Below are positions 1 through 64,000 of a stretch of DNA of 64,000 nucleotides, one piece after another. Within the stretch, counting starts at the first letter, position 1. Every line of letters starts with the position of its first letter. The notes under the pieces were generated by a model that saw only the letters and a program-made list of their open reading frames with translations, made no database searches and was not told where the DNA came from. Both the position numbers and the translations under genes were made by a program. This DNA comes from Candidatus Poribacteria bacterium (GTDB taxonomy: Bacteria > Poribacteria > WGA-4E > WGA-3G), in the NCBI GenBank assembly GCA_965198235.1, contig OZ240248.1, positions 4,448,001-4,512,000 of the forward strand. Direction: 5' to 3'.

Positions 1-67
1 CGGGGTGCGTTGGGGGATTATGAGTAGAATGGATTGGAAACTTTCGAGAGTTCCTCCTTTGAGACGT

Positions 68-290
68 TTTATTTCAGGATGTCAATAGGTTCTTTGCGTT
101 CTCTATTGGTATCTACCAGATACACTAATCTCTCCATTCCATTGTTTTCTTTTGAAGTTCAAGTGCTGTATATTGGTCACGATATTCCTTCAAACCACCG
201 ATCCAATCTAATTTAGGTTTCTTTTTTCGCTTTGGAACCTTTTCAGTTAGAAGGGCATCAATGAAATGGATTACTTCTTTATGATATTGT
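68..290 (-). pseudogene. Degraded vapBC-like pair: DUF2281-like antitoxin lacking its N-terminus, followed by a PIN toxin start remnant (MYLVDTN)
   Basis: Manual minus-strand translation gives ...KEVIHFIDALLTEKVPKRKKKPKLDWIGGLKEYRDQYTALELQKKTMEWRD* (stop 125-127), overlapping a GTG at 123-125 that reads VYLVDTN and then stops early. Confidence 0.6.
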
Positions 291-291
291 T

Positions 292-344
292 AGGGGCGTT
301 TTGGTCATCTTCAAGAGTATAGACTTTGAAGAGAAAACGCCCCT
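292..344. repeat. Short palindromic/MITE-like element
   Basis: aggggcgtttt...aaaacgcccct inverted ends with inner tcttcaa/ttgaaga arms; sits where the antitoxin N-terminus should be. Confidence 0.55.
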
Positions 345-403
345 TACACTATCACGATACATTATTCATCGTGTTTTTACGATGAAATGTTTAACAATGG
401 TTA

Positions 404-1225
404 TCACTCGCTCTTTAGCCGTCCCCAGGTAACAGCGATTTTGCCTTCGGGCTTCACATCGGAAACGAGGAATTCCATGTCCTTCTGGATGTCTTTTTGC
501 GACAAGACTTCGCTGTAAATGGCGAATTCGTCAATAACACCGTGAGCTCCTGACGTGGTGGCTCTGTACTTAAACTTGTTATTTCCTCCGATTCTTGGGG
601 ATTCATGAAATTTGGGAAATCCCGCGAACCCTTTCGCTGTAGCGATTTCCTCGCCATCAAGGTAGAAGAAAGCATCCCCACCGAAATCCCAAGTTGCTGC
701 TATGTGCATCCACGTATCTTTTTTAACAACGTCAGCGGCCTGAGCGGCGAGATAATAGTCTGTATCCGGTGCGTCCTCTACCGCGAAGTGGAACTCATTT
801 TCCCGTTCTCCGATGACGGCACCTTTTCCAATGGAGAAGAAGACGACCGCATTGTTGGCATCGAATATCCTAAAGGTCCCAGCTTCCCCACCATTCCAGT
901 TAGGCTTAAACCAGAATAAAACGGTGCCGGGATCGGTCATCACGTAATCGAATTCAATGAACTGGTCCAAAGCTTTGCTGAGTTCGATGCCCATCCCGTA
1001 CGGACCTTTTTTACTTGGGACACGCTTTGCATTGCCCTCAATCCTGCCATCATTCCCATTGCCGCTGGCATCTTCAGCGACCTTCGCATTCTTTCCTGTG
1101 AAGGAAAACCAAACTTCGGGTTCCGGTGCGGTATGTCCAATATGAGAGAGCATCATCAAGCCAACTACAAGCATCAAACCAAGTGTTAAAGGTTTATAGA
1201 TAGACTGGATTGTTCGTTTAGACAT
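404..1225 (-). CDS. Secreted LamG/concanavalin-A-like jellyroll protein
   Basis: Signal peptide; DASGNGNDG, WMHIAATWD and GVIDEFAIY motifs; C-terminal GKIAVTWGRLK tail; AAGGAGG RBS before the ATG at 1225. Confidence 0.85.
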   Translation of the reverse strand: MSKRTIQSIYKPLTLGLMLVVGLMMLSHIGHTAPEPEVWFSFTGKNAKVAEDASGNGNDGRIEGNAKRVPSKKGPYGMGIELSKALDQFIEFDYVMTDPGTVLFWFKPNWNGGEAGTFRIFDANNAVVFFSIGKGAVIGERENEFHFAVEDAPDTDYYLAAQAADVVKKDTWMHIAATWDFGGDAFFYLDGEEIATAKGFAGFPKFHESPRIGGNNKFKYRATTSGAHGVIDEFAIYSEVLSQKDIQKDMEFLVSDVKPEGKIAVTWGRLKSE

Positions 1226-1517
1226 AGGGTCCTCCTTTTTAATGCAGATATACCTACTATCAAAATTAATTGAACATTCTAACACATTACGGAAAATTGT
1301 TTCGGAGTGGTTGACATTTTCCATTCGAGTTAGTGAGGTCGCCATAGACGGAACCGCCACCTGAATCCAAGGTGGGTTCTCACGACTCTGTCGCCAGCAC
1401 AATTACGGCAATCAGATACCGTTCTGCCAACATTGTAAATTATCTTGAAATTTAAAGCAATTCTTTATACTATATCTCGCAAGAAAATGATACCCTTATC
1501 CCAGTTGAGGAAAAGAT

Positions 1518-2327
1518 ATGACACCGAAACAGAAATACCTCTTTGACCTACGTGGCTACCTGCATTTAGAGAACGTCCTGACACCAGAAGAACTTAATAA
1601 CACACAGGCAGCAATCGAATGGCTTGTGCAAGCAGCACCAGATGAATTGCCACCCGGAATTAGTAGGGGTGGTGAAGGCTTCTCAAATGGATTTTCAGCG
1701 GACAAATCGCTTGAGGCGTTAACACTACATCCTGTTACCTGGCCCATCATCAAAGAATTGACATGGAATAAACCCCGTTTCAATCGTGGGTCGCTTGTCA
1801 TCAATACTCACGAGCAACAGGAGATGACACCCCTGCATTGTGCCGGTGAAGGTTTTCGTTGGACCCGGCGGTATGATGTCAAAAACGGTCAGATCTTCAC
1901 AAATGATGTCGTTGTTTTCTTCTATTTCACGGATGTCCATCCGGGGGACGGCGGTTTGATAGTTTTACCTGGCTCCCATAAGAGGGAGTTTGAACGTCCT
2001 GCAAATCTGTTTTTCTCTGAACCGGATAATCCAGATGCCCCGCTCCATCCGGCTCTTGTCAATGTGACACCGAAAGCGGGAGATGTCGTGATTATCACCG
2101 AAATGTTGACCCACGGTGTGCTGGTGTGGAAACCGATGGACCGGGATCGGCGATTCCTAATCCTGCGGTATAAGACCCAGTTTTTTCAAGATGAGCGTGG
2201 TGTCCGAGAAGCCTTTCCACCGGAAGTGATAGAGAGACTCTCTCCTGAGACGAAAGCACTGGCGGCTTATGGCTCAGAGTGGGAAATAAAGGACCTCGTG
2301 AAACAGGATATCGTGACGTTGACGTAA
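1518..2327 (+). CDS. PhyH-family Fe(II)/2-oxoglutarate oxygenase (HxA variant)
   Basis: FDLRGYL start, DGGLIVLPGSH, LTHG, RRFLILRY. Confidence 0.85.
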   Translation: MTPKQKYLFDLRGYLHLENVLTPEELNNTQAAIEWLVQAAPDELPPGISRGGEGFSNGFSADKSLEALTLHPVTWPIIKELTWNKPRFNRGSLVINTHEQQEMTPLHCAGEGFRWTRRYDVKNGQIFTNDVVVFFYFTDVHPGDGGLIVLPGSHKREFERPANLFFSEPDNPDAPLHPALVNVTPKAGDVVIITEMLTHGVLVWKPMDRDRRFLILRYKTQFFQDERGVREAFPPEVIERLSPETKALAAYGSEWEIKDLVKQDIVTLT

Positions 2328-2341
2328 TCAGGTCAATTGCA

Positions 2342-2749
2342 ATGGAAATTGTCAAAGCTGAACTCGCTGATGTCGAAACGCTTGCTGAACTGAATAAGCA
2401 CCTCATTGAGGACGAGCAGCACCCGAATCCGATGAACATCACCCAACTCACGCAACAGATGAAAGAGTGGTTGGCAACCGACTACATCTGTTATATGGCG
2501 AAGCAGAAGGACAGCATTGTCGCCTACTGCTTATACAGAGATGACGGTAGATACTACTACATGCGGCAATTGTACGTAGACAGCGCACATCGACGAAAGG
2601 GCATCGCTACACAGTTGCTTGATTGGCTATACGAAAACGTATGGACGGATAAGAAAGTCAGATTGGACGTACTTGCCCATAACGAAGATGCCGTCGCCTT
2701 TTACAAGAGATACGGCTTCAGAATCGGTGTCTTTAGAATGGAAAAATAA
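2342..2749 (+). CDS. GNAT N-acetyltransferase
   Basis: LYVDSAHRRKGIA acetyl-CoA motif; N..AVAFYKRYGF. Confidence 0.85.
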   Translation: MEIVKAELADVETLAELNKHLIEDEQHPNPMNITQLTQQMKEWLATDYICYMAKQKDSIVAYCLYRDDGRYYYMRQLYVDSAHRRKGIATQLLDWLYENVWTDKKVRLDVLAHNEDAVAFYKRYGFRIGVFRMEK

Positions 2750-2768
2750 TCCGAGACTTACTGTACAT

Positions 2769-2798
2769 TTGACACAGATTCTTTATTAGTGTTATCAT
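2769..2798 (+). promoter_or_regulatory. Sigma70-type promoter
   Basis: TTGACA-18 bp-TATCAT upstream of 2898. Confidence 0.5.
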
Positions 2799-2897
2799 AT
2801 ATAAAGGTAGTGTTGTTTTGTTAACATGTAATGAAACTCAGGACTATAACCATTTACGTCACGAGATATCTTAGTCTAACATATTGAGATCACCGTC

Positions 2898-4055
2898 ATG
2901 GCTGAACATATTAATGGGATTAACCCCGACATCCTCAAATGGGCACGTGAACGCTCCGGTTACACGGCGGAAGCGATCGCTAATGCTTTGAACAAACAGG
3001 TCTCAATTGTCAATGATTGGGAATCTGGAGAACGCGCGTTGACTTATGTTCAGCTTGAAACGTTAGCTGACAAATACAAGCGTCCCATTGCCATTTTCTT
3101 CTTCCCAGAACCTCCTGAAGAATCAAACACTACCGAGAATCCCGCGTTACGAAGTTCTGATAATGACCACTTGGATCCACGTATCCATATTCTGTTGCGA
3201 CAGGCTCATGCGCGGCAGCTTTCTCTAATGGAACTAAATCTCGGTGCTAATCCATCGGAAAAGAAAATCTTCCGAGATATGCAGGCACAACCTACTGATT
3301 CAGCTATAACGTTAGCACAACAAACCCGCATGTACCTGAACATAAGTGTTGATACGCAGGTAGGTTGGAACAGCGTGACAGATGCACTCGAAAATTGGCG
3401 AGACAGCGTTGAGGAAAATGGGATTTTCGTTTTTAAAGAGGCATTCAAAGACGAATCGGTTGATGGTTTCTGTCTCGTACACAATGAGTTCCCAGTAGTC
3501 TATCTAAACAATAGCAGACCCTTTGTCAGACAGATTTTCTCGCTCTTTCATGAGTTGGGACACCTTTTGCTTGGTGAGAATGGTATCACACGCCGCACTA
3601 ATCCTACAAACGGGAACATTGAGACATTCTGTAACCAATTTGCTTCTGAATTTTTGGTCCCATCCGATGATTTGGAAACTCAACTCAATTCCCCTGTATA
3701 CGATGACAACGCAATAAAAGTGTTAGCAACTCGATACAAAGTTAGCCGTCCGGTTATTTTGGTGAAGTTAGTCAACAGTGGTATCCTCACACGGGAAAAT
3801 TATCGCGAACGAATGGAACGATGGACTCAAGAACACGAACGTCATATAAAAAAAAGAGCAGGCAGCAATTCACCAAGCGGCGGGAATTATTATAACACTC
3901 ACGTGGCATATTTAGGTTACAGGTTCATGGAACTCGCGTTCAGCAAATATCGTCAAGGACACTGTTCAATTGATCAACTTGCTGAATATCTAAGTACCAA
4001 AGTTAAACATCTGCCTGAGCTAGAAGGTCGCCTATCAAGAAAGGCACTCGGTTAA
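2898..4055 (+). CDS. XRE HTH plus ImmA/IrrE-family Zn metallopeptidase
   Basis: N-terminal HTH (ILKWARERSG...WESGE); RQIFSLFHELGH (HExxH); ETFCNQFASEFL. Confidence 0.9.
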   Translation: MAEHINGINPDILKWARERSGYTAEAIANALNKQVSIVNDWESGERALTYVQLETLADKYKRPIAIFFFPEPPEESNTTENPALRSSDNDHLDPRIHILLRQAHARQLSLMELNLGANPSEKKIFRDMQAQPTDSAITLAQQTRMYLNISVDTQVGWNSVTDALENWRDSVEENGIFVFKEAFKDESVDGFCLVHNEFPVVYLNNSRPFVRQIFSLFHELGHLLLGENGITRRTNPTNGNIETFCNQFASEFLVPSDDLETQLNSPVYDDNAIKVLATRYKVSRPVILVKLVNSGILTRENYRERMERWTQEHERHIKKRAGSNSPSGGNYYNTHVAYLGYRFMELAFSKYRQGHCSIDQLAEYLSTKVKHLPELEGRLSRKALG

Positions 4056-4525
4056 TGGCTTACGTATTTGACAATAATAGTTTTAGAGTGCTTGGCAATT
4101 ACTATCCCGATCACTTTCTGGCTTTTTGGCGAGAATTCAATCAGGCAGTAAAGATTGGAAGAATAATCTCTGTAAGGGAGGTACGTAGAGAACTAGATGT
4201 CTACGTGCGCCATCCTCACTTATCTGATTGGATAGAAAGGCACAAAAACATTTTTCTTCCGCCTAACGCAACGGAAATGCGGTTTGTCAGTGAGATTTTT
4301 GCAATTCAGCATTTCCAGTCATTAGTAAGGAAACAAATCCTTTTAGAAGGTGGACTATGCACTGATCCATTTATTGTTGCAAAGGCAAATTTTATAAACG
4401 GTTGTGTTGTCACAGAGGAAACAGTACAACCGAATGCTGCAAAAATCCCAAACATTTGCGAGCATTTTGATGTGGAATGGACAAACCTCCAAGGATTCAT
4501 GGAAAAAGAGAGTTGGACCTTCTAA
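4055..4525 (+). CDS. DUF4411-family PIN-like nuclease
   Basis: YVFDNNS, DPFIVAKA, VVTEE, KIPNICEHF; start overlaps the upstream stop. Confidence 0.85.
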   Translation: MAYVFDNNSFRVLGNYYPDHFLAFWREFNQAVKIGRIISVREVRRELDVYVRHPHLSDWIERHKNIFLPPNATEMRFVSEIFAIQHFQSLVRKQILLEGGLCTDPFIVAKANFINGCVVTEETVQPNAAKIPNICEHFDVEWTNLQGFMEKESWTF

Positions 4526-4567
4526 CTTTAGTAACGTGAGTTCGATAATAAAAATAGAAATGTACAC

Positions 4568-4799
4568 GTAGGTTGGGTAGAGCGGTAAAAGACCAAATAC
4601 CCTTCGGTTCTACACACAACTTTGATGCGCAATGAACCGTTCAAGAAAATAGATATAGCGAAACCCAACACCCCAAAGCTCCAGGTCTCGCAATACGTTG
4701 GGTTTCACTCGACATATTTTCAACACGAGTCTCCTGAAAAGCAGCGGTTCTCTTGGAAGAATAGAGGCACACCTTTGATGACCGTTCTACCCAACCTAC
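4568..4799. repeat. REPIN-like doublet of GTAGGTTGGG REPs with long loops
   Basis: gtaggttgggtagagcgg...gaaacccaac / gttgggtttc...ccgttctacccaacctac; a single related unit at ~21433-21537. Confidence 0.7.
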
Positions 4800-4858
4800 G
4801 GGAACCAATGCATATATCGAACTCACGTTTTAGTAGAGAAAATCTAAGGGAATCAACG

Positions 4859-5773
4859 ATGAAATATGATAACGTCAATCGCACCTTTGATTGTGAACCG
4901 ACGCTCACTGATACACAAATGCTGCAGTATTGTCGAGATGGCTACCTTCAACTCCAAGGAGTCGTCCCTGACGAAATTAATCAGCGCACCTGTGACTACC
5001 TCAACGGCGATTTGCCGATAAATCCGTGTTTCATGCCCGACGGGATAACACACGCCGATTTAGAGCGAATGCGGGATACGCACGAACCGAGCTCCATTCT
5101 GCTTGAGGACTGGTACATCGAGCATGTGCTGCTGAATCGTGAACTCGCTGGAGCATTGCGCTCATTACTCGGTAAGGATGTCGGATTGCCGGTGTTAGTA
5201 AGCAACCATCGTGTTGAGTGTCCGATGCCCGCACAGGGATGGCATCACGATGCAGACCATGTCTTTGGACCTGAAACCAATTTCCTCGAGGTCTTTTATT
5301 TCCCACAGGATACACCGATGGAATTGGGTCCGACGGAACTGATGCCGGGTTCACATATCCGTTCCACAAATCGAGATATAGCCGAGAAAGGTGTTTCAAG
5401 TGATGGACCCGCAGGTTCTTTCGTTATTCACTCGCAAAGCATCCTCCATCGTCGCGGTGAGTCCACAGCAGAAGGGCTGCGCCACATGTTGAAATACAGT
5501 TATTGGCGAACGGTCCCACCAACACAGGATTGGAAGGAAGAGCCAGAATTTGACCTCCAAACCGCTGAATATGGCGGGCACGGTGTAGCGAGATACGTGG
5601 CACACATGTTCTATTGGCTCTGCGGCAAAGGTGAGGAATTTCGTCTTATCGGTGGGCAAGCGTGGCCCTGGTCGAGTGTGAACCAAATCGGACCCTCTTA
5701 CGGCTTTGGACACAAAGAAGGCTACCTCCCGAACTGGCGGAAGAACAATCCAGACGATTACGCGATTTCATAG
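4859..5773 (+). CDS. PhyH-family dioxygenase
   Basis: RDGYL, WHHD, GPTELMPGSH, ILHR; true start is probably the ATG at 4859 after an AAGGG RBS. Confidence 0.85.
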   Translation: MKYDNVNRTFDCEPTLTDTQMLQYCRDGYLQLQGVVPDEINQRTCDYLNGDLPINPCFMPDGITHADLERMRDTHEPSSILLEDWYIEHVLLNRELAGALRSLLGKDVGLPVLVSNHRVECPMPAQGWHHDADHVFGPETNFLEVFYFPQDTPMELGPTELMPGSHIRSTNRDIAEKGVSSDGPAGSFVIHSQSILHRRGESTAEGLRHMLKYSYWRTVPPTQDWKEEPEFDLQTAEYGGHGVARYVAHMFYWLCGKGEEFRLIGGQAWPWSSVNQIGPSYGFGHKEGYLPNWRKNNPDDYAIS

Positions 5774-5893
5774 GTAGAGCGATTTATCGTGAAATCTACG
5801 ATACGCTGTGTCTCGCGAGGTTAGGATAGACCCGCGTGTGGGTTCTTTTAAGGTCAGAGCCTATATTGCGCCGTCTCACACAAAATTTCAAAG

Positions 5894-6154
5894 TTATCGA
5901 CCCAATACATCGAGTTCAACACGAAAACGCTTTTCAGTGGCATCAAGCAACTCTTCGATGACTTTCTCTGTGCTCCCAGACTCCGCAACAAGGGATTCCA
6001 TTTGCTCCACTGCAAAAGATTGAACATGGCTAAAACAATTCTTAGAAGACTTGTCGAGATGATTCCCAACGTTTAAACTCAGCACCAACAAAAGAGCTCG
6101 TTCCAATTTTTCAATGCGCTCGTCCCGCGCTTTGAGTTCTTCCAACACATCCAT
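5894..6154 (-). CDS. Small helical hypothetical protein
   Basis: 86-aa ORF of coiled-coil character; upstream extended -10-like TGTGATATACT and a leader hairpin. Confidence 0.5.
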   Translation of the reverse strand: MDVLEELKARDERIEKLERALLLVLSLNVGNHLDKSSKNCFSHVQSFAVEQMESLVAESGSTEKVIEELLDATEKRFRVELDVLGR

Positions 6155-6369
6155 TCAAATTTACCGGTCCCCAGTCCATTTATCCCCCTGCGCAGGTGGG
6201 AGGGTGACAGACCGACCGTGCGGTCGGCTTCGCAGTGCCACCCAAACTGGTTTGAACAGTATATCACAACAAAAAAATAAAATTACACACGGAAGTGTAC
6301 GGCACCAGTCGAGAAATACCTTTCACGGAAAGATTGTCTGAATTTCCACAAGGTGTTCTCTGAGAAGAA

Positions 6370-6468
6370 GTCGCGATCGGGAGATCGTTCCTACAAAAGA
6401 GAGAAGAAGTCGCGACCGGGAGATCGCTCCTACAGAAGAGGGAGTCGGGATTCGGAGATCGCTCCTAC
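6370..6468 (-). repeat. Three tandem GTAGGAGCGATCTCC-type REP hairpins
   Basis: Copies at 6370, 6409 and 6444; same family at 13706, 13899, 26307, 26665 and 61984. Confidence 0.8.
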
Positions 6469-6481
6469 AGAAGAGATAGGA

Positions 6482-8155
6482 CTAATCTTCGGAGATAACA
6501 AATACCTGATTCGTTTCAACGTTCTGTAAGGTTTGGACGCCGCCACAGAGCCACCGCACCGTCAGCGTATCAACCGACGTCGCGGCACCCAACCCAAAAT
6601 GTAAACGGAGATCGTTCTGACTGAGGTAACCCGAACCGCTTTTGACCTCACGCATCTGTGTCAAACCCCCAGAAACAACAGTCACACGTGCCCCAATCGC
6701 ATCTCGGTTGCAATGTGTACCGATTAGCTTGACAGCCAACCACTGCGACGCGTTGGCACCGTTATTTCGCAAAACGGTCGGCGTGTCTTTGAGGTTGGAG
6801 ATAACAATGTCAATATCACCATCGTTATCAATATCGCCGAAGGCAGTACCTCGACTCACTTTTTGCTGTGCTATCGCCGCGTCAGAATTTTCCGTAAAAC
6901 GGACACCCCGATCATTCAGGAAAAGTTGATTCGGCTGTGCGTACGTGCCAATCGGATCGATTTCCGAGATATTATCATCCAGATGCCCATTGGCAATAAA
7001 CAGATCCAACCAGCCGTCATTGTTAAAATCGATGAAATCGACACCCCACGCCAAATAGGGCAGGCTTTTCTCACCGATCCCTTTGGCGAAACTCATTTCA
7101 GTAAAGAATCCGCTCTGGGCATTGTGATAGAGACTATTCGTCTGATCCTGAAAATTCGTAATCACGATATCGAGATAGCCATCGTTGTCAAAATCGCCGA
7201 GGTTTGCGCCCATCCCGCTATAAGCACGTCCTTCCTCGCTGAGCGCAACGCCTGCGAAAAGTGCGTCCTCCGTCATTTCAACACCGTTCCGTTCGTTGCG
7301 ATAGAGAAAATTCGGGGTGGTATCGTTCGCAACGAAAATATCGACATCTCCATCGTTATCAATATCGCCGCAAACAACCCCTAATCCCTTCCCATTCGCC
7401 GCGCCCACTCCTGCCTTCTCCGAGACATCCGTGAAGGTGGCATCGCCGTTGTTACGGTAGAACACATCGGCAACGCCGGGTAGTGCTTCCGGTGTGCAAT
7501 ACGTTGGAATCCCCTGTCGAGTGCATATCGGATTCATATCTGGATCGAACTGAACATAGTTGACGACATAGAGATCCAGATACCCATCGGCATCAACGTC
7601 TACAAAGGTACACCCACTACTGAATTGATTGCCATCAACACCGGCAGCGTCAGCGACATCTGTAAAAGTGCCGTCCCCATTGTTGCGATAAAGCACATTC
7701 GGACCGTAGTTCGTCACATAGAGATCCGTGAAACCATCGTTGTCATAATCACCGACGCAGCACCCTAATCCGTAGCCCGTATCACCGACAGATGCCTTGT
7801 CCGTTATATCGGTGAAAGTGCCACCATCATTGCGGTAGAAACGGTTTGTCGGCGGAATTGGCGAGGTCATCCCCGGTAAATCGCTACCGTTGACGAAATA
7901 GAGATCTAAATCTGTGTCATTGTCAAAATCGAAGAGAGCAACACCACTGCCGATCGGTTCAATAAAGTACTTCTTACCACTCTCACCGTTGATATGCTGA
8001 AATTCGATACCAAGTTCCGCTGTTACATCGGTGAAACGCATATCTTGGTTTCGTGAAGAAACGGGTTGTGCGAATGCGGATTTCAGGACGGCGTGTAAGA
8101 TGAAGAGGAGAATGGTAAAACCGATTGTGGGTATCGTCAATTTTTTGTAACGCAT
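6482..8155 (-). CDS. CRTAC1-like FG-GAP repeat / ASPIC-UnbV protein
   Basis: Repeated GDxDNDGxxD motifs; C-terminal AIGARV...GSGYLSQ..LHFGLG; signal peptide. Confidence 0.92.
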   Translation of the reverse strand: MRYKKLTIPTIGFTILLFILHAVLKSAFAQPVSSRNQDMRFTDVTAELGIEFQHINGESGKKYFIEPIGSGVALFDFDNDTDLDLYFVNGSDLPGMTSPIPPTNRFYRNDGGTFTDITDKASVGDTGYGLGCCVGDYDNDGFTDLYVTNYGPNVLYRNNGDGTFTDVADAAGVDGNQFSSGCTFVDVDADGYLDLYVVNYVQFDPDMNPICTRQGIPTYCTPEALPGVADVFYRNNGDATFTDVSEKAGVGAANGKGLGVVCGDIDNDGDVDIFVANDTTPNFLYRNERNGVEMTEDALFAGVALSEEGRAYSGMGANLGDFDNDGYLDIVITNFQDQTNSLYHNAQSGFFTEMSFAKGIGEKSLPYLAWGVDFIDFNNDGWLDLFIANGHLDDNISEIDPIGTYAQPNQLFLNDRGVRFTENSDAAIAQQKVSRGTAFGDIDNDGDIDIVISNLKDTPTVLRNNGANASQWLAVKLIGTHCNRDAIGARVTVVSGGLTQMREVKSGSGYLSQNDLRLHFGLGAATSVDTLTVRWLCGGVQTLQNVETNQVFVISED

Positions 8156-8176
8156 AGTCTATGTATATGGTATAAT

Positions 8177-8285
8177 GGCTATCAGCATATTGGCTATCGG
8201 CAATTAGCCATCGGCTTTCAGTTAAGAGGTTTTCTGGTGAAGTTACACCCTCTTGCTGATGGCTGACTGCTGAGGGCTGAGGGCT
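8177..8285. repeat. Degenerate heptamer tandem repeats in inverted arrangement
   Basis: gctatcagc/gctatcggc/gccatcggc ... gctgatg gctgact gctgagg gctgagg; similar cagtcag runs at ~26647 and ~26846. Confidence 0.55.
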
Positions 8286-8322
8286 ATTTCTCTGACGACT
8301 TATAAAAAAAGGAGAATTTCTA

Positions 8323-9294
8323 ATGGCTAATACTCTACGTTTTGGCGTTATCGGTTTAGGTATGGGCATGAACCGCTCTGGTGTGATCCACAGTACAGAC
8401 GGAGCAGAACTCGTCGCTGTAGCGGATCTTGTCGAAGAGCGGCGCAAAACGGCTGAAGAACGCTTCGGCTGCGAAAGCCACGACGACGCGCTTGAGATGT
8501 TCGATCGCGACGACATCGACGTGGCAATGATAATGACTCCGAGCGGTCTCCACGGAAAATTTGGAGAAGAAGCCGCACGCCGCGGTAAACACGTCATCAC
8601 CACAAAACCGATGGACGTCAGCGTTGAAAATTGCAACTCCCTCATCAAAACTTGCGAAGACAACGATGTCAAACTGCTTGTCGACTTCGGTGAACGATAC
8701 GGCACACATAATCGCCAGATCCAGCATGTACTCGCAACCGGTGGACTCGGTAGACCGCTGCTCTGCGAACTCCGCATGAAGTGGAAACGTCCGGATAGTT
8801 ACTACGTCGGTTGGCACGGCACGTGGAAACTCGACGGTGGCGGCTCTATTATGAACCAAGGCGTGCATTACATCGACCTGATGCTCTGGTTTATGGGTCC
8901 CGTCAAACGTGTTATCGGTGCGCACTTCGATGTCTACGATCACGAAAATTGTGAAACCGAGGACATGACCTCGGCGATCCTCGAATTTGAAAACGGTGCG
9001 CTCGGACACGTACTGACAACGACAACCTTCCCCGGTAGTAGCGTCTCAATGATCCACGTCCACGGCGAAAAAGGCATCGTCGGTCTCGGACCGGACATTT
9101 GGGAGTTCGTCGATGACGATGAACCGAACATCGAACTTCCGGCGTATCCGAACAGCGTGATTGAGGACGCGCTCCAGGTCATCAATGATGGTGCATCACC
9201 GGCAGTTGATGGCTATGAGGGCAGACGTTCTGTCGCACTCAACATGGCCATCTACGAATGTGCCCGTACCGGCAAAACGGTTGAATTATCATAG
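8323..9294 (+). CDS. Gfo/Idh/MocA oxidoreductase
   Basis: GVIGLG Rossmann motif, TKPM, GGGSIMNQGVHYID. Confidence 0.9.
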   Translation: MANTLRFGVIGLGMGMNRSGVIHSTDGAELVAVADLVEERRKTAEERFGCESHDDALEMFDRDDIDVAMIMTPSGLHGKFGEEAARRGKHVITTKPMDVSVENCNSLIKTCEDNDVKLLVDFGERYGTHNRQIQHVLATGGLGRPLLCELRMKWKRPDSYYVGWHGTWKLDGGGSIMNQGVHYIDLMLWFMGPVKRVIGAHFDVYDHENCETEDMTSAILEFENGALGHVLTTTTFPGSSVSMIHVHGEKGIVGLGPDIWEFVDDDEPNIELPAYPNSVIEDALQVINDGASPAVDGYEGRRSVALNMAIYECARTGKTVELS

Positions 9295-9367
9295 ACTTCT
9301 CTCCGAGGCGGGTCTCGGTACCCGCCCATTTTCTTGTCCGGCTTCACTCACCCAAACCACATCTTAT

Positions 9368-9396
9368 TTGCAATTCAGGTAAAAACTTGGTATAAT
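9368..9396 (+). promoter_or_regulatory. Sigma70 promoter of mtaB
   Basis: TTGCAA-17 bp-TATAAT. Confidence 0.6.
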
Positions 9397-9532
9397 ATCT
9401 ACCAACAAACCAGAGATTCATCTGATAGATACTTAAAAAATGGACACCCTCGCGAAGCCGTACCGAATGTAACAGGAAACCATTTTTTTGAAACCGTCAA
9501 AAAAATGAGCAGAAAGGCCCATAATTAAAAAT

Positions 9533-10905
9533 ATGAGAACCGCAAAACTGATCACGATGGGCTGTAAGGTCAACCAATACGATACCCAATCCATGCGCGA
9601 GACCCTTCGACGCAACGGATATACTATTGTTGACGAAGAAACATCACAACAGCAGACAGACCTCTATCTCATCAATACATGTACCGTAACAAACACCGCC
9701 GACCAGAAAGCACGGCAAGTTATTCGGAGAGCGATTCGACAGCATCCGACCGCAAAAGTGCTCGTCACAGGCTGCTATGCTGAAAGCGACCGCGAGGCGA
9801 TTGAAGAGATACCCGGCGTGACGTTCGTTTTCGGCAACCGAGAAAAGGCGGATTTTCAGCAGTATCTCGATGTATTGCACACCGAAACATCATCTGGAGC
9901 GAGGTTAGAAACCTCGCCAGCAGAGGTGCCTGACACGCCTAACCCACTCCTCGCTATAGAACCCGTTCAACACGATGCCATCCGTGAACACGCACGTTTT
10001 AGCAAAGGTGTCAGTGATGCCGGCAAACGCACGCGTGCGCTCATCAAGGTGCAAGACGGATGTAGTGCCTTCTGTACCTACTGCATTATCCCGTACGTGC
10101 GCGGTAGAATGACAAGCCGTCCACTCGATGACATCGCCGACGAAGCACATCGCATCGCTGACAGCGGTATCAAAGAGGTGGTCATCACAGGCGTACATCT
10201 CGGTGCTTACGGCGTAGACACCGGCAGAGAAAAAGACATTGCCAACATCTTAGAGCATATCCACGACATCGACGGCATTGAGCGTATCCGCTTCAGCTCG
10301 ATCGAACCGATGTATTTTCCAGATACCCTTGGCGAGCGGATGGCGGCACTTCCAAAATGCATGCCGCACTTTCACCTCCCGCTCCAAGCCGGTTCAGATG
10401 AGGTGTTGCGACAGATGCGTCGGCGTTATACGACAGCAGAATTCGCTCATCTCGTTGAAAACTTACGACGCGTCTTTGGTGATGATGTCGGGATTACCAC
10501 CGATATTATGGTCGGGTTTCCCGGCGAAACGGATGTCCATTTTGAGGCATCATGTCAATTTGTCGAGGACATCGAATTCAGCCAACTGCATGTGTTCCGT
10601 TATTCGCCCCGAAAAGGCACACCTGCGGCGACCTATCCGATCAGGTGTCCCCACACGCCTCTGCAGCACGCAGCCAAACGATGATTGCGCTTGGCGAACG
10701 CTTAAACACAGCATTTCGACAACGGATGCTTGGAAAACAGAAAGCGGTGCTCATCGAAGCGAGCAGAGAAGGGAAAAACAACCACCTCGCAGGCTTTACT
10801 GACAACTATCTTCGTGTCCTTGTGGATGCGCCAGAGAGTGCAATCAATCAGATTCAGAGGGTTACTCTCGGTGCGTTAGAAGGGGACTGCATCGCTGCCG
10901 CCTAA
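9533..10905 (+). CDS. mtaB: tRNA t6A37 methylthiotransferase MtaB with an apparent 1-bp frameshift near 10638
   Basis: TMGCKVNQYD, INTCTVT, radical SAM CxxxCxxC, YSPRKGTPAA; C-terminus (DQVSP...GFTDNYLRV) continues in another frame. Confidence 0.85.
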
Positions 10906-10907
10906 TC

Positions 10908-13595
10908 CTAAGATTCCTCCGCCTTCGCCTTCAAATCATAGAGAATATTCACCGCATCCAAAGGGGTTACCTGCGTGAGTTCCAACCGTCGGATCTCTTC
11001 GACGAGCGGATGCGTCTTCGGTGTAAAGAGCGCCATCTGTAGGGAATCGCTTTGCAGCGTCTTTCGGGAGACGCGGCGGCGCGGTTTCGGCAGTGTCGGA
11101 TGTGCTTTCGGTGGCTGACCCGTTGCCCCATCCGCTTCAACACTGAGATTGTGCTGTTCAAGCACCTCAAGTATCTGCTGCGCGCGTGTGATTACAACTT
11201 GGGGTAGTCCTGCGAGCCGTGCGACGTGGATACCGTAACTCTGGTCTGCGCCCCCGGGGACAACTTTTCGGAGAAAGGTTACTTTCTGTCCATCTTCATG
11301 AACGGCGACATTGTAGTTCTTGGCGCGTTTATATTTGCTGGCGAGTTCCACCAACTCGTGATAGTGCGTTGCGAAGAGCGTTTTCGCACCCATCCGCTTT
11401 TCATCTAAGAGATACTCCGAAACTGCCCATGCGATGCTGAGTCCATCAAACGTGCTGGTGCCGCGTCCAACTTCATCAAAGATAATAAGGCTGTTGCGGG
11501 TGGCATTGTTGAGGATATTCGCCGTCTCGTTCATCTCAACGAGGAAAGTGCTCTGCCCCATGACGAGGTTGTCCGACGCACCGACCCGTGTGAAAATTCG
11601 GTCTACCAAGCCGATCTTCGCAGCGGAGGCAGGCACAAAACATCCGATCTGTGCCATCAAAACGATGAGTGCCGTCTGACGCAGATAAGTACTCTTGCCA
11701 CTCATGTTCGGTCCCGTGATGATATGCAGTTGCTCATCGTCGCAGTTGAGTAGTGTATCGTTGGGCACAAACCCCTCTTGTGTGAACAATTGCTCGACGA
11801 CTGGATGTCTACCATCTCGGATAACGATTTCGTCCACCGCTGCTACGGTAGGCTTCACATAGTTGTATTTCGATGCGATATACGCGAAATTGGCAAGGAC
11901 ATCAATCATCGCGAGTGCTGCTGCGATCTTTTGAATAACTTCCGTATATTTCGACACATCATCGCGAATCTGACAGAAGAGTTCATACTCCAAGGTCTGT
12001 ATCCGATCCTCGGCGTTCAGGACCTTCGCCTCCTGCTCCTTGAGTTCAGGGGTAATGAACCGTTCGGAGTTCCGAAGCGTCTGTTTACGGATATAATGCT
12101 CAGGCACCATGTGCAGATTCGGCTTCGTCACGTCAATATAGTAACCGAAGACTTGGTTGAATCCGATTTTCAAGGATTGGATACCGCTGCGTTTGCGCTC
12201 CTCTTCCTGCATAGCGGCTATCCAGTCCTTTCCCTGCCCTACAATCTGCCGAAGTTCATCGAGTTCCTCACTATAACCGTCATTTACGATGCCGCCTTCA
12301 CGGATTGTCGCGGGTGGATTCGGATGGATGCCGTGTTCAATCAACGCAATTAAGTCTGGAAGTGGATCCAAAGTGTCATTGAGGGATACCAACAAGGCAC
12401 TACTGCAGTTTTGGAGCTGCGCTTTAACATCGGGAATCAGACGAAGGGAATCCTTGAGCGCATGCAGGTCGCGTCCGTTCACAGAACCGAGACTGATACG
12501 GGAAATGAGTCGCTCGACATCGTACATCTGTCCGAGTGCATCCCGCAACTCCTCCTGCAAGTTAATCTGGGTTTTGAGCTCATCGACCGCGCTGAGGCGT
12601 TCCTCAATCTCTTTTTCATCAAGCAGAGGCTGTAAGAGGCACTGACGCATCCTTCTGCCCCCCATCGCCGTCACCGTCTCATCAAGGACTTCAAGGAGTG
12701 TGCCTTTCGTGGAACCGTCACGAATGGCGGCTGTCAGTTCAAGGTTGCGCTGCGTATCGGCATCCAGCACCATGAAATCCGAGAGCGTATAGGTGTGAAG
12801 CGAAACGATATGTTCGACTTCCTGTTTCTGCGTTTCGTTTAGGTAATAGATGAGCGCGCCCGCGGCAGAGATAGCAGTCGGAAGGTGTTCGCACCCGAAT
12901 CCGTCCAGCGAAATCGTTTGGAAATGTTGGAGGAGCTCCGTCCGCGCTGTATCCAATTCAAATCGCCAGTCGGGTAGGTCATTGAGCGTCACTTTGAGTT
13001 CCGTTTTGAGACGATCAAACATCTCTTCATCCTCGAAAGTGTCGGCAAAGAGGCACTCTTTCGGGGAAAAACGGTGGATATCCGCCCAGAGACGTGAAGG
13101 ATCTGTGAGTTCGGTTACCAGAAATTCGCCTGTGGAGAGATCGGCAACAGCGACACCGTAAGTGTCTTTGTTGAGATAAATCGAGATGATGTAGTTGTTC
13201 ACCTTATGCTCCAGCACCTTTGGATCGGTCACCGTGCCGGGTGTAACGATCCGGACGACATCGCGTTTGACGAGTCGATTTTCATCTCGTGCGAGTTTTG
13301 CGTCCTCGGTCTGCTCCAAAATGGCGACTTTATGTCCGGCTTTGACGAGTTTGTAGAGATAGGAGTCGAGTGCGTGGTGAGGGATACCTGCCATCGGTGG
13401 CGGCGGGTTTTTCTGGTTTTTATGACTTCTCGCTGTCAAGGCGATCTCAAGCAGGCGGGCAATGAGTTCGGCATCTTCAAAGAAGGCTTCATAGAAATCG
13501 CCGACTCGACACAGCAGTATGGCATCTCCGTGCTGTTTTTTTACGTGTTTATAAAGCTCCATTAATGACAGATCCGACTGTTTTGAACGTGCCAT
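10908..13595 (-). CDS. mutS: DNA mismatch repair protein MutS
   Basis: GDFYEAF, TGPNMSGKSTYLRQ, STFLVEM, DEVGRGTST, FATHYHEL, SYGIHVA. Confidence 0.97.
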   Translation of the reverse strand: MARSKQSDLSLMELYKHVKKQHGDAILLCRVGDFYEAFFEDAELIARLLEIALTARSHKNQKNPPPPMAGIPHHALDSYLYKLVKAGHKVAILEQTEDAKLARDENRLVKRDVVRIVTPGTVTDPKVLEHKVNNYIISIYLNKDTYGVAVADLSTGEFLVTELTDPSRLWADIHRFSPKECLFADTFEDEEMFDRLKTELKVTLNDLPDWRFELDTARTELLQHFQTISLDGFGCEHLPTAISAAGALIYYLNETQKQEVEHIVSLHTYTLSDFMVLDADTQRNLELTAAIRDGSTKGTLLEVLDETVTAMGGRRMRQCLLQPLLDEKEIEERLSAVDELKTQINLQEELRDALGQMYDVERLISRISLGSVNGRDLHALKDSLRLIPDVKAQLQNCSSALLVSLNDTLDPLPDLIALIEHGIHPNPPATIREGGIVNDGYSEELDELRQIVGQGKDWIAAMQEEERKRSGIQSLKIGFNQVFGYYIDVTKPNLHMVPEHYIRKQTLRNSERFITPELKEQEAKVLNAEDRIQTLEYELFCQIRDDVSKYTEVIQKIAAALAMIDVLANFAYIASKYNYVKPTVAAVDEIVIRDGRHPVVEQLFTQEGFVPNDTLLNCDDEQLHIITGPNMSGKSTYLRQTALIVLMAQIGCFVPASAAKIGLVDRIFTRVGASDNLVMGQSTFLVEMNETANILNNATRNSLIIFDEVGRGTSTFDGLSIAWAVSEYLLDEKRMGAKTLFATHYHELVELASKYKRAKNYNVAVHEDGQKVTFLRKVVPGGADQSYGIHVARLAGLPQVVITRAQQILEVLEQHNLSVEADGATGQPPKAHPTLPKPRRRVSRKTLQSDSLQMALFTPKTHPLVEEIRRLELTQVTPLDAVNILYDLKAKAEES

Positions 13596-13705
13596 AGAGT
13601 TTCCTTGGTTGTAATTTGCGTGGCTGTTTTTTGGACGAAGGGTCAATTTTAAGTACCGTAGCACATTCTGAACCTTATGTCAAGCCTTTTTCGGAGAGTC
13701 CTACT

Positions 13706-13923
13706 GTAGGAGCGACCTCCTGGTCGCGAGGCATTAACTCTGAAAAGCAACGACGCGCATTTCACAGTTTTCATAGCAAAACCCGAAAAGTGATGGATTT
13801 CAGAAAGGGCTGTAAGTCTACGCCACGACTGGGTTGAGGACAGTTTTATAGAAGTTTGCTATGAAGTTTGCTATGAAAATTTCATAGCAGGGAGAGAAGT
13901 CGGGATTCGGAAGTCTCTTCTAT
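13706..13923. repeat. Inverted REP pair enclosing TTTGCTATGAA iteron-like repeats
   Basis: REP at 13706 (+) and 13899 (-); ttcatagcaaa 13770, tttgctatgaa 13855 and 13867, ttcatagca 13881. Confidence 0.6.
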
Positions 13924-13955
13924 GGAGATTTTCGCTACACGGTAGGTGCGGTTTC

Positions 13956-14120
13956 ATGAAGATTCAGAATTTAATTCAGTAATGTATGGGAAACCGGCAC
14001 AAGACCTGGGGGCAGGCACAAGACCTGGGGGCAGGCACAAGACCTGGGAAACACCCAAGCAAAAACCCCCTACAGTGATTTTTTCGGATAGAATTACCGA
14101 AATATTTATTTAAACTTCAT
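13956..14120 (+). mobile_element. MITE-like element (ATGAAG...CTTCAT ends), copy 1, inserted in a REP
   Basis: Ends match the copies at 26690-26835 and 46695-46832; flanks rejoin to ggtaggtgcggtttc|ccaaccgcac. Confidence 0.75.
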
Positions 14121-14153
14121 CCAACCGCACTGGTATCAATGGAATTGTAGATA

Positions 14154-16410
14154 TTAACCTTCAGAAGCAACCCGTTTATTCAATTCTTGTCCCAGCAGTT
14201 GTGGGTCCCTACAGACGAGAAAATCCCATTTCTTCAGTTTACCCCAGTTATTAACTGCGGAGATCCATCGTCTGGCAGCAGCGTGTTTGGCGTGAACTTG
14301 ATCGGGCTCAAAACCTTTGATTTCCAAAACGAGATTGACTCCATTTTTGAGTCTGACGATAAAATCAGGTTCGTAGAGGTGAGATATGCCATCGTGTTCA
14401 TAGGGAATTCCGAGACCGAGATGATCATTGCGCACATAACACTCTACAACCTCTGATTGCTCAAGTCGAAATTTGGCTGCACGTTCCCATGTGTCCGTAT
14501 CCAGCACGACCTGATTCACATGACTCCACTGCGTTTCCACACACGAACGGGGCGTGAGAAAGTCAACATCAGCAGATGTACCGATCGGCGCATAGCGGTT
14601 CAGGATGGGGAGGAGCGGAATTTCACCCTTTGTCTCATCGGGTTGAATCGCCGTCATGAGTCGTTCCACAATACGCGTGACGTATTTTTCTTGTCCGAGT
14701 TCACACGGATTACACCCGCGGAAATTCACCTTTGTTTTCACGTAGGCATCAACGAACCTGAAAACCTGTGGAAAGAGACGATGCCGAGAAAGCAACCGGA
14801 GTTTGGGATTGCTGTCTGGGTCTGGAGCAGTTTGGCTATCGCCGACCAATTTGTGGACGATCCGATGCGCAATCTCAAACTGAATGGCTTGCAGATGTGT
14901 CGTCCGATAAAATTCCTCACGATCCTGTAGGACTGCGCCGCCGGGCCCTGATGCGGAAGGGATGCCGGTTTCGTATCCGACAGCGGCTTTAACATAGAGC
15001 GCGGTCGGGTTAATTTCGGGTTGAATGCTGAGCGGTTCCGTTGATGCAATATCCGCTTTGATTTCGTTTTTCTGAAGGGCAAAGGCGTACCCTTCAACAA
15101 CCGGAAATCGAATCTCAAAATGTTCACGATCAGGGAGGGCACGGACGTGGTTTTTCGGCTTGTCATCGGGGGCGCGGGCACCTGTGGCTCTGCCCCTAAA
15201 GGGTATAACGGAGAAGGGGATGCCGTAGACATCGACGTATTCCTCGGTAAGCAGCCCGGTTTCTGGGTCGGGTGTGTAATTCATGCGGCGTAACCCGCGC
15301 CCGACGACCTGTTCACAGAGCAACTGGCTGCTAAAGGCGCGCAGCCCTAAAATATGTGTGACGTTGCTGGCATCCCAACCTTCGTTGAGCATCGCGACAG
15401 AGACAACGCATCGGATCTGTTCACCCGGCTGTCCTCGCTTGCCGATTGTAGCGACGATTTGTCGTAAATCTTCGGCGGCTTGGCTTCGGTTTTTTGTGGG
15501 ATCTTCGCTCTCCGCTTCTGCCAGCATTTTGCTATCAATGCGCAGTGTTCGTGTAACCCCTTCACTGTTTGCGAGCAGCTCAGGAAAGATCGCGCCCTGT
15601 TCATAGACTATTTTCGTCTGCTTTTTCTTTCGGCGTCCACTGGTGCTGCCATCATCAACGACTTCGGTCTCGCTTTCCCCAGAAATTTTTCGATAAAAAT
15701 ACTCCGCAATATTGGTATCAGCACAGACGATAATCAGGACGGGTGGTGTTTTTTCTTGAGCATCTGATGCTTCTTGAATGTATTCAAAACGTTCTTTCCA
15801 CTGGCTGGCAAGCGTGATGAGTGCCGCTTCCGCCTCGCGATAGATGGCTTCCGGTTTAGGTGTTCTCCGCCGCCTACCCGGGGACGTGTCTGCAGCCGAG
15901 AGATCGTCACTGATCGTCTTCCACAATCGGAAGAACTTCGGCTCGGGTCTGCCGGTGGTATCACTGACGGGCAATCTGGGAATCTTGGTGATGCCGCTCT
16001 CAATGGCGTCCACCAAACCGAAATCACTGACGAGCCAAGGGAAAGGTGAACCTTCCGGGTGCCCGCTGCCTTGAATATAGAACGGTGTGGCAGAGAGATC
16101 TACGCAAAACTTCACACCACACGCTTGGTTGAATGCGTCTAAGCCATTCACCCAGACGGTGGCTTCTTGGCGCTCCTTTTTTTCCTCAGCAGAGAGTTTA
16201 TCTTCAGTATCCGCGGGACGATAGGCGTGATGCCCCTCATCATTAAGGACCATAAGTGGCGCACGGTCATAGAGTTCGCCTAAGACGCGCTTGGCAAAAG
16301 CGTCCGGTGTTTCGTCACCTTTATCGACAACAGTGTAAGTTTGACCGCCTTCGCTATGCGGGGATTCCGGTGCGAATTGATGCCAATTCGTGACCAATAC
16401 CTTCCCGCTT
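14154..16410 (-). pseudogene. res: Type III restriction endonuclease Res, C-terminal part
   Basis: SGKVLVTNWH, NDEGHHAY, DLSATPF, CVVSVAMLNEGWD, QVVGRGLRR, YEPDF...LEIKG nuclease; helicase motif I absent. Confidence 0.85.
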
Positions 16411-16570
16411 TTGAATCTTTTGAATGGGACTGGATAAAGAATACACCTCTGATATTATCAGCAGTATCATTATCTTTGAGCGTGCTCAGGACGCGTTGAG
16501 TTTTATTGGCACTCCCCGCTCCATGATGCGGTCCATCATCGAAGGTTAGGATGATATCTACATTTGCCAT
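16405..16570 (-). pseudogene. Truncated polysaccharide deacetylase N-terminus
   Basis: ILTFDDGP NodB motif; the ORF runs out of frame into res sequence. Confidence 0.6.
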
Positions 16571-16632
16571 GATTTAAATTATCCTTTTATGGTAAAATAA
16601 GCTCCAAAACCTAATGTCTGGAGATTGGTTAA

Positions 16633-17145
16633 ATGTTTAGGAAGAAACTCTCCCTACTCTGCTGTTTATTCAGCATACTTGTTATGTTCCAAGGTTGCAC
16701 TTCAAAATCTAATGACACCCGGCTCCGCGAAACATTTACCGAATATGAATCTCAATACGAAAACGGATACATACCGCCCCGTCCGTACGAATCCATAGCA
16801 CTCATGGATGCGAACCTATCCGTAAAGGATTTAGAACGCTTGCTCGATCTCATAGAAGCCCGTATCAATGCCCAAACTCTCAAAGACTCTCTCGCCATAG
16901 AAGCGAAAATAGATAAACAATTAAGTCGCCTCTTTAATGCGATTTGTCCTATAGAAGGTAAACTAAAGTATGGCAGCGGCAGATCCTTTGATGGATACTA
17001 TGTTCCAAGAATTAACCGTCGCGTGAGAGATATTCTCCATGAATTTTCTCGGATACGGACACACGAAGCACTATCAACCGCAAGACAAGTCGTTTTCGAT
17101 ACCGAAGTCCAAATCCAAAGACAACTGAACCTCATTGATTGGTAG
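16633..17145 (+). CDS. Putative lipoprotein
   Basis: Signal peptide with lipobox-like FQGC; GGAG RBS. Confidence 0.65.
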   Translation: MFRKKLSLLCCLFSILVMFQGCTSKSNDTRLRETFTEYESQYENGYIPPRPYESIALMDANLSVKDLERLLDLIEARINAQTLKDSLAIEAKIDKQLSRLFNAICPIEGKLKYGSGRSFDGYYVPRINRRVRDILHEFSRIRTHEALSTARQVVFDTEVQIQRQLNLIDW

Positions 17146-17258
17146 AGCTGTTACGCTCCTTCCCTACAGCGACAGCACGCATCAAAATAAACGATCATGT
17201 CGTACCTGAAATGGTGTGGTTTCCGAACCTCGCCCATCCGATTTTTGTGTCAGACACC

Positions 17259-17471
17259 TTAAGACTTCTCATAAGCCTCAATCACTTTCTCCGCTGCCAT
17301 GAGTTCAGAATTCGCATCTTCAAGAAGCGTCTTCAAATCCGCGTTTTCACTTTCTAAGACCTGAATGCGCTTCGCATTCCCGCTAAAGATCTCTTTGATT
17401 CGGGCACTCAGCGAAAGCTTCTTTTCTCTCCGAGGTCGCTGGACTTTTGCGTCGGTTTCCATGGTATCCAC
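17259..17471 (-). CDS. Small coiled-coil hypothetical protein
   Basis: Strong AAGGAGGT RBS; heptad-rich C-terminus. Confidence 0.65.
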   Translation of the reverse strand: MDTMETDAKVQRPRREKKLSLSARIKEIFSGNAKRIQVLESENADLKTLLEDANSELMAAEKVIEAYEKS

Positions 17472-17528
17472 CTCCTTTATTGACTTCGTTCGTAATTTGA
17501 TATACTACAATTGTCACTAACTACAACA

Positions 17529-17890
17529 CTACTCCGTCTCTATCCCCACATATTGAGTGAGATTGTAAATATGATACAAAACTTGCATACGCGCTTGAAG
17601 GTACGCCGCACGTTCCTTGTGATACGGAAGACTCCCTGCATCTAAAGTATCCAGATACTCGTCAATATAGCGCAGCATGCGTTTGGATTCATCAAGGTGT
17701 GCTTCAGAAGAAGTCCACTGAAAATCATCGAGATGCCACACAAAATCAGGATCCACTTCAGCGGTTTCCGGTGATACCGCCGCTGGGGGTTGGATCGGAA
17801 TTGCTGCCGCCTCCTCATCATTGCTTTTATAGATACCATACAGGATAAAACACAACCAAAGCAGAACAACAACGCCTAACACAATATTAA
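17529..17890 (-). pseudogene. 5'-truncated membrane-anchored hypothetical protein
   Basis: TM helix immediately after the junction with the res N-terminus; no native start visible. Confidence 0.45.
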
Positions 17891-18168
17891 CCCTTTCGGT
17901 AATTCGTCTCGCGCCAGCGTTCGACATCTGCGCGGAGGGCGTTGACTAACGGGAGATCATCCCATTCCTCTTCTCGGAACATTTGGAGTTGTGCGCTGCC
18001 AGTGCGTTGGGTTTTATACCAATAGCCTGCGTCGCGCCGTCCGGATTGCTTGACGGCTTCGCCGGTGAGGGTATCGTAGATCCAATGTGCGTTCGGTTTT
18101 TCGTAGGGACAGCACAAGATGGGTTGTTCTACGGGTTGGATTGGGATGTCGGGACGGTCTTGGTTCAT
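17887..18168 (-). pseudogene. res: Type III Res N-terminal fragment
   Basis: VEQPILCCPYEKPNAHW...GRRDAGY...LVNALRADVERWR is typical of this Res family's N-terminus; stops abruptly. Confidence 0.8.
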
Positions 18169-18210
18169 GAAGGTTCCTCATTTTCTGTGTATATTCTATG
18201 ATGTTTATTC

Positions 18211-19202
18211 CTATTTGTGATAATAAGGAAAGTCCCAATTCCACTCATCCCAATCCTTATTATACAGATCAGATGTCTCGAGCCGCTTGCGAACTGCTAC
18301 ACTGTATACCGAATCATCCCACCAACGCATATAACCGTCGCCACCACCTGGCATCTTTAGATCCAAATAATAGTCAGCTAGACCACGCAACGCCGGATCC
18401 TCCCATGCAAGTAATTTCGACAAATTGGAGATAAGGGAACCAATTGGAGTAAAATGCTCAATTTGTTCATTAGGGAAGGGGCAATGCTTAATGTGCGAGG
18501 TCAGTGCTACATTTAACTTACGCGCTTTGCCTTCATTAGCAGCATGCGTACATCATTGGATAGCGCGTGTGCTACTCTAATCCCTTGTGCCACTTTAAAT
18601 AACGTCCATGTGGTAAGATCAGCAACACAAAGCAAATCGAGGCCTAGGCGCGGATGCGACACGTGCAATTTATCAGACTCATGTAACTTTTGCTCAATAT
18701 TATTCTCCGGAGTTGAGTTATTACTTTTCCACGAATGCGAATGTGCTAACAACCCATAGACAATAGGGGCGTGCAATTCTTTGTAAGGGGTTCCTTCCCG
18801 GGCAGGATACAAGTTTTTGATTTTTACACAAGTCTTAACGGCTTTCTCAATATGCTCTGCCTTCAATGTGGTTTTACATTCAAACGCTGCGGCGACACCA
18901 GCTGCTAAAAAGATCTTTTCACCTTCGTCAATTAACTGCTTCGGATATATGCTCTTTAGAACTAACACATCAACCTGTGGACTTGTGTGACCGTCTTGAC
19001 CGATGATTCTTCCTTTTGTAACGACTTCATAGGTGCGTGGAAGCCATCCACTCAATAGATCACGCCAATTCTCTTCTCCTTGATCTCCAGCAGTACCCGG
19101 ATCTTCAGATGCTCGTTTTTGAATGTGCTTGTAATTTGCGGCCATCTTGTCCTGCAGCTGCTTCATGAAGTCATGTAAGTCGTGGGTTTTGTCTTCAGGC
19201 AT
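18211..19202 (-). pseudogene. DUF6602-like PD-(D/E)xK nuclease-fold gene, apparently frameshifted
   Basis: GTAGDQGEENW..L...LP, SPQVDV, AFECKTTL; C-terminus FTPIGSLISNLSKLLAWEDP lies in another frame. Confidence 0.65.
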
Positions 19203-19502
19203 TATGTTTCTCCTATGTTATTTGTAACCCAAGTTGCCACCTATTTATTTTCACTGCGAAGCAATAGCACTCCGCTGGAGTGCGGTCGCTTAAATATGCC
19301 GTTTTCTATAGATATAGCACCCCGCTGGGGTGGGGGAGTGCTTGAAAAACCTTCTTTGGACGTTCAAAATTTGTGAGTAGCAACTTGGGTTATATTATCT
19401 ATTTGAAGTGCTGTTGTTTTCGACAACTTTTGCATTACGAGTGTATAAAGGCTTATTCCTGCTTTTTTGGCTTCATCTGTCAGGGCGCGATAAAGTTGTG
19501 CG

Positions 19503-20006
19503 TCAATCGGTTTCCGCCGCCTCTTGCAATACGTCATTCACAAGTGATGCTCCCAGGCGTACTCCGTTCTCTAGCAGTACGTCTAAAAGCGGCTTGATGG
19601 CATCGATCAAGCCGCTTCTCTTTGCTTCCAGCAAAATGCCAACTGTCCCTGTAACTGGTAATCCGATTCGTTTGGCATACCGTCGCGCATCTTTATCGTC
19701 AAGAATAACGAGCCGCGTGCCACGTTCTTTTGCAAGCGCGAAAACTGCGGCTTCTCCGCGATGTATACCCAGCTGAGCCAATTCGTCCAAGGGAGTTATC
19801 AATGTAACAGTCGTAATCCAGGGCACATCTTTGAGTGCCTGCTGACGAGCCATCCGCTCGGTGGCGAGAAACTCATTTTTGACATCTTCTGGAATCAATA
19901 CTTCCTTATAGAGGTCCCGCAGTAGGGAGAGCAGATCGAGTGTCCAGAGTGCAACAAGCGGACTATTATTGCTGATAACTGCTAGCTTCTCTAGCACTCT
20001 CAGCAT
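19503..20006 (-). CDS. DUF3368-family PIN protein
   Basis: VISNNSPL, GEAAVFALA, LDDKDARRYA, GTVGILLEAK. Confidence 0.9.
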   Translation of the reverse strand: MLRVLEKLAVISNNSPLVALWTLDLLSLLRDLYKEVLIPEDVKNEFLATERMARQQALKDVPWITTVTLITPLDELAQLGIHRGEAAVFALAKERGTRLVILDDKDARRYAKRIGLPVTGTVGILLEAKRSGLIDAIKPLLDVLLENGVRLGASLVNDVLQEAAETD

Positions 20007-20922
20007 CCTCTCTGAGTTCCTCAAGCGTGAGTCTAATTGGAGAGAGACCGTGCTTTCCCATAGCGTATATAAACGCCTCACGGGACATCCCGGCGAAGCG
20101 CGCGGAGAGGCCTGTGCTGAGCTCTTCGCGGTCATACGCTTTTAACGCCAACTTTAGACGCGCCCCCTCCTCAAATTCGGGCATCGGCTTGTGCGGGCAC
20201 AGCATATCCAAGACATCTGCGGGCAATTGAATGCCGGTTTTCTGCGCAAACGCTGCGGTACTCCCATAGCGCGTATAAAATAGCGGACGAATGTCCACAC
20301 GTAAGATCGCCGCAACCGTCCAATCCGCTTTTGTCTTTTTCCAGTGCTGATAATGTAAATATGCGACACCGGCGTGTCCATAAGCCAGCCCCGCATCTGA
20401 ATCAAGTTTTATCGCCATATCAAAGTCGTCCAGTGCGTGTTGAATATCTAACCTATTGAGGTGGAGACTGCCCCGATTTGTATACGCCTCGGTGAGTTCC
20501 TGATTCAAACCTATCGCCATGGTATAGTCTTGGAGCGCATAAATCGTTTCGCCTTTTAGTTGATAAGCGATGCCGCGGTTGTTATACGCCTCTGCGTAGT
20601 TACGCTTACACTGGATTGCCCTGTAATACGCGCTCAGTGCTTTATCCACCTCACCTTTTTTCATGTAAGCGAGCCCTTGATTGTAATGGGCATTGACATA
20701 ATCCGATTTGAGATCTATCGCCTTCGCAAAGGCTGCGATCGCCTTGCCATACGCCCCGTTTTCGCAATAGGCAATACCGCGGGTGTTGTGCGCCTCGGCC
20801 TCGGCGAGGTTCGGGTGCTGTGTCGGTTTTGAAAACTCTCCGAGGCTGATACTATGTCCACACTGATATTCGTGTGCAAATCCACAATGAGAATAGATGT
20901 CAACGGCTTCGCTATTTTTCAT
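19966..20922 (-). CDS. TPR repeat protein with C-terminal UPF0175 domain
   Basis: About five TPRs (AYNNRGIAY); C-terminal LALKAYDREELSTGLSARFAGMSREAF. Confidence 0.85.
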   Translation of the reverse strand: MKNSEAVDIYSHCGFAHEYQCGHSISLGEFSKPTQHPNLAEAEAHNTRGIAYCENGAYGKAIAAFAKAIDLKSDYVNAHYNQGLAYMKKGEVDKALSAYYRAIQCKRNYAEAYNNRGIAYQLKGETIYALQDYTMAIGLNQELTEAYTNRGSLHLNRLDIQHALDDFDMAIKLDSDAGLAYGHAGVAYLHYQHWKKTKADWTVAAILRVDIRPLFYTRYGSTAAFAQKTGIQLPADVLDMLCPHKPMPEFEEGARLKLALKAYDREELSTGLSARFAGMSREAFIYAMGKHGLSPIRLTLEELREDAESAREASSYQQ

Positions 20923-21560
20923 AATGGCAGTTCCTCTGATATTGGCGCGTTCCAGCAGGCGTTTTAAGTGTATCACCCTTCAATCAGCGGATCAAAAAGT
21001 CGACTCAAACAACAAGCATTAAGATAAATCTTCCAGAAACGAGCGTGTGGGTTTAGTGGCATTTTCTCTCCGATTTTTCGCATGAAAAAAAATTGCGGAA
21101 GGTGTAACATTCTTTCGACTCCGAATCCGTTGCGTTTCTCTGGAAGTTCCATGAGAATCCCCCTTAAAAATGTTACACTGGTGTAACATTTGGTGTATAA
21201 TGCTTATCGGCAGAAAACCCAGTGGCTGTAAGGGTTCATTGATGTTTTTTTCTGATGTCCCGCTGTAAAAAAAATAATTTTCTGTAAAGCGTAACATTTT
21301 TTTCAGATATTCTGAAGTCCTCGCGTTTTTTGTCGCGTGTCGTGGTATTAACGGCGGTCTGAAAGAACCATAAATATTATACTATATTTATCAGTAGTTT
21401 TCAAGTCAAAAGTTAATTTGAAAAACTATAAGCGTTGGGTTTCACTCGGCACCGCTGCGATGGAGGCGGTATTGAACAAATATCGGTTTTCTTTGAGTTG
21501 CCAGCGTTTTGCTCCCGCCCGTTCAACCCAACCTACGGGGAAGTCTTTTCTTAATTAAAT

Positions 21561-21652
21561 AGGACTTACGCAGTCCCCTTTGCTGGCGAGGTTTGAAACC
21601 TCGCCAGCGGCGTGTAGTACGTAGATCCTCGTAAGAAAATTGCGTAAGTCCT
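21561..21652. mobile_element. MITE with AGGACTTACGCA termini enclosing a REP hairpin
   Basis: Perfect 12-bp inverted repeats at 21561-21572 and 21641-21652; inner gctggcgaggtttgaaacctcgccagc. Confidence 0.7.
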
Positions 21653-21886
21653 GATCTATTAAGGGTGTGTAAATATTTTGTCAAAAGGGCTGATAGTCCG
21701 GTTTCTCTTTTATCCGCGTCATCCGTGTCATCCGCGTCAATCCATGATTCAGACAATTAACATATATCGCCCCGCTGTAGAAATCAAAATCCTGTTCGTA
21801 GTAGTGCGATTTATCGCACGTCCCCGCATCACTAAATTACGCCCATTATTTTTTCGTGAACGGCGCACGGAGTGTACCTACTACTT

Positions 21887-24841
21887 TTAATACCGCTGCT
21901 GTCCCAAATTATGCACCGACATCACCTCGTTTCCGCGTGGGTCGATGACTTTGACGGCAACGCAGGCGTGCTCTCCAGCGGGAAATGGGAAGGATTCTGT
22001 GCCGCTGAATTTCTCAAATTGGTCTTCGTCGATGACACCTTTGAGGGCGCGGGCGATTTTGTCCCAGGCTTTTTTGTCGGGAAAGAAGGCTTGCGTGATG
22101 CAGAAGGTTCGACCATCATAGTCGGAATCGACGAACCATGCCGCGACCTTATCAGCACCAGCAGAACTGACTGTGTTATTTACAGGATTGTAGATGTCTA
22201 CACCCTCCATCTTGACGATGTATTCTCCGTTGGCTGTTTCTTTAAGTGCTGTGCGTGGCATTCCAAACACAGTGAATAATTGCGTGGACGGTGTCTCCTT
22301 GAGCAGTCCGCCCATCGCTACATCGGGGTTGATATGCGCTATATGGATACGGACTCTCGGATTCGGATCTTCTTGGATTATGGCTTGTGCTGCACCATCG
22401 AAACTGAAACCTGCAAAAACCAATTCATCGTAACCACGGCGCGACGCAATGGGTAGGCACTCTTCGACTTGCATCGCCGTTACGGGTCCGTGCTGCGGTC
22501 CAAATGCAACTGCAATGAGGCGTTCGGCATCGTCATTTTCCCAACTTCCTTCGGCGTGGAGGACATCCCCCTCAAGCGGGTCAAGCGTGGCGAATTTCAG
22601 CGTCCGGTTATCGGGAAACCGCACACCGTCATTGCGGAGGAGGCGAATCATCTGGTCGAGGTGTGCCTCGGCATTGACAGCGTCTTGTCCGTCTGTCTCT
22701 GCCTCATAAGTGTCCAGAGGTTCTTCGGGGTCGCCACCGATGGGTGATTCAATATCCAGCGATTCTTCGGCGGGTTGGACCGCCTCTACGGTGAAGGGAC
22801 CGCTCACCCGCGTCCGCTTTCTGTCCACTTCCGGCTGATCGACCAACTCCTCGCCTTCGGAGGATGCGGCGATGCAGCCATTCACCTCGTCCATCTTTTC
22901 CCGCCACGCCTTGCGGTAATCCGTTAAAGCCTCCTGTAGTGCTTTAGGCCAGTCGGGATCGGCATCAAAAGGCACTTCCCACTCCTGCCATACCGTCTTT
23001 GGGAATTGCCAACGTCGCAGGTCGGCATCGGTGATAGATCTTTTGCCCTCGCGCTTTTGCTTATCCGCAAACTTGGCGAGAAGTTTCGTACGGATGTCTG
23101 GCGTAACTTCAGCTAAGGCACAATTCAGCGTATCCAACTTCTCTTTGAGAACTTGTTCGTGTTTTGCAAAGATCGGGTCAAGTGCGGTGTTTTGTCCGAT
23201 GTCTTTGAGCGTGACGCGCGGGATGATTTTGTTGATAAAGCCACCAGCGATGCCTTTAGATTCGTTCTTGAATTGATAGTAGTTGAAGACTGCTGTTAAG
23301 AGGCGTTGCCGCGCTAAAGTAACTGCAACGCGACTGGTATCAATGGTAATCCAGCGTCTGCCCCACTGCTCGGCGACATAAGCAGTTGTGCCACTTCCGC
23401 AGGTTGGATCGAGGACAAGATCACCAGGGTCTGTAGTCATCAGGAGACAGCGTTGAACGACCTTGGATGCAGTCTGAACCACATAAGATTTTGCTAGTTC
23501 TGGTCCAGTATCAAGCCAAACATTGTTATATTCTTCGGCACCAAGGTCATCTAAGTAGTATTTAGATCTGATCCGGCTTCCTTCTTTTATGATACGCTTA
23601 CTTTTTACCATAGCATCAAACGCAGTTGCCGTATGTCGCCATTGGGTGTTGGAAGGAGGCGTATAAATCTCGCCTTCAAACTCTCGCGGCTCTCTCTTCT
23701 CCGTACCCATAGTGTGAAGCGGCAAAGACATGAAAATTCTAACATCATTAGGAATTTGTTTGGGATTTGTGCGTTCATCATTCGTTAGTGTTCTAACACT
23801 ACCATCTTGCTCAACATACTTGTATAAATCAAGATTCAAGTCGTCAATATTCTTAGGCTTAAATATCCGCCGAAATTTACATAATTCCTTTTGTTTGGCA
23901 TACCATATAATGTGGGCTTGAATTCTGCGCGGTCCTAATTTTCGTTCAAAGCCGCTGGTCACTTTATATGTAATCTGAGATACAAAATTCTCACTCCCGA
24001 ACACTTCATCCATGACACACCGCACTCGGTGGACATTTTCATCTCCAATCTGCATAAAAATGCTTCCGCTATCTGTTAACAACTCTTTGGAGACAATTAG
24101 GCGATCACGCAGATAAGCGAGGTAGGAATGGATACCGAGTGTCCACGTATCGCGATAAGCTCTAATCTGTTCCTGTTCCCGAGTTAAATCTTGTGATCTA
24201 TCTTTTACATCGCGTTGAAAGACGGTGGGTTGGAAGTTGGAGGCGAACGTGATGCCGTACGGTGGGTCAATGTAGATCGTTTGCACCTTGCCGGCAAGGT
24301 CCTCACGGTGTGCGAGGGAGCTCATGACGGTGAGGCTATCACCGAGGATGAGGCGGTTTGCCCAATCCACGTCGTGCTGGTAGAAATCGACTGCCTCGCC
24401 ATACGCCTGCTGTGGGTCGGCGAAGAGTTCACGCTGGACGTTTTGGCGTTCTGCAACCTTCAAGATGGCTTTGGCACTCACGCGCTCGTGGATATGCAGG
24501 GCAACCGGATCAACGGTAAACGATTTCGTCTCCTGTTTGCCTGCCCATTCGAGCCATGGGCTGTGGTGTTGGAGTGCGCCGGCGATGGTTTTTGCTTCTT
24601 CTGCGGAGAGTGCTTGCTGCCGCGCCTTTTGGAGCAGTTCGGGGAGTTTGTCCGCGTCTCCGTTTGGGTCGGATCGGAGGTTGGGGGGCAGGTGCGGATT
24701 GTAGGCGTATTCCTGCTTGGGTGTTTCTTGGATTTTTCCTTGTGCGGCGATGCCGGCGGGTGGGTTGTTTTTTCGGGTAGCGGTGTCGTGTCTGTAGTCT
24801 TGGACCTCTTTTTGTTGGGTGGTGCGTTTCTTTCTTGGCAT
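21887..24841 (-). CDS. mod: Type III R-M DNA methyltransferase Mod
   Basis: IYIDPPYG and VLDPTCGSGTT (beta class); C-terminal AVKVIDPRGNE. Confidence 0.92.
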   Translation of the reverse strand: MPRKKRTTQQKEVQDYRHDTATRKNNPPAGIAAQGKIQETPKQEYAYNPHLPPNLRSDPNGDADKLPELLQKARQQALSAEEAKTIAGALQHHSPWLEWAGKQETKSFTVDPVALHIHERVSAKAILKVAERQNVQRELFADPQQAYGEAVDFYQHDVDWANRLILGDSLTVMSSLAHREDLAGKVQTIYIDPPYGITFASNFQPTVFQRDVKDRSQDLTREQEQIRAYRDTWTLGIHSYLAYLRDRLIVSKELLTDSGSIFMQIGDENVHRVRCVMDEVFGSENFVSQITYKVTSGFERKLGPRRIQAHIIWYAKQKELCKFRRIFKPKNIDDLNLDLYKYVEQDGSVRTLTNDERTNPKQIPNDVRIFMSLPLHTMGTEKREPREFEGEIYTPPSNTQWRHTATAFDAMVKSKRIIKEGSRIRSKYYLDDLGAEEYNNVWLDTGPELAKSYVVQTASKVVQRCLLMTTDPGDLVLDPTCGSGTTAYVAEQWGRRWITIDTSRVAVTLARQRLLTAVFNYYQFKNESKGIAGGFINKIIPRVTLKDIGQNTALDPIFAKHEQVLKEKLDTLNCALAEVTPDIRTKLLAKFADKQKREGKRSITDADLRRWQFPKTVWQEWEVPFDADPDWPKALQEALTDYRKAWREKMDEVNGCIAASSEGEELVDQPEVDRKRTRVSGPFTVEAVQPAEESLDIESPIGGDPEEPLDTYEAETDGQDAVNAEAHLDQMIRLLRNDGVRFPDNRTLKFATLDPLEGDVLHAEGSWENDDAERLIAVAFGPQHGPVTAMQVEECLPIASRRGYDELVFAGFSFDGAAQAIIQEDPNPRVRIHIAHINPDVAMGGLLKETPSTQLFTVFGMPRTALKETANGEYIVKMEGVDIYNPVNNTVSSAGADKVAAWFVDSDYDGRTFCITQAFFPDKKAWDKIARALKGVIDEDQFEKFSGTESFPFPAGEHACVAVKVIDPRGNEVMSVHNLGQQRY

Positions 24842-24960
24842 TCTGTGTCCTCTTTTACAGAAATTAAAAACGTGAATTTGCAATGAAGAAATTTAATTAA
24901 TCCAAAAGCGCAAGTCGTGGTATCATACATCTGATAAGTGCAATACAATATATCAGAAAA

Positions 24961-25884
24961 ATGTTCTTAAGTCAAGGAGGAAAACTATTAGTGACACAGA
25001 GTCCCGTTGACCTTGCACGGCGTCTCCTCAATGAAGATCTCAATAGGCTTGAAGATGTCCTCCAAGCAGATGTACTCACGATCTTCGGTCCGATATGGCC
25101 CGGGTTAGAGAACACTATTAGAAGCACTATTGAAAGGTTACGAAATCACAGGGAGCGAATAGCCGTTGTTTTAGACACAGTTGGTGGTATCATTGAGGTA
25201 GTTGAGCGGATAGTAACTGTGATCTGTCACCACTACAATGAAGTTTACTTTCTGGTTCCCGACCAAGCCATGTCCGCAGGCACAGTTTTCGTGATGGCAG
25301 GAAATCAAATTTACATGAATTACTTTTCATGTTTGGGACCGATTGATCCCCAAATTGAGAAGGATGGGAAGTTTGTGCCAGCCATGTCATATCTGAACCA
25401 GTATCAACGGTTCCGCGAAAGAGCAGAATCGGGTCAGTTAAATACGGCGGAACTGATTCTGCTCAATAATTTTGACCCAGGCGAACTTTACCAGTTTGAA
25501 CAAGCCCGTCTGTTATCAGAGAATCTTTTGGCTGAGTGGCTTTTTAAATATAAATTCAGAGATTGGAATACCCACAGTTCAACAGGAAATCCTGTTACCC
25601 CGGAAGAAAGGCGGCAAAGAACAGAAGAGATAGCCAGAGTACTAAGTAACTATGAACGTTGGCATTCTCACGGGCACCCGATTTCAAGAGACACGCTAAT
25701 CTCGGACCCCAGACTTCGCCTGCAAATTGAGAAGATTGAGGATAATCCAGGCCTCTCTCTCGCTCTTAATGACTACATTGTGTCGCTTGAATCTTACGTG
25801 CGAAGAGGACAACCTTGTTTGTTTGTACACACCCGAAATAATCCAAGGAGACTTCCGATCAGAAGACCGAGAGTAGCTTCTTAA
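24961..25884 (+). CDS. SDH_sah (ClpP/crotonase-fold) serine protease
   Basis: LDTVGG, AMSAGT, LGPIDPQ, WHSHG. Confidence 0.85.
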   Translation: MFLSQGGKLLVTQSPVDLARRLLNEDLNRLEDVLQADVLTIFGPIWPGLENTIRSTIERLRNHRERIAVVLDTVGGIIEVVERIVTVICHHYNEVYFLVPDQAMSAGTVFVMAGNQIYMNYFSCLGPIDPQIEKDGKFVPAMSYLNQYQRFRERAESGQLNTAELILLNNFDPGELYQFEQARLLSENLLAEWLFKYKFRDWNTHSSTGNPVTPEERRQRTEEIARVLSNYERWHSHGHPISRDTLISDPRLRLQIEKIEDNPGLSLALNDYIVSLESYVRRGQPCLFVHTRNNPRRLPIRRPRVAS

Positions 25885-25904
25885 TAAAACAAGGAAATTT
25901 ACGA

Positions 25905-26207
25905 ATGAAAAACTTACGCAATCCTCCCCCTTCGCCTACAATAGAGGATACGGACAACAAGTCTAAGGCTACTATACCTGCTGACCGGAATGTTGACGCG
26001 GCGACTATCGAAAACAATCCGAAGGTTGATGCTCAACTTGTATCGGATTTCTACCGTCTTGTTGATGCATCACAGGGTGTCATCCGAAGCGCGCGAGGTG
26101 CCAATTACAGTTTGTCACATCCACTTGACTCCAAGGTCATGCCAACCGATCTCGATCAAGATCCCAGTCAAATCGAGAAAAATCCAAGTGAAGCCAAAAA
26201 GATTTGA
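25905..26207 (+). CDS. Hypothetical protein
   Basis: AAGGA RBS, 20 bp after the protease gene. Confidence 0.55.
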   Translation: MKNLRNPPPSPTIEDTDNKSKATIPADRNVDAATIENNPKVDAQLVSDFYRLVDASQGVIRSARGANYSLSHPLDSKVMPTDLDQDPSQIEKNPSEAKKI

Positions 26208-26299
26208 GCATTGATAAAACCCGATTAGATATATCCTTCAATTCCTTTTGGGTGAGGAACCACTTTCCTCGCCCATATTTTTTCAGATAACGGGCAGTA

Positions 26300-27010
26300 A
26301 TCAAAAGTCGGGATTCGGAGATCCCTCCTACAGGGGATTTCATGGTTTGTGAAGTTTCTGGTACGGTTGGAAACCGCACCTACCAATATCGGGTAAAGCC
26401 ATGGAGAGGTGAAGAAAATCTCGCCAGCGGTGTGGAGGAGTAGACGGATATTGGGAATCCAGACAGATGCCGCCCCTACGGGGCTTAGATTTGGCTTGTC
26501 CTATTTTTCTACACACATGCCGCCCCGATGGGGCTGAAGATCTGTTTGTAGTAGTGCGATTTATCGCACGTTCTCTCTTAGTGAATAGCACACACCGTGT
26601 TCTCACTAACTTGCATCACAAGTACAGTTCGTGCCTACAGAAGAATAGCAGTCAGCGATCAGAAGCCGGGATTCGGAGATCCCTTCTACTTGAAAATTAA
26701 ATAAATATTTCGGTAATTCTATCAAAGACACTTGTCAATCAAGAAATCTATAATCCGCGTCATCTGTGTAATCCGTGTAATCCGTGATTCAGACAATGAA
26801 CACGGACATTACCGAATTAAATTCTTAATCTTCAACAAGAAGGGTAGTCAGCAGTCAGCAGTCAGTGGCAAGGAAATTTCGCCAGCGGCGGGAAGGGATT
26901 TATTGTTACGGAAAACAGGCGCGGTTGGGAAACGTCGCCAGCGGGAATAGGAATCGATTTGTGGGGTGTTTGGTGTGGATCTGGTGCGGTTGGGAAACCG
27001 CACCTACCAG
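26300..27010. repeat. Dense mosaic of REP families and tandem repeats
   Basis: At least six repeat families, each also seen elsewhere in the window. Confidence 0.7.
26690..26835 (-). mobile_element. MITE-like element copy 2 (9-mer tandem cargo)
   Basis: Same terminal repeats in reverse orientation; interrupts the tail of a REP. Confidence 0.7.
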
Positions 27011-27057
27011 TTCTGAGGAAATTCTAAATCGACGTTCCCAATACGTTCAAAGTCAAA

Positions 27058-27678
27058 CTACTGCATCGGCGAAAACGGAGCAGGCAGCAGAAGTTTGCTC
27101 TCCTGTGTGATGGGTCTGACAGAGCCTTTGGGGGGCCAGACACCTTTCTCTCGCGTCTCTGCTCGGATCCGTTGACGTTCTTCAAAACTCCTATACGTCC
27201 ACAGATGGATGAAATTGTTGACACCACCGTATTCAGAGTACCAACAGCCTGCCAACGGTGAGAACTTCACGCGCTCGGGGATAGCTGCACTCCACGCCTC
27301 CAGCACTTGTGGCATACCCTCTGAGGGATAGGTGTACAAACGCATTTCATATAACGGACCGAGGTCTTTTTCACCTAAGGGTGTCATAAAGGGGGCTGGC
27401 AGATAAATCTCGGATACCATTGATACAATGAGATCGCTGGTATCAGGGGGCCATACTGGGTTCGGCTCGGCTTCCGCAGCACGCCGGATCTCCGCCCGCT
27501 GTTCAAGACTCTCGTAGGGCCAAATAGCGACCATCTGATTCAATGGTCCCACTTCGGTGTACCAGTGTCCACCGAGTTTCGATAGCTTTTGGCGTCCCGG
27601 TAACTTTTCGCCGAAGCGTTCCCAATATTCGTTAAGTTGGCCGAGTTTCAGATTATAGGTTCTTATCTCGTAGATCAC
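27058..27678 (-). CDS. Two-domain NIPSNAP protein
   Basis: IYEIRTY and LYEMRLY duplicated domains; LLPAPFSPMQ. Confidence 0.9.
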   Translation of the reverse strand: MIYEIRTYNLKLGQLNEYWERFGEKLPGRQKLSKLGGHWYTEVGPLNQMVAIWPYESLEQRAEIRRAAEAEPNPVWPPDTSDLIVSMVSEIYLPAPFMTPLGEKDLGPLYEMRLYTYPSEGMPQVLEAWSAAIPERVKFSPLAGCWYSEYGGVNNFIHLWTYRSFEERQRIRAETREKGVWPPKGSVRPITQESKLLLPAPFSPMQ

Positions 27679-27770
27679 GCTATCCTCCCGCGTTATTCGG
27701 TCTGATTCATTGGAACTGTTTCGTTAAATGTAGAATATACCGCTTTCTACACACGTGCTGCCTCGCAAGG

Positions 27771-28790
27771 CTAAAATCCGCGATGTAGGCAATGAGGATG
27801 ATACCTTAAAGCGTGATCGGTGTCAAGTGCTATTTTGAGAGGTTTCTGAAGGACAGGGATACAGGATTGAGGGGTTTTTGTTCGGTGTTCAGGGCGATAA
27901 CAGAGAACAAGCACCGGCAGTACCTGCGAAACACCGAAACCGACATCCGTGAGCCAGACTTCAGGTCCGTTCTTGTACTTTCTGACCAGAAATTCGTACT
28001 CTTTTTCTGTATTTGGGATAGGGTTGAGGCGATAGGAGTCGATTAAATCCAACCGCTGCAGCCATTTGGGGATCTGCTCCTCAAGAGGACGGAGTTGAAT
28101 TCGTCTGGAAAAGATCGCGGTGACCATCTCTTCTCCATGTTGCCCTACACCCGGTGAATGCTTGCCCTGCCATGCGTAATGTCGGCGGGGATATTCACGG
28201 AGGGGACCAAGATAGCAGATGCTACGGAATAGGTTTTCAAAACGCGTCTGGAGTGGCGAAAAAAGTTGAATTATATTAGGGTATGAATCGCGAATCCCAT
28301 AGCACCGAAACACGGTGGCATTGAGATTTAGCACACTGGGGGCGGAAACCCGACCGACCCCTCGACCCTCCCAACTTACCCCAAAGTGTTGTTCACCTAT
28401 CCTATAATTGAAACTCATCTCAGAGGCTGCATTCTCCACGTTATTGACTTTGAGATTGAAGGAGAGGGTATTTACTTCCTCCACATCCGGCAGCCTTAAT
28501 TTTTCGGAAAACTTCCACGAAACTGAAACTTGGAGTGGGTGGTCACGTCTGTGCTGGTAAATGAGATCATCAAAACTCCCCAAGTTAACGAGCGAATTAT
28601 CGTCACCGAAATCAATCACCCCATTCCAATTTGATGGACGCTCCATGGTCTGCTTGAGCATGAGCAGTGTTTGCAGGATACTGGTTTTGCCGGAACTGTT
28701 CGCGCCGAAGAAGCCGGTCAAGGGTGCTATCTGCAACTTACCGGTATCTTTCCACGATTTGAAATTCTGTGCGCTGAGTTCGGTAATCAT
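27771..28790 (-). pseudogene. AAA_15/DUF3696-type ABC ATPase truncated before Walker B
   Basis: QNFKSW, GANSSGKTS, YLGPLR, VGFGVSQVLP, then unrelated sequence; EQPE motif missing. Confidence 0.75.
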
Positions 28791-28994
28791 GATGTATACC
28801 TCGTTCTCTGGCACAAATAGAGAATATTTTTCTGTCCTTAGAACTGCCAAATGCCGCCCTTATAGGGCTTGATGGTTCCTCTGAACGCGTTTCTATAAAC
28901 ATGCCGTCCCGCTGGGACTAAAGAAGGGAAAACGGAAAGCCCCTAAGAGTTTAGGGAGGATAATTGTGCAGGACAGGTGCGGTTGACAAACGCA

Positions 28995-29132
28995 CTACTT
29001 CTCGCCTTGCTGGCGAATTGCGACTAACTCTTCCAGAATGCGCCTGTGAAGTCGATGTAATTCAAGGACCATTCCGATGCCGATAGCTATCGACACACCC
29101 GCTGCGAGAATGAGTTTCGTTTTTAAGGACAT
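28995..29132 (-). CDS. Small single-TM protein (45 aa) downstream of icd
   Basis: MSLKTKLILAAGVSIAIGIGMVLELHRLHRRILEELVAIRQQGEK*; AAGGGA RBS. Confidence 0.55.
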   Translation of the reverse strand: MSLKTKLILAAGVSIAIGIGMVLELHRLHRRILEELVAIRQQGEK

Positions 29133-29171
29133 GTGTCGTTCCCTTGCTACGTGCGCTCAATAGTTCTGCCG

Positions 29172-30416
29172 TTAGAAGTTTTCGATAATCGCTGCCCCGA
29201 ACTCGGAGGTACGGACCTTCGTCGCGCCTTCCATGAGACGCTCCAGATCGTAGGTCACCCGTTTCTGGAGGATGGTCTTCTCGAGTCCCGAAATAATCAG
29301 GTCGGCGGCTTCTTGCCAGCCGATGTGTTCCAGCATCATCACCGCAGAGAGGATAAGCGAACCCGGATTGACGACATCCTGATCGGTATACTTCGGTGCG
29401 GTGCCGTGCGTCGCTTCAAAAAGCGCGACTTCATCGCTGAGGTTACCACCGGGTGCCATACCGATACCGCCGACCTGTGCCGCCGCGGCATCCGAGAGAT
29501 AATCCCCGTTCAAATTCGGGGTGACAAACACGTCGTACTCATCGGTTCGCGTCAGAATTTGCTGCAACATGCTGTCAGCAATTCGGTCATTGACAAGTAT
29601 TTTGCCTTCTGGACACTCACCCCCGTAGTCACTATAGAGTTCATCCTCTGTAATCGTCTGATCAGCGAATTCCTCTTTGGCGAGTTCATATCCCCAAGCA
29701 CAGAACGCACCTTCGGTAAACTTCATGATGTTGCCTTTGTGAACAAAGGTGACGCTACGTCTACCGTGGTCAATTGCGTACTGGATCCCCATCCGTGCCA
29801 AGCGTTTCGTGCCGAAAATGCTGATCGGTTTCACACCGATACCGGAATCTTCGCGGATGTTTACTCCCATTTCGGTGCGGAGCAGTTCGATAACCTTTTT
29901 CACCTCTGGTGTGCCTTGTTCCCACTCAATACCGGCATAAACATCCTCGGTGTTTTCACGGAAGATAACGACATCCATCTTTTCAGGGTGTATGACAGGG
30001 GCAGGGACACCTTGGAAATAGCGGACGGGACGGACACATGCGTAGAGTTCAAGCACCTGACGGAGTGTCACGTTTAAACTCCGGAATCCACCACCGACAG
30101 GTGTTGTGAGGGGTCCCTTCAGGGCAACGCGGAAGTATTCAATTGCGTCGAAGGTATCCTGTGGGAGCCATTCGTTATATTTCGCCATGGCGTTTTCGCC
30201 AGCGTAGACATCAAACCAAACGATCTGGTTTTCACCGTTGGACGCTGTTTGGACAGCGGCATCAACAACACGGCGTGCAACCTTCATGATGTCTCGTCCG
30301 ATGCCGTCGCCTTCAATGACAGGGATAATCGGCTTATTCGGCACGACGAGCTGTCCATTGACGAACCCGATTCTTTCACCTTCTGTCGGGACTGTTAATT
30401 GCTCAAATCCAATCAC
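29172..30416 (-). CDS. icd: Isocitrate dehydrogenase
   Basis: [53 protein letters not shown]. Confidence 0.97.
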
Positions 30417-30513
30417 TGGTATTCCTCTCTAATTCGTTAACACTTTTAGACATTCGATCGTGCTTACCTGCTGTCTCTGCTAAGTCTTTGCAGAGCCTGA
30501 GTCCAGTAACATT

Positions 30514-32070
30514 TTACCCGTTGAAAGCATTCGATCTTGCCATCCGGTCGTGTAATGCGACCACTTCGTTTGCAATGGTCATATCGTCAGTCGGTGTTGG
30601 AATGACATCTGGGTGGGGTGGGATAACGGGTCGGATAATCTTCAGTTGGAGCTGTTCGCGGGCATCCATCATCCAACCAAAGCCACGGAAGATATAGGTC
30701 AATAGCGTTCTGTCACTTTCATAGATGTCCAATCCTTCTTGGACTGCCCATCCACCGAAGTCGGTATTCGGTGTTAAACGGAGGGGCGGTTCATTCTCAC
30801 GTCCGGGACGGACAAAGCCTTCGATGAAAGCGAGTTGGTAAATGCGCTGTGTAATACCCAACCGTTTTTTCTGCTGATCGTTGAGTTGAATGTCCCCATT
30901 GTCAACAGCTTCTAAGAAAGGATTGAAATAGATAGCAGGTCTGGGGTCTTGCTGGATTTCATCGGAGCGGCCAGCGGCAGCGATTTCCGGATGCCCAAAG
31001 GTCGGTAGTGCAGACAGCATCCGTTGACGGATTGCATCCTCACGCGCTTTGGTATCCAGCGGCTCAATTTGATTAATGAAAGCCGTCATGTCGTGAATCG
31101 CGCCGAAGTGCCGGTCACCATCTAACGTCATCTGTGATGCGACAAAAAAGTCAGAGACCGCACCGGTGTGCAAAGTGGCAAGATAGCGTGCGACGACGTT
31201 GGAACCTGCGGAACCGTGGTGTGCCTGTATGATACCCATCCGTTCTAAGATATTCGCTTCGACGGTGCTGGCTTCTCGCCCTAAGAGGAGACTGTAGCAG
31301 GTTTGGAAGGCAGTTTTTTCACGCTTTTGGTGCTCGGTGATGAGGTCGGTTGCGCGCATGGCGAGGACCTGTGGATGTAGGGCATTGTTTTCACGGAGCT
31401 GATGGCGCATATACACAGAGACTGTCCCGACTGCGACATTCTCCATGTGCGTCCCGATCAGTTCAAGCAGGAGCGCGCCGGGGTGCCGGGTGCCGTTAAT
31501 CCCTTTCTGATTCGGATGACTGAGTTTACGGAGTGTTGAGAAATGTTGAATGGCAGCTTCGGGACCTGCCTTTGGGAAGGCTTTAACAAATTCTGCGACC
31601 TGATTGACGAGGCGATGTTTACCGGTTAGGCTCCCTCTGCGAGCCACAGCAAAGTTATAAAATTTCTTATCTATTAATTCTGACAGCAGTGCTTCTTCGT
31701 CAAGCCCAGTTGTATCCGTTTCAGGTTTTCTACCGAAGAGCCCAGCGAAGATGACACTTGCGGGACTGGCTTGACCCGCGACGATCTCACTTTCGGATAT
31801 AATACCACGAATAGCAAAACTGCGAATGTTCAATGTTATCTGGGTGCCAGCACAGTCAACCGCAACTTTGTGCAACACCGGATTCGCGAAAACGGTTGTC
31901 GATTGTGGCATTGAGCTGAAACTGGTAAGCACGGCTGCAATCTTGTCTTCACCCAACTCTGCCGCTCTGTTTAAGGAATCCGTTACTGGGGCATACGTTG
32001 AGGCTTCTGGCACACCAGACAGGATTTTTCGGACCGCGGCTACCTGCTTCGCCCCCAAAATCTTGTTCAA
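30514..32070 (-). CDS. Divergent citrate-synthase-family protein
   Basis: AHHG, HFGA, TFGHP, DPR, PNTDF and IIRP motifs in order; directly upstream of icd. Confidence 0.7.
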   Translation of the reverse strand: MNKILGAKQVAAVRKILSGVPEASTYAPVTDSLNRAAELGEDKIAAVLTSFSSMPQSTTVFANPVLHKVAVDCAGTQITLNIRSFAIRGIISESEIVAGQASPASVIFAGLFGRKPETDTTGLDEEALLSELIDKKFYNFAVARRGSLTGKHRLVNQVAEFVKAFPKAGPEAAIQHFSTLRKLSHPNQKGINGTRHPGALLLELIGTHMENVAVGTVSVYMRHQLRENNALHPQVLAMRATDLITEHQKREKTAFQTCYSLLLGREASTVEANILERMGIIQAHHGSAGSNVVARYLATLHTGAVSDFFVASQMTLDGDRHFGAIHDMTAFINQIEPLDTKAREDAIRQRMLSALPTFGHPEIAAAGRSDEIQQDPRPAIYFNPFLEAVDNGDIQLNDQQKKRLGITQRIYQLAFIEGFVRPGRENEPPLRLTPNTDFGGWAVQEGLDIYESDRTLLTYIFRGFGWMMDAREQLQLKIIRPVIPPHPDVIPTPTDDMTIANEVVALHDRMARSNAFNG

Positions 32071-32502
32071 AATGAATTCTCCTTCGTTGACTTTTTAGTA
32101 GAATTTTTCGTCTTGCAAGTTTCTCCGAGATTTAATTCGTCCGACTCCACGCAACCCCTCTTCACGGGACAGAAGGATGAGGTGCTTCAGATTCCGCTTA
32201 AAAAAGTTTCTGATCAACTCTCGCCAATATCTTAATATATTTTAGCAGAATTTTGATTAAAAGTCAAGTAAAACTCAAGATAAAATTGAAAAGCACATAG
32301 GATTAAAGCTACAAGCCTATCCTGATTATATCAAAAATTTGACTTGCAGAAATGCGAATTTTGTAGTATCATTATTAAGGAGCGTATTTGATAAAGGGGA
32401 CGCTGCGCGTACCGAGACTATAGCAAACTTACAAACAGACATCGGTGGCGCGCCGCACGGTGCCTCGCATTCTACTTTTTCACAGATAAGGAGCTTGACT
32501 AC

Positions 32503-32802
32503 ATGAGCAATGAAGCATTAGGAATGGTTGAAACACGCGGACTCATTGGTGCGATCGAAGCTGCCGACACCATGGTGAAAGCCGCAAACGTCAAACTGAT
32601 TGGAAAAGAACAGGTAGGTGGCGGTTTCGTCACTGTTCTGGTTCGCGGAGACGTCGGTGCGGTGCAAGCCGCGACAGATGCTGGAGCAGAAGCGGCAAAA
32701 TCAGTCGGCGAATTAGTGTCGGTGCACGTCATCCCTCGCCCACATTCAGATGTAGAGGCCATTCTCGGCGGGAATTCTTCTGCCAAGGGTAACAGCGAAT
32801 AA
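32503..32802 (+). CDS. BMC hexamer shell protein (EutM/PduA-like)
   Basis: [31 protein letters not shown]. Confidence 0.95.
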
Positions 32803-32968
32803 ATCGGCTTTGTAGGGTGAGGAATGGCTTTCGTACCTCAGCCCTACACCGCTTTAGCAGAGAACACGTTGCGCTCCCACACGGTCTGTATCTATCGCCT
32901 GGATCCGTTAGTGGTTTCAGCACGTGTTCCCGTAGCGCGTCCTGCGCAACGAGGTATTGGAGGGCTGA

Positions 32969-34399
32969 ATGGCACAAATTGACGAAAAACAGATTGAAGA
33001 GATTGTCTCCCAAGTATTAAGAACACTACAACAAGACGGAACAGTTGCAAGACAGCCTGCTACGTCCGCGGCGGTGAGTTCCTCCTCGCGGGCAGGCGTT
33101 TTTGGGACAGCGACAGAGGCGATCGCAGCCGCAGAAACGGCACAGGCAGCATTTGTCAAACTTGGGTTTGCAAAAAGACGCGAGATCATCGAAGCGATCA
33201 AAGAAGTATCGCTCGCGAACGCGAAACGTCTCGCGGACTTGGCAGTACAAGACACAAATATGGGGAACGCGGTACATAAGGTGATGAAAAATGAGGGAGC
33301 TGTAACACTCTCACCGGGTGTGGAGGATCTTCTCTCCGAGGCGGTATCGGGTGATACTGGAACGCTTCTCATCGAATATGTCCCTTTCGGCGTTATCAAC
33401 TCGATTACCCCTACTACGAATCCGACATCAACGGTGATTAACCACGCGATTATAATGCTATCAGCAGGGAATGCTGTTGTGTTCAGCCCGCACCCAAATG
33501 CCCGCGACTGTACCGAAGAGACGATGCACGTTATCAACGAGGCAATCGTCAAGGCAGGGGGTCCCGCCAACCTGCTCACCTCGGTTGCAAACGCCAGCCT
33601 GCGAACGGCGAAGGAGATCATGGAGCATCCTGACATCGCCATGCTCGTCGCGACCGGTGGTGCATCCGTCGTCCGGACAGCACTCTCAAGCGGTAAAAAG
33701 ACAATCGCCGCCGGACCTGGCAATCCGCCTGCGATCATTGACGAAACAGCGGATGTTCAACAGGCAGCGCAACATGTCATTGCAGGCACCAGTTTCGACA
33801 ATAACCTGCTCTGCATCGGTGAAAAAGCACTTTTCGTTATCGATTCTGTAGCAAACGAAACGATTCAGGAGTTAACGCGGAATGGAGGTCATCTACTCGG
33901 TGCGAGCCAGCTTCAGGCATTAGAAGCGGTTGTCACAGAAAAAGAGGAATCAAACAAGGAATACATCGGTAAAGATGCGCTGACCATTTTAAACGCCGCC
34001 GGTATCACAGCCCCTGCAGAAACAGTCGCGATTGTTGTAGAAGTTCCAGCGGACCACGGGTTTGTTATCAACGAATATCTGATGCCGATTCTGCCCGTTG
34101 TGCGTTGCAGCGATTTCGACGAGGCGTTGGCAGGCGCAATCAGAGCAGAAGGCGGACGTGGGCACACCGCAGTGCTTCACACAAATAACACCAAACGCAT
34201 CACGCAGTTCACAAAAGCGATGGACTGTAGCGTTGTGGTCATTAACGCACCCTCTTACGCGTCCTGTGGATTAGAAGGCGAAGGATACCTCGCGATGACC
34301 ATTGCGGGACCGACAGGCGAAGGGTTCACGCGTCCACGCACCTTCACACGTCAGAGACGATTAACGATCGCAGGCGATTTATCAGCACACACACAGTGA
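32969..34399 (+). CDS. CoA-acylating aldehyde dehydrogenase (EutE/PduP-like) with encapsulation peptide
   Basis: N-terminal IEEIVSQVLRTL amphipathic peptide; PTTNPT, ATGG, GPGNPP, NLLCIGEK. Confidence 0.92.
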   Translation: MAQIDEKQIEEIVSQVLRTLQQDGTVARQPATSAAVSSSSRAGVFGTATEAIAAAETAQAAFVKLGFAKRREIIEAIKEVSLANAKRLADLAVQDTNMGNAVHKVMKNEGAVTLSPGVEDLLSEAVSGDTGTLLIEYVPFGVINSITPTTNPTSTVINHAIIMLSAGNAVVFSPHPNARDCTEETMHVINEAIVKAGGPANLLTSVANASLRTAKEIMEHPDIAMLVATGGASVVRTALSSGKKTIAAGPGNPPAIIDETADVQQAAQHVIAGTSFDNNLLCIGEKALFVIDSVANETIQELTRNGGHLLGASQLQALEAVVTEKEESNKEYIGKDALTILNAAGITAPAETVAIVVEVPADHGFVINEYLMPILPVVRCSDFDEALAGAIRAEGGRGHTAVLHTNNTKRITQFTKAMDCSVVVINAPSYASCGLEGEGYLAMTIAGPTGEGFTRPRTFTRQRRLTIAGDLSAHTQ

Positions 34400-34470
34400 C
34401 GCAAGTAGATGTATTTGCGACCGGTCAAGGTTGTTTAAAATTTTTCAGAAGCCCTTCTAAAACCGGGTAA

Positions 34471-36501
<2,031 letters not shown>

Positions 36502-36595
36502 ACTTTCCGTCTTTTACGCCTAAGCATTTCTATTGTCGAATCTACTTCTTTGTATTCCCGAATTGCTATCCCGCCGGTGTTGAATCCTAAGATCT

Positions 36596-37273
36596 TCATT
36601 CAGACGACTGGTAATATGCACACGATACCTGCAAACGACACTCTTGACAGTTCGGTGTTTTCTTGTGGCAGACTCTTGCACCGTGCCCAACAATCAGTGC
36701 ATGGTATTCGTTGAATAGGTCGACATCGTGGGGAAGGTTGTCCATAAACAGCGCACGAAGCTTGTCATAGTCATATCTCCCTGTAACCCATCCCAGCCGC
36801 GAGAAGAGCCTATAGGTATATGAATCAACAACAAAGCTCGGTTTGCCAGCAGCATAGAGGATAATCGTATCCGCTGTCTCAGGACCGACACCGTAGATAG
36901 AGAGCAGTTCTTCACGCAATTCGGGGACATCTTGCGTAAACATCATAGGCATAGGACGTTCTTCGATATGTTCCACAAATGCACGCACCTTCTGTGCCTT
37001 CATCCGAAAGTAGCGCGACGGGCGGAGGAGCCGTTCCAAAGAGGCTTGACTGATAGATGCTATCCCTTCAGGCGTAAAAGCATCAGCCCCTTTGAGATTG
37101 TCCATCGCTTTTTCGACGTTGCGCCACGAAGTCGCTTGTGTTAGGATCGCACCAAGTGCCACTTCAAATGGTGTGTCTGCGGGCCACCATTTACGGTTCC
37201 CGTGTTGCGCGAGAAGTTGATTATAGAGTGTAAACAGTTTTTTAGTAATATTTCCTTCACATAGAATTTGCAT
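36596..37273 (-). CDS. HhH-GPD endonuclease III-related glycosylase
   Basis: WWPADTPFEVALGAILTQ, GVGPETAD, VVDSY, C-terminal Fe-S cysteine motif. Confidence 0.85.
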   Translation of the reverse strand: MQILCEGNITKKLFTLYNQLLAQHGNRKWWPADTPFEVALGAILTQATSWRNVEKAMDNLKGADAFTPEGIASISQASLERLLRPSRYFRMKAQKVRAFVEHIEERPMPMMFTQDVPELREELLSIYGVGPETADTIILYAAGKPSFVVDSYTYRLFSRLGWVTGRYDYDKLRALFMDNLPHDVDLFNEYHALIVGHGARVCHKKTPNCQECRLQVSCAYYQSSE

Positions 37274-37307
37274 ACGCAGAAAGTCCTCTAACAAAAAAGG
37301 AAAAACT

Positions 37308-38186
37308 ATGGATTTAAGTTTCAGTACGAGCGCGGGCGACGGCGGTTGGAGCCTTGCCGAATGCGCAGCGTGGGCAAAAGCCAATGGATTTGACGCAATC
37401 CGTCCGAACGCCACCGGCGTTGTCGAACCGAGTGCCATTATACAATCTGGCGGTGAAGAGGTCAAGGAAATTCTGGATACCCACGGCATCTATCTCGCTG
37501 CCACAACAGCGCATAGTAACCTGCTTGACGATGACCCAGAAACACGGGAGAACGCGCGTGACGCATTGATGCAAGCAATCGAAGCGACACACATTCTTGG
37601 TGCCCCCGTGGTGGTGACCTACGCTGGCAGTCCCGTGAGTTGGCATTTCTATGGGCAGTTCTCATCAGAACCGGGCAATCCAGGAGACAGGTCGGTTGAA
37701 CTCGTCGGGCGATTTAAAGAGATGTGGACCCCTGTCGTCCGCTTCGCCGAAGAGAAAGGCGTGCAGCTTGCGCTTGATTGCGCCGTACGCATGGGCAACA
37801 TCGCCTGCAATCCGGAAATGTGGGAACGTATCCTCGAGGCAATTCCGTCAGATTCGCTGGGGCTGTCTTGTGACCCGTCGCACTGGCTCTGGATGGGGAT
37901 TTTACCCGCTGAGGACGCAATTCGCATGTTTAACGGCAAGTGGTATTACGCCGATGTGAAGGATTGCGAAATCAGTCCACAGATGCAGTTTCGGCAGGGC
38001 ATCATCGGGAACTGGTGGTGGCAATACCGTGTGCCCGGGCGCGGGCAATTGAATTGGGGGACGATCACCGGTGCGCTGCAGGAATCTGGCTACGATTATG
38101 TCCTATGCGTTGAAAACGAGGATCGCGGTGCCCCAGGATTAGAGGGTTTCGCCCTCGGCGGTAGGTATCTCCGGCAATTTCTATAG
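37308..38186 (+). CDS. Sugar phosphate isomerase/epimerase (xylose isomerase-like TIM barrel)
   Basis: DPSH, KD, PGRGQLNW, VENED. Confidence 0.85.
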   Translation: MDLSFSTSAGDGGWSLAECAAWAKANGFDAIRPNATGVVEPSAIIQSGGEEVKEILDTHGIYLAATTAHSNLLDDDPETRENARDALMQAIEATHILGAPVVVTYAGSPVSWHFYGQFSSEPGNPGDRSVELVGRFKEMWTPVVRFAEEKGVQLALDCAVRMGNIACNPEMWERILEAIPSDSLGLSCDPSHWLWMGILPAEDAIRMFNGKWYYADVKDCEISPQMQFRQGIIGNWWWQYRVPGRGQLNWGTITGALQESGYDYVLCVENEDRGAPGLEGFALGGRYLRQFL

Positions 38187-38409
38187 GCAACTTTTAGATT
38201 CTATAAACATGCTGAAGAAACACCCAAGCAAATAAACCTTACAGGACTCAAAAGGGGTGCGAATCCGCTAGACTTGCGGACCTATCCTTCCCATCGGGAA
38301 ACTAAAGAATGGAAAACTAAATGACCCTATCTGTCTACTTCTTGCAATTGATTTCGATTTGTGCTAATCTACAAGTGCATCCTATCCTGCTCGAAACGAC
38401 GGATAAAAA

Positions 38410-39471
38410 ATGGTAAAGCAATTACAACCGAAATCACACAGAATCGTGATTCTTGCCGAGGGTTCGTTCGGTATTCTCGAATCGAAAACCGCTACGGTTT
38501 TAGTTCGCTATCTCCCTGAGAACGTTGTCGCAGTTATCGACAGTGCGAATGCGGGACGAGACACCAGTGAGATCATTGAGATTGGGGCGGGTATCCCTAT
38601 TGTCCAGGATCTCGCCGAAGCGATGCAATTTGAGCCGACACTGCTCGCTATCGGTATTGCCCCACCCGGCGGCGAGCTGCCGTATGCTTGGCGCGCAATC
38701 CTTCACGAAGCGATACACAACCGTTTACACGTTATGAGTGGTTTGCACCAATTCCTGAGTGAGGATACAGAACTCGCAGCACTCGCAGCGGCACACGATG
38801 TGCTGTTATGGGATGCCCGGAAACCGCCTGCCAACCTACCCGTCGCCACGTGCAAAGCCGATGAGGTCGATGCCACAGTTATCTTAACCGTGGGTTCAGA
38901 TTGCCGCGTGGGTAAAATGCTATCCGGCATAGAGGTCACGCGTGCGGCACGCGAGCGCGGTTTGGATGCTGAATTCTGTCCAACGGGGCAAAACGGGATC
39001 ATGGTATGGGGCTGGGGTATTGCGATCGATGCCGTTGTCTCTGATTTCACTGCCGGTGCCGCGGAGCAGATTGTGCTTGAAGGTGCGAAAGACCATTCGC
39101 TTCTTATCGTTGAAGGACAGGGTTCGCTCGTCCATCCTGGATACTCTGGCGTGACGTTAAGCTTGCTCCACGGCAGTCTGCCAGATGCGATGATATTTTG
39201 TCATCAACCCTCGCGGGATACGGTTGCTCGGTATACGGTGCCGTTGCCATCGTTACTTGAGATGATAGCACAGTATGAAGCAATGGCTGCCCCAATAAAG
39301 CCTGCCAAAGTGATCGGATTGGCGTTGAATTGTTTCGATCTGTCCGAGGCAGCGGCGCGTGAGGCAGTCATGGCAGCGGAGGCAGAGACGGGGTTACCTG
39401 CAACGGATGTCGTGCGATTCGGTGCAGATAAACTCGTTGACGCTGTTCAGAAGGTGCACACAGGAAAGTAG
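38410..39471 (+). CDS. DUF1611 family P-loop protein
   Basis: KTA, SGLH, GSDCRVGKM, TGQNG, EGQGSLVHP. Confidence 0.9.
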   Translation: MVKQLQPKSHRIVILAEGSFGILESKTATVLVRYLPENVVAVIDSANAGRDTSEIIEIGAGIPIVQDLAEAMQFEPTLLAIGIAPPGGELPYAWRAILHEAIHNRLHVMSGLHQFLSEDTELAALAAAHDVLLWDARKPPANLPVATCKADEVDATVILTVGSDCRVGKMLSGIEVTRAARERGLDAEFCPTGQNGIMVWGWGIAIDAVVSDFTAGAAEQIVLEGAKDHSLLIVEGQGSLVHPGYSGVTLSLLHGSLPDAMIFCHQPSRDTVARYTVPLPSLLEMIAQYEAMAAPIKPAKVIGLALNCFDLSEAAAREAVMAAEAETGLPATDVVRFGADKLVDAVQKVHTGK

Positions 39472-39483
39472 GGAAAAATTCCA

Positions 39484-40929
39484 ATGAGAAAGATAAAAAG
39501 ACCTGAAACATCAGAAACGCCCAAACATACAAATGTCGAAATTTCGGTTAAGAACTTCGGTCCGATTGCAGATGCTACAATAAATCTTCATCCGTTGACA
39601 GTGTTTGTAGGTCCGAGCAACACAGGGAAAACTTATTTTTCCACGCTTATCTATGCGTTGCACGGGGTTTTTACCGGATTCTTAAAATTCCCAGGACGAT
39701 TTAAACACTTAGGCCTCCACGGTTTCAAGGACTTGGTAGATCGAAATTGGAACGAGATTCGTTCGATTCTCAAAAAACTAAACACATCTGATCAATCATT
39801 TCAGTTTTCTGATTTGCCCCAGGAAATTCGTGAGAGTTTAGAGTCAGACCTCAAGAATCCGGAAAGCATAGCGAATGAACTCAAGCGCTGCTTTGATTTA
39901 AATTCAATTACAGAATTGATTCGTTTAAAAAACGGTCAACGCAGTGAAATGAACATCTCTCTGGAAGTCAGGAGGGAAAATCAGAGTCTATGGGATTTCG
40001 ATATAGAAAGCGACGAATCAAACTTTGCGGTATGTGGTTCAGTTAACAAAGATTTAGTACTTTACAACAAAGAGTCATTAATCTCAAACGGGGCACTCGA
40101 TATTGATGATTTATTCTTCTGGGCCTCTACTGAATTAGAGAAATATGCAGAAAACAGAACCTACTTACCGGCCGCCCGAAGTGGGATTATGCAGAGTCAC
40201 CGAGTGATTGCAAGCTCACTGGTCGAACGTGCGACTCGCGGAGGTCTCACCCCTCTAGAAGTTCCAACATTCTCAGGGATTGTCGCAGATTTTATGCAGC
40301 AACTCATACTCTACAAAGAATCCGAAGCACCTGACGAAGGAATGAAACACCTTGCCGAAGCCATAGAATCCGATATACTCGCAGGTCAGATACTCATGAA
40401 ACCTACACCAAGTGGATATCCGGAATTTCTTTACCGCCCGCGCGTAATGGGGGAAGAAGTCCGTCTCACACGTGCAGCGTCTATGGTGTCTGAACTTGCT
40501 CCTGTTGTGCTGTTTCTCCGCGGTGGGATTCGCCCTGGCAATACGCTTATTATCGAGGAACCGGAGGCGCATCTGCACCCCGGTGCACAAACTGATATAG
40601 CATTAACCCTTGCCGGCTTAGTCCGTGCTGGTGTTCGTGTGGTTGTGACAACACACAGCGACTGGTTGCTGAAAGAAATCGCGAATCTGATTCGGATAGG
40701 AGATCTGAAAAGAAAAGGTGTGCCACAAGTGAAAAAGATGGAATCAATATACTGGCTGCTACCAGAAGACGTAGGAACATGGTGGTTTCAAAAGGACGGG
40801 ATAGTGAAACATATTCCCTTTGACCCCACTGAGGGCATAGAACCGAAAGATTACGAAGATGTGGCTTATAAACTCTATGACCAGTCGGTTAACCTCCAAG
40901 ACCTACTTGAGAAAGTCAACAGGGAGTAG
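39484..40929 (+). CDS. AAA_15/AAA_21 ABC-type ATPase
   Basis: KNFGPI, GPSNTGKT, YLPAARSG, IIEEPEAHLHP, TTHSD. Confidence 0.9.
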   Translation: MRKIKRPETSETPKHTNVEISVKNFGPIADATINLHPLTVFVGPSNTGKTYFSTLIYALHGVFTGFLKFPGRFKHLGLHGFKDLVDRNWNEIRSILKKLNTSDQSFQFSDLPQEIRESLESDLKNPESIANELKRCFDLNSITELIRLKNGQRSEMNISLEVRRENQSLWDFDIESDESNFAVCGSVNKDLVLYNKESLISNGALDIDDLFFWASTELEKYAENRTYLPAARSGIMQSHRVIASSLVERATRGGLTPLEVPTFSGIVADFMQQLILYKESEAPDEGMKHLAEAIESDILAGQILMKPTPSGYPEFLYRPRVMGEEVRLTRAASMVSELAPVVLFLRGGIRPGNTLIIEEPEAHLHPGAQTDIALTLAGLVRAGVRVVVTTHSDWLLKEIANLIRIGDLKRKGVPQVKKMESIYWLLPEDVGTWWFQKDGIVKHIPFDPTEGIEPKDYEDVAYKLYDQSVNLQDLLEKVNRE

Positions 40930-40935
40930 CAGCGA

Positions 40936-41451
40936 GTGGGATTCAAAGAGCTTCTTACAGAAATCGGGAAGCAGGTAAATGAAGAATGCCTTAGCAAATC
41001 CTGTAGCGGAGATGGATGTCGTGTATATCTAACTGGTACCCCCTCTGACCGAGTTATCGTAAATCTTGAATGTGAGTTTAAACAGCGTAAAATAGACGCA
41101 AAACGATGTGATTATGTCCTCTTCTGTGGGGATGCCTCTCAAAATAATTTGGTTGTTGTTCTCATAGAACTCAAAAGCGGTACTTTTAAAACAACAGCAG
41201 TGACCGACCAACTACAAAGAGGTGCTAACTTCGTCACAGAAATGTTTGAAAAATTGCCTGAGGAGGCAAACGCGGCACTAAGCACACTCGAAATTACATG
41301 CGTTCCTGCTCTGTTTCATGGTAAACGCATCGACAGATTTGAACTCCGCGAACTCGAACGTGCTAAAATCCGCTTCCTTAGTCAGAACCCAACAATTAAG
41401 AGACGTAAATGTGGCGAACCAAAGAATCTTGCCTTAGTTTTGAGAGGATAA
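40936..41451 (+). CDS. Hypothetical protein, possible PD-(D/E)xK fold
   Basis: RCDYV...IELKSG...QL; starts 6 bp after the ATPase. Confidence 0.65.
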   Translation: MGFKELLTEIGKQVNEECLSKSCSGDGCRVYLTGTPSDRVIVNLECEFKQRKIDAKRCDYVLFCGDASQNNLVVVLIELKSGTFKTTAVTDQLQRGANFVTEMFEKLPEEANAALSTLEITCVPALFHGKRIDRFELRELERAKIRFLSQNPTIKRRKCGEPKNLALVLRG

Positions 41452-41557
41452 ACCGTTCTAAAACTTCGACACCCTCTCAAAAAGAGAGCTCACAGAGAAA
41501 ACGGAAGCATACTATAATCCTCTATCTCAGAAGAACCAAGGAAGGAGATGTAAACCT

Positions 41558-42358
41558 ATGACTGACGAAGAAAAATTTCGATTTGACTTGAGTGGATTCC
41601 TCGTCCGTCCCGCGATCCTTGAACGCGACGAAGTAGCCGCAATTGTTGAACAAATTGAACGGATACATCACGAACCAGAGTCTTTACCGCCAGAACACCG
41701 CGCCGTTCCCGGTGGTCCTGCGAGTGTCCTGATCGACCACCCCAAAGTGCTCGATGTCTTGCACGAAATCATCGGACCCGATGTCCGGTTAGAGAACTGT
41801 TCCTCCGTCTGGCGTGAAAAGGGGCAGGAACACGGTGGACTCCACGGCGGCGGACCGCAACAAGGCGATCCGATCTTCGGGTACCGCTTCAATAATGGAC
41901 GCATTCACGCAGGGATGGTGCGCGTCGTCTTTGAACTCACAGATGTCACCAAAAAGGATGGTGCGACACACTTCATAGCGGGCAGTCATAAGTCTAACTT
42001 CCCGATGCATCCGGATCACATGTCGTTAGAGGACGGGGAACGGAGTCCGTTCCTGATGTCGTATGAATGTCCAGCAGGCAGTGCGATCTTCTTTACCGAG
42101 AACCTGTGTCATGCAGGTCCCGTGTGGCAACGGGAGGCACCCCGCGTCGCAGTGCTAAACGCCTACGCACATCTCGCGACCCACTGGCATCGGTTAAAGA
42201 CTCCCCCTGAAGTAATCTCCGCGCTACCGCGTGACAAGCAGGCATATTTCCGTGAACCGTGGGTCGCTGATTTCCGCACAAGCCCGGCAACGATTAATAC
42301 GATCGAACGGTTTTTGAACAACGACGAACCGCCTGTCAATACCGATACCAAGCCGTGA
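41558..42358 (+). CDS. PhyH-family oxygenase (HxG variant)
   Basis: FDLSGFL, LHGGG, DGATHFIAGSHK, LCHAG. Confidence 0.85.
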   Translation: MTDEEKFRFDLSGFLVRPAILERDEVAAIVEQIERIHHEPESLPPEHRAVPGGPASVLIDHPKVLDVLHEIIGPDVRLENCSSVWREKGQEHGGLHGGGPQQGDPIFGYRFNNGRIHAGMVRVVFELTDVTKKDGATHFIAGSHKSNFPMHPDHMSLEDGERSPFLMSYECPAGSAIFFTENLCHAGPVWQREAPRVAVLNAYAHLATHWHRLKTPPEVISALPRDKQAYFREPWVADFRTSPATINTIERFLNNDEPPVNTDTKP

Positions 42359-42475
42359 CATAAAATGGCGAGGTGTAGAAACCTCGCCAGCGATCATAGT
42401 TGCGTTGTGTAGGGCGGAGTTCAATCTGCCCATCGTTGAAATATTTTACAACCAGAAATAAAACGCAGTCCAGCG

Positions 42476-42595
42476 TTACGGCATCGTCGGTACAGTAATC
42501 TCACCAGCGATGATGCCTGCTTTCAGTGCCTCAACTTTTTCGAGGAGTTCCTCAGAAAGCAGATCGCTGTTGCCTTCACCAAGCATATAACCCAA
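42476..42595 (-). pseudogene. C-terminal remnant resembling a BMP-family ABC substrate-binding lipoprotein
   Basis: GYMLGEGNSDLLSEELLEKVEALKAGIIAGEITVP. Confidence 0.5.
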
Positions 42596-42689
42596 ACTAT
42601 TAAAATATTTCTTAAACTTCATAACCCCATTACCGAACTTGGGCACCCAAAACCCGAGAAAAAACGACTCTATCCGTGCTGAAAATACC

Positions 42690-42718
42690 TTGCTTTTTCG
42701 CGTTAAATCAGGTATAAT
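42690..42718 (+). promoter_or_regulatory. Sigma70 promoter of the helicase gene
   Basis: TTGCTT-17 bp-TATAAT. Confidence 0.6.
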
Positions 42719-42828
42719 AATCATGGAATTACTACAGTGGAAACGACTAAATTTCAGCATAAATATTACATCATATCAACGATAAAAAAACATATCAATT
42801 TCCGATAGAATGTACGGAGGGAAACCCG

Positions 42829-45800
42829 ATGAACATTCTTCATGAATTAAATGAAAGACAGAGAGAAGCCGTAACACATAAAAATGGTCCACTCCTCGTT
42901 ATTGCAGGTCCCGGTACAGGGAAAACAAGAGTCATCACACATCGCATCGCGTATCTGATTCGCGAACACGGCATCAAGGCGGAGAAGATCCTTGCGATCA
43001 CGTTTACCAATAAAGCTGCGCAAGAGATGCAGGAACGCGTCAACAGCGAGATCGGCGAACCGCACGGTTCCAACATTAAAGTCAGCACCTTCCACGCGTT
43101 TTGCGTTCAAGTGCTCCGAAAGCACGCTCTGCGGATCGGATTAAGCGAAAACTTCACTATCTTCGATCAGGAACTCCAAGACGAGATTCTAACAGAGAGC
43201 GTTCGAGCGTTGAACCTCAACGCCGATGACTATCCGCCATGGTTGCTGCGTAATATTCTGAGCGATGCCAAATGTAAATCACAGGATCCCGTCGACGCAG
43301 TGGATGCCACGGATATTTATGACCCAGAAACTGCCGAAAACATCCGAAGTGTCCTACGAAATTACAAGGACAGACTCGCGGAATACGATGCGCTCGATTT
43401 CGACGACCTCCTTGTGAAGACCGTCGAGTTGTTTGAACAGGTGGAAGACGTACAAAAAGACTACCACAAAGCATTCACTCACATCCTCGTTGACGAATTC
43501 CACGATGTGAACAGCGTGCAGTATCACTTACTCCAACTGCTCTGTGCGCCACCCGAACACAACCTCATGGTCGTCGCTGACGAAGATCAGGCTATCTACA
43601 GTTGGCGCGGCTCGAATCCAGCGTATATTGATGGTTTCAAAGCCGATTACAGTCCGAGAGAACTTGCTTTGGACGACCACTATCGGTGTAGCGAGAAGAT
43701 TTTGCGCGCCGCAGAGGAAGTCATCTCCAGAAACACGGAACGGCAGAAACAGCACACCCTCAGAACCCATAAAGACGCGGGACGCGACATCTTTCACTAT
43801 ACCTTTGACACACCTATAGCGGAAGCACGCGGCATTATTAATGTCATTCAGAACTTAGTAACGAAACGCAACTATTCCTACCGCGATATTGCCATTTTTT
43901 ACCGTACACACAGACTCGCTGACGTTTTGGAAGAACAACTGCTACGGGAACATATCCAATTCCAGCGAATCCAACCGATTCACTCCTTTGCGGAAGGGAA
44001 TAGTAAGGGTATCCTGGCGTATCTCCGTTTCATCCAGTGGCAGCTCCCGCAAGACCTGGAACACGCAATCAATTTTCCTGAAACTTGCATCGACGACCTA
44101 ACATGGGTGCGCCTGAAGTGGCTCGCACAACGTAAAGATATAGCATTTGTGGAACTTTTGAAAAATATCGAAGCATATCCAGAGGATGTCGGTCCCTTAA
44201 CACGCCGCAATGTTCGTCAATTCTGGAAACAACTTGAGAGTTTATCGACTGAAATTGAAGGCGAGAGGGTCGATAAAATTATCCCGAAACTCTTCGATAC
44301 TCTGGAACGCTCTCGGACTCCCTATCGCGCTGAAGAACTGGAAATCATCGAAAAACAACCTGAGATGCCGAATTTGGTAACAGCACAAGACGTTCTCTAC
44401 AGCGCGCTGAATCTCGGTGAGCCGGTCCAGATTACCGCCAGCCACGGGATTGACGAGTACTGTGCGGCGCATATTATCTACCAGACGCTTGAAACCTACC
44501 TAAATCACACTGCAGAACTCCAATTGTTGCCGCCTGAGGGAAACAGACTTAAATCGAACGAAAACGGGGTCCATCTGCTTATCGGCAATTTTGAGGAAAT
44601 CGGAGAAAGTGCGCGGGATGCCCGGACAATCCTCATCGGCACAGCGGACGTAGCAAATACGGACGTGCTTCGCCTGGAAGCAGAAGGGGTTCATAGCATC
44701 ACGGCACTCAAACTCTGCCAACGGCTTGTCAATCGTTTTGAAACTCCAAACATGGCAGACATGGTCGTCTACGATTTGGAAACCACCGGGCTCAATCCGA
44801 AAACGGCAGAAATCGTTGAGATCGCGGCGCACCGTCTCAGCGCAATCGGAGATAAAGTTGAGCGGTATTATCGCTTAGTCAGGCCCCCAGGGGGACACAT
44901 CCCAGAGTCAGCCACGCGCATTCATGGAATTGATGCAGAAACAGTCAAACCCGCACCGGGAATCGAAATGGTGTTGCCTGAATTCCTTGGGTTTATCCAA
45001 GACCGGATTCTGATTGGACACAATGTAGCGGAGTATGACAATCCAATCCTTGCCCGAGACCTTAGAAGGTATTTGAAAAGGGATTTATCGGTGCCCCATT
45101 ACGATACACTCGCCACGGCGCGCAGGCTCTTCCCACGACAACGGTGTAGTATGAGTGCGCTTGCCGAAAAATTTGAGATTGAACACGGTCGTCTACACAG
45201 TGCCATAGAGGACGTCAGAGTCAATCGAGAGATCTTTAAAGAACTCATCAAAATCGATTCTCACAAACGTGAGGCGAAATCGCTCCCTGAATTGCTACCG
45301 TTTGTTGGGCTCGGCATCCTTGCGAAAACCGAAGGGGTCGCTCCTCCAGAGGAAGCCTTAACCGAGACGGATACGTTCTTAAATGTCGCGAAACGTTTCG
45401 TCCAGACACACAACGTCGGACCGCTGGAGAATCTACCACTTGATCCCACAGAAGCGGCACAGGCGAGAGAACATATTGAAACGTTACAGGATGCGACCGT
45501 CCGTGAGTTCCCAGAAGATGCTGACTGGCGACAACGCCGGATTCAGTTCATGAACGCGGTACTCCACTTTGAATCAATCAGTGATGCACATGGACTTATC
45601 GACTTCTTGGATTATCAGAAACTGCTCACCAATATTGACGAACTCGACGATAAGACTGAGCAACTGACGTTAATGACGTTACACGCAGCGAAAGGGACAG
45701 AATTTCCGGTCATTATCATCATCGGTATGGAGGAGGGAAGTTTCCCGATGTGGAGGCAGAACATCACAGAAGCAGAACTTGAAGAGGAGCGCCGTCTTTT

Positions 45801-45948
45801 CTATGTGGGTATGACACGAGCACAAGCGCAGCTTTATCTGAGTTCGGTCGTATATCGTTTTGGAGACAGGGATCGTGCGGTGTCCATGTTTGTCCGGGAG
45901 GTCCCATCTAATTACGTTGTCAGATGGAGTTCACAGCATAGGACCTAG
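42829..45948 (+). CDS. UvrD/PcrA-like SF1 helicase with inserted degenerate DHH and DEDDh exonuclease domains
   Basis: AGPGTGKT, TFTNKAA, VDEFHD, QAIYSWRG, TLHAAKGTEF, EERRLFYVGMTRA; YDLETTG, GHNVAEYD, HSAIED. Confidence 0.9.
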   Translation: MNILHELNERQREAVTHKNGPLLVIAGPGTGKTRVITHRIAYLIREHGIKAEKILAITFTNKAAQEMQERVNSEIGEPHGSNIKVSTFHAFCVQVLRKHALRIGLSENFTIFDQELQDEILTESVRALNLNADDYPPWLLRNILSDAKCKSQDPVDAVDATDIYDPETAENIRSVLRNYKDRLAEYDALDFDDLLVKTVELFEQVEDVQKDYHKAFTHILVDEFHDVNSVQYHLLQLLCAPPEHNLMVVADEDQAIYSWRGSNPAYIDGFKADYSPRELALDDHYRCSEKILRAAEEVISRNTERQKQHTLRTHKDAGRDIFHYTFDTPIAEARGIINVIQNLVTKRNYSYRDIAIFYRTHRLADVLEEQLLREHIQFQRIQPIHSFAEGNSKGILAYLRFIQWQLPQDLEHAINFPETCIDDLTWVRLKWLAQRKDIAFVELLKNIEAYPEDVGPLTRRNVRQFWKQLESLSTEIEGERVDKIIPKLFDTLERSRTPYRAEELEIIEKQPEMPNLVTAQDVLYSALNLGEPVQITASHGIDEYCAAHIIYQTLETYLNHTAELQLLPPEGNRLKSNENGVHLLIGNFEEIGESARDARTILIGTADVANTDVLRLEAEGVHSITALKLCQRLVNRFETPNMADMVVYDLETTGLNPKTAEIVEIAAHRLSAIGDKVERYYRLVRPPGGHIPESATRIHGIDAETVKPAPGIEMVLPEFLGFIQDRILIGHNVAEYDNPILARDLRRYLKRDLSVPHYDTLATARRLFPRQRCSMSALAEKFEIEHGRLHSAIEDVRVNREIFKELIKIDSHKREAKSLPELLPFVGLGILAKTEGVAPPEEALTETDTFLNVAKRFVQTHNVGPLENLPLDPTEAAQAREHIETLQDATVREFPEDADWRQRRIQFMNAVLHFESISDAHGLIDFLDYQKLLTNIDELDDKTEQLTLMTLHAAKGTEFPVIIIIGMEEGSFPMWRQNITEAELEEERRLFYVGMTRAQAQLYLSSVVYRFGDRDRAVSMFVREVPSNYVVRWSSQHRT

Positions 45949-45998
45949 GGCACAGTTTGTAAACAAGAAGGGTTTGAAATTTGTCCCTACGCTTGCGA

Positions 45999-46199
45999 CT
46001 AGGTATTTGGAAGAGTTGAGGTATCAGATTTTTTCTGCTTCTTTTTGCGATAAGGTGAAAAATCAGCGTATTTCACACCTTGCTTTATACGCTTCTCTTG
46101 TCGTTTCATCATAAATTCCATATAGGTCTCTAGGTCGCCGAACAGCGCGACGAGACGTTCTTTCGCTTCTAGGATGTCTTTCGCGGGGTCGTCACACAT
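45999..46199 (-). CDS. Small partner of PIN protein (putative antitoxin)
   Basis: Start overlaps the PIN gene stop; 66 aa. Confidence 0.6.
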   Translation of the reverse strand: MCDDPAKDILEAKERLVALFGDLETYMEFMMKRQEKRIKQGVKYADFSPYRKKKQKKSDTSTLPNT

Positions 46200-46690
46200 T
46201 AGATTGCCTCCAGTATCGCCTCTGGGGTATCAATACGGGGCGGCGAATACCCCACATGGCAACAAACCTGTTCAATTTTTGAGCGAGTATCTGCGTTTGC
46301 CAAGTGTGTGAAGTTCCACGTGGCTAAATAACGCGTATTGTGTGTGGCAGCAACAGCAACATGAACAGCATCAGTAAATGCATTTTCCGGAATTGCCTTT
46401 TGAACCACTAATTGCTCTGCAAACTCAAGTTCCAAATCCTGCACAATTACAAGGGTGAGACCCGTAACTGCTTGTAGTCTATCCGCTGCTTGACCCCTGT
46501 CACCGATTGATATTTCATTAATAACATAATCTGACAAGACAAACTCAAAACGGGGGTCTTGCCAAAATTCACGCGTGATTCTCTGCCATTCTGCTATTTT
46601 CGGGTCACGGCTCAAGGGAGCAACCAGATAACTCGGTATCATTGCGTCAATGTAAACTCGGTGTCCCTCTCCTTGAGAATTAGTCATCAT
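46199..46690 (-). CDS. PIN-domain (VapC-like) protein
   Basis: VYIDAMIPSYL, DAVHVAVA, LATWNFTHLAN. Confidence 0.85.
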   Translation of the reverse strand: MMTNSQGEGHRVYIDAMIPSYLVAPLSRDPKIAEWQRITREFWQDPRFEFVLSDYVINEISIGDRGQAADRLQAVTGLTLVIVQDLELEFAEQLVVQKAIPENAFTDAVHVAVAATHNTRYLATWNFTHLANADTRSKIEQVCCHVGYSPPRIDTPEAILEAI

Positions 46691-46694
46691 ATTT

Positions 46695-46832
46695 ATGAAG
46701 ATTAAGAATTTAATTCGGTAATCTCCTAACGATGTCCGGTGCGGTGTTTTTGATAGGGTGTTTCCCCAAGGAAACCGCCCCTACCGGGCCTGGGAAAATA
46801 TAGAATTACCGAAATATTTATTGAAACTTCAT
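46695..46832 (+). mobile_element. MITE-like element copy 3 (REP plus 20-mer cargo)
   Basis: atgaagattaagaatttaattcggtaat...gaattaccgaaatatttattgaaacttcat. Confidence 0.75.
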
Positions 46833-46875
46833 TTATATGATAACACAAGCTGTCTTGAAACGCAAGAATTTTCCC

Positions 46876-47112
46876 TTACCTATCTGGGCGGATTTTATTC
46901 CAATCCCATAGCAAAATCGTGCCGTCAGCACTCCAACTGGCGAGATTTCTACGATCGGGTGCGAACGCTGTGTCGCTTATTGCCCCTTTATTGATACCAA
47001 ATCTGGCTTTGGCACCAAAAGGTAATTGCTGCTGGGCACCGACATTTTGACGGATCCCGATAATCAGCAGCAATAGGCAGATGAATGCGATAAAAACTTT
47101 ACAGCCTGTCAT
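46876..47112 (-). pseudogene. Internally deleted secreted WD40 protein
   Basis: Signal peptide and LPFGAKARFG joined directly to the terminal LASWSADGTILLWD. Confidence 0.6.
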
Positions 47113-47355
47113 GTTTTCTCTTCTTTGCTTTAGGGAACTTGATGAACAATGGGTCTTCGCATTTTAAATAATAGCACCATGGGTCGCACAACGCAAGACC
47201 TTTCCGGGAGTGCAATGGCGAGGTTAGAAACTTCACCTACCGTGGATAGAGAAAAATTGAATGACCCTATGTCTCCGAAAAAGATTGCTTGATAAAAAAA
47301 GGTTAGACATGGCATACTAAAAACATAGAAAAATAAAACATCTTTAACTCAAAAA

Positions 47356-48324
47356 ATGCGAATTGATTGTCAGAGCCACATATTTCCAAACGCCTATACC
47401 GAAATCCTCGCGCAGAACCCACATCCTCCGCAAGTTGTCCGCTGCGGGAGCGAGGCTGTCGTTACGTACGGCGATGTCCAAACATTTCGCCTTCAAGACG
47501 AAGCCTACGACCCGGAGCGAAAACTCAAGGATATGGACGAAGCGGCGGTCGATATGGCACTGCTCAGTACCAATATACCCCCGCCATGCATGCTCGCACC
47601 TGAATTAGGGAATAAGGGTGCACAAGCGATCAACGATGCCATTGCCGAGCTCGTGGACGCATATCCACATCGATTCGCAGGATTGGCATGCCTACCGTGG
47701 CAAAATCCAGATGAAGCCATCACAGAAATGGATCGGGTGAAGGGACTCGGGTTCCGAGGGATAATGCTCTATTCCCATATCGGAGGAAAACCGGTCGACG
47801 CACCGCACTTTGAACCGGTTTATGCCCATGCCGAAACACTAAGTATGCCGATTGTGATGCATCCCACCGTCCCGACGTGGGGAGAGGCAATCAAAGACCA
47901 CTGGATGATCGGTATGATGGGGTTACAAGTGGATAACAGTTTCGCACTGTTGCGACTGATTCTGAGCGGGATTCTCGAACGGCATCCACACCTCCAAATC
48001 GTGATGCCGCACGTCGGGGGTATTTTACCCTATATGAGCGGCAGGATCGATCATCAGACGGAAGTATTAGGGAGAGCCAGAGAGAACATAACACAACCGC
48101 CGAGCGCGTATCTGCGACGTATCTATTTGGACACTGTCTCGCCATCAGTGCAGGCACTACAGTACGCCTACGAGTATTCTGGCGCGGACCGCTTGTTATT
48201 CGGGACAGACCATCCGTGGGTGGATATGCCACGATTCGTCCGTTTAATTGAAGAGATGCCGATCCCTGAAGCAGATAAAGCACGAATCTTTAGTGAAAAC
48301 GCCATAAAATTGTTCAATTTATAG
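47356..48324 (+). CDS. Amidohydrolase_2 (ACMSD-like) protein
   Basis: IDCQSH, MHP, HVGG, LFGTDHP. Confidence 0.9.
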   Translation: MRIDCQSHIFPNAYTEILAQNPHPPQVVRCGSEAVVTYGDVQTFRLQDEAYDPERKLKDMDEAAVDMALLSTNIPPPCMLAPELGNKGAQAINDAIAELVDAYPHRFAGLACLPWQNPDEAITEMDRVKGLGFRGIMLYSHIGGKPVDAPHFEPVYAHAETLSMPIVMHPTVPTWGEAIKDHWMIGMMGLQVDNSFALLRLILSGILERHPHLQIVMPHVGGILPYMSGRIDHQTEVLGRARENITQPPSAYLRRIYLDTVSPSVQALQYAYEYSGADRLLFGTDHPWVDMPRFVRLIEEMPIPEADKARIFSENAIKLFNL

Positions 48325-48399
48325 TAAAATATGAGAGATTGAGAAACGAGATCCTTGAAAATGGATGAGGTAGATGCGAAAGAAAAGAGGGTTTATGAC

Positions 48400-49203
48400 A
48401 TGCCACACAAACTGACGAATGCTGAAAAGTTTTTCTTTGAAAACAATGGTTATCTCGTTTTGGATAATTTCCTTGCCCCCTCACACGTTGAAACGCTCAG
48501 AAGTGCCCTCGCCGAATCTATTGAAAAGCGACGGGAACGTGAGGAAAAGGGGTTGCCCCAAACCGGAATGACGCACATCCACGGCGAGAAAAGTGCCCGT
48601 ATCTTCTATATCCTCGGGGACCATCCGGCGTTCTTGGAACTCTTGGATTGGCAACCAATCCTTCCGTATGTCATGGGGTTGCTCAACAAAATGCCGCACC
48701 ATCACGCTTCGGACGCTATTGTCGAGCGCGCTTCGGATTTAATGGAACGTTCAATGGGTTGGCACATTGATGGACACGATGAAGGCTATCGTAACCTACG
48801 TCCGATTCCATTTTTGCAACTCAAAATCGGCTATTATCTGACGGATATGACAGAAGGCGGACAGGGCAATTTATGGCTCATACCGGGTAGCCACACGGCA
48901 ACGTATGATCCGAACCACGAAGACCTGCGGTACCCTTATGAATATCCCGGTGCCTTGGAGGTCTGCGCTCCGCCAGGGAGTGCGATTCTGTTCCACAACG
49001 CGGTCTGGCATTCATCTGGTATCTTTACCAAACCGGAAGGTTGCCGTGAAATGCTCTATTACGCCTATGAGCATCCGTGGATGATTGCCTCGCAGGAACA
49101 TTGGGGATATCCCAAAGACTTTTACAACAAGGAACTTTCACCGGAACAGCGGAAATTCTTCCACGGATTTGTTTTCGATCCACCAGAACAGCGATGGGGA
49201 TAG
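48400..49203 (+). CDS. PhyH-family dioxygenase
   Basis: ENNGYL, WHID, LIPGSH, VWH. Confidence 0.88.
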   Translation: MPHKLTNAEKFFFENNGYLVLDNFLAPSHVETLRSALAESIEKRREREEKGLPQTGMTHIHGEKSARIFYILGDHPAFLELLDWQPILPYVMGLLNKMPHHHASDAIVERASDLMERSMGWHIDGHDEGYRNLRPIPFLQLKIGYYLTDMTEGGQGNLWLIPGSHTATYDPNHEDLRYPYEYPGALEVCAPPGSAILFHNAVWHSSGIFTKPEGCREMLYYAYEHPWMIASQEHWGYPKDFYNKELSPEQRKFFHGFVFDPPEQRWG

Positions 49204-49301
49204 TGCAGGGAAACCTGCAAGCCACGCCCTACAACACAACTCGGAGGTCACGCGATCACTATCATCGTGATGGCGTGCCTCCGTGCAAGGAGGACGCAAT
49301 T

Positions 49302-50180
49302 ATGCGTTTAACCGAATCTCAAGTTTCCTTCTTTCACGACAACGGATATCTACTGCTTGAAGACGCGCTTGATGAGAACGATCTGGGTCCTGTCATTGAC
49401 GAATATAAGGGAATTATCGCGGAACGTGCAGAGAAATTGCACGCGGAAGGAAAAGTAACGGATACGCACGCCGATAAGTCCTTCACGGAACGGTTGCTCC
49501 ACCTCTCGAAGGAGGCACCGGAGATAACAGCGAACTTAGACATTATGCAGGCACGCGGCGAAGCGACGTTCAACTTCCTCAAGAACCCGAAAATCCTCGA
49601 CATCACGGAGTCTTTTGTTGGTTCCGAAATCATCTGCAATCCGATTCAACATATCCGTGCCGTCCTGCCAAAACGGAGTTCACAGCGCGAACCGACACCT
49701 TGGCACCAGGACGCAGGGGTGTGCTGGCCCGACACCGATCCTTATTTTATGCTAACTGTTTGGGTTCCCATTGTAGATGCGACGCTGGAAAACGGATGCC
49801 TACAAGTAATGCCGGGTAGCCATAAGATGGGACTCTACACACACGACTGGTCATCGGCTGGATTGGCGGTCCCGCCGGAACATCAACCCGATAATCTTAC
49901 ACCGAAACCGTTGCCGATCCGGGCTGGCGGCGTTATTCTGTTTCACAACTACACGCTCCATAGTGCGAAACCGAATGAATCGCAGAGCATCCGATGGAGC
50001 TTCGATCTGCGGTATCACGATGTCTATCAACCGACAGGGAGACCCTTTTATCCTGGATTCCTCATGCGGAGTCGTCTGCGACCGGAAGCCGGTAACACTA
50101 AATATGAAACGTGGTGTCGACGGTGGGAATTTGCGTTAGAGAATTCTAAAGGTGCGCAAGCCTACCGATGGCCCCGGTAG
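49302..50180 (+). CDS. PhyH-family dioxygenase
   Basis: WHQD, ENGCLQVMPGSH, LH...N.S..IRWSFDLRY; AAGGAGG RBS. Confidence 0.9.
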   Translation: MRLTESQVSFFHDNGYLLLEDALDENDLGPVIDEYKGIIAERAEKLHAEGKVTDTHADKSFTERLLHLSKEAPEITANLDIMQARGEATFNFLKNPKILDITESFVGSEIICNPIQHIRAVLPKRSSQREPTPWHQDAGVCWPDTDPYFMLTVWVPIVDATLENGCLQVMPGSHKMGLYTHDWSSAGLAVPPEHQPDNLTPKPLPIRAGGVILFHNYTLHSAKPNESQSIRWSFDLRYHDVYQPTGRPFYPGFLMRSRLRPEAGNTKYETWCRRWEFALENSKGAQAYRWPR

Positions 50181-50194
50181 TGAAAGGGGAAAAT

Positions 50195-50611
50195 GTGCTT
50201 GAGATCTCAAATCTACCGACGGTCAATGCGACGTTGAATACAATAAGTGGTATCCTGTTGACGATCGGGTATGTGCAAATCCGACAACGGAAAATCACGG
50301 CACATAAAAACTGTATGCTCGCGGCTTTTGGTGTGTCCGTGCTTTTTCTGGTTTGCTATGTTATCTACCATTATCACGCCGGGTCGAAGCCGTTTACAAA
50401 GCAGGGGTGGATTCGTCCGGTCTACTTCACTATCCTGATTTCGCACATTATTTTGGCGTTCGTTATAGTGCCGTTGGCGTTGCGTACCCTCTATTTGGCG
50501 TGGCGTGAGCGGTTTGAGAAGCACCGTCGTATCGCAAAGATTACCTTCCCGATCTGGTTATACGTCTCGGTAACAGGCGTGATTATCTATCTAATGCTGT
50601 ATCAGTTATAG
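50195..50611 (+). CDS. DUF420 membrane protein
   Basis: LPTVNATLN, HKNCM, ILISH, IWLYVSVTG. Confidence 0.9.
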   Translation: MLEISNLPTVNATLNTISGILLTIGYVQIRQRKITAHKNCMLAAFGVSVLFLVCYVIYHYHAGSKPFTKQGWIRPVYFTILISHIILAFVIVPLALRTLYLAWRERFEKHRRIAKITFPIWLYVSVTGVIIYLMLYQL

Positions 50612-50647
50612 GGTGGAACATGATTTGCCCTATTTGTTTTTCTTTTT

Positions 50648-51544
50648 CTACGAATCAAAAGGACGGAACCCGCGCAACATCAAACCTCGATCACTATTAG
50701 ATTTCTTCGCTTCCTCGGCTGCGGTGGCGCGTTTCTCTGACTCTGCCCGATTCGCTGTCGTTGTCCCGCCGATAATCACATAGTCATCTGTTCGGCGGTA
50801 GCGGTTGATGAAAATCGGACGCGGTTTGTCCGACATATTCTGTTTGGACCCGTGAATCGTTTTGACGTTAAAGAAGATTGAATCACCAGCTTCACCAGAA
50901 ATAGGGAGAGCACTCTCCCAGGGCCACTCGTCCTCCTCCAAACCGAGATGTGAGAACGTATCAATATGCTTGAGTTGTCCAAGTTTGTGTGAACCCGGCA
51001 CGACGTGTAACGCTCCATTTACCAAGTCCGTATCCACAACATAACTCAGAATGCCGACGGGTCCCTGATAGCGGTGTTCAAAGTAGGCAGAATCCTGATG
51101 TAGATGCTTCGGATGTCCACCGACCGGTTCCTTATACAGGCACTGTCCGCTACCAAAGATCTCCACATTCGGTCCCAAGATCGCCTCCACGATATTGGCT
51201 GTGGTTTCATCGAAAGCGGATTGGAAAAATGCTCCACTCGTCTGATAATTCACCGCCAACACCATAATCTGTTTGTCGCGTTCGTAGCCTGACGGTGCGG
51301 GGATGAACAGCGTGCCGTTCGGCGTACGCCATCCTTCAACGATCTGTTCTGCCTCGTCCAGTAGCGATAGGGATTCTGCAGCGGCAGCCTCAATGTCCTC
51401 ATGGATCGCCTTAATATAAGGTGCCATCAGCCCGCGGACGACGAGACAGCCGTGTTCCTCAAAGATGTCTGTGGCTTTTTGGGCATCTAACGCATCCATG
51501 GACATCTCAATATCTTCAACTGTTACCTTAGGTTCTTGGTTCAC
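50648..51544 (-). CDS. PhyH-family dioxygenase
   Basis: LHQD, NGALHVVPGSH, IHGS..N. Confidence 0.9.
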   Translation of the reverse strand: MNQEPKVTVEDIEMSMDALDAQKATDIFEEHGCLVVRGLMAPYIKAIHEDIEAAAAESLSLLDEAEQIVEGWRTPNGTLFIPAPSGYERDKQIMVLAVNYQTSGAFFQSAFDETTANIVEAILGPNVEIFGSGQCLYKEPVGGHPKHLHQDSAYFEHRYQGPVGILSYVVDTDLVNGALHVVPGSHKLGQLKHIDTFSHLGLEEDEWPWESALPISGEAGDSIFFNVKTIHGSKQNMSDKPRPIFINRYRRTDDYVIIGGTTTANRAESEKRATAAEEAKKSNSDRGLMLRGFRPFDS

Positions 51545-51674
51545 GAAATATTCTCCTTCAATTTATATAAAATCTACAATGACTTGGACATTATGGGGGC
51601 GAAGATACAATCTTCGCCAGCAGTGGTATGGAACTTTGTTCATTGAACCCCTATTCACTTATGTTCGGATTTTC

Positions 51675-52121
51675 CTATATTTCTTCAGATGGATCAACAG
51701 CAATAATTCCTTCGGGCATGTAACGGGTAAAGTCTTGTGTGTTGAAAGTCAAGATGTGTTTTACGTCATGGACAAGCATCGCAGCAACTAACCGGGCATC
51801 GTGAACCTGAACACCTGACACACGATAATCCACGACGAGTTGTCTCCATACGAGATATACATCAGATGAATCCGATAGCAAAGAAAAAGACCGTTCTAAG
51901 TCTTGCAAGAGTTCATGTGTTTCATAAGGCGTGAGCTCAAAACCGTTTCGATCAGTGGGTCGAGTTGATACGTTCCAGAATTCCGCGAAATTTTGCGATG
52001 TAGTCCGGAGTTCATGGCCATTTTCCCGCAATTTATGAACAGCAGCTTGGACAATTGAATGACGTGGGTCAGCACGACGTGCAATCCGCAACAAGACATT
52101 GGTATCCGTCAGATAAATCAT
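51675..52121 (-). CDS. vapC: VapC PIN toxin
   Basis: YLTDTNVL, QNFAEFWNV, VHDARLVA, TFNTQDF. Confidence 0.88.
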   Translation of the reverse strand: MIYLTDTNVLLRIARRADPRHSIVQAAVHKLRENGHELRTTSQNFAEFWNVSTRPTDRNGFELTPYETHELLQDLERSFSLLSDSSDVYLVWRQLVVDYRVSGVQVHDARLVAAMLVHDVKHILTFNTQDFTRYMPEGIIAVDPSEEI

Positions 52122-52123
52122 GA

Positions 52124-52348
52124 CTATGGATGATCTTCGTATATCCCTTCGCGGCTCATAGCGTAATCGGATAATGATGGGCAATCGGGACCAGCAAATT
52201 CCTCAAATTTATCTGCTAACCGATCTAGTGCTGCTTTAAACTCTTCAGCAGACAACTGTGAATTATCACTCGCTAATGCATCCTTTGTGTCGTCAGGAAT
52301 CTCCAACAACAAACGTTTATTCGGGTAGATATGAATTGTAACTGTCAT
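52124..52348 (-). CDS. Cognate antitoxin
   Basis: C-terminal LSDYAMSREGIYEDHP; 2 bp upstream of vapC. Confidence 0.75.
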   Translation of the reverse strand: MTVTIHIYPNKRLLLEIPDDTKDALASDNSQLSAEEFKAALDRLADKFEEFAGPDCPSLSDYAMSREGIYEDHP

Positions 52349-52364
52349 CTATTGTGCCTCCTCT

Positions 52365-53126
52365 TCATGATGAATTCGTGTCTATTGCTGGCTTCTCATC
52401 CTGCTCTTTTCCACGAATCTCCTGTTCTCGCTTGCTGACAACAACATTTACTTCTTGTAAAATTTCTTGTTGAACTTCCTTTGGAAGTTGCTCTATCCGG
52501 CTCTCCAGAGAAGCGGTACTCTGACCAAGGCGATGCTCAGATAGTGGTTCCGTGAGGATTATTGGTTTTCGTGAGCCAGTGGTAATACGGTGTAAGTCCT
52601 CTTGAATCTTCTTAACAGTTTTGGATATCTCATAAAGTGGGGGACTGCCAATCTGTGAGAAACCTACACCTTCGGCAAAATCAAGGGGAAAAGTGCGTTC
52701 ATGCTTGCGGCGTGTGGAATCTTCATATGTAACAGTAATCCTAAGTCGCGTTTGTTTTAATTCATCAAACTTGCCTACTACACTCACCAAAAACTGTTCA
52801 ATCCTCCGTCCAGATTCAAAATAGCCAATTCCGCTGTTAAAAAAACCTATTTTCTCAAATGGTATGTCAAGATTAGGAACAGAAGGGGGATCTGTTGTGA
52901 ACTTCACATCATGAGCTGCTCCAGTCCCCACATTCTCTATGCATAGCATTACAAGATTAACAGATATTTCGTGGGGCTGGAGGGAAATTGCGATTTCAGG
53001 TGTATCAGCGGCTTTTAGTAGGCGCAGCGTTAGATAGGCGTAATACCCTGTGATACCTACGAGCACAACAGTAGCAACCCCTATTATCGCACCATTGTTT
53101 GCATTTAGCCAATTTATGATTTCCAT
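52365..53126 (-). CDS. Hypothetical protein with N-terminal TM anchor and beta-sandwich-like domain
   Basis: ATVVLVGITGYYAYLT TM segment; IENVGTGAAHDV. Confidence 0.75.
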   Translation of the reverse strand: MEIINWLNANNGAIIGVATVVLVGITGYYAYLTLRLLKAADTPEIAISLQPHEISVNLVMLCIENVGTGAAHDVKFTTDPPSVPNLDIPFEKIGFFNSGIGYFESGRRIEQFLVSVVGKFDELKQTRLRITVTYEDSTRRKHERTFPLDFAEGVGFSQIGSPPLYEISKTVKKIQEDLHRITTGSRKPIILTEPLSEHRLGQSTASLESRIEQLPKEVQQEILQEVNVVVSKREQEIRGKEQDEKPAIDTNSS

Positions 53127-53439
53127 GAACTACCCCTTTCGTCCCACTGGGACCACGAATAGACCAATCCCAATAAAATGATATTGTGGAACACCCGCAA
53201 ACTTCCCAAACCATGTGTCACCATAACCATTTTTAAAATGATAGCGCATTTGACAACAAAGGGAATGGAAGGAACGCGTTTCTATAAACATATCACCCCT
53301 ATGGGGAAACCAAAGGAGCGAAAATGCAATAAAATAACAGCTTATGGCAAGATGATGGGGAAAATCCGGTGCGGTTAGGAAACCGCATCTACTGGGTTCT
53401 GGTGCTTTGGTTACGGCACACGGAGTGTGCCTACTACTT

Positions 53440-53790
53440 TTACTCTTTTTCGCCCCACGATGGCTTCCTGCCGGTCAATTCTTCGAGATAACGGGCGGTT
53501 CGGTTTACCTCCGCCTTGAGTTTCCTACTTGACTTCTGTTTCGCAGAATCTTCAGCCGCGTATGTCACTCGGTAAGTGCCTTTTTTTGTCTGCAACAGGG
53601 TAAATTCACCTGGGATATTCCTGTTCACATACCGAAGCATGTCATGTAGTAGCCAATACACATCGGTGGACGAATATCGCAGTGGGTCCCGGTTAGACTT
53701 TTCGCTAACGCGGTCTAACGTCTGTTTTACAAAGTCTATAACCTCGGGAAGCGTATAGACTTTATCCTCTGTTATCTGAATATCCTTCAT
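53440..53790 (-). CDS. Hypothetical protein
   Basis: 116-aa ORF 6 bp downstream of the XdhC-family gene. Confidence 0.65.
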   Translation of the reverse strand: MKDIQITEDKVYTLPEVIDFVKQTLDRVSEKSNRDPLRYSSTDVYWLLHDMLRYVNRNIPGEFTLLQTKKGTYRVTYAAEDSAKQKSSRKLKAEVNRTARYLEELTGRKPSWGEKE

Positions 53791-53796
53791 CTTTTA

Positions 53797-54903
53797 TCAC
53801 CCCGCTATTTTAACGGTGGGCATTCGCGCCGGCTGTGCGTCAAAGGTGTCAACAGTGTCAGTAGTGTTTCGGATCTGGATGAGCTGCGATATGATGCTGA
53901 CTGCGATCTCCGGTACTGTTTTCGAGTTAATATCGAGTCCGATGGGTGCGTAAACTCGCTGAAGTTTCTCCTTGGAAATCCCTGCCTCCAGCAAATCGTC
54001 AAATATCAGTTTAATCTTGCGGCGACTGCCGATTAAGCCGATGTAACGGGCATCCGATTCAACAACACTGTGGAGTGCCGATTCATCGTGTTGATGACCA
54101 CGGGTGACAATCACAACATACGTCAGCGGGGTGATCGGATATTTTCGGAGTTCCGTTTCGATATCGCCGATGATAATTTTGTCCGCCTCCGGCAACCGCT
54201 CAGCGGAAGCAAAGTCGGCGCGGTCGTCGACAATAACAATGTCAAAGTCCAACCAACTCCCAAGATGACAGAGTGCCTGACCGACATGTCCTGCCCCTGC
54301 GATAAGCAACGTTGGTCTCGGTTGTAGCGGCTCTAAGAAGACCGAAGCCGTTTCGTTCTCCTGAAACAAGCCAGCACTGTTACGCTCAAGCACCTTCGCA
54401 GTCTCTTCTTCCACCGCCGCTTCCAAAGCCGGATCGCCTAACGTGCCGATATGTTCACCCGTGTTAGCAAAGATCATCTTCATGCCAACATCAACACCCT
54501 GCTTTTCACTCGCTACAACCGTTGCACAGACGAGTGGGACCTTTTCGGCGTTCAACGCCTGGAGTCTCTCAAACATCTCAGCTTCGGCAGACGTTTTCGG
54601 TAAATCGATAAAGATTTTCATATTCCCGCCGCAGATAAGCCCATCGTCCCAACCGTAATCGCTATCCAATTGAAACTCAAGCAGCCGCGGCACACCGTCT
54701 TGCATGAGTCCGATCGCCTGTCGCCGCGCTTCGGCTTCAACACAACCACCACCGAGAGTCCCAATGTTCCGCAAATCCGGGAGAATCAAAAGCTTTGAAC
54801 CGGGCTTCTGTGGAGTTGAGCCTTTCGTCTCTACAACAGTGCAGTATGCTCCGACTTGAGCAGACTCAATTAGTTCTGGAATTTTTTGGTATATTTCTCT
54901 CAT
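53797..54903 (-). CDS. xdhC: XdhC/CoxI molybdoenzyme maturation factor
   Basis: GSTP, GTLGGGCVE, CGG, GAGHVG, YIGLIGSRRK, PIGLDI. Confidence 0.92.
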   Translation of the reverse strand: MREIYQKIPELIESAQVGAYCTVVETKGSTPQKPGSKLLILPDLRNIGTLGGGCVEAEARRQAIGLMQDGVPRLLEFQLDSDYGWDDGLICGGNMKIFIDLPKTSAEAEMFERLQALNAEKVPLVCATVVASEKQGVDVGMKMIFANTGEHIGTLGDPALEAAVEEETAKVLERNSAGLFQENETASVFLEPLQPRPTLLIAGAGHVGQALCHLGSWLDFDIVIVDDRADFASAERLPEADKIIIGDIETELRKYPITPLTYVVIVTRGHQHDESALHSVVESDARYIGLIGSRRKIKLIFDDLLEAGISKEKLQRVYAPIGLDINSKTVPEIAVSIISQLIQIRNTTDTVDTFDAQPARMPTVKIAG

Positions 54904-55002
54904 TTTCTTTCAATGTGTCGTCCGGAACAGGACAAAAGATATACGATTACAAAATAGGAACTCACGCTAAGAAACGGGTATTAGGCCCCATCTCCGAAAG
55001 TT

Positions 55003-55914
55003 TTACGGTGCTTGGTCTTCAGCACTCTGCCCGACTAATTTTCTAAACTGCTCGCGTTGTTGCTCGGTCAACTCAAGTGGGACAATAGAAGCGACACCAT
55101 CGTATCCGACCTGTGCCGGAACATTCAGGTAAACCGATGTTGTCCCCGCTGAAATACGTGTGCCGACACTCATCACCCGTCTTTTATCAAGAGCAATAGC
55201 CGAAACAACCTGCAAAATATGACTTACCAATGTCCATTCGCCGCCCGTGGTATACAGGCAACGCTGCGCAACGGCTTCACAGAGGCTTTCAATGTCAGCT
55301 TCGGACATCAATTGAGCGAGCGGTATACCGTTCACCCGGCAGTATTGTGGAAGTGGATACGTCTCTTGGTCACTCCCGATCGCCAGAGCCGTCACGTCTT
55401 TCACGGACACATCAACACGTTTCGCAATTTCAGAGGCTAAATACGCCGTAGCAACCCCGTTTCCAAGCCCGATAATCTGCCCTCCATCAAGCGTCTGATG
55501 TATCCATGCAGAGATGTAATTCGTAGGTGATATTGCTACCAGAATCTTGGCATCGGAGGCATACTGCTGGATTCCGGTTACAAACCTTTGAACGCGAGCG
55601 ATACCTGTCGTCTTCGAGGCTTGAGGAGACCGAAAAACAGATTGACCTACCGGTGGCAACAGCACAACCACGTCTGCGTTCGCCAACCCCTCTAACGAAT
55701 CGAAAGCGGAAATCGCGGTGTCACTTGTACTTAAAGCGTTTGCTTCTACAAGATCTCGGAGGTTTGCCGGTACGCCCTCTTTTGGATGAACAAATCTATT
55801 CTTGCTCGACACAGCATCCGACACAAAGGCAACTTCACGCGCCGCCTCCGATTGACACAAGCCCCAGGCAGTCGAGACGGCTAACTGACTGTTGCCCAAT
55901 AAAGCTACTTTCAT
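55003..55914 (-). CDS. Degenerate malate/lactate dehydrogenase-fold protein
   Basis: Overall MDH layout (ANADVVV, VSVKDVTALAIG, VNGIPL, AIALDKRRV, VPAQVG) without the catalytic motifs. Confidence 0.7.
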   Translation of the reverse strand: MKVALLGNSQLAVSTAWGLCQSEAAREVAFVSDAVSSKNRFVHPKEGVPANLRDLVEANALSTSDTAISAFDSLEGLANADVVVLLPPVGQSVFRSPQASKTTGIARVQRFVTGIQQYASDAKILVAISPTNYISAWIHQTLDGGQIIGLGNGVATAYLASEIAKRVDVSVKDVTALAIGSDQETYPLPQYCRVNGIPLAQLMSEADIESLCEAVAQRCLYTTGGEWTLVSHILQVVSAIALDKRRVMSVGTRISAGTTSVYLNVPAQVGYDGVASIVPLELTEQQREQFRKLVGQSAEDQAP

Positions 55915-56032
55915 CCATCACCCTTAAAAAAATCCATTTATGTATAGGCACGATCTACAACCGCGCTTCTTGCGAAGGGAGCGCGAGGACAAAGCACTCC
56001 TGCAACATCGATATGCGTTGGCAACCTAAAAA

Positions 56033-58837
56033 TTACACCAAAAGGGTTTCAACGATTGCCTGAAATTGTTCCTCAATATATTGACGGTGGTTGTCCATTT
56101 CTGAACCGGCTGCCAGTTTTGTAGATACCAGTTCATCGTAACGCTCAACGTATTCGAGCAAGGTATCAATCTCTTTTTCATAGCAGATTGCCGATGCAAG
56201 CACCTTCTCCTTTAACAAGAGCGGAAGTTCGGCTTCCGTAATCTGTGTTAACTCCCATCGCCACACCTTTTCGGAGATATAGTTGACAAACTGATTGAGT
56301 AGATTGCCCTCAAAATCATTGCCTTGGAGTGCTTTAACTTCTTGGATGAGTCCTAACACGTGATTGAAAAGTTCATCCGGAAATTGCTGCCGCAATTCCA
56401 TAAGCAACCTGCCAGTCGTCGATATCGGAAGCTGATTTTGCAGGAGGAACATCCGCAAATTTGGATAATCCTCAACACTCTTACTATCACCGAGCCACGT
56501 TTCGTCTATCGCAGGTAAATCACTTACATCGAAACTGAGTACCTGCTGTTTCCGAATTTCTTCAAGGTTAATGGCACGCGGATCAATACCGGCTGTCACT
56601 AAAGTGGCGATAACTTCTTCTTGTCGGTAGGGTCTGAGGAAAGCCATGAGTTTCTCAACTTTTTGCTGTTCCGCCTCAATCGCCTCAGTGTTCACGGCAC
56701 CGTTACTTCGTGCTTGCCCACGCTTCCGTTTCTTCCCTTTTTGAGGGGCATTCGCGAGCCGCCCTGCCCGTTTTGCCAAAGTGTCATGATAACCCAGCAA
56801 TTCCTCGTAAAGCGTTGCAAGTAGGGTATCCCCATGGATAGCAAGCATCGCCGCCGTTGTAACATTTGCCAATTCGTGTCCGGTCTTTGAGAGAATCGCC
56901 CGGTTCAGGTTACGCTCTATTAATTTACGGTCCTTCTCAGCTTGGATAATAAGCGCGCTTCCCAACATGAGGTTGATTAACCTTTTGGTCTGATCAGGCA
57001 CACTGAGATTAATATCACAAGTAGGTTGAATATCAGCAAGGAGCCGCTCACGTAGCCTACCATCAAGCACCAACACCCACAAAGTTGCGTAATGCTGTTG
57101 CTCGTCCACTGCTGCAGGCATATTCTGCAACCATTGCTTTATAGTTGGTAAATGCAGTTTTACATGGTCAAGCAACTGCGAGAAAGTGTCATCAGGAATC
57201 TCAAAACCCGCAAAATTGGTAGCACTTCCTCGATACTGCGTCTGCTGACTTCGGCGCTGTGTTTGCCCTGTCTTAGCTGCTAATAGGAGATTGATTAACG
57301 GTTGAATAACGGTTTCAAAATCCCGCTTGTGTTGACCCGCGAAGTTCGCGAGCTCCAGCAATTCCAACCAGATGGTTGTCAAACGTTCGACTTGAGTCGC
57401 ATGCAAAGTCGAGCGAAGGGTTATACCTGCCATTTTCTCACGCACCGTTCCACGCGTCCATTGCGGCAAGTAAATTTCGTTTAAGAGTTCGTTGTTCTCA
57501 AAAGTTGAGATCTCAACCTGCTTGACGAGTTCGGTTTCAATAAAGTCCTGTTCAAACACCAGATCATGAAACAATCCAGCAGCTTGATCCAGCACCTGAT
57601 TCGCCAGTTTGTAGGAGGATTGAATGAGGTGATTCAGGGTTAACTGTTGATTATCCTGTAGCTGCCAAAATTCTATCATGGGGTCAATATTCTCTTTGAG
57701 CACTTCGGTTTTCGCCGCTGCGACTGATGCCTCAAAATGTTCGGTGAGATATTCCCCATAGAATTCGACGAAAGCAAGCATAGTATTCCGTAATTCACGG
57801 ATCACCAGATCGTCCCATACCTTATTATGGACACGTTGTCCAGGTCCAAGGACAAGGGCTTTCAAACGGGTTTCCACCCCCTGTTGGAATTGCGCCATGA
57901 GTTGATAGGCGTTCTGGTTGGCTTTCACCGTGTACGTTTCGATTTTCTTCGAACTCTCACTAATTGCGGTTTCAATTTCCTCAGCGGGCGCGTTGAACGC
58001 GATAGGTACTAACCGCAGCGTCTCCGGTTCAAGAGGATCGTAAACCGCCGCTGTGGCAAGCACTCGAATGGGATCAAACTCTTCTTTAATTGTCTCCGAT
58101 GTCTCTACATCTTGATCATCAAATATATTAGACAGTCGAGTATGAAGTGTTAAACCGTACCCCAAATCGATCAGGTCAGGGTACTGCTTAATATGGGTTC
58201 TGATAACCACAAAGAGCAGATTGTAGTCCCGCGCGAGTATTTGGTCAAAAAGAGCATCTTCATTGAGATGCACGCGATGAATGTGGGTTTGCTCTGGAAT
58301 GATAACAGTAGCCGGAGGCATCACCCCAGTATCAGTAGGATCAATATTTGCGAGCACATACCCACCAGTTTTGATGGTACTGGGTATTGTCAAGCGTGCT
58401 TTCAAAACATCCTGAGTGAGTTCGGAAAGCGTTAGGGATTTTCCCAAGTTTTGAATAGCGATGTCCGAGACGATGCCATCGGCGAAATCTGTGATTTGGC
58501 GCGCATTCCGCTCCAATTCTTGTATGCTTCTGTGAACACGGTCATAGTCGTCCTGTGTCTCGGCTGTGACCTTCGCCTCGTCGATCCAGGAAGCCCATGC
58601 CCCTGGACGTGGACGCATCTTCACTGTAAGTTCGCCATCTTCTGAGTCAAAACCGGGTAGAATGTCGCCCTCTGAACTTTCTTTTGGTGTCCAAACGATC
58701 AGATGTTTATCCGACTTCACACCAAGTCCCAAGCCAAAGGTATCTCCCCAACTCATCCGTCCCTCAATACTGGATTTGATTTTATCAGTCAACGCGAGAA
58801 GCGTTTCCGAACGAAAATTAAGCGATAATCCTTGCAT
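56033..58837 (-). CDS. Large hypothetical protein (934 aa)
   Basis: Long uninterrupted ORF; no domain recognised. Confidence 0.8.
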   Translation of the reverse strand: MQGLSLNFRSETLLALTDKIKSSIEGRMSWGDTFGLGLGVKSDKHLIVWTPKESSEGDILPGFDSEDGELTVKMRPRPGAWASWIDEAKVTAETQDDYDRVHRSIQELERNARQITDFADGIVSDIAIQNLGKSLTLSELTQDVLKARLTIPSTIKTGGYVLANIDPTDTGVMPPATVIIPEQTHIHRVHLNEDALFDQILARDYNLLFVVIRTHIKQYPDLIDLGYGLTLHTRLSNIFDDQDVETSETIKEEFDPIRVLATAAVYDPLEPETLRLVPIAFNAPAEEIETAISESSKKIETYTVKANQNAYQLMAQFQQGVETRLKALVLGPGQRVHNKVWDDLVIRELRNTMLAFVEFYGEYLTEHFEASVAAAKTEVLKENIDPMIEFWQLQDNQQLTLNHLIQSSYKLANQVLDQAAGLFHDLVFEQDFIETELVKQVEISTFENNELLNEIYLPQWTRGTVREKMAGITLRSTLHATQVERLTTIWLELLELANFAGQHKRDFETVIQPLINLLLAAKTGQTQRRSQQTQYRGSATNFAGFEIPDDTFSQLLDHVKLHLPTIKQWLQNMPAAVDEQQHYATLWVLVLDGRLRERLLADIQPTCDINLSVPDQTKRLINLMLGSALIIQAEKDRKLIERNLNRAILSKTGHELANVTTAAMLAIHGDTLLATLYEELLGYHDTLAKRAGRLANAPQKGKKRKRGQARSNGAVNTEAIEAEQQKVEKLMAFLRPYRQEEVIATLVTAGIDPRAINLEEIRKQQVLSFDVSDLPAIDETWLGDSKSVEDYPNLRMFLLQNQLPISTTGRLLMELRQQFPDELFNHVLGLIQEVKALQGNDFEGNLLNQFVNYISEKVWRWELTQITEAELPLLLKEKVLASAICYEKEIDTLLEYVERYDELVSTKLAAGSEMDNHRQYIEEQFQAIVETLLV

Positions 58838-58870
58838 TAGGTCGATTCGATTGTACGCCTTTCAAATAAA

Positions 58871-59425
58871 TTAGTGAATTTCGAGTCCCCATGCGTCCCA
58901 GCCTTGGTACTGCTTTCGTGCGAACAGTTCAATCTTACACTGCTGTGGAAACATTTTCTCAATCCGTTCACGCACGGCATCGGGTTTTTCAGAGTGGCGT
59001 GTCCGTTTAACCTGAACGAGTTGCCTCATATTTCTTGCCCCTCGCGGCTGCGGAATTTTACCACGTCTGAAAACAAGGCATAACTCACATTGACTCATCG
59101 TGTAGAAACCGGGGTTCGGGCGTTGTTTATCCCAGACAAAAGCGACTGTTGCCCACCGAAATCCCCACGCCTTGCCAAGCTGAATCGCCTGATCGAGATG
59201 TGGAGAAGAGCTCCACATAAAAAGCAGACAATTCTCTTCGCTAATTGAGGCAACATCCCATATTTTCATTTCTGAGACCGGGACAGTCGGATAATGTCGA
59301 ATCGCGCCGCCACTCTCCTTGCCACCACTACCTGTGTGTTGGAGCTGTCCCCTGTAATCCCACGGCGGATCGGCGTATATGATGCTGTACTTTTTATTCG
59401 GGAAGGGAGCGTATGATGCCATCAA
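58871..59425 (-). CDS. MT-A70-family adenine methyltransferase
   Basis: IIYADPPW, LFMW, WGF, FVWDK, HSEKP, IELFAR, GWDAWG. Confidence 0.92.
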   Translation of the reverse strand: MMASYAPFPNKKYSIIYADPPWDYRGQLQHTGSGGKESGGAIRHYPTVPVSEMKIWDVASISEENCLLFMWSSSPHLDQAIQLGKAWGFRWATVAFVWDKQRPNPGFYTMSQCELCLVFRRGKIPQPRGARNMRQLVQVKRTRHSEKPDAVRERIEKMFPQQCKIELFARKQYQGWDAWGLEIH

Positions 59426-59443
59426 TTATCTCGACCGGTCCAC

Positions 59444-59992
59444 CTATTTTGCTTCAACACTAAGCCCTTCTTGCGAGATGTCGTTGTTTGCGACGAGCAT
59501 GTCCCGATCAAAGATGAAGTCACTGCGGGAACTTCCAAGACTTTCTCCCTCTTTTTGACGTTCACGGAAGTATTGAGGGAGCGTTAACCCTGTCATCCGG
59601 ATAGCATCTTCAGGGCAAGCCTCGATGCAATAACCACAAAATATGCAACGGAGCATATTGATTTCAAAGACATCAGGGTATTTTTCGCGCTGATAGCCTT
59701 CCTTGGTTTGCCAACCGTCCGGGGCAGGTGCCGCCTGAATTGTGATGCAATCCGCAGGACAAGCAGTCGCGCACAAAAAACATGCTACGCACTTAATCTC
59801 GTCTTTTTCTGTCACCGTCAGTTTGTGAATGCCACGGTACCTATCGTTCCGTTCATCCACACTCCGAGGATCTTCAGGGTACTGATATGTCAACTTCTTT
59901 TTCGGAATATGTTTCAGGGTAGTAAACATCCCCTTAATCAACGCAGGGATATAGAGCCTATCCCAAAAAGACATTTCTTCGTTAACTTTCAT
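59444..59992 (-). CDS. nuoI: NADH-quinone oxidoreductase subunit I
   Basis: TYQYP, RG.H, two CxxCxxCxxxCP motifs, INMLRCIFCGYC. Confidence 0.92.
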   Translation of the reverse strand: MKVNEEMSFWDRLYIPALIKGMFTTLKHIPKKKLTYQYPEDPRSVDERNDRYRGIHKLTVTEKDEIKCVACFLCATACPADCITIQAAPAPDGWQTKEGYQREKYPDVFEINMLRCIFCGYCIEACPEDAIRMTGLTLPQYFRERQKEGESLGSSRSDFIFDRDMLVANNDISQEGLSVEAK

Positions 59993-60133
59993 TTTTCTAC
60001 TTATGGCCTCCTGGACTGCCCTCCCCTACAAACATTGCTTCGCAGTGAGAACCCTACGGGGTTCAAGAAGGAATTCTTTTTAAGCACCCCAGCGGGGGGC
60101 AATGTCTATGGGGAAAAGGTGTCCCAATAATAG

Positions 60134-61633
60134 TTATGGAGAAAGATTCGCTCCTGTGTAGTTCGGTGCTTCCTCAGTAATATCGATATCGTGGGGATGG
60201 CTTTCTCGATAGCCACTGCTTGACATCCGTACAAATTGGCAATCCCTACGTAACGCCTCAATGTCCGAAGCCCCGCAATAGCCCATTGCCGAGCGGATGC
60301 CACCGACCAATTGATAAACAAAACTGCTGAGTTTCCCTTTATGTGGCACACGTCCCTCAATCCCACGCGGGACAAGTTTGGAAATATCTTCACTATTCTC
60401 CTCTGAAAGTTGGGCATTTCGTTTCCGTAATGCCCCTAATGACCCCATTCCGCGGTGAATCTTATATGTTCTCCCTTGATAGATGACAGTATCCCCGGGA
60501 CTCTCGTCCGTCCCAGCAAGTAAACTACCAATCATCACAGAATTCGCACCTGCACCAATGGCTTTCGCAATGTCCCCAGAATAGCGAATACCACCATCAG
60601 CAATAATCGGCACACCTGATTTATCGGCTTCCTGGGCACAATCGTAAATTGCTGTAATTTGCGGAATACTCACGCCTGCTACTATACGAGTTGTGCAGAT
60701 AGAGCCGGGACCAACACCGACCTTTACTGCATCCGCACCTGCATCAATGAGGCTTCGCGTCCCTTCAGGTGTAACAACATTCCCAGCGACAAGTTCAATA
60801 TCTGAGAAATGAGACTTAATGTACTCTGCCGATCGGATCACGTTTTTGGAATGTCCATGTGCTGTATCCAATACGAGCACATCTACACCAGCCTCCACTA
60901 ACCGGTCAACGTTCTCCAAGGGTGTTGAAGGCAGAACAGCGGCACCAACGCGTAAACGTCCAGCACCATCCTTACACGCTTGCGGAAACATCTGGACTTT
61001 GTCAATATCTTTGATAGTAATTAGTCCACAGAGTCGAAAATCGTCATCCACAATCGGCAGTTTTTCTTTCCGAGATCTGTGGAGTACCGCTTTGGCTTTA
61101 TCAAGTGTAATTCCGGGGGACGCGGTAATCAATTTCTCACCCGGTGTCATTCGGGCGGTTACAGGGAGTTCCAGATTGTCTTCGTACTTGAGATCTCGGT
61201 TAGTAATCAAACCAACGAGGTAACCATCCTCTGTTACGATAGGGACACCACCGATGCGGTAACGTGCTGTTACGTCTAAAGCATCGCGAATCGTTTTATC
61301 CTGCGTCAGTGTAATCGGTGCGGTAATCATACCGCTTTCCGATCGTTTCACCCGATCGACTTCAGATACCTGCTCATCAATAGTGCAGTTATAGTGAATT
61401 ATTCCGATGCCTCCCTCCCGTGCGATTGCAATAGCAAGAGTCGATTCCGTGACAGTATCCATAGGGGCACTACAGATAGGAATGTTTAGCCGGAGATTAC
61501 GTGTCAGTTGTGTACCCGTATCTACGTGATCCGGTAGCACATCCGATTCAGCCGGAATCAGCAAAACATCGTCGAAAGTTAACCCTTCTTTTGCAAATTT
61601 CGGGGGGAAGACATCGGAAATTTTGGTCTTCAT
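60134..61633 (-). CDS. guaB: IMP dehydrogenase-family protein with CBS pair (atypical flap)
   Basis: [39 protein letters not shown]. Confidence 0.85.
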
Positions 61634-61761
61634 CGGAATCATCTCCTTCATTGCGGTTGAGATGGACAGAATAGGTTCAGGAACGATGCCGAGTAACATC
61701 GCTTGCGGGATCCCATATTGCACGTTTACCTGAAAAAAGCACTATTCTCCAATTCCCACAT

Positions 61762-61790
61762 ATCATAGCATATTTTCTCTCTTGTGTCAA
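61762..61790 (-). promoter_or_regulatory. Sigma70 promoter of the guaB-like gene
   Basis: TTGACA-17 bp-TATGAT on the minus strand. Confidence 0.6.
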
Positions 61791-62148
61791 AATATTTGTC
61801 GTGCCAATACGAAGAGGGTTCCGATTCCCTTCCAGACCGGCACCTACCAAACGGACTTATAGAATGAAGCCAATATTTCTTCATCATTAATTATATCGGA
61901 AAATGGAAAATATATCAACCAATTTTTTCCAGATCCATTTAGCTTCCGGTTTTCTGTCAATTGTATCGGATAGGCCTCGACATGGAGATCGTTCCTACAG
62001 AAGAACTGAACGTGTCTGCAATTTTCCACCTCAAAAATCTATACCCGTGATATAATACCTTCAACTACCCGTGTGCGTTTGGGTTGTATCAGTATGTGTT
62101 TGATAAGCTACACTCGCCAACGCCTACGGGACTTAAAGGAGCCGTAAA

Positions 62149-63192
62149 ATGGATAATTTAAACGTTGGAATTGTCGGGCTCGGTTGGGTAGCCGGTGCTC
62201 ACATCGAAGCCTTCAAAGCTATTACAGGTTCGGATGTCACTGCCATCTGTTCACGTCGAGAACACGATGAATCTGTATTGGCAGAAACATACGGGACACC
62301 TCTCAAAGCTTATACCGATTTTGACAAAATGCTTGCGGATCCGGATGTCCACATCATCGATATTTGTACGCCACATCCCTTTCATGCCGAACAAGCCATC
62401 GCTGCTGCCCAAGCGGGAAAACATCTCATCATAGAAAAACCGATCTGCCTTACATACGAGGATGCGAAAGCTATCCGTGCTGCTGTCAAAAGCACAGGCG
62501 TTAACGTCTGTGTATGCTTTGAATGCCGATACAGCGCACACTTTACGATGATCCGCTCCGTAATCGACAACGGATTACTCGGGGAACTCCACTACGCCGA
62601 AGTCGATTATTACCACGGCATCGGACCCTGGTACGGACAATACGAATGGAACATCAAAAAAGACTTCGGTGGTAGCACCCTACTCACTGCTGGGTGCCAT
62701 GCGCTCGATGCCCTCCTCTTTTTTATGGATGGAAACGTTGAAGAGGTAACGAGTTACCACACACAATCCACAGGCGCGTATTTTCAACCCTACGAATATA
62801 AAACAACGAGCGTCAGTCTCCTTAAGTTTGAAGGTGGCGGAAAAATAGGGAAAGTCACCTCCTGTGTCGATTGCTTACAGCCTTATTACTTCCATATTCA
62901 CCTTGTCGGCAGCGAGGGAAGTCTGCTCGACAACCGCATCTATTCCGCGAAACTTCACGGTATGGATAAGAGCAAATGGAGTACGCTTGAGACCTCGCTC
63001 ATTGATTCTGGTGATGTCAGCGACCATCCGTATGAACCGCAATTCCAAGCGTTCATAGACAGCGTCAGACAAAATGAACCGATGCCGCTGACCGATTTTG
63101 ACACGGCATTTGAAACACATCGCGTCGTCTTTGCTTCCGACATGTCGGCAGAAGCAAGCGGTAGAACCGTTAAACTGTCCGAACTCGATTAA
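62149..63192 (+). CDS. Gfo/Idh/MocA oxidoreductase
   Basis: [18 protein letters not shown]. Confidence 0.9.
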
Positions 63193-63193
63193 A

Positions 63194-63778
63194 TTACCAC
63201 CGCATCGCTGCCTCGCGATAGAGTTGAATCTGTTCCATATTGCGAGGCACAGCCACGTGGATAGATCTGCGTTTCCGATTCACATCTCTGAGTACAATGG
63301 GTGCGCGAAGCATATTTGTCATCGTAACAATGCCGGAATGATAAAAAGTCCACATGCGTTGCTCGGTGTAAGGGTTTAGAACGTACTCTGAAGTGTGTTC
63401 AGAAGGATGCCCACCTACGTCAACAAAGAGGTCATGCTTCGGGTACTCCAGTTCGACACTCATATCATGCCCCTGTAAAAGCAGTTTTTCAGGCGGCGGT
63501 TTCGGTGAATATCCACTCAGTTTACATTTCCGAATCCGGATAGGCGCGCTTGATTTGTTAATCAGGTGCAACGAGACAACGATAGCGAGGCGATGGTTAT
63601 CGTCGCGGTTGATAAACCACGTATCTTCTGGGATAATCTCTACCGTTAACCCCGGAATCTGTCTTTTCCTGTTGTAGACAATCGCCAATGCTACAAAACT
63701 GATGAAGCCGAGGATCACCCAATTTCCGGTGGGAGTGGCTAAGAATTGAAGCAACTGCTTTAACGCTTGTTGTAGCAC
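63194..63778 (-). CDS. Hypothetical membrane-anchored protein
   Basis: N-terminal TM helix; overlaps the end of tsaC. Confidence 0.7.
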   Translation of the reverse strand: MLQQALKQLLQFLATPTGNWVILGFISFVALAIVYNRKRQIPGLTVEIIPEDTWFINRDDNHRLAIVVSLHLINKSSAPIRIRKCKLSGYSPKPPPEKLLLQGHDMSVELEYPKHDLFVDVGGHPSEHTSEYVLNPYTEQRMWTFYHSGIVTMTNMLRAPIVLRDVNRKRRSIHVAVPRNMEQIQLYREAAMRW

Positions 63779-64000
63779 GCGAACTCCTTGGCGAGTGTTT
63801 CTTCTGAAATCACGCCGTGTCGTCGAACAAGTGGCGGCGAGACAGAAATGTCGTAAACTGTAGAAGGGATGGGACCCGGGGTCTTCCCTCCATCGACTAT
63901 CACATCAATTCGTGAGGAGAGTTTTTCACCAATTTCTTGAGCAGAGGTGGCTGGCGATTCTCCAGAGAGGTTCGCGCTCGTTATTGCCATCGGTCCACCA
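63760..64000 (-). CDS. tsaC: TsaC/Sua5 threonylcarbamoyl-AMP synthase, 3' part (runs off the window)
   Basis: ITSANLSG, VDGG, PSTV, RHGVI. Confidence 0.88.
   Translation of the reverse strand, partial: GGPMAITSANLSGESPATSAQEIGEKLSSRIDVIVDGGKTPGPIPSTVYDISVSPPLVRRHGVISEETLAKEFACYNKR

Follow-up and report, generated by a model that had tools for sequence, protein, structure and literature searches.

A UvrD-family helicase paralog of Poribacteria with a probable RecJ::DnaQ-type module nested in its 2B domain

The helicase and the exonuclease it carries

The window analyzed here is a 64,000-nucleotide stretch from a member of the Poribacteria, a sponge-associated bacterial phylum, and all positions given are those of the window. 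A single open reading frame on the + strand (42829..45948, stop codon included) encodes a protein of 1039 amino acids which, from its translation and from comparisons with Pfam and NCBIfam, is a UvrD/PcrA-type SF1A helicase with a nested insert; its database label reads only “UvrD-helicase domain-containing protein.” The full-length AlphaFold model (pLDDT 90.3, pTM 0.87) suggests a defined domain arrangement. As judged by alignment with PcrA, the N-terminal part of the helicase (42829..44328, +, residues 1–500) comprises domains 1A and 1B together with the opening portions of 2A (its first half) and 2B, and the chain returns into the helicase, supplying what remains of 2B and the other half of 2A, at 45496..45945 (+, residues 890–1039), where Pfam also places a UvrD_C_2 match (residues 947–1004). 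Both principal Pfam families are matched far above their cut-offs, UvrD-helicase (PF00580) over residues 7–274 at 284.7 bits (cut-off 23) and UvrD_C (PF13361), split over residues 281–1006, at 154.7 bits (cut-off 25.6). Residues 3–490 align with residues 8–489 of PcrA (1pjr; E 3.6e-80 for that stretch) and residues 905–1030 with PcrA 513–646 (E 1.4e-24), leaving within 2B an insert of 414 amino acids (residues 491–904) where PcrA has about 23.

All helicase motifs are intact. Walker A (GPGTGKT, residues 27–33), motif II (DEFHD, residues 222–226), and motif III (DEDQAIYSWRG, residues 251–261) are found in the N-terminal part, and motifs V (TLHAAKGTEF) and VI (VGMTRA) both lie C-terminal to the insert, within residues 890–1039; the presence of Walker A and motifs II, III, and VI, with the Pfam cut-offs passed, places the protein in the SF1A group of UvrD, PcrA, and Rep. 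Among 49 relatives, Gly-31, Lys-32, Thr-33, and Asp-222 are invariant and Glu-223, Gln-254, and Arg-286 nearly so, and the helicase motif residues aligned to PcrA, Gln-254 and Arg-989/Arg-997 included, are invariant or at least 90% conserved.

The gene is, with little doubt, an extra paralog of the UvrD/PcrA family. Its genome has four UvrD-family loci, and the canonical paralog is a protein of 743 amino acids with RGIG and a longer C terminus. Orthologs of PcrA, UvrD, and Rep are marked by GIG in 2B and by an extension at the C terminus, both of which are absent here. Like those enzymes (1pjr, 3pjr, 2is1, and 9dci), the protein has domains 1A, 1B, 2A, and 2B and all helicase motifs, but it differs from them in its large 2B insert, in a GIG position that reads CID (within residues 1–500) and is GIG in 0 of the 49 relatives, and in an end only about 9 residues past the equivalent of PcrA residue 646 (PcrA 646–654 in the 1pjr alignment), with no C-terminal extension. 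According to PMC13646824 and PMC8318588, that extension is a Tudor-type domain that binds RNA polymerase or Ku. The NCBIfam equivalogs for PcrA (TIGR01073, 530.1 against a cut-off of 911.2), UvrD (TIGR01075, 384.8 against 1144.45), and Rep (TIGR01074, 396.8 against 951.45) are likewise not reached.

In the middle of the insert lies a predicted 3'-5' exonuclease domain of the DEDDh (DnaQ/RNase T-like) type (44764..45261, +, residues 646–811), recognized by PF00929, by its fold, and by its catalytic residues. RNase_T (PF00929) matches residues 646–803 with a score of 101.2 bits (cut-off 24). An earlier note, made from the sequence without database searches, had called this domain intact and quoted from it YDLETTG (residues 648–654), HNVAEYD (731–737), and HSAIED (790–795). 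All three are present, and the description is borne out: Asp-649, Glu-651, Asp-737, His-790, and Asp-795, each at least 90% conserved in 49 diverse relatives, align with the DxE, D, and Hx4D of Escherichia coli epsilon (1j53), providing the Exo I, Exo II, and Exo III motifs of the DnaQ-like enzymes. The closest solved relative in sequence is the PolC exonuclease (2p1j, E 2.1e-27); epsilon itself matches at E 6.8e-12 in sequence and closely in fold (1j53_A: Z 24.3, rmsd 1.4, 163 residues aligned by VIA-align). The NCBIfam equivalogs for DNA polymerase III epsilon are not reached, TIGR01406 scoring 83.6 against 222.7 and TIGR00573 71.2 against 71.5.

The domain around the exonuclease and its RecJ relatives

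The two stretches that flank the exonuclease resemble the halves of a RecJ-type DHH domain. The N-terminal half (44329..44763, +, residues 501–645), identified from an AlphaFold model of the insert, VIA-align, and hhalign, runs in the order helix, strand VQITA, helix, further strands, and then helix ITALKLCQRLVNRFET. The C-terminal half (45262..45495, +, residues 812–889), identified by hhalign, contains LPELLPFVGLGILAK, which corresponds to motif IV of RecJ (LVALGTIAD), Lys-833 replacing the Asp. In the model of the insert (pLDDT 93.9, pTM 0.91), a RecJ-type DHH fold is jointly formed by the two flanks. When this model was compared with 48,161 PDB representatives using VIA-align, the best non-exonuclease matches, ranked directly after the exonucleases, were RecJ structures: 1ir6_A (Z 16.9, rmsd 2.7, 178 residues aligned, model 16..399 with chain 49..259), 2zxo_A (Z 16.9), and 8y30_A (Z 15.3). 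With six more entries at Z 12.6–14.8, the DHH family accounts for nine of the best 50 matches listed. The RecJ alignments cover both sides of the exonuclease, from model residue 11 or 16 to 387 or 399, and assign to the insert the DHH/RecJ fold, a parallel sheet flanked by helices. Residues ~510–640, on whose DHH-fold similarity the earlier note had staked its reading, thus fall within matches at Z 16.9, and that reading survives. Among the matches listed by Foldseek for the insert there were exonucleases alone and no DHH protein. Pfam does not list DHH (PF01368) for the helicase at E up to 1, and neither DHHA1 (PF02272) nor the OB domain (PF17768) matches at that level; the hhalign and VIA-align matches extend no farther than residues 259–313 of the RecJ chain, still inside the DHH domain, and the helicase resumes only about 15 residues beyond the DHH-like part.

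The same nesting occurs in proteins that are still RecJ. In Elusimicrobiota and Brevinematia there are RecJ proteins whose live DHH domain is interrupted by a DEDDh domain at the corresponding position; nine representatives prove to be true RecJ, with DHH, DHHA1, and RecJ_OB domains and RNase_T nested at that position, and about 75 of 120 relatives listed (counted by eye) carry both PF01368 and PF00929. In these “RecJ::DnaQ” proteins PF01368 scores 58.9–100.5 bits, and their annotation says only “single-stranded-DNA-specific exonuclease RecJ.” They lend direct support to the proposal of the earlier note that the helicase had captured a RecJ::DnaQ module. The whole insert aligns collinearly with them over 338 columns (hhalign probability 100%, E 3.4e-64). 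Taken separately, the N-terminal flank matches the part of the RecJ::DnaQ proteins that precedes the exonuclease with a probability of 94.1% (P 1.2e-7, 123 columns; controls at most 0.4%), and the C-terminal flank matches the part that follows it with 93.4% (P 2.6e-7, 44 columns; controls at most 13.7%), the ten controls overall giving 0.1–13.7%. BLAST of the flanks alone against the RecJ::DnaQ proteins returned nothing significant (best E 0.01–0.85), and a tree of the exonuclease domains, which is without power here, neither supports nor excludes an origin in RecJ.

What the two families share is a two-level module in which the DEDDh domain follows the GVxFKL helix and precedes motif IV. They differ in that the RecJ proteins retain GDRDVDG, ITVDCGI, DVIITDHHEP, LVALGTIAD, DHHA1, and OB, whereas the helicase copy has lost the metal ligands, DHHA1, and OB, and is itself nested in another protein. 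The hhalign alignment pairs ASHGIDE with GDRDVDG (motif I), LLIGNFE with ITVDCGI (motif II), and LGILAK with LGTIAD, reproducing a pairing with RecJ motifs that had earlier been made by eye from peptides which are indeed found where they were quoted: MPNLVTAQDV... at residue 513 (nucleotide 44365), SITALKLCQRL at residues 621–631, and LPELLPFVGLGILA beginning at residue 819 (nucleotide 45283). The positions of the DHH metal ligands are occupied here by G-I-D, Gly-586, and Lys-833, with no DHH triad. Among 49 relatives, the first Asp of motif I (Asp-540) is kept in 6 and Asp-542 in 32, 30 have Gly and 9 have Asp at position 586, the motif IV Asp (position 833) occurs in 3, and the DHH triad is found in none, in agreement with the claim that the DYD and DHH ligands have been lost. 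With its metal ligands gone, the DHH domain very probably serves as a scaffold.

The anatomy can accordingly be described with high confidence: domain 2B of a UvrD-family helicase is interrupted by a module from a RecJ protein in which a DnaQ-type exonuclease was already nested. Of RecJ, the DHH half alone is present, without DHHA1 or OB, and the exonuclease and helicase motifs are intact. Judged solely from the live motifs of the one family and the dead motifs of the other, transfer probably ran from RecJ to the helicase.

Distribution and genomic setting

The survey of this architecture across the phylum that the earlier note had proposed finds the gene in 93 of the 101 Poribacteria genomes searched, representing 14 of 17 genera and mostly as one copy, a spread that is housekeeping-like. 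In its own genome, PF00929 is found in this gene alone, with no other domain of the DnaQ/ExoI/ExoX type, and across the phylum (93 of 101 genomes) all PF00929 hits but one lie in helicase-sized frames of 820–1141 amino acids. The helicase thus holds almost the only DnaQ-type domain of the Poribacteria genomes searched. The other 8 genomes have a match to neither the helicase nor PF00929, and 4 of these are single contigs of 94–96% completeness.

Among 48 neighboring open reading frames in 12 genomes, no conserved repair partner was found. In the window, a two-gene defense pair resembling PD-T4-4 lies 1.4 kb upstream of the helicase; the nearest ATPase (39484–40929) has PD-T4-4_A as its best match, and a PhyH gene stands between it and the helicase. 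A search for a published description of the nested helicase found none.

Possible modes of action

Coupling of a translocating motor to an exonuclease within one chain, for which the earlier note had proposed a possible role in repair or resection, suggests a route by which a DNA strand may be excised. The motor would load on a 3' single-stranded tail, nick, or gap and travel 3' to 5', the direction established for PcrA, UvrD, and Rep; the strand already traversed would exit the motor 3' end first, and the tethered exonuclease, which requires a free 3' end, would digest it while it is fed out. The outcome would be ATP-driven, processive removal of a 3'-ended strand, resembling in a single chain the motor-plus-nuclease of RecB/AddA or the action of UvrD with ExoI or ExoX in mismatch repair. 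The chances of this mechanism, considered by itself, are about evenly balanced, and anatomy and motor-fed excision taken together are, by a modest preference, the best explanation as a whole. According to PMC13646824, the 2B domain of UvrD-family motors governs autoinhibition, dimerization, and partner docking. The bulk of the insert and the loss of GIG would probably abolish or alter the autoinhibitory contact of 2B with duplex DNA. More speculatively, and with considerable doubt, the dead DHH domain may keep the single-strand-binding groove of RecJ and steer the 3' end, as it emerges from the helicase, into the exonuclease, making the protein a one-chain, ATP-fed 3'-5' strand degrader and the principal 3'-5' single-stranded DNA exonuclease of the phylum.

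Normally 2B lies close to the DNA duplex that the motor has yet to unwind, a position that would favor a substrate other than the tracking strand. A division of labor like that of WRN is worth weighing, in which the motor opens forks, D-loops, flaps, or protein-covered DNA while the exonuclease, held at the junction by 2B, trims a recessed or frayed 3' end (nascent, invading, or mismatched primer) rather than the tracking strand. Such an arrangement, unlikely overall but a serious contender, is consistent with the location of the module in 2B, which contacts the junction duplex in monomer complexes of PcrA and UvrD as described in PMC13646824, and with the existence of other fusions between helicases and DEDD exonucleases, the exonuclease domain of Gram-positive DinG (8zef and 9ii8) being among the best fold matches (Z 22.8, VIA-align). 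WRN and DinG also combine a helicase with a DnaQ-superfamily exonuclease in one polypeptide, but they are SF2 enzymes of the RecQ or XPD type in which the exonuclease is N-terminal and separate rather than nested, with no DHH scaffold. Against such an arrangement, GIG, the mediator of contact between 2B and the duplex, is kept by no member of the family among the 49, so that nothing obliges the insert to lie at the junction.

Three other explanations each appear highly improbable. That the flanks constitute a generic spacer, Rossmann-like or SIS-like, their resemblance to DHH convergent and owing nothing to RecJ, would accord with the lack of a Pfam DHH match, with the insignificant BLAST results, and with matches of the N-terminal flank to the phosphoheptose isomerases 2i22_A (Z 13.0, 124 residues aligned) and 1x92_A (Z 13.0); these, however, are limited to model residues 21–150, whereas RecJ scores higher and includes the C-terminal flank, each flank independently matches its RecJ::DnaQ counterpart at P ~1e-7 with clean controls, and both families have the exonuclease inserted at one and the same place in the fold. 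It is equally hard to credit an anti-phage helicase-nuclease, either Gabija-like or a new single-protein system, that degrades invading DNA. In its favor, PADLOC assigns GajB models (best 337.8 bits) to the helicase core and a CRISPR-associated DEDDh model to the exonuclease, and the PD-T4-4-like pair lies close by. The GajB models, however, are generically UvrD-like and are outscored by the PcrA model at 530 bits, presence in most genomes, generally as one copy, is unlike the patchiness of defense genes, and the neighbors vary, with the pair absent near the gene in the 12 other genomes examined. In Gabija, GajA, an ATPase-TOPRIM nuclease, is encoded beside GajB; as a candidate, GajB was rejected, there being no adjacent GajA gene, the nearest ATPase being closest to PD-T4-4_A, and the neighbors differing in those 12 genomes. 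Scarcely more plausible is a stand-in for a missing DNA polymerase III epsilon, with the embedded exonuclease providing proofreading or primer-end editing in a phylum without a separate dnaQ. The confinement of PF00929 to this gene in its own genome, and almost entirely to helicase-sized frames elsewhere, fits such a role, but the near-complete genomes with neither helicase nor PF00929 indicate that replication in the phylum is independent of a DnaQ-type domain, the dnaQ equivalog falls well short of its cut-off, and, because the exonuclease domain is internal, the C-terminal polymerase-binding tail of epsilon is absent.

Motor-fed excision has a parallel in RecB and AddA (1w36 and 3u44), in which a UvrD-like 3'-5' motor, to which the motor here shows weak sequence matches, is joined to a nuclease in the same chain. 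In RecBCD and AddAB the nuclease attacks the 3'-ended strand as this strand emerges from the motor, but it is a C-terminal PD-(D/E)xK endonuclease carried on a linker within a multi-subunit complex, whereas the DEDDh exonuclease of the Poribacteria protein is nested in 2B and no partner genes are nearby. If the protein does degrade strands as the groove proposal envisages, it would be a one-chain functional analog of RecBCD/AddAB or of UvrD plus ExoI, and Poribacteria, a phylum that had otherwise discarded the whole DnaQ/ExoI/ExoX/RNase T family, would rely on it for excision in mismatch repair and for the processing of 3' ends.

For the evolution of domains, the protein illustrates nesting at three levels, an exonuclease in a DHH domain in a helicase 2B domain. 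PolC likewise has a DEDDh exonuclease inserted in another nuclease-type domain, but its host domain is PHP rather than DHH and the protein is a polymerase. As the RecJ::DnaQ proteins survive as a living intermediate, the stepwise path is visible, from insertion through capture of half a protein to loss of one active site. A 2B domain with some 400 residues of catalytic cargo also offers a natural experiment on the control of unwinding by 2B. Finally, that this is nearly the sole DnaQ-superfamily exonuclease of the phylum, in the genomes searched, renders any function in repair open to direct test and leads one to ask how Poribacteria proofread and recycle 3' ends; the genome studied here also encodes MutS, MutL, ExoVII, and RecJ.

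The motor and the position of its insert

The gene at 42829-45948 (+) of the window is a single open reading frame encoding 1039 amino acids, within which Pfam recognizes a UvrD-helicase domain (residues 7-274, 284.7 bits), a split UvrD_C domain (residues 281-1006, 154.7 bits) and an RNase_T domain (residues 646-803, 101.2 bits). Among NCBIfam families the motor is closest to PcrA, although its 530 bits fall far under the equivalog cut-off of 911; the UvrD and Rep equivalog cut-offs are likewise far from reached. Close relatives come from Candidatus Poribacteria, and their annotations read "hypothetical protein" or "UvrD-helicase domain-containing protein". When 49 diverse full-length relatives (26-67% identity to the query) are aligned, Gly-31, Lys-32, Thr-33, and Asp-222 are invariant and Glu-223, Gln-254, and Arg-286 nearly so. 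The SF1A motor of the query is thus intact, while the GIG motif is lost and the C-terminal partner-binding extension is absent.

Comparison with solved structures locates the additional sequence. Residues 8-489 of PcrA (1pjr) align with 3-490 of the query and PcrA 513-646 with 905-1030; ~414 residues (491-904) therefore take the place of a short PcrA stretch. Mycobacterial UvrD1 can be aligned up to its residue 533, corresponding to query residues up to 516, and the 2B domain of the M. smegmatis enzyme has been placed at amino acids 404-585 (PMC13646824), so that the insert lies inside 2B, allowing for a possible slight difference in the numbering of the solved chain. In the full-length model (pLDDT 90.3, pTM 0.87), the helicase is confidently predicted to form a single assembly.

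An exonuclease nested in a DHH-like scaffold

The nested exonuclease is readily recognized. Its region matches the exonuclease of PolC (2p1j) with an E-value of 2.1e-27 and Escherichia coli epsilon (1j53) with 6.8e-12, the DxE, D, and Hx4D residues being in register in these sequence matches. Asp-649, Glu-651, Asp-737, His-790, and Asp-795 are each retained in at least 90% of the 49 relatives. The DEDDh site of the query is therefore intact, as the earlier note had claimed from the sequence alone.

The similarity of the flanking segments to the DHH domain of RecJ, also claimed there, is confirmed by structural comparison. Residues 491-904 were modeled by AlphaFold2 without templates from a 55-row alignment (mean pLDDT 93.9, pTM 0.91). 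Foldseek searches of the PDB with this model returned matches to exonucleases alone and none for the flanks. An exhaustive VIA-align comparison with 48,161 representative chains, of which 50 rows were listed, is headed by exonucleases (Z 24.3 to ~17, model residues ~150-325), and RecJ follows directly: 1ir6_A from Thermus thermophilus (Z 16.9, rmsd 2.7, 178 residues aligned, model 16..399 with chain 49..259), 2zxo_A (Z 16.9), and 8y30_A from Staphylococcus aureus (Z 15.3, 187 aligned, model 11..387). Six further members of the DHH family are listed, namely 5ghr_A (Z 14.8), titled "DNA replication protein" and presumably archaeal GAN, the RecJ2 chain 7ykv_A (Z 14.2), the RecJ-Cdc45 chain 7bhi_A (Z 13.8), the DHH domain protein 5yh1_A (Z 13.0), CDC45 (6cc2_A, Z 12.7), and DhhP (9r7o_A, Z 12.6). 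These DHH-family alignments use both flanks and bridge the exonuclease, whereas the sole other non-exonuclease fold among the 50 rows, the SIS fold (2i22_A and 1x92_A, both Z 13.0), matches only within model residues 21-150.

Relationship to RecJ proteins with a nested exonuclease

An exhaustive search of representative proteins with the insert gave 19,999 matches at E <= 0.001; local phmmer probes served to class the best 150 of them together with the query. Both helicase halves are present in 58 of these, only the C-terminal half in 19 fragments, and only the N-terminal half in six fragments; nine are RecJ proteins and 56 fall into other classes. As at least 58 full-length representatives at 50% identity occur among the best 150 matches, the helicase family is a broad one.

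The RecJ proteins represent a probable extant source of the insert. Pfam gives the same domain order in six such RecJ::DnaQ proteins, with DHH (profile positions 1 to ~104 of 125) followed by RNase_T, DHHA1, and RecJ_OB, and their alignment retains GDRDVDG, ITVDCGI, DVIITDHHEP, and the GVxFKL helix ahead of the exonuclease and LVALGTIAD after it. A profile search with the nine RecJ proteins listed 120 relatives, ~75 of which, counted by eye, carry both PF01368 and PF00929; those named come from Elusimicrobiota (including Endomicrobiia) and Brevinematales/Brevinematia and are annotated simply as RecJ. Among these relatives, ten RecJ proteins of 695-738 amino acids (P0378, P0396, P0402, P0404-P0406, and P0410-P0413) have no PF00929 on record, and such proteins are ~40% identical to P0201 over 97-100% of its length; their inserts may be degenerate or replaced.

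Profile comparison with hhalign links each flank to its counterpart. The N-flank (49 rows, residues 505-642) matches the N-terminal part of RecJ::DnaQ with 94.1% probability (P 1.2e-7, 123 columns), the C-flank (812-904) matches the part following the exonuclease with 93.4% (P 2.6e-7, 44 columns), and the whole insert is collinear with RecJ::DnaQ over 338 columns (100%, E 3.4e-64). Ten controls, comprising reversed targets, swapped flanks, and helicase and exonuclease pieces, gave 0.1-13.7% and P >= 0.002. Counting against the link to RecJ, Pfam does not report DHH in the query protein. BLASTP with either flank alone against 150 representatives likewise gave no significant RecJ match, the best relevant one (P0255, E 0.85) being in the correct register.

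The hhalign register, which bears out the pairing of RecJ motifs previously made by eye, sets GDRDVDG of RecJ against ASHGIDE of the helicase, ITVDCGI against LLIGNFE, and LGTIAD against LGILAK. The loss of the DHH metal ligands reported in the earlier note extends across the family. At the first and second motif I positions (540 and 542), Asp is found in 6 and 32 of the 49 relatives, respectively; position 586 (motif II) is Gly in 30 and Asp in nine; and the motif IV Asp (833) is present in three. The DHH triad of motif III occurs in none, its place being taken by a variable loop. Neither Pfam nor VIA-align detects DHHA1 or an OB domain after the DHH-like part. The DHH site is thus dead throughout the helicase family, and what remains of it is a scaffold joining motor and exonuclease inside 2B. 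The module was probably transferred from a RecJ::DnaQ protein to a helicase, a direction suggested by the contrast between a complete RecJ form with an intact catalytic site and a partial, degenerate helicase form.

A quick IQ-TREE phylogeny of the exonuclease domains (LG+G4, 138 rows, 171 columns) groups 79 of the 80 helicase exonucleases to the same side of a split supported at only 19, the RecJ-nested ones being scattered. In an initial AU test, a clade uniting helicase and RecJ exonucleases was rejected (p 0.00028, lnL 201.5 lower), with the "others" still including four unassigned fragments (P0126, P0143, P0226, and P0221), two of them deep inside the helicase clade. With the four fragments removed, the constrained tree lies 48 lnL units above the free tree (p-AU 0.828). 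When the helicases were instead grouped, as a control, with an unrelated clade of 10 rows, the tree was 20 lnL units better and likewise not rejected (p-AU 0.671); the exonuclease tree thus lacks the power to discriminate between such groupings. Three proteins of ~615 amino acids (P0156, P0157, and P0270), in which a tandem pair of RNase_T domains is combined with BRCT at the C terminus, form a tight clade in the tree (support 99). P0269, a RecD2-type SF1B helicase of 947 amino acids with an N-terminal RNase_T domain, represents a helicase-DEDDh fusion of a different build.

Distribution, possible action, and genomic setting

A survey of the architecture across the phylum found the insert (E <= 1e-10) in 93 of 101 Poribacteria genomes, including that of the query, in 88 of the 96 of higher quality, and in 14 of 17 genera. 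A second copy lies no more than 3.4 kb away on the same contig in G018 and G032 and on another contig in G083. These two-copy genomes belong to one genus; in the tandem pairs (G018:C28:55879-60563 and G032:C1:5359872-5364546), ~3.4 kb separates two dissimilar copies, which match the query insert at 46-51% versus 50-51% identity. Beyond the phylum, one named organism, an Anaerolineae metagenome-assembled genome, was the one locus found in a search with the single protein P0147, at 45% identity over residues 4-1029. Matches occur in 118 of 151 Chloroflexota genomes (G246 being unpublished), nearly all over the exonuclease core only and reaching into the flanks solely in G101, G103, G116, and G113.

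SF1A motors travel 3'-5' on the loading strand, and DEDDh enzymes require a free 3' end. Most likely, the motor would feed the 3'-ended strand that it has tracked into the exonuclease, and nicks, gaps, or ends would then be sites of ATP-driven strand excision. The main alternative is an arrangement like that of WRN, in which the exonuclease would act at the junction and trim another 3' end. Under the preferred reading, in which the tracked strand itself is degraded, the cargo of 2B may also take the place of the usual autoinhibition: 2B autoinhibits unwinding, and it is through 2B that partners or dimerization bring about activation (PMC13646824). Single chains combining helicase and nuclease are already known in RecB, AddA, WRN, and Gram-positive DinG, as is a nested exonuclease in PolC. 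In literature searches that most subscription-journal papers lay outside, no description was found of a UvrD-family helicase bearing DEDDh internally, of a RecJ with a nested exonuclease, of the dead-DHH scaffold, or of descent of the helicase insert from RecJ::DnaQ.

Four UvrD-family loci occur in the genome of the query, which comprises 5.17 Mb in 2 contigs and is 96.3% complete; among them is that of a 743-amino acid paralogue, taken to be the canonical PcrA/UvrD, which has RGIG and extends further at its C terminus. The genome also encodes RecJ, a second DHH protein, MutS (two loci, one in the window), MutL, and ExoVII. PF00929 is found there in the query gene only, and a profile of 138 exonuclease domains matched the query frame alone among 31,322 six-frame open reading frames. 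Across the phylum, the 93 genomes (of 101) with PF00929 are those that have the insert, and the matches lie in helicase-sized frames with one exception (a 253-amino acid frame in G006); the remaining eight, four of them single-contig and 94-96% complete, have neither the helicase nor PF00929. A separate gene for dnaQ, ExoI, ExoX, RNase T, or Orn thus seems absent from the phylum. The lack of a separate dnaQ raises the question of how Poribacteria proofread, perhaps via the PHP domain of DnaE.

The helicase gene is apparently monocistronic: a 470-bp gap precedes it and a convergent gene follows. A scan for promoters and terminators gave counts at chance level, and a survey of 48 neighboring open reading frames in 12 genomes revealed no conserved partner and no repair partner. 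A MutS gene (~11157-11723 (-), in a 923-amino acid frame; PF00488, E 6.4e-87) lies ~31 kb upstream and is not adjacent. LigA, the NAD-dependent DNA ligase, is encoded with its full domain set at 34477-36501 (+), 6.3 kb upstream on the same strand as the helicase; pcrA and ligA are adjacent in some bacteria, and here four unrelated genes separate the two. An AAA_15-type ATPase of 481 amino acids (39484-40929 (+); best PADLOC match PD-T4-4_A, E 2.5e-34) lies 7 bp ahead of a 171-amino acid frame (40936-41451 (+); best matches PDC-M47B and PD-T4-4_B, E 1.4e-6 and 8.5e-4). The pair, 1.4 kb upstream of the helicase gene, probably constitutes an anti-phage system of two genes. The helicase is surrounded by an amidohydrolase gene (47356-48324) and four PhyH-family (phytanoyl-CoA dioxygenase-like) genes at 41558-42358, 48355-49203, 49077-50180 (+), and 50648-51544 (-), two of which overlap by 127 bp as called.
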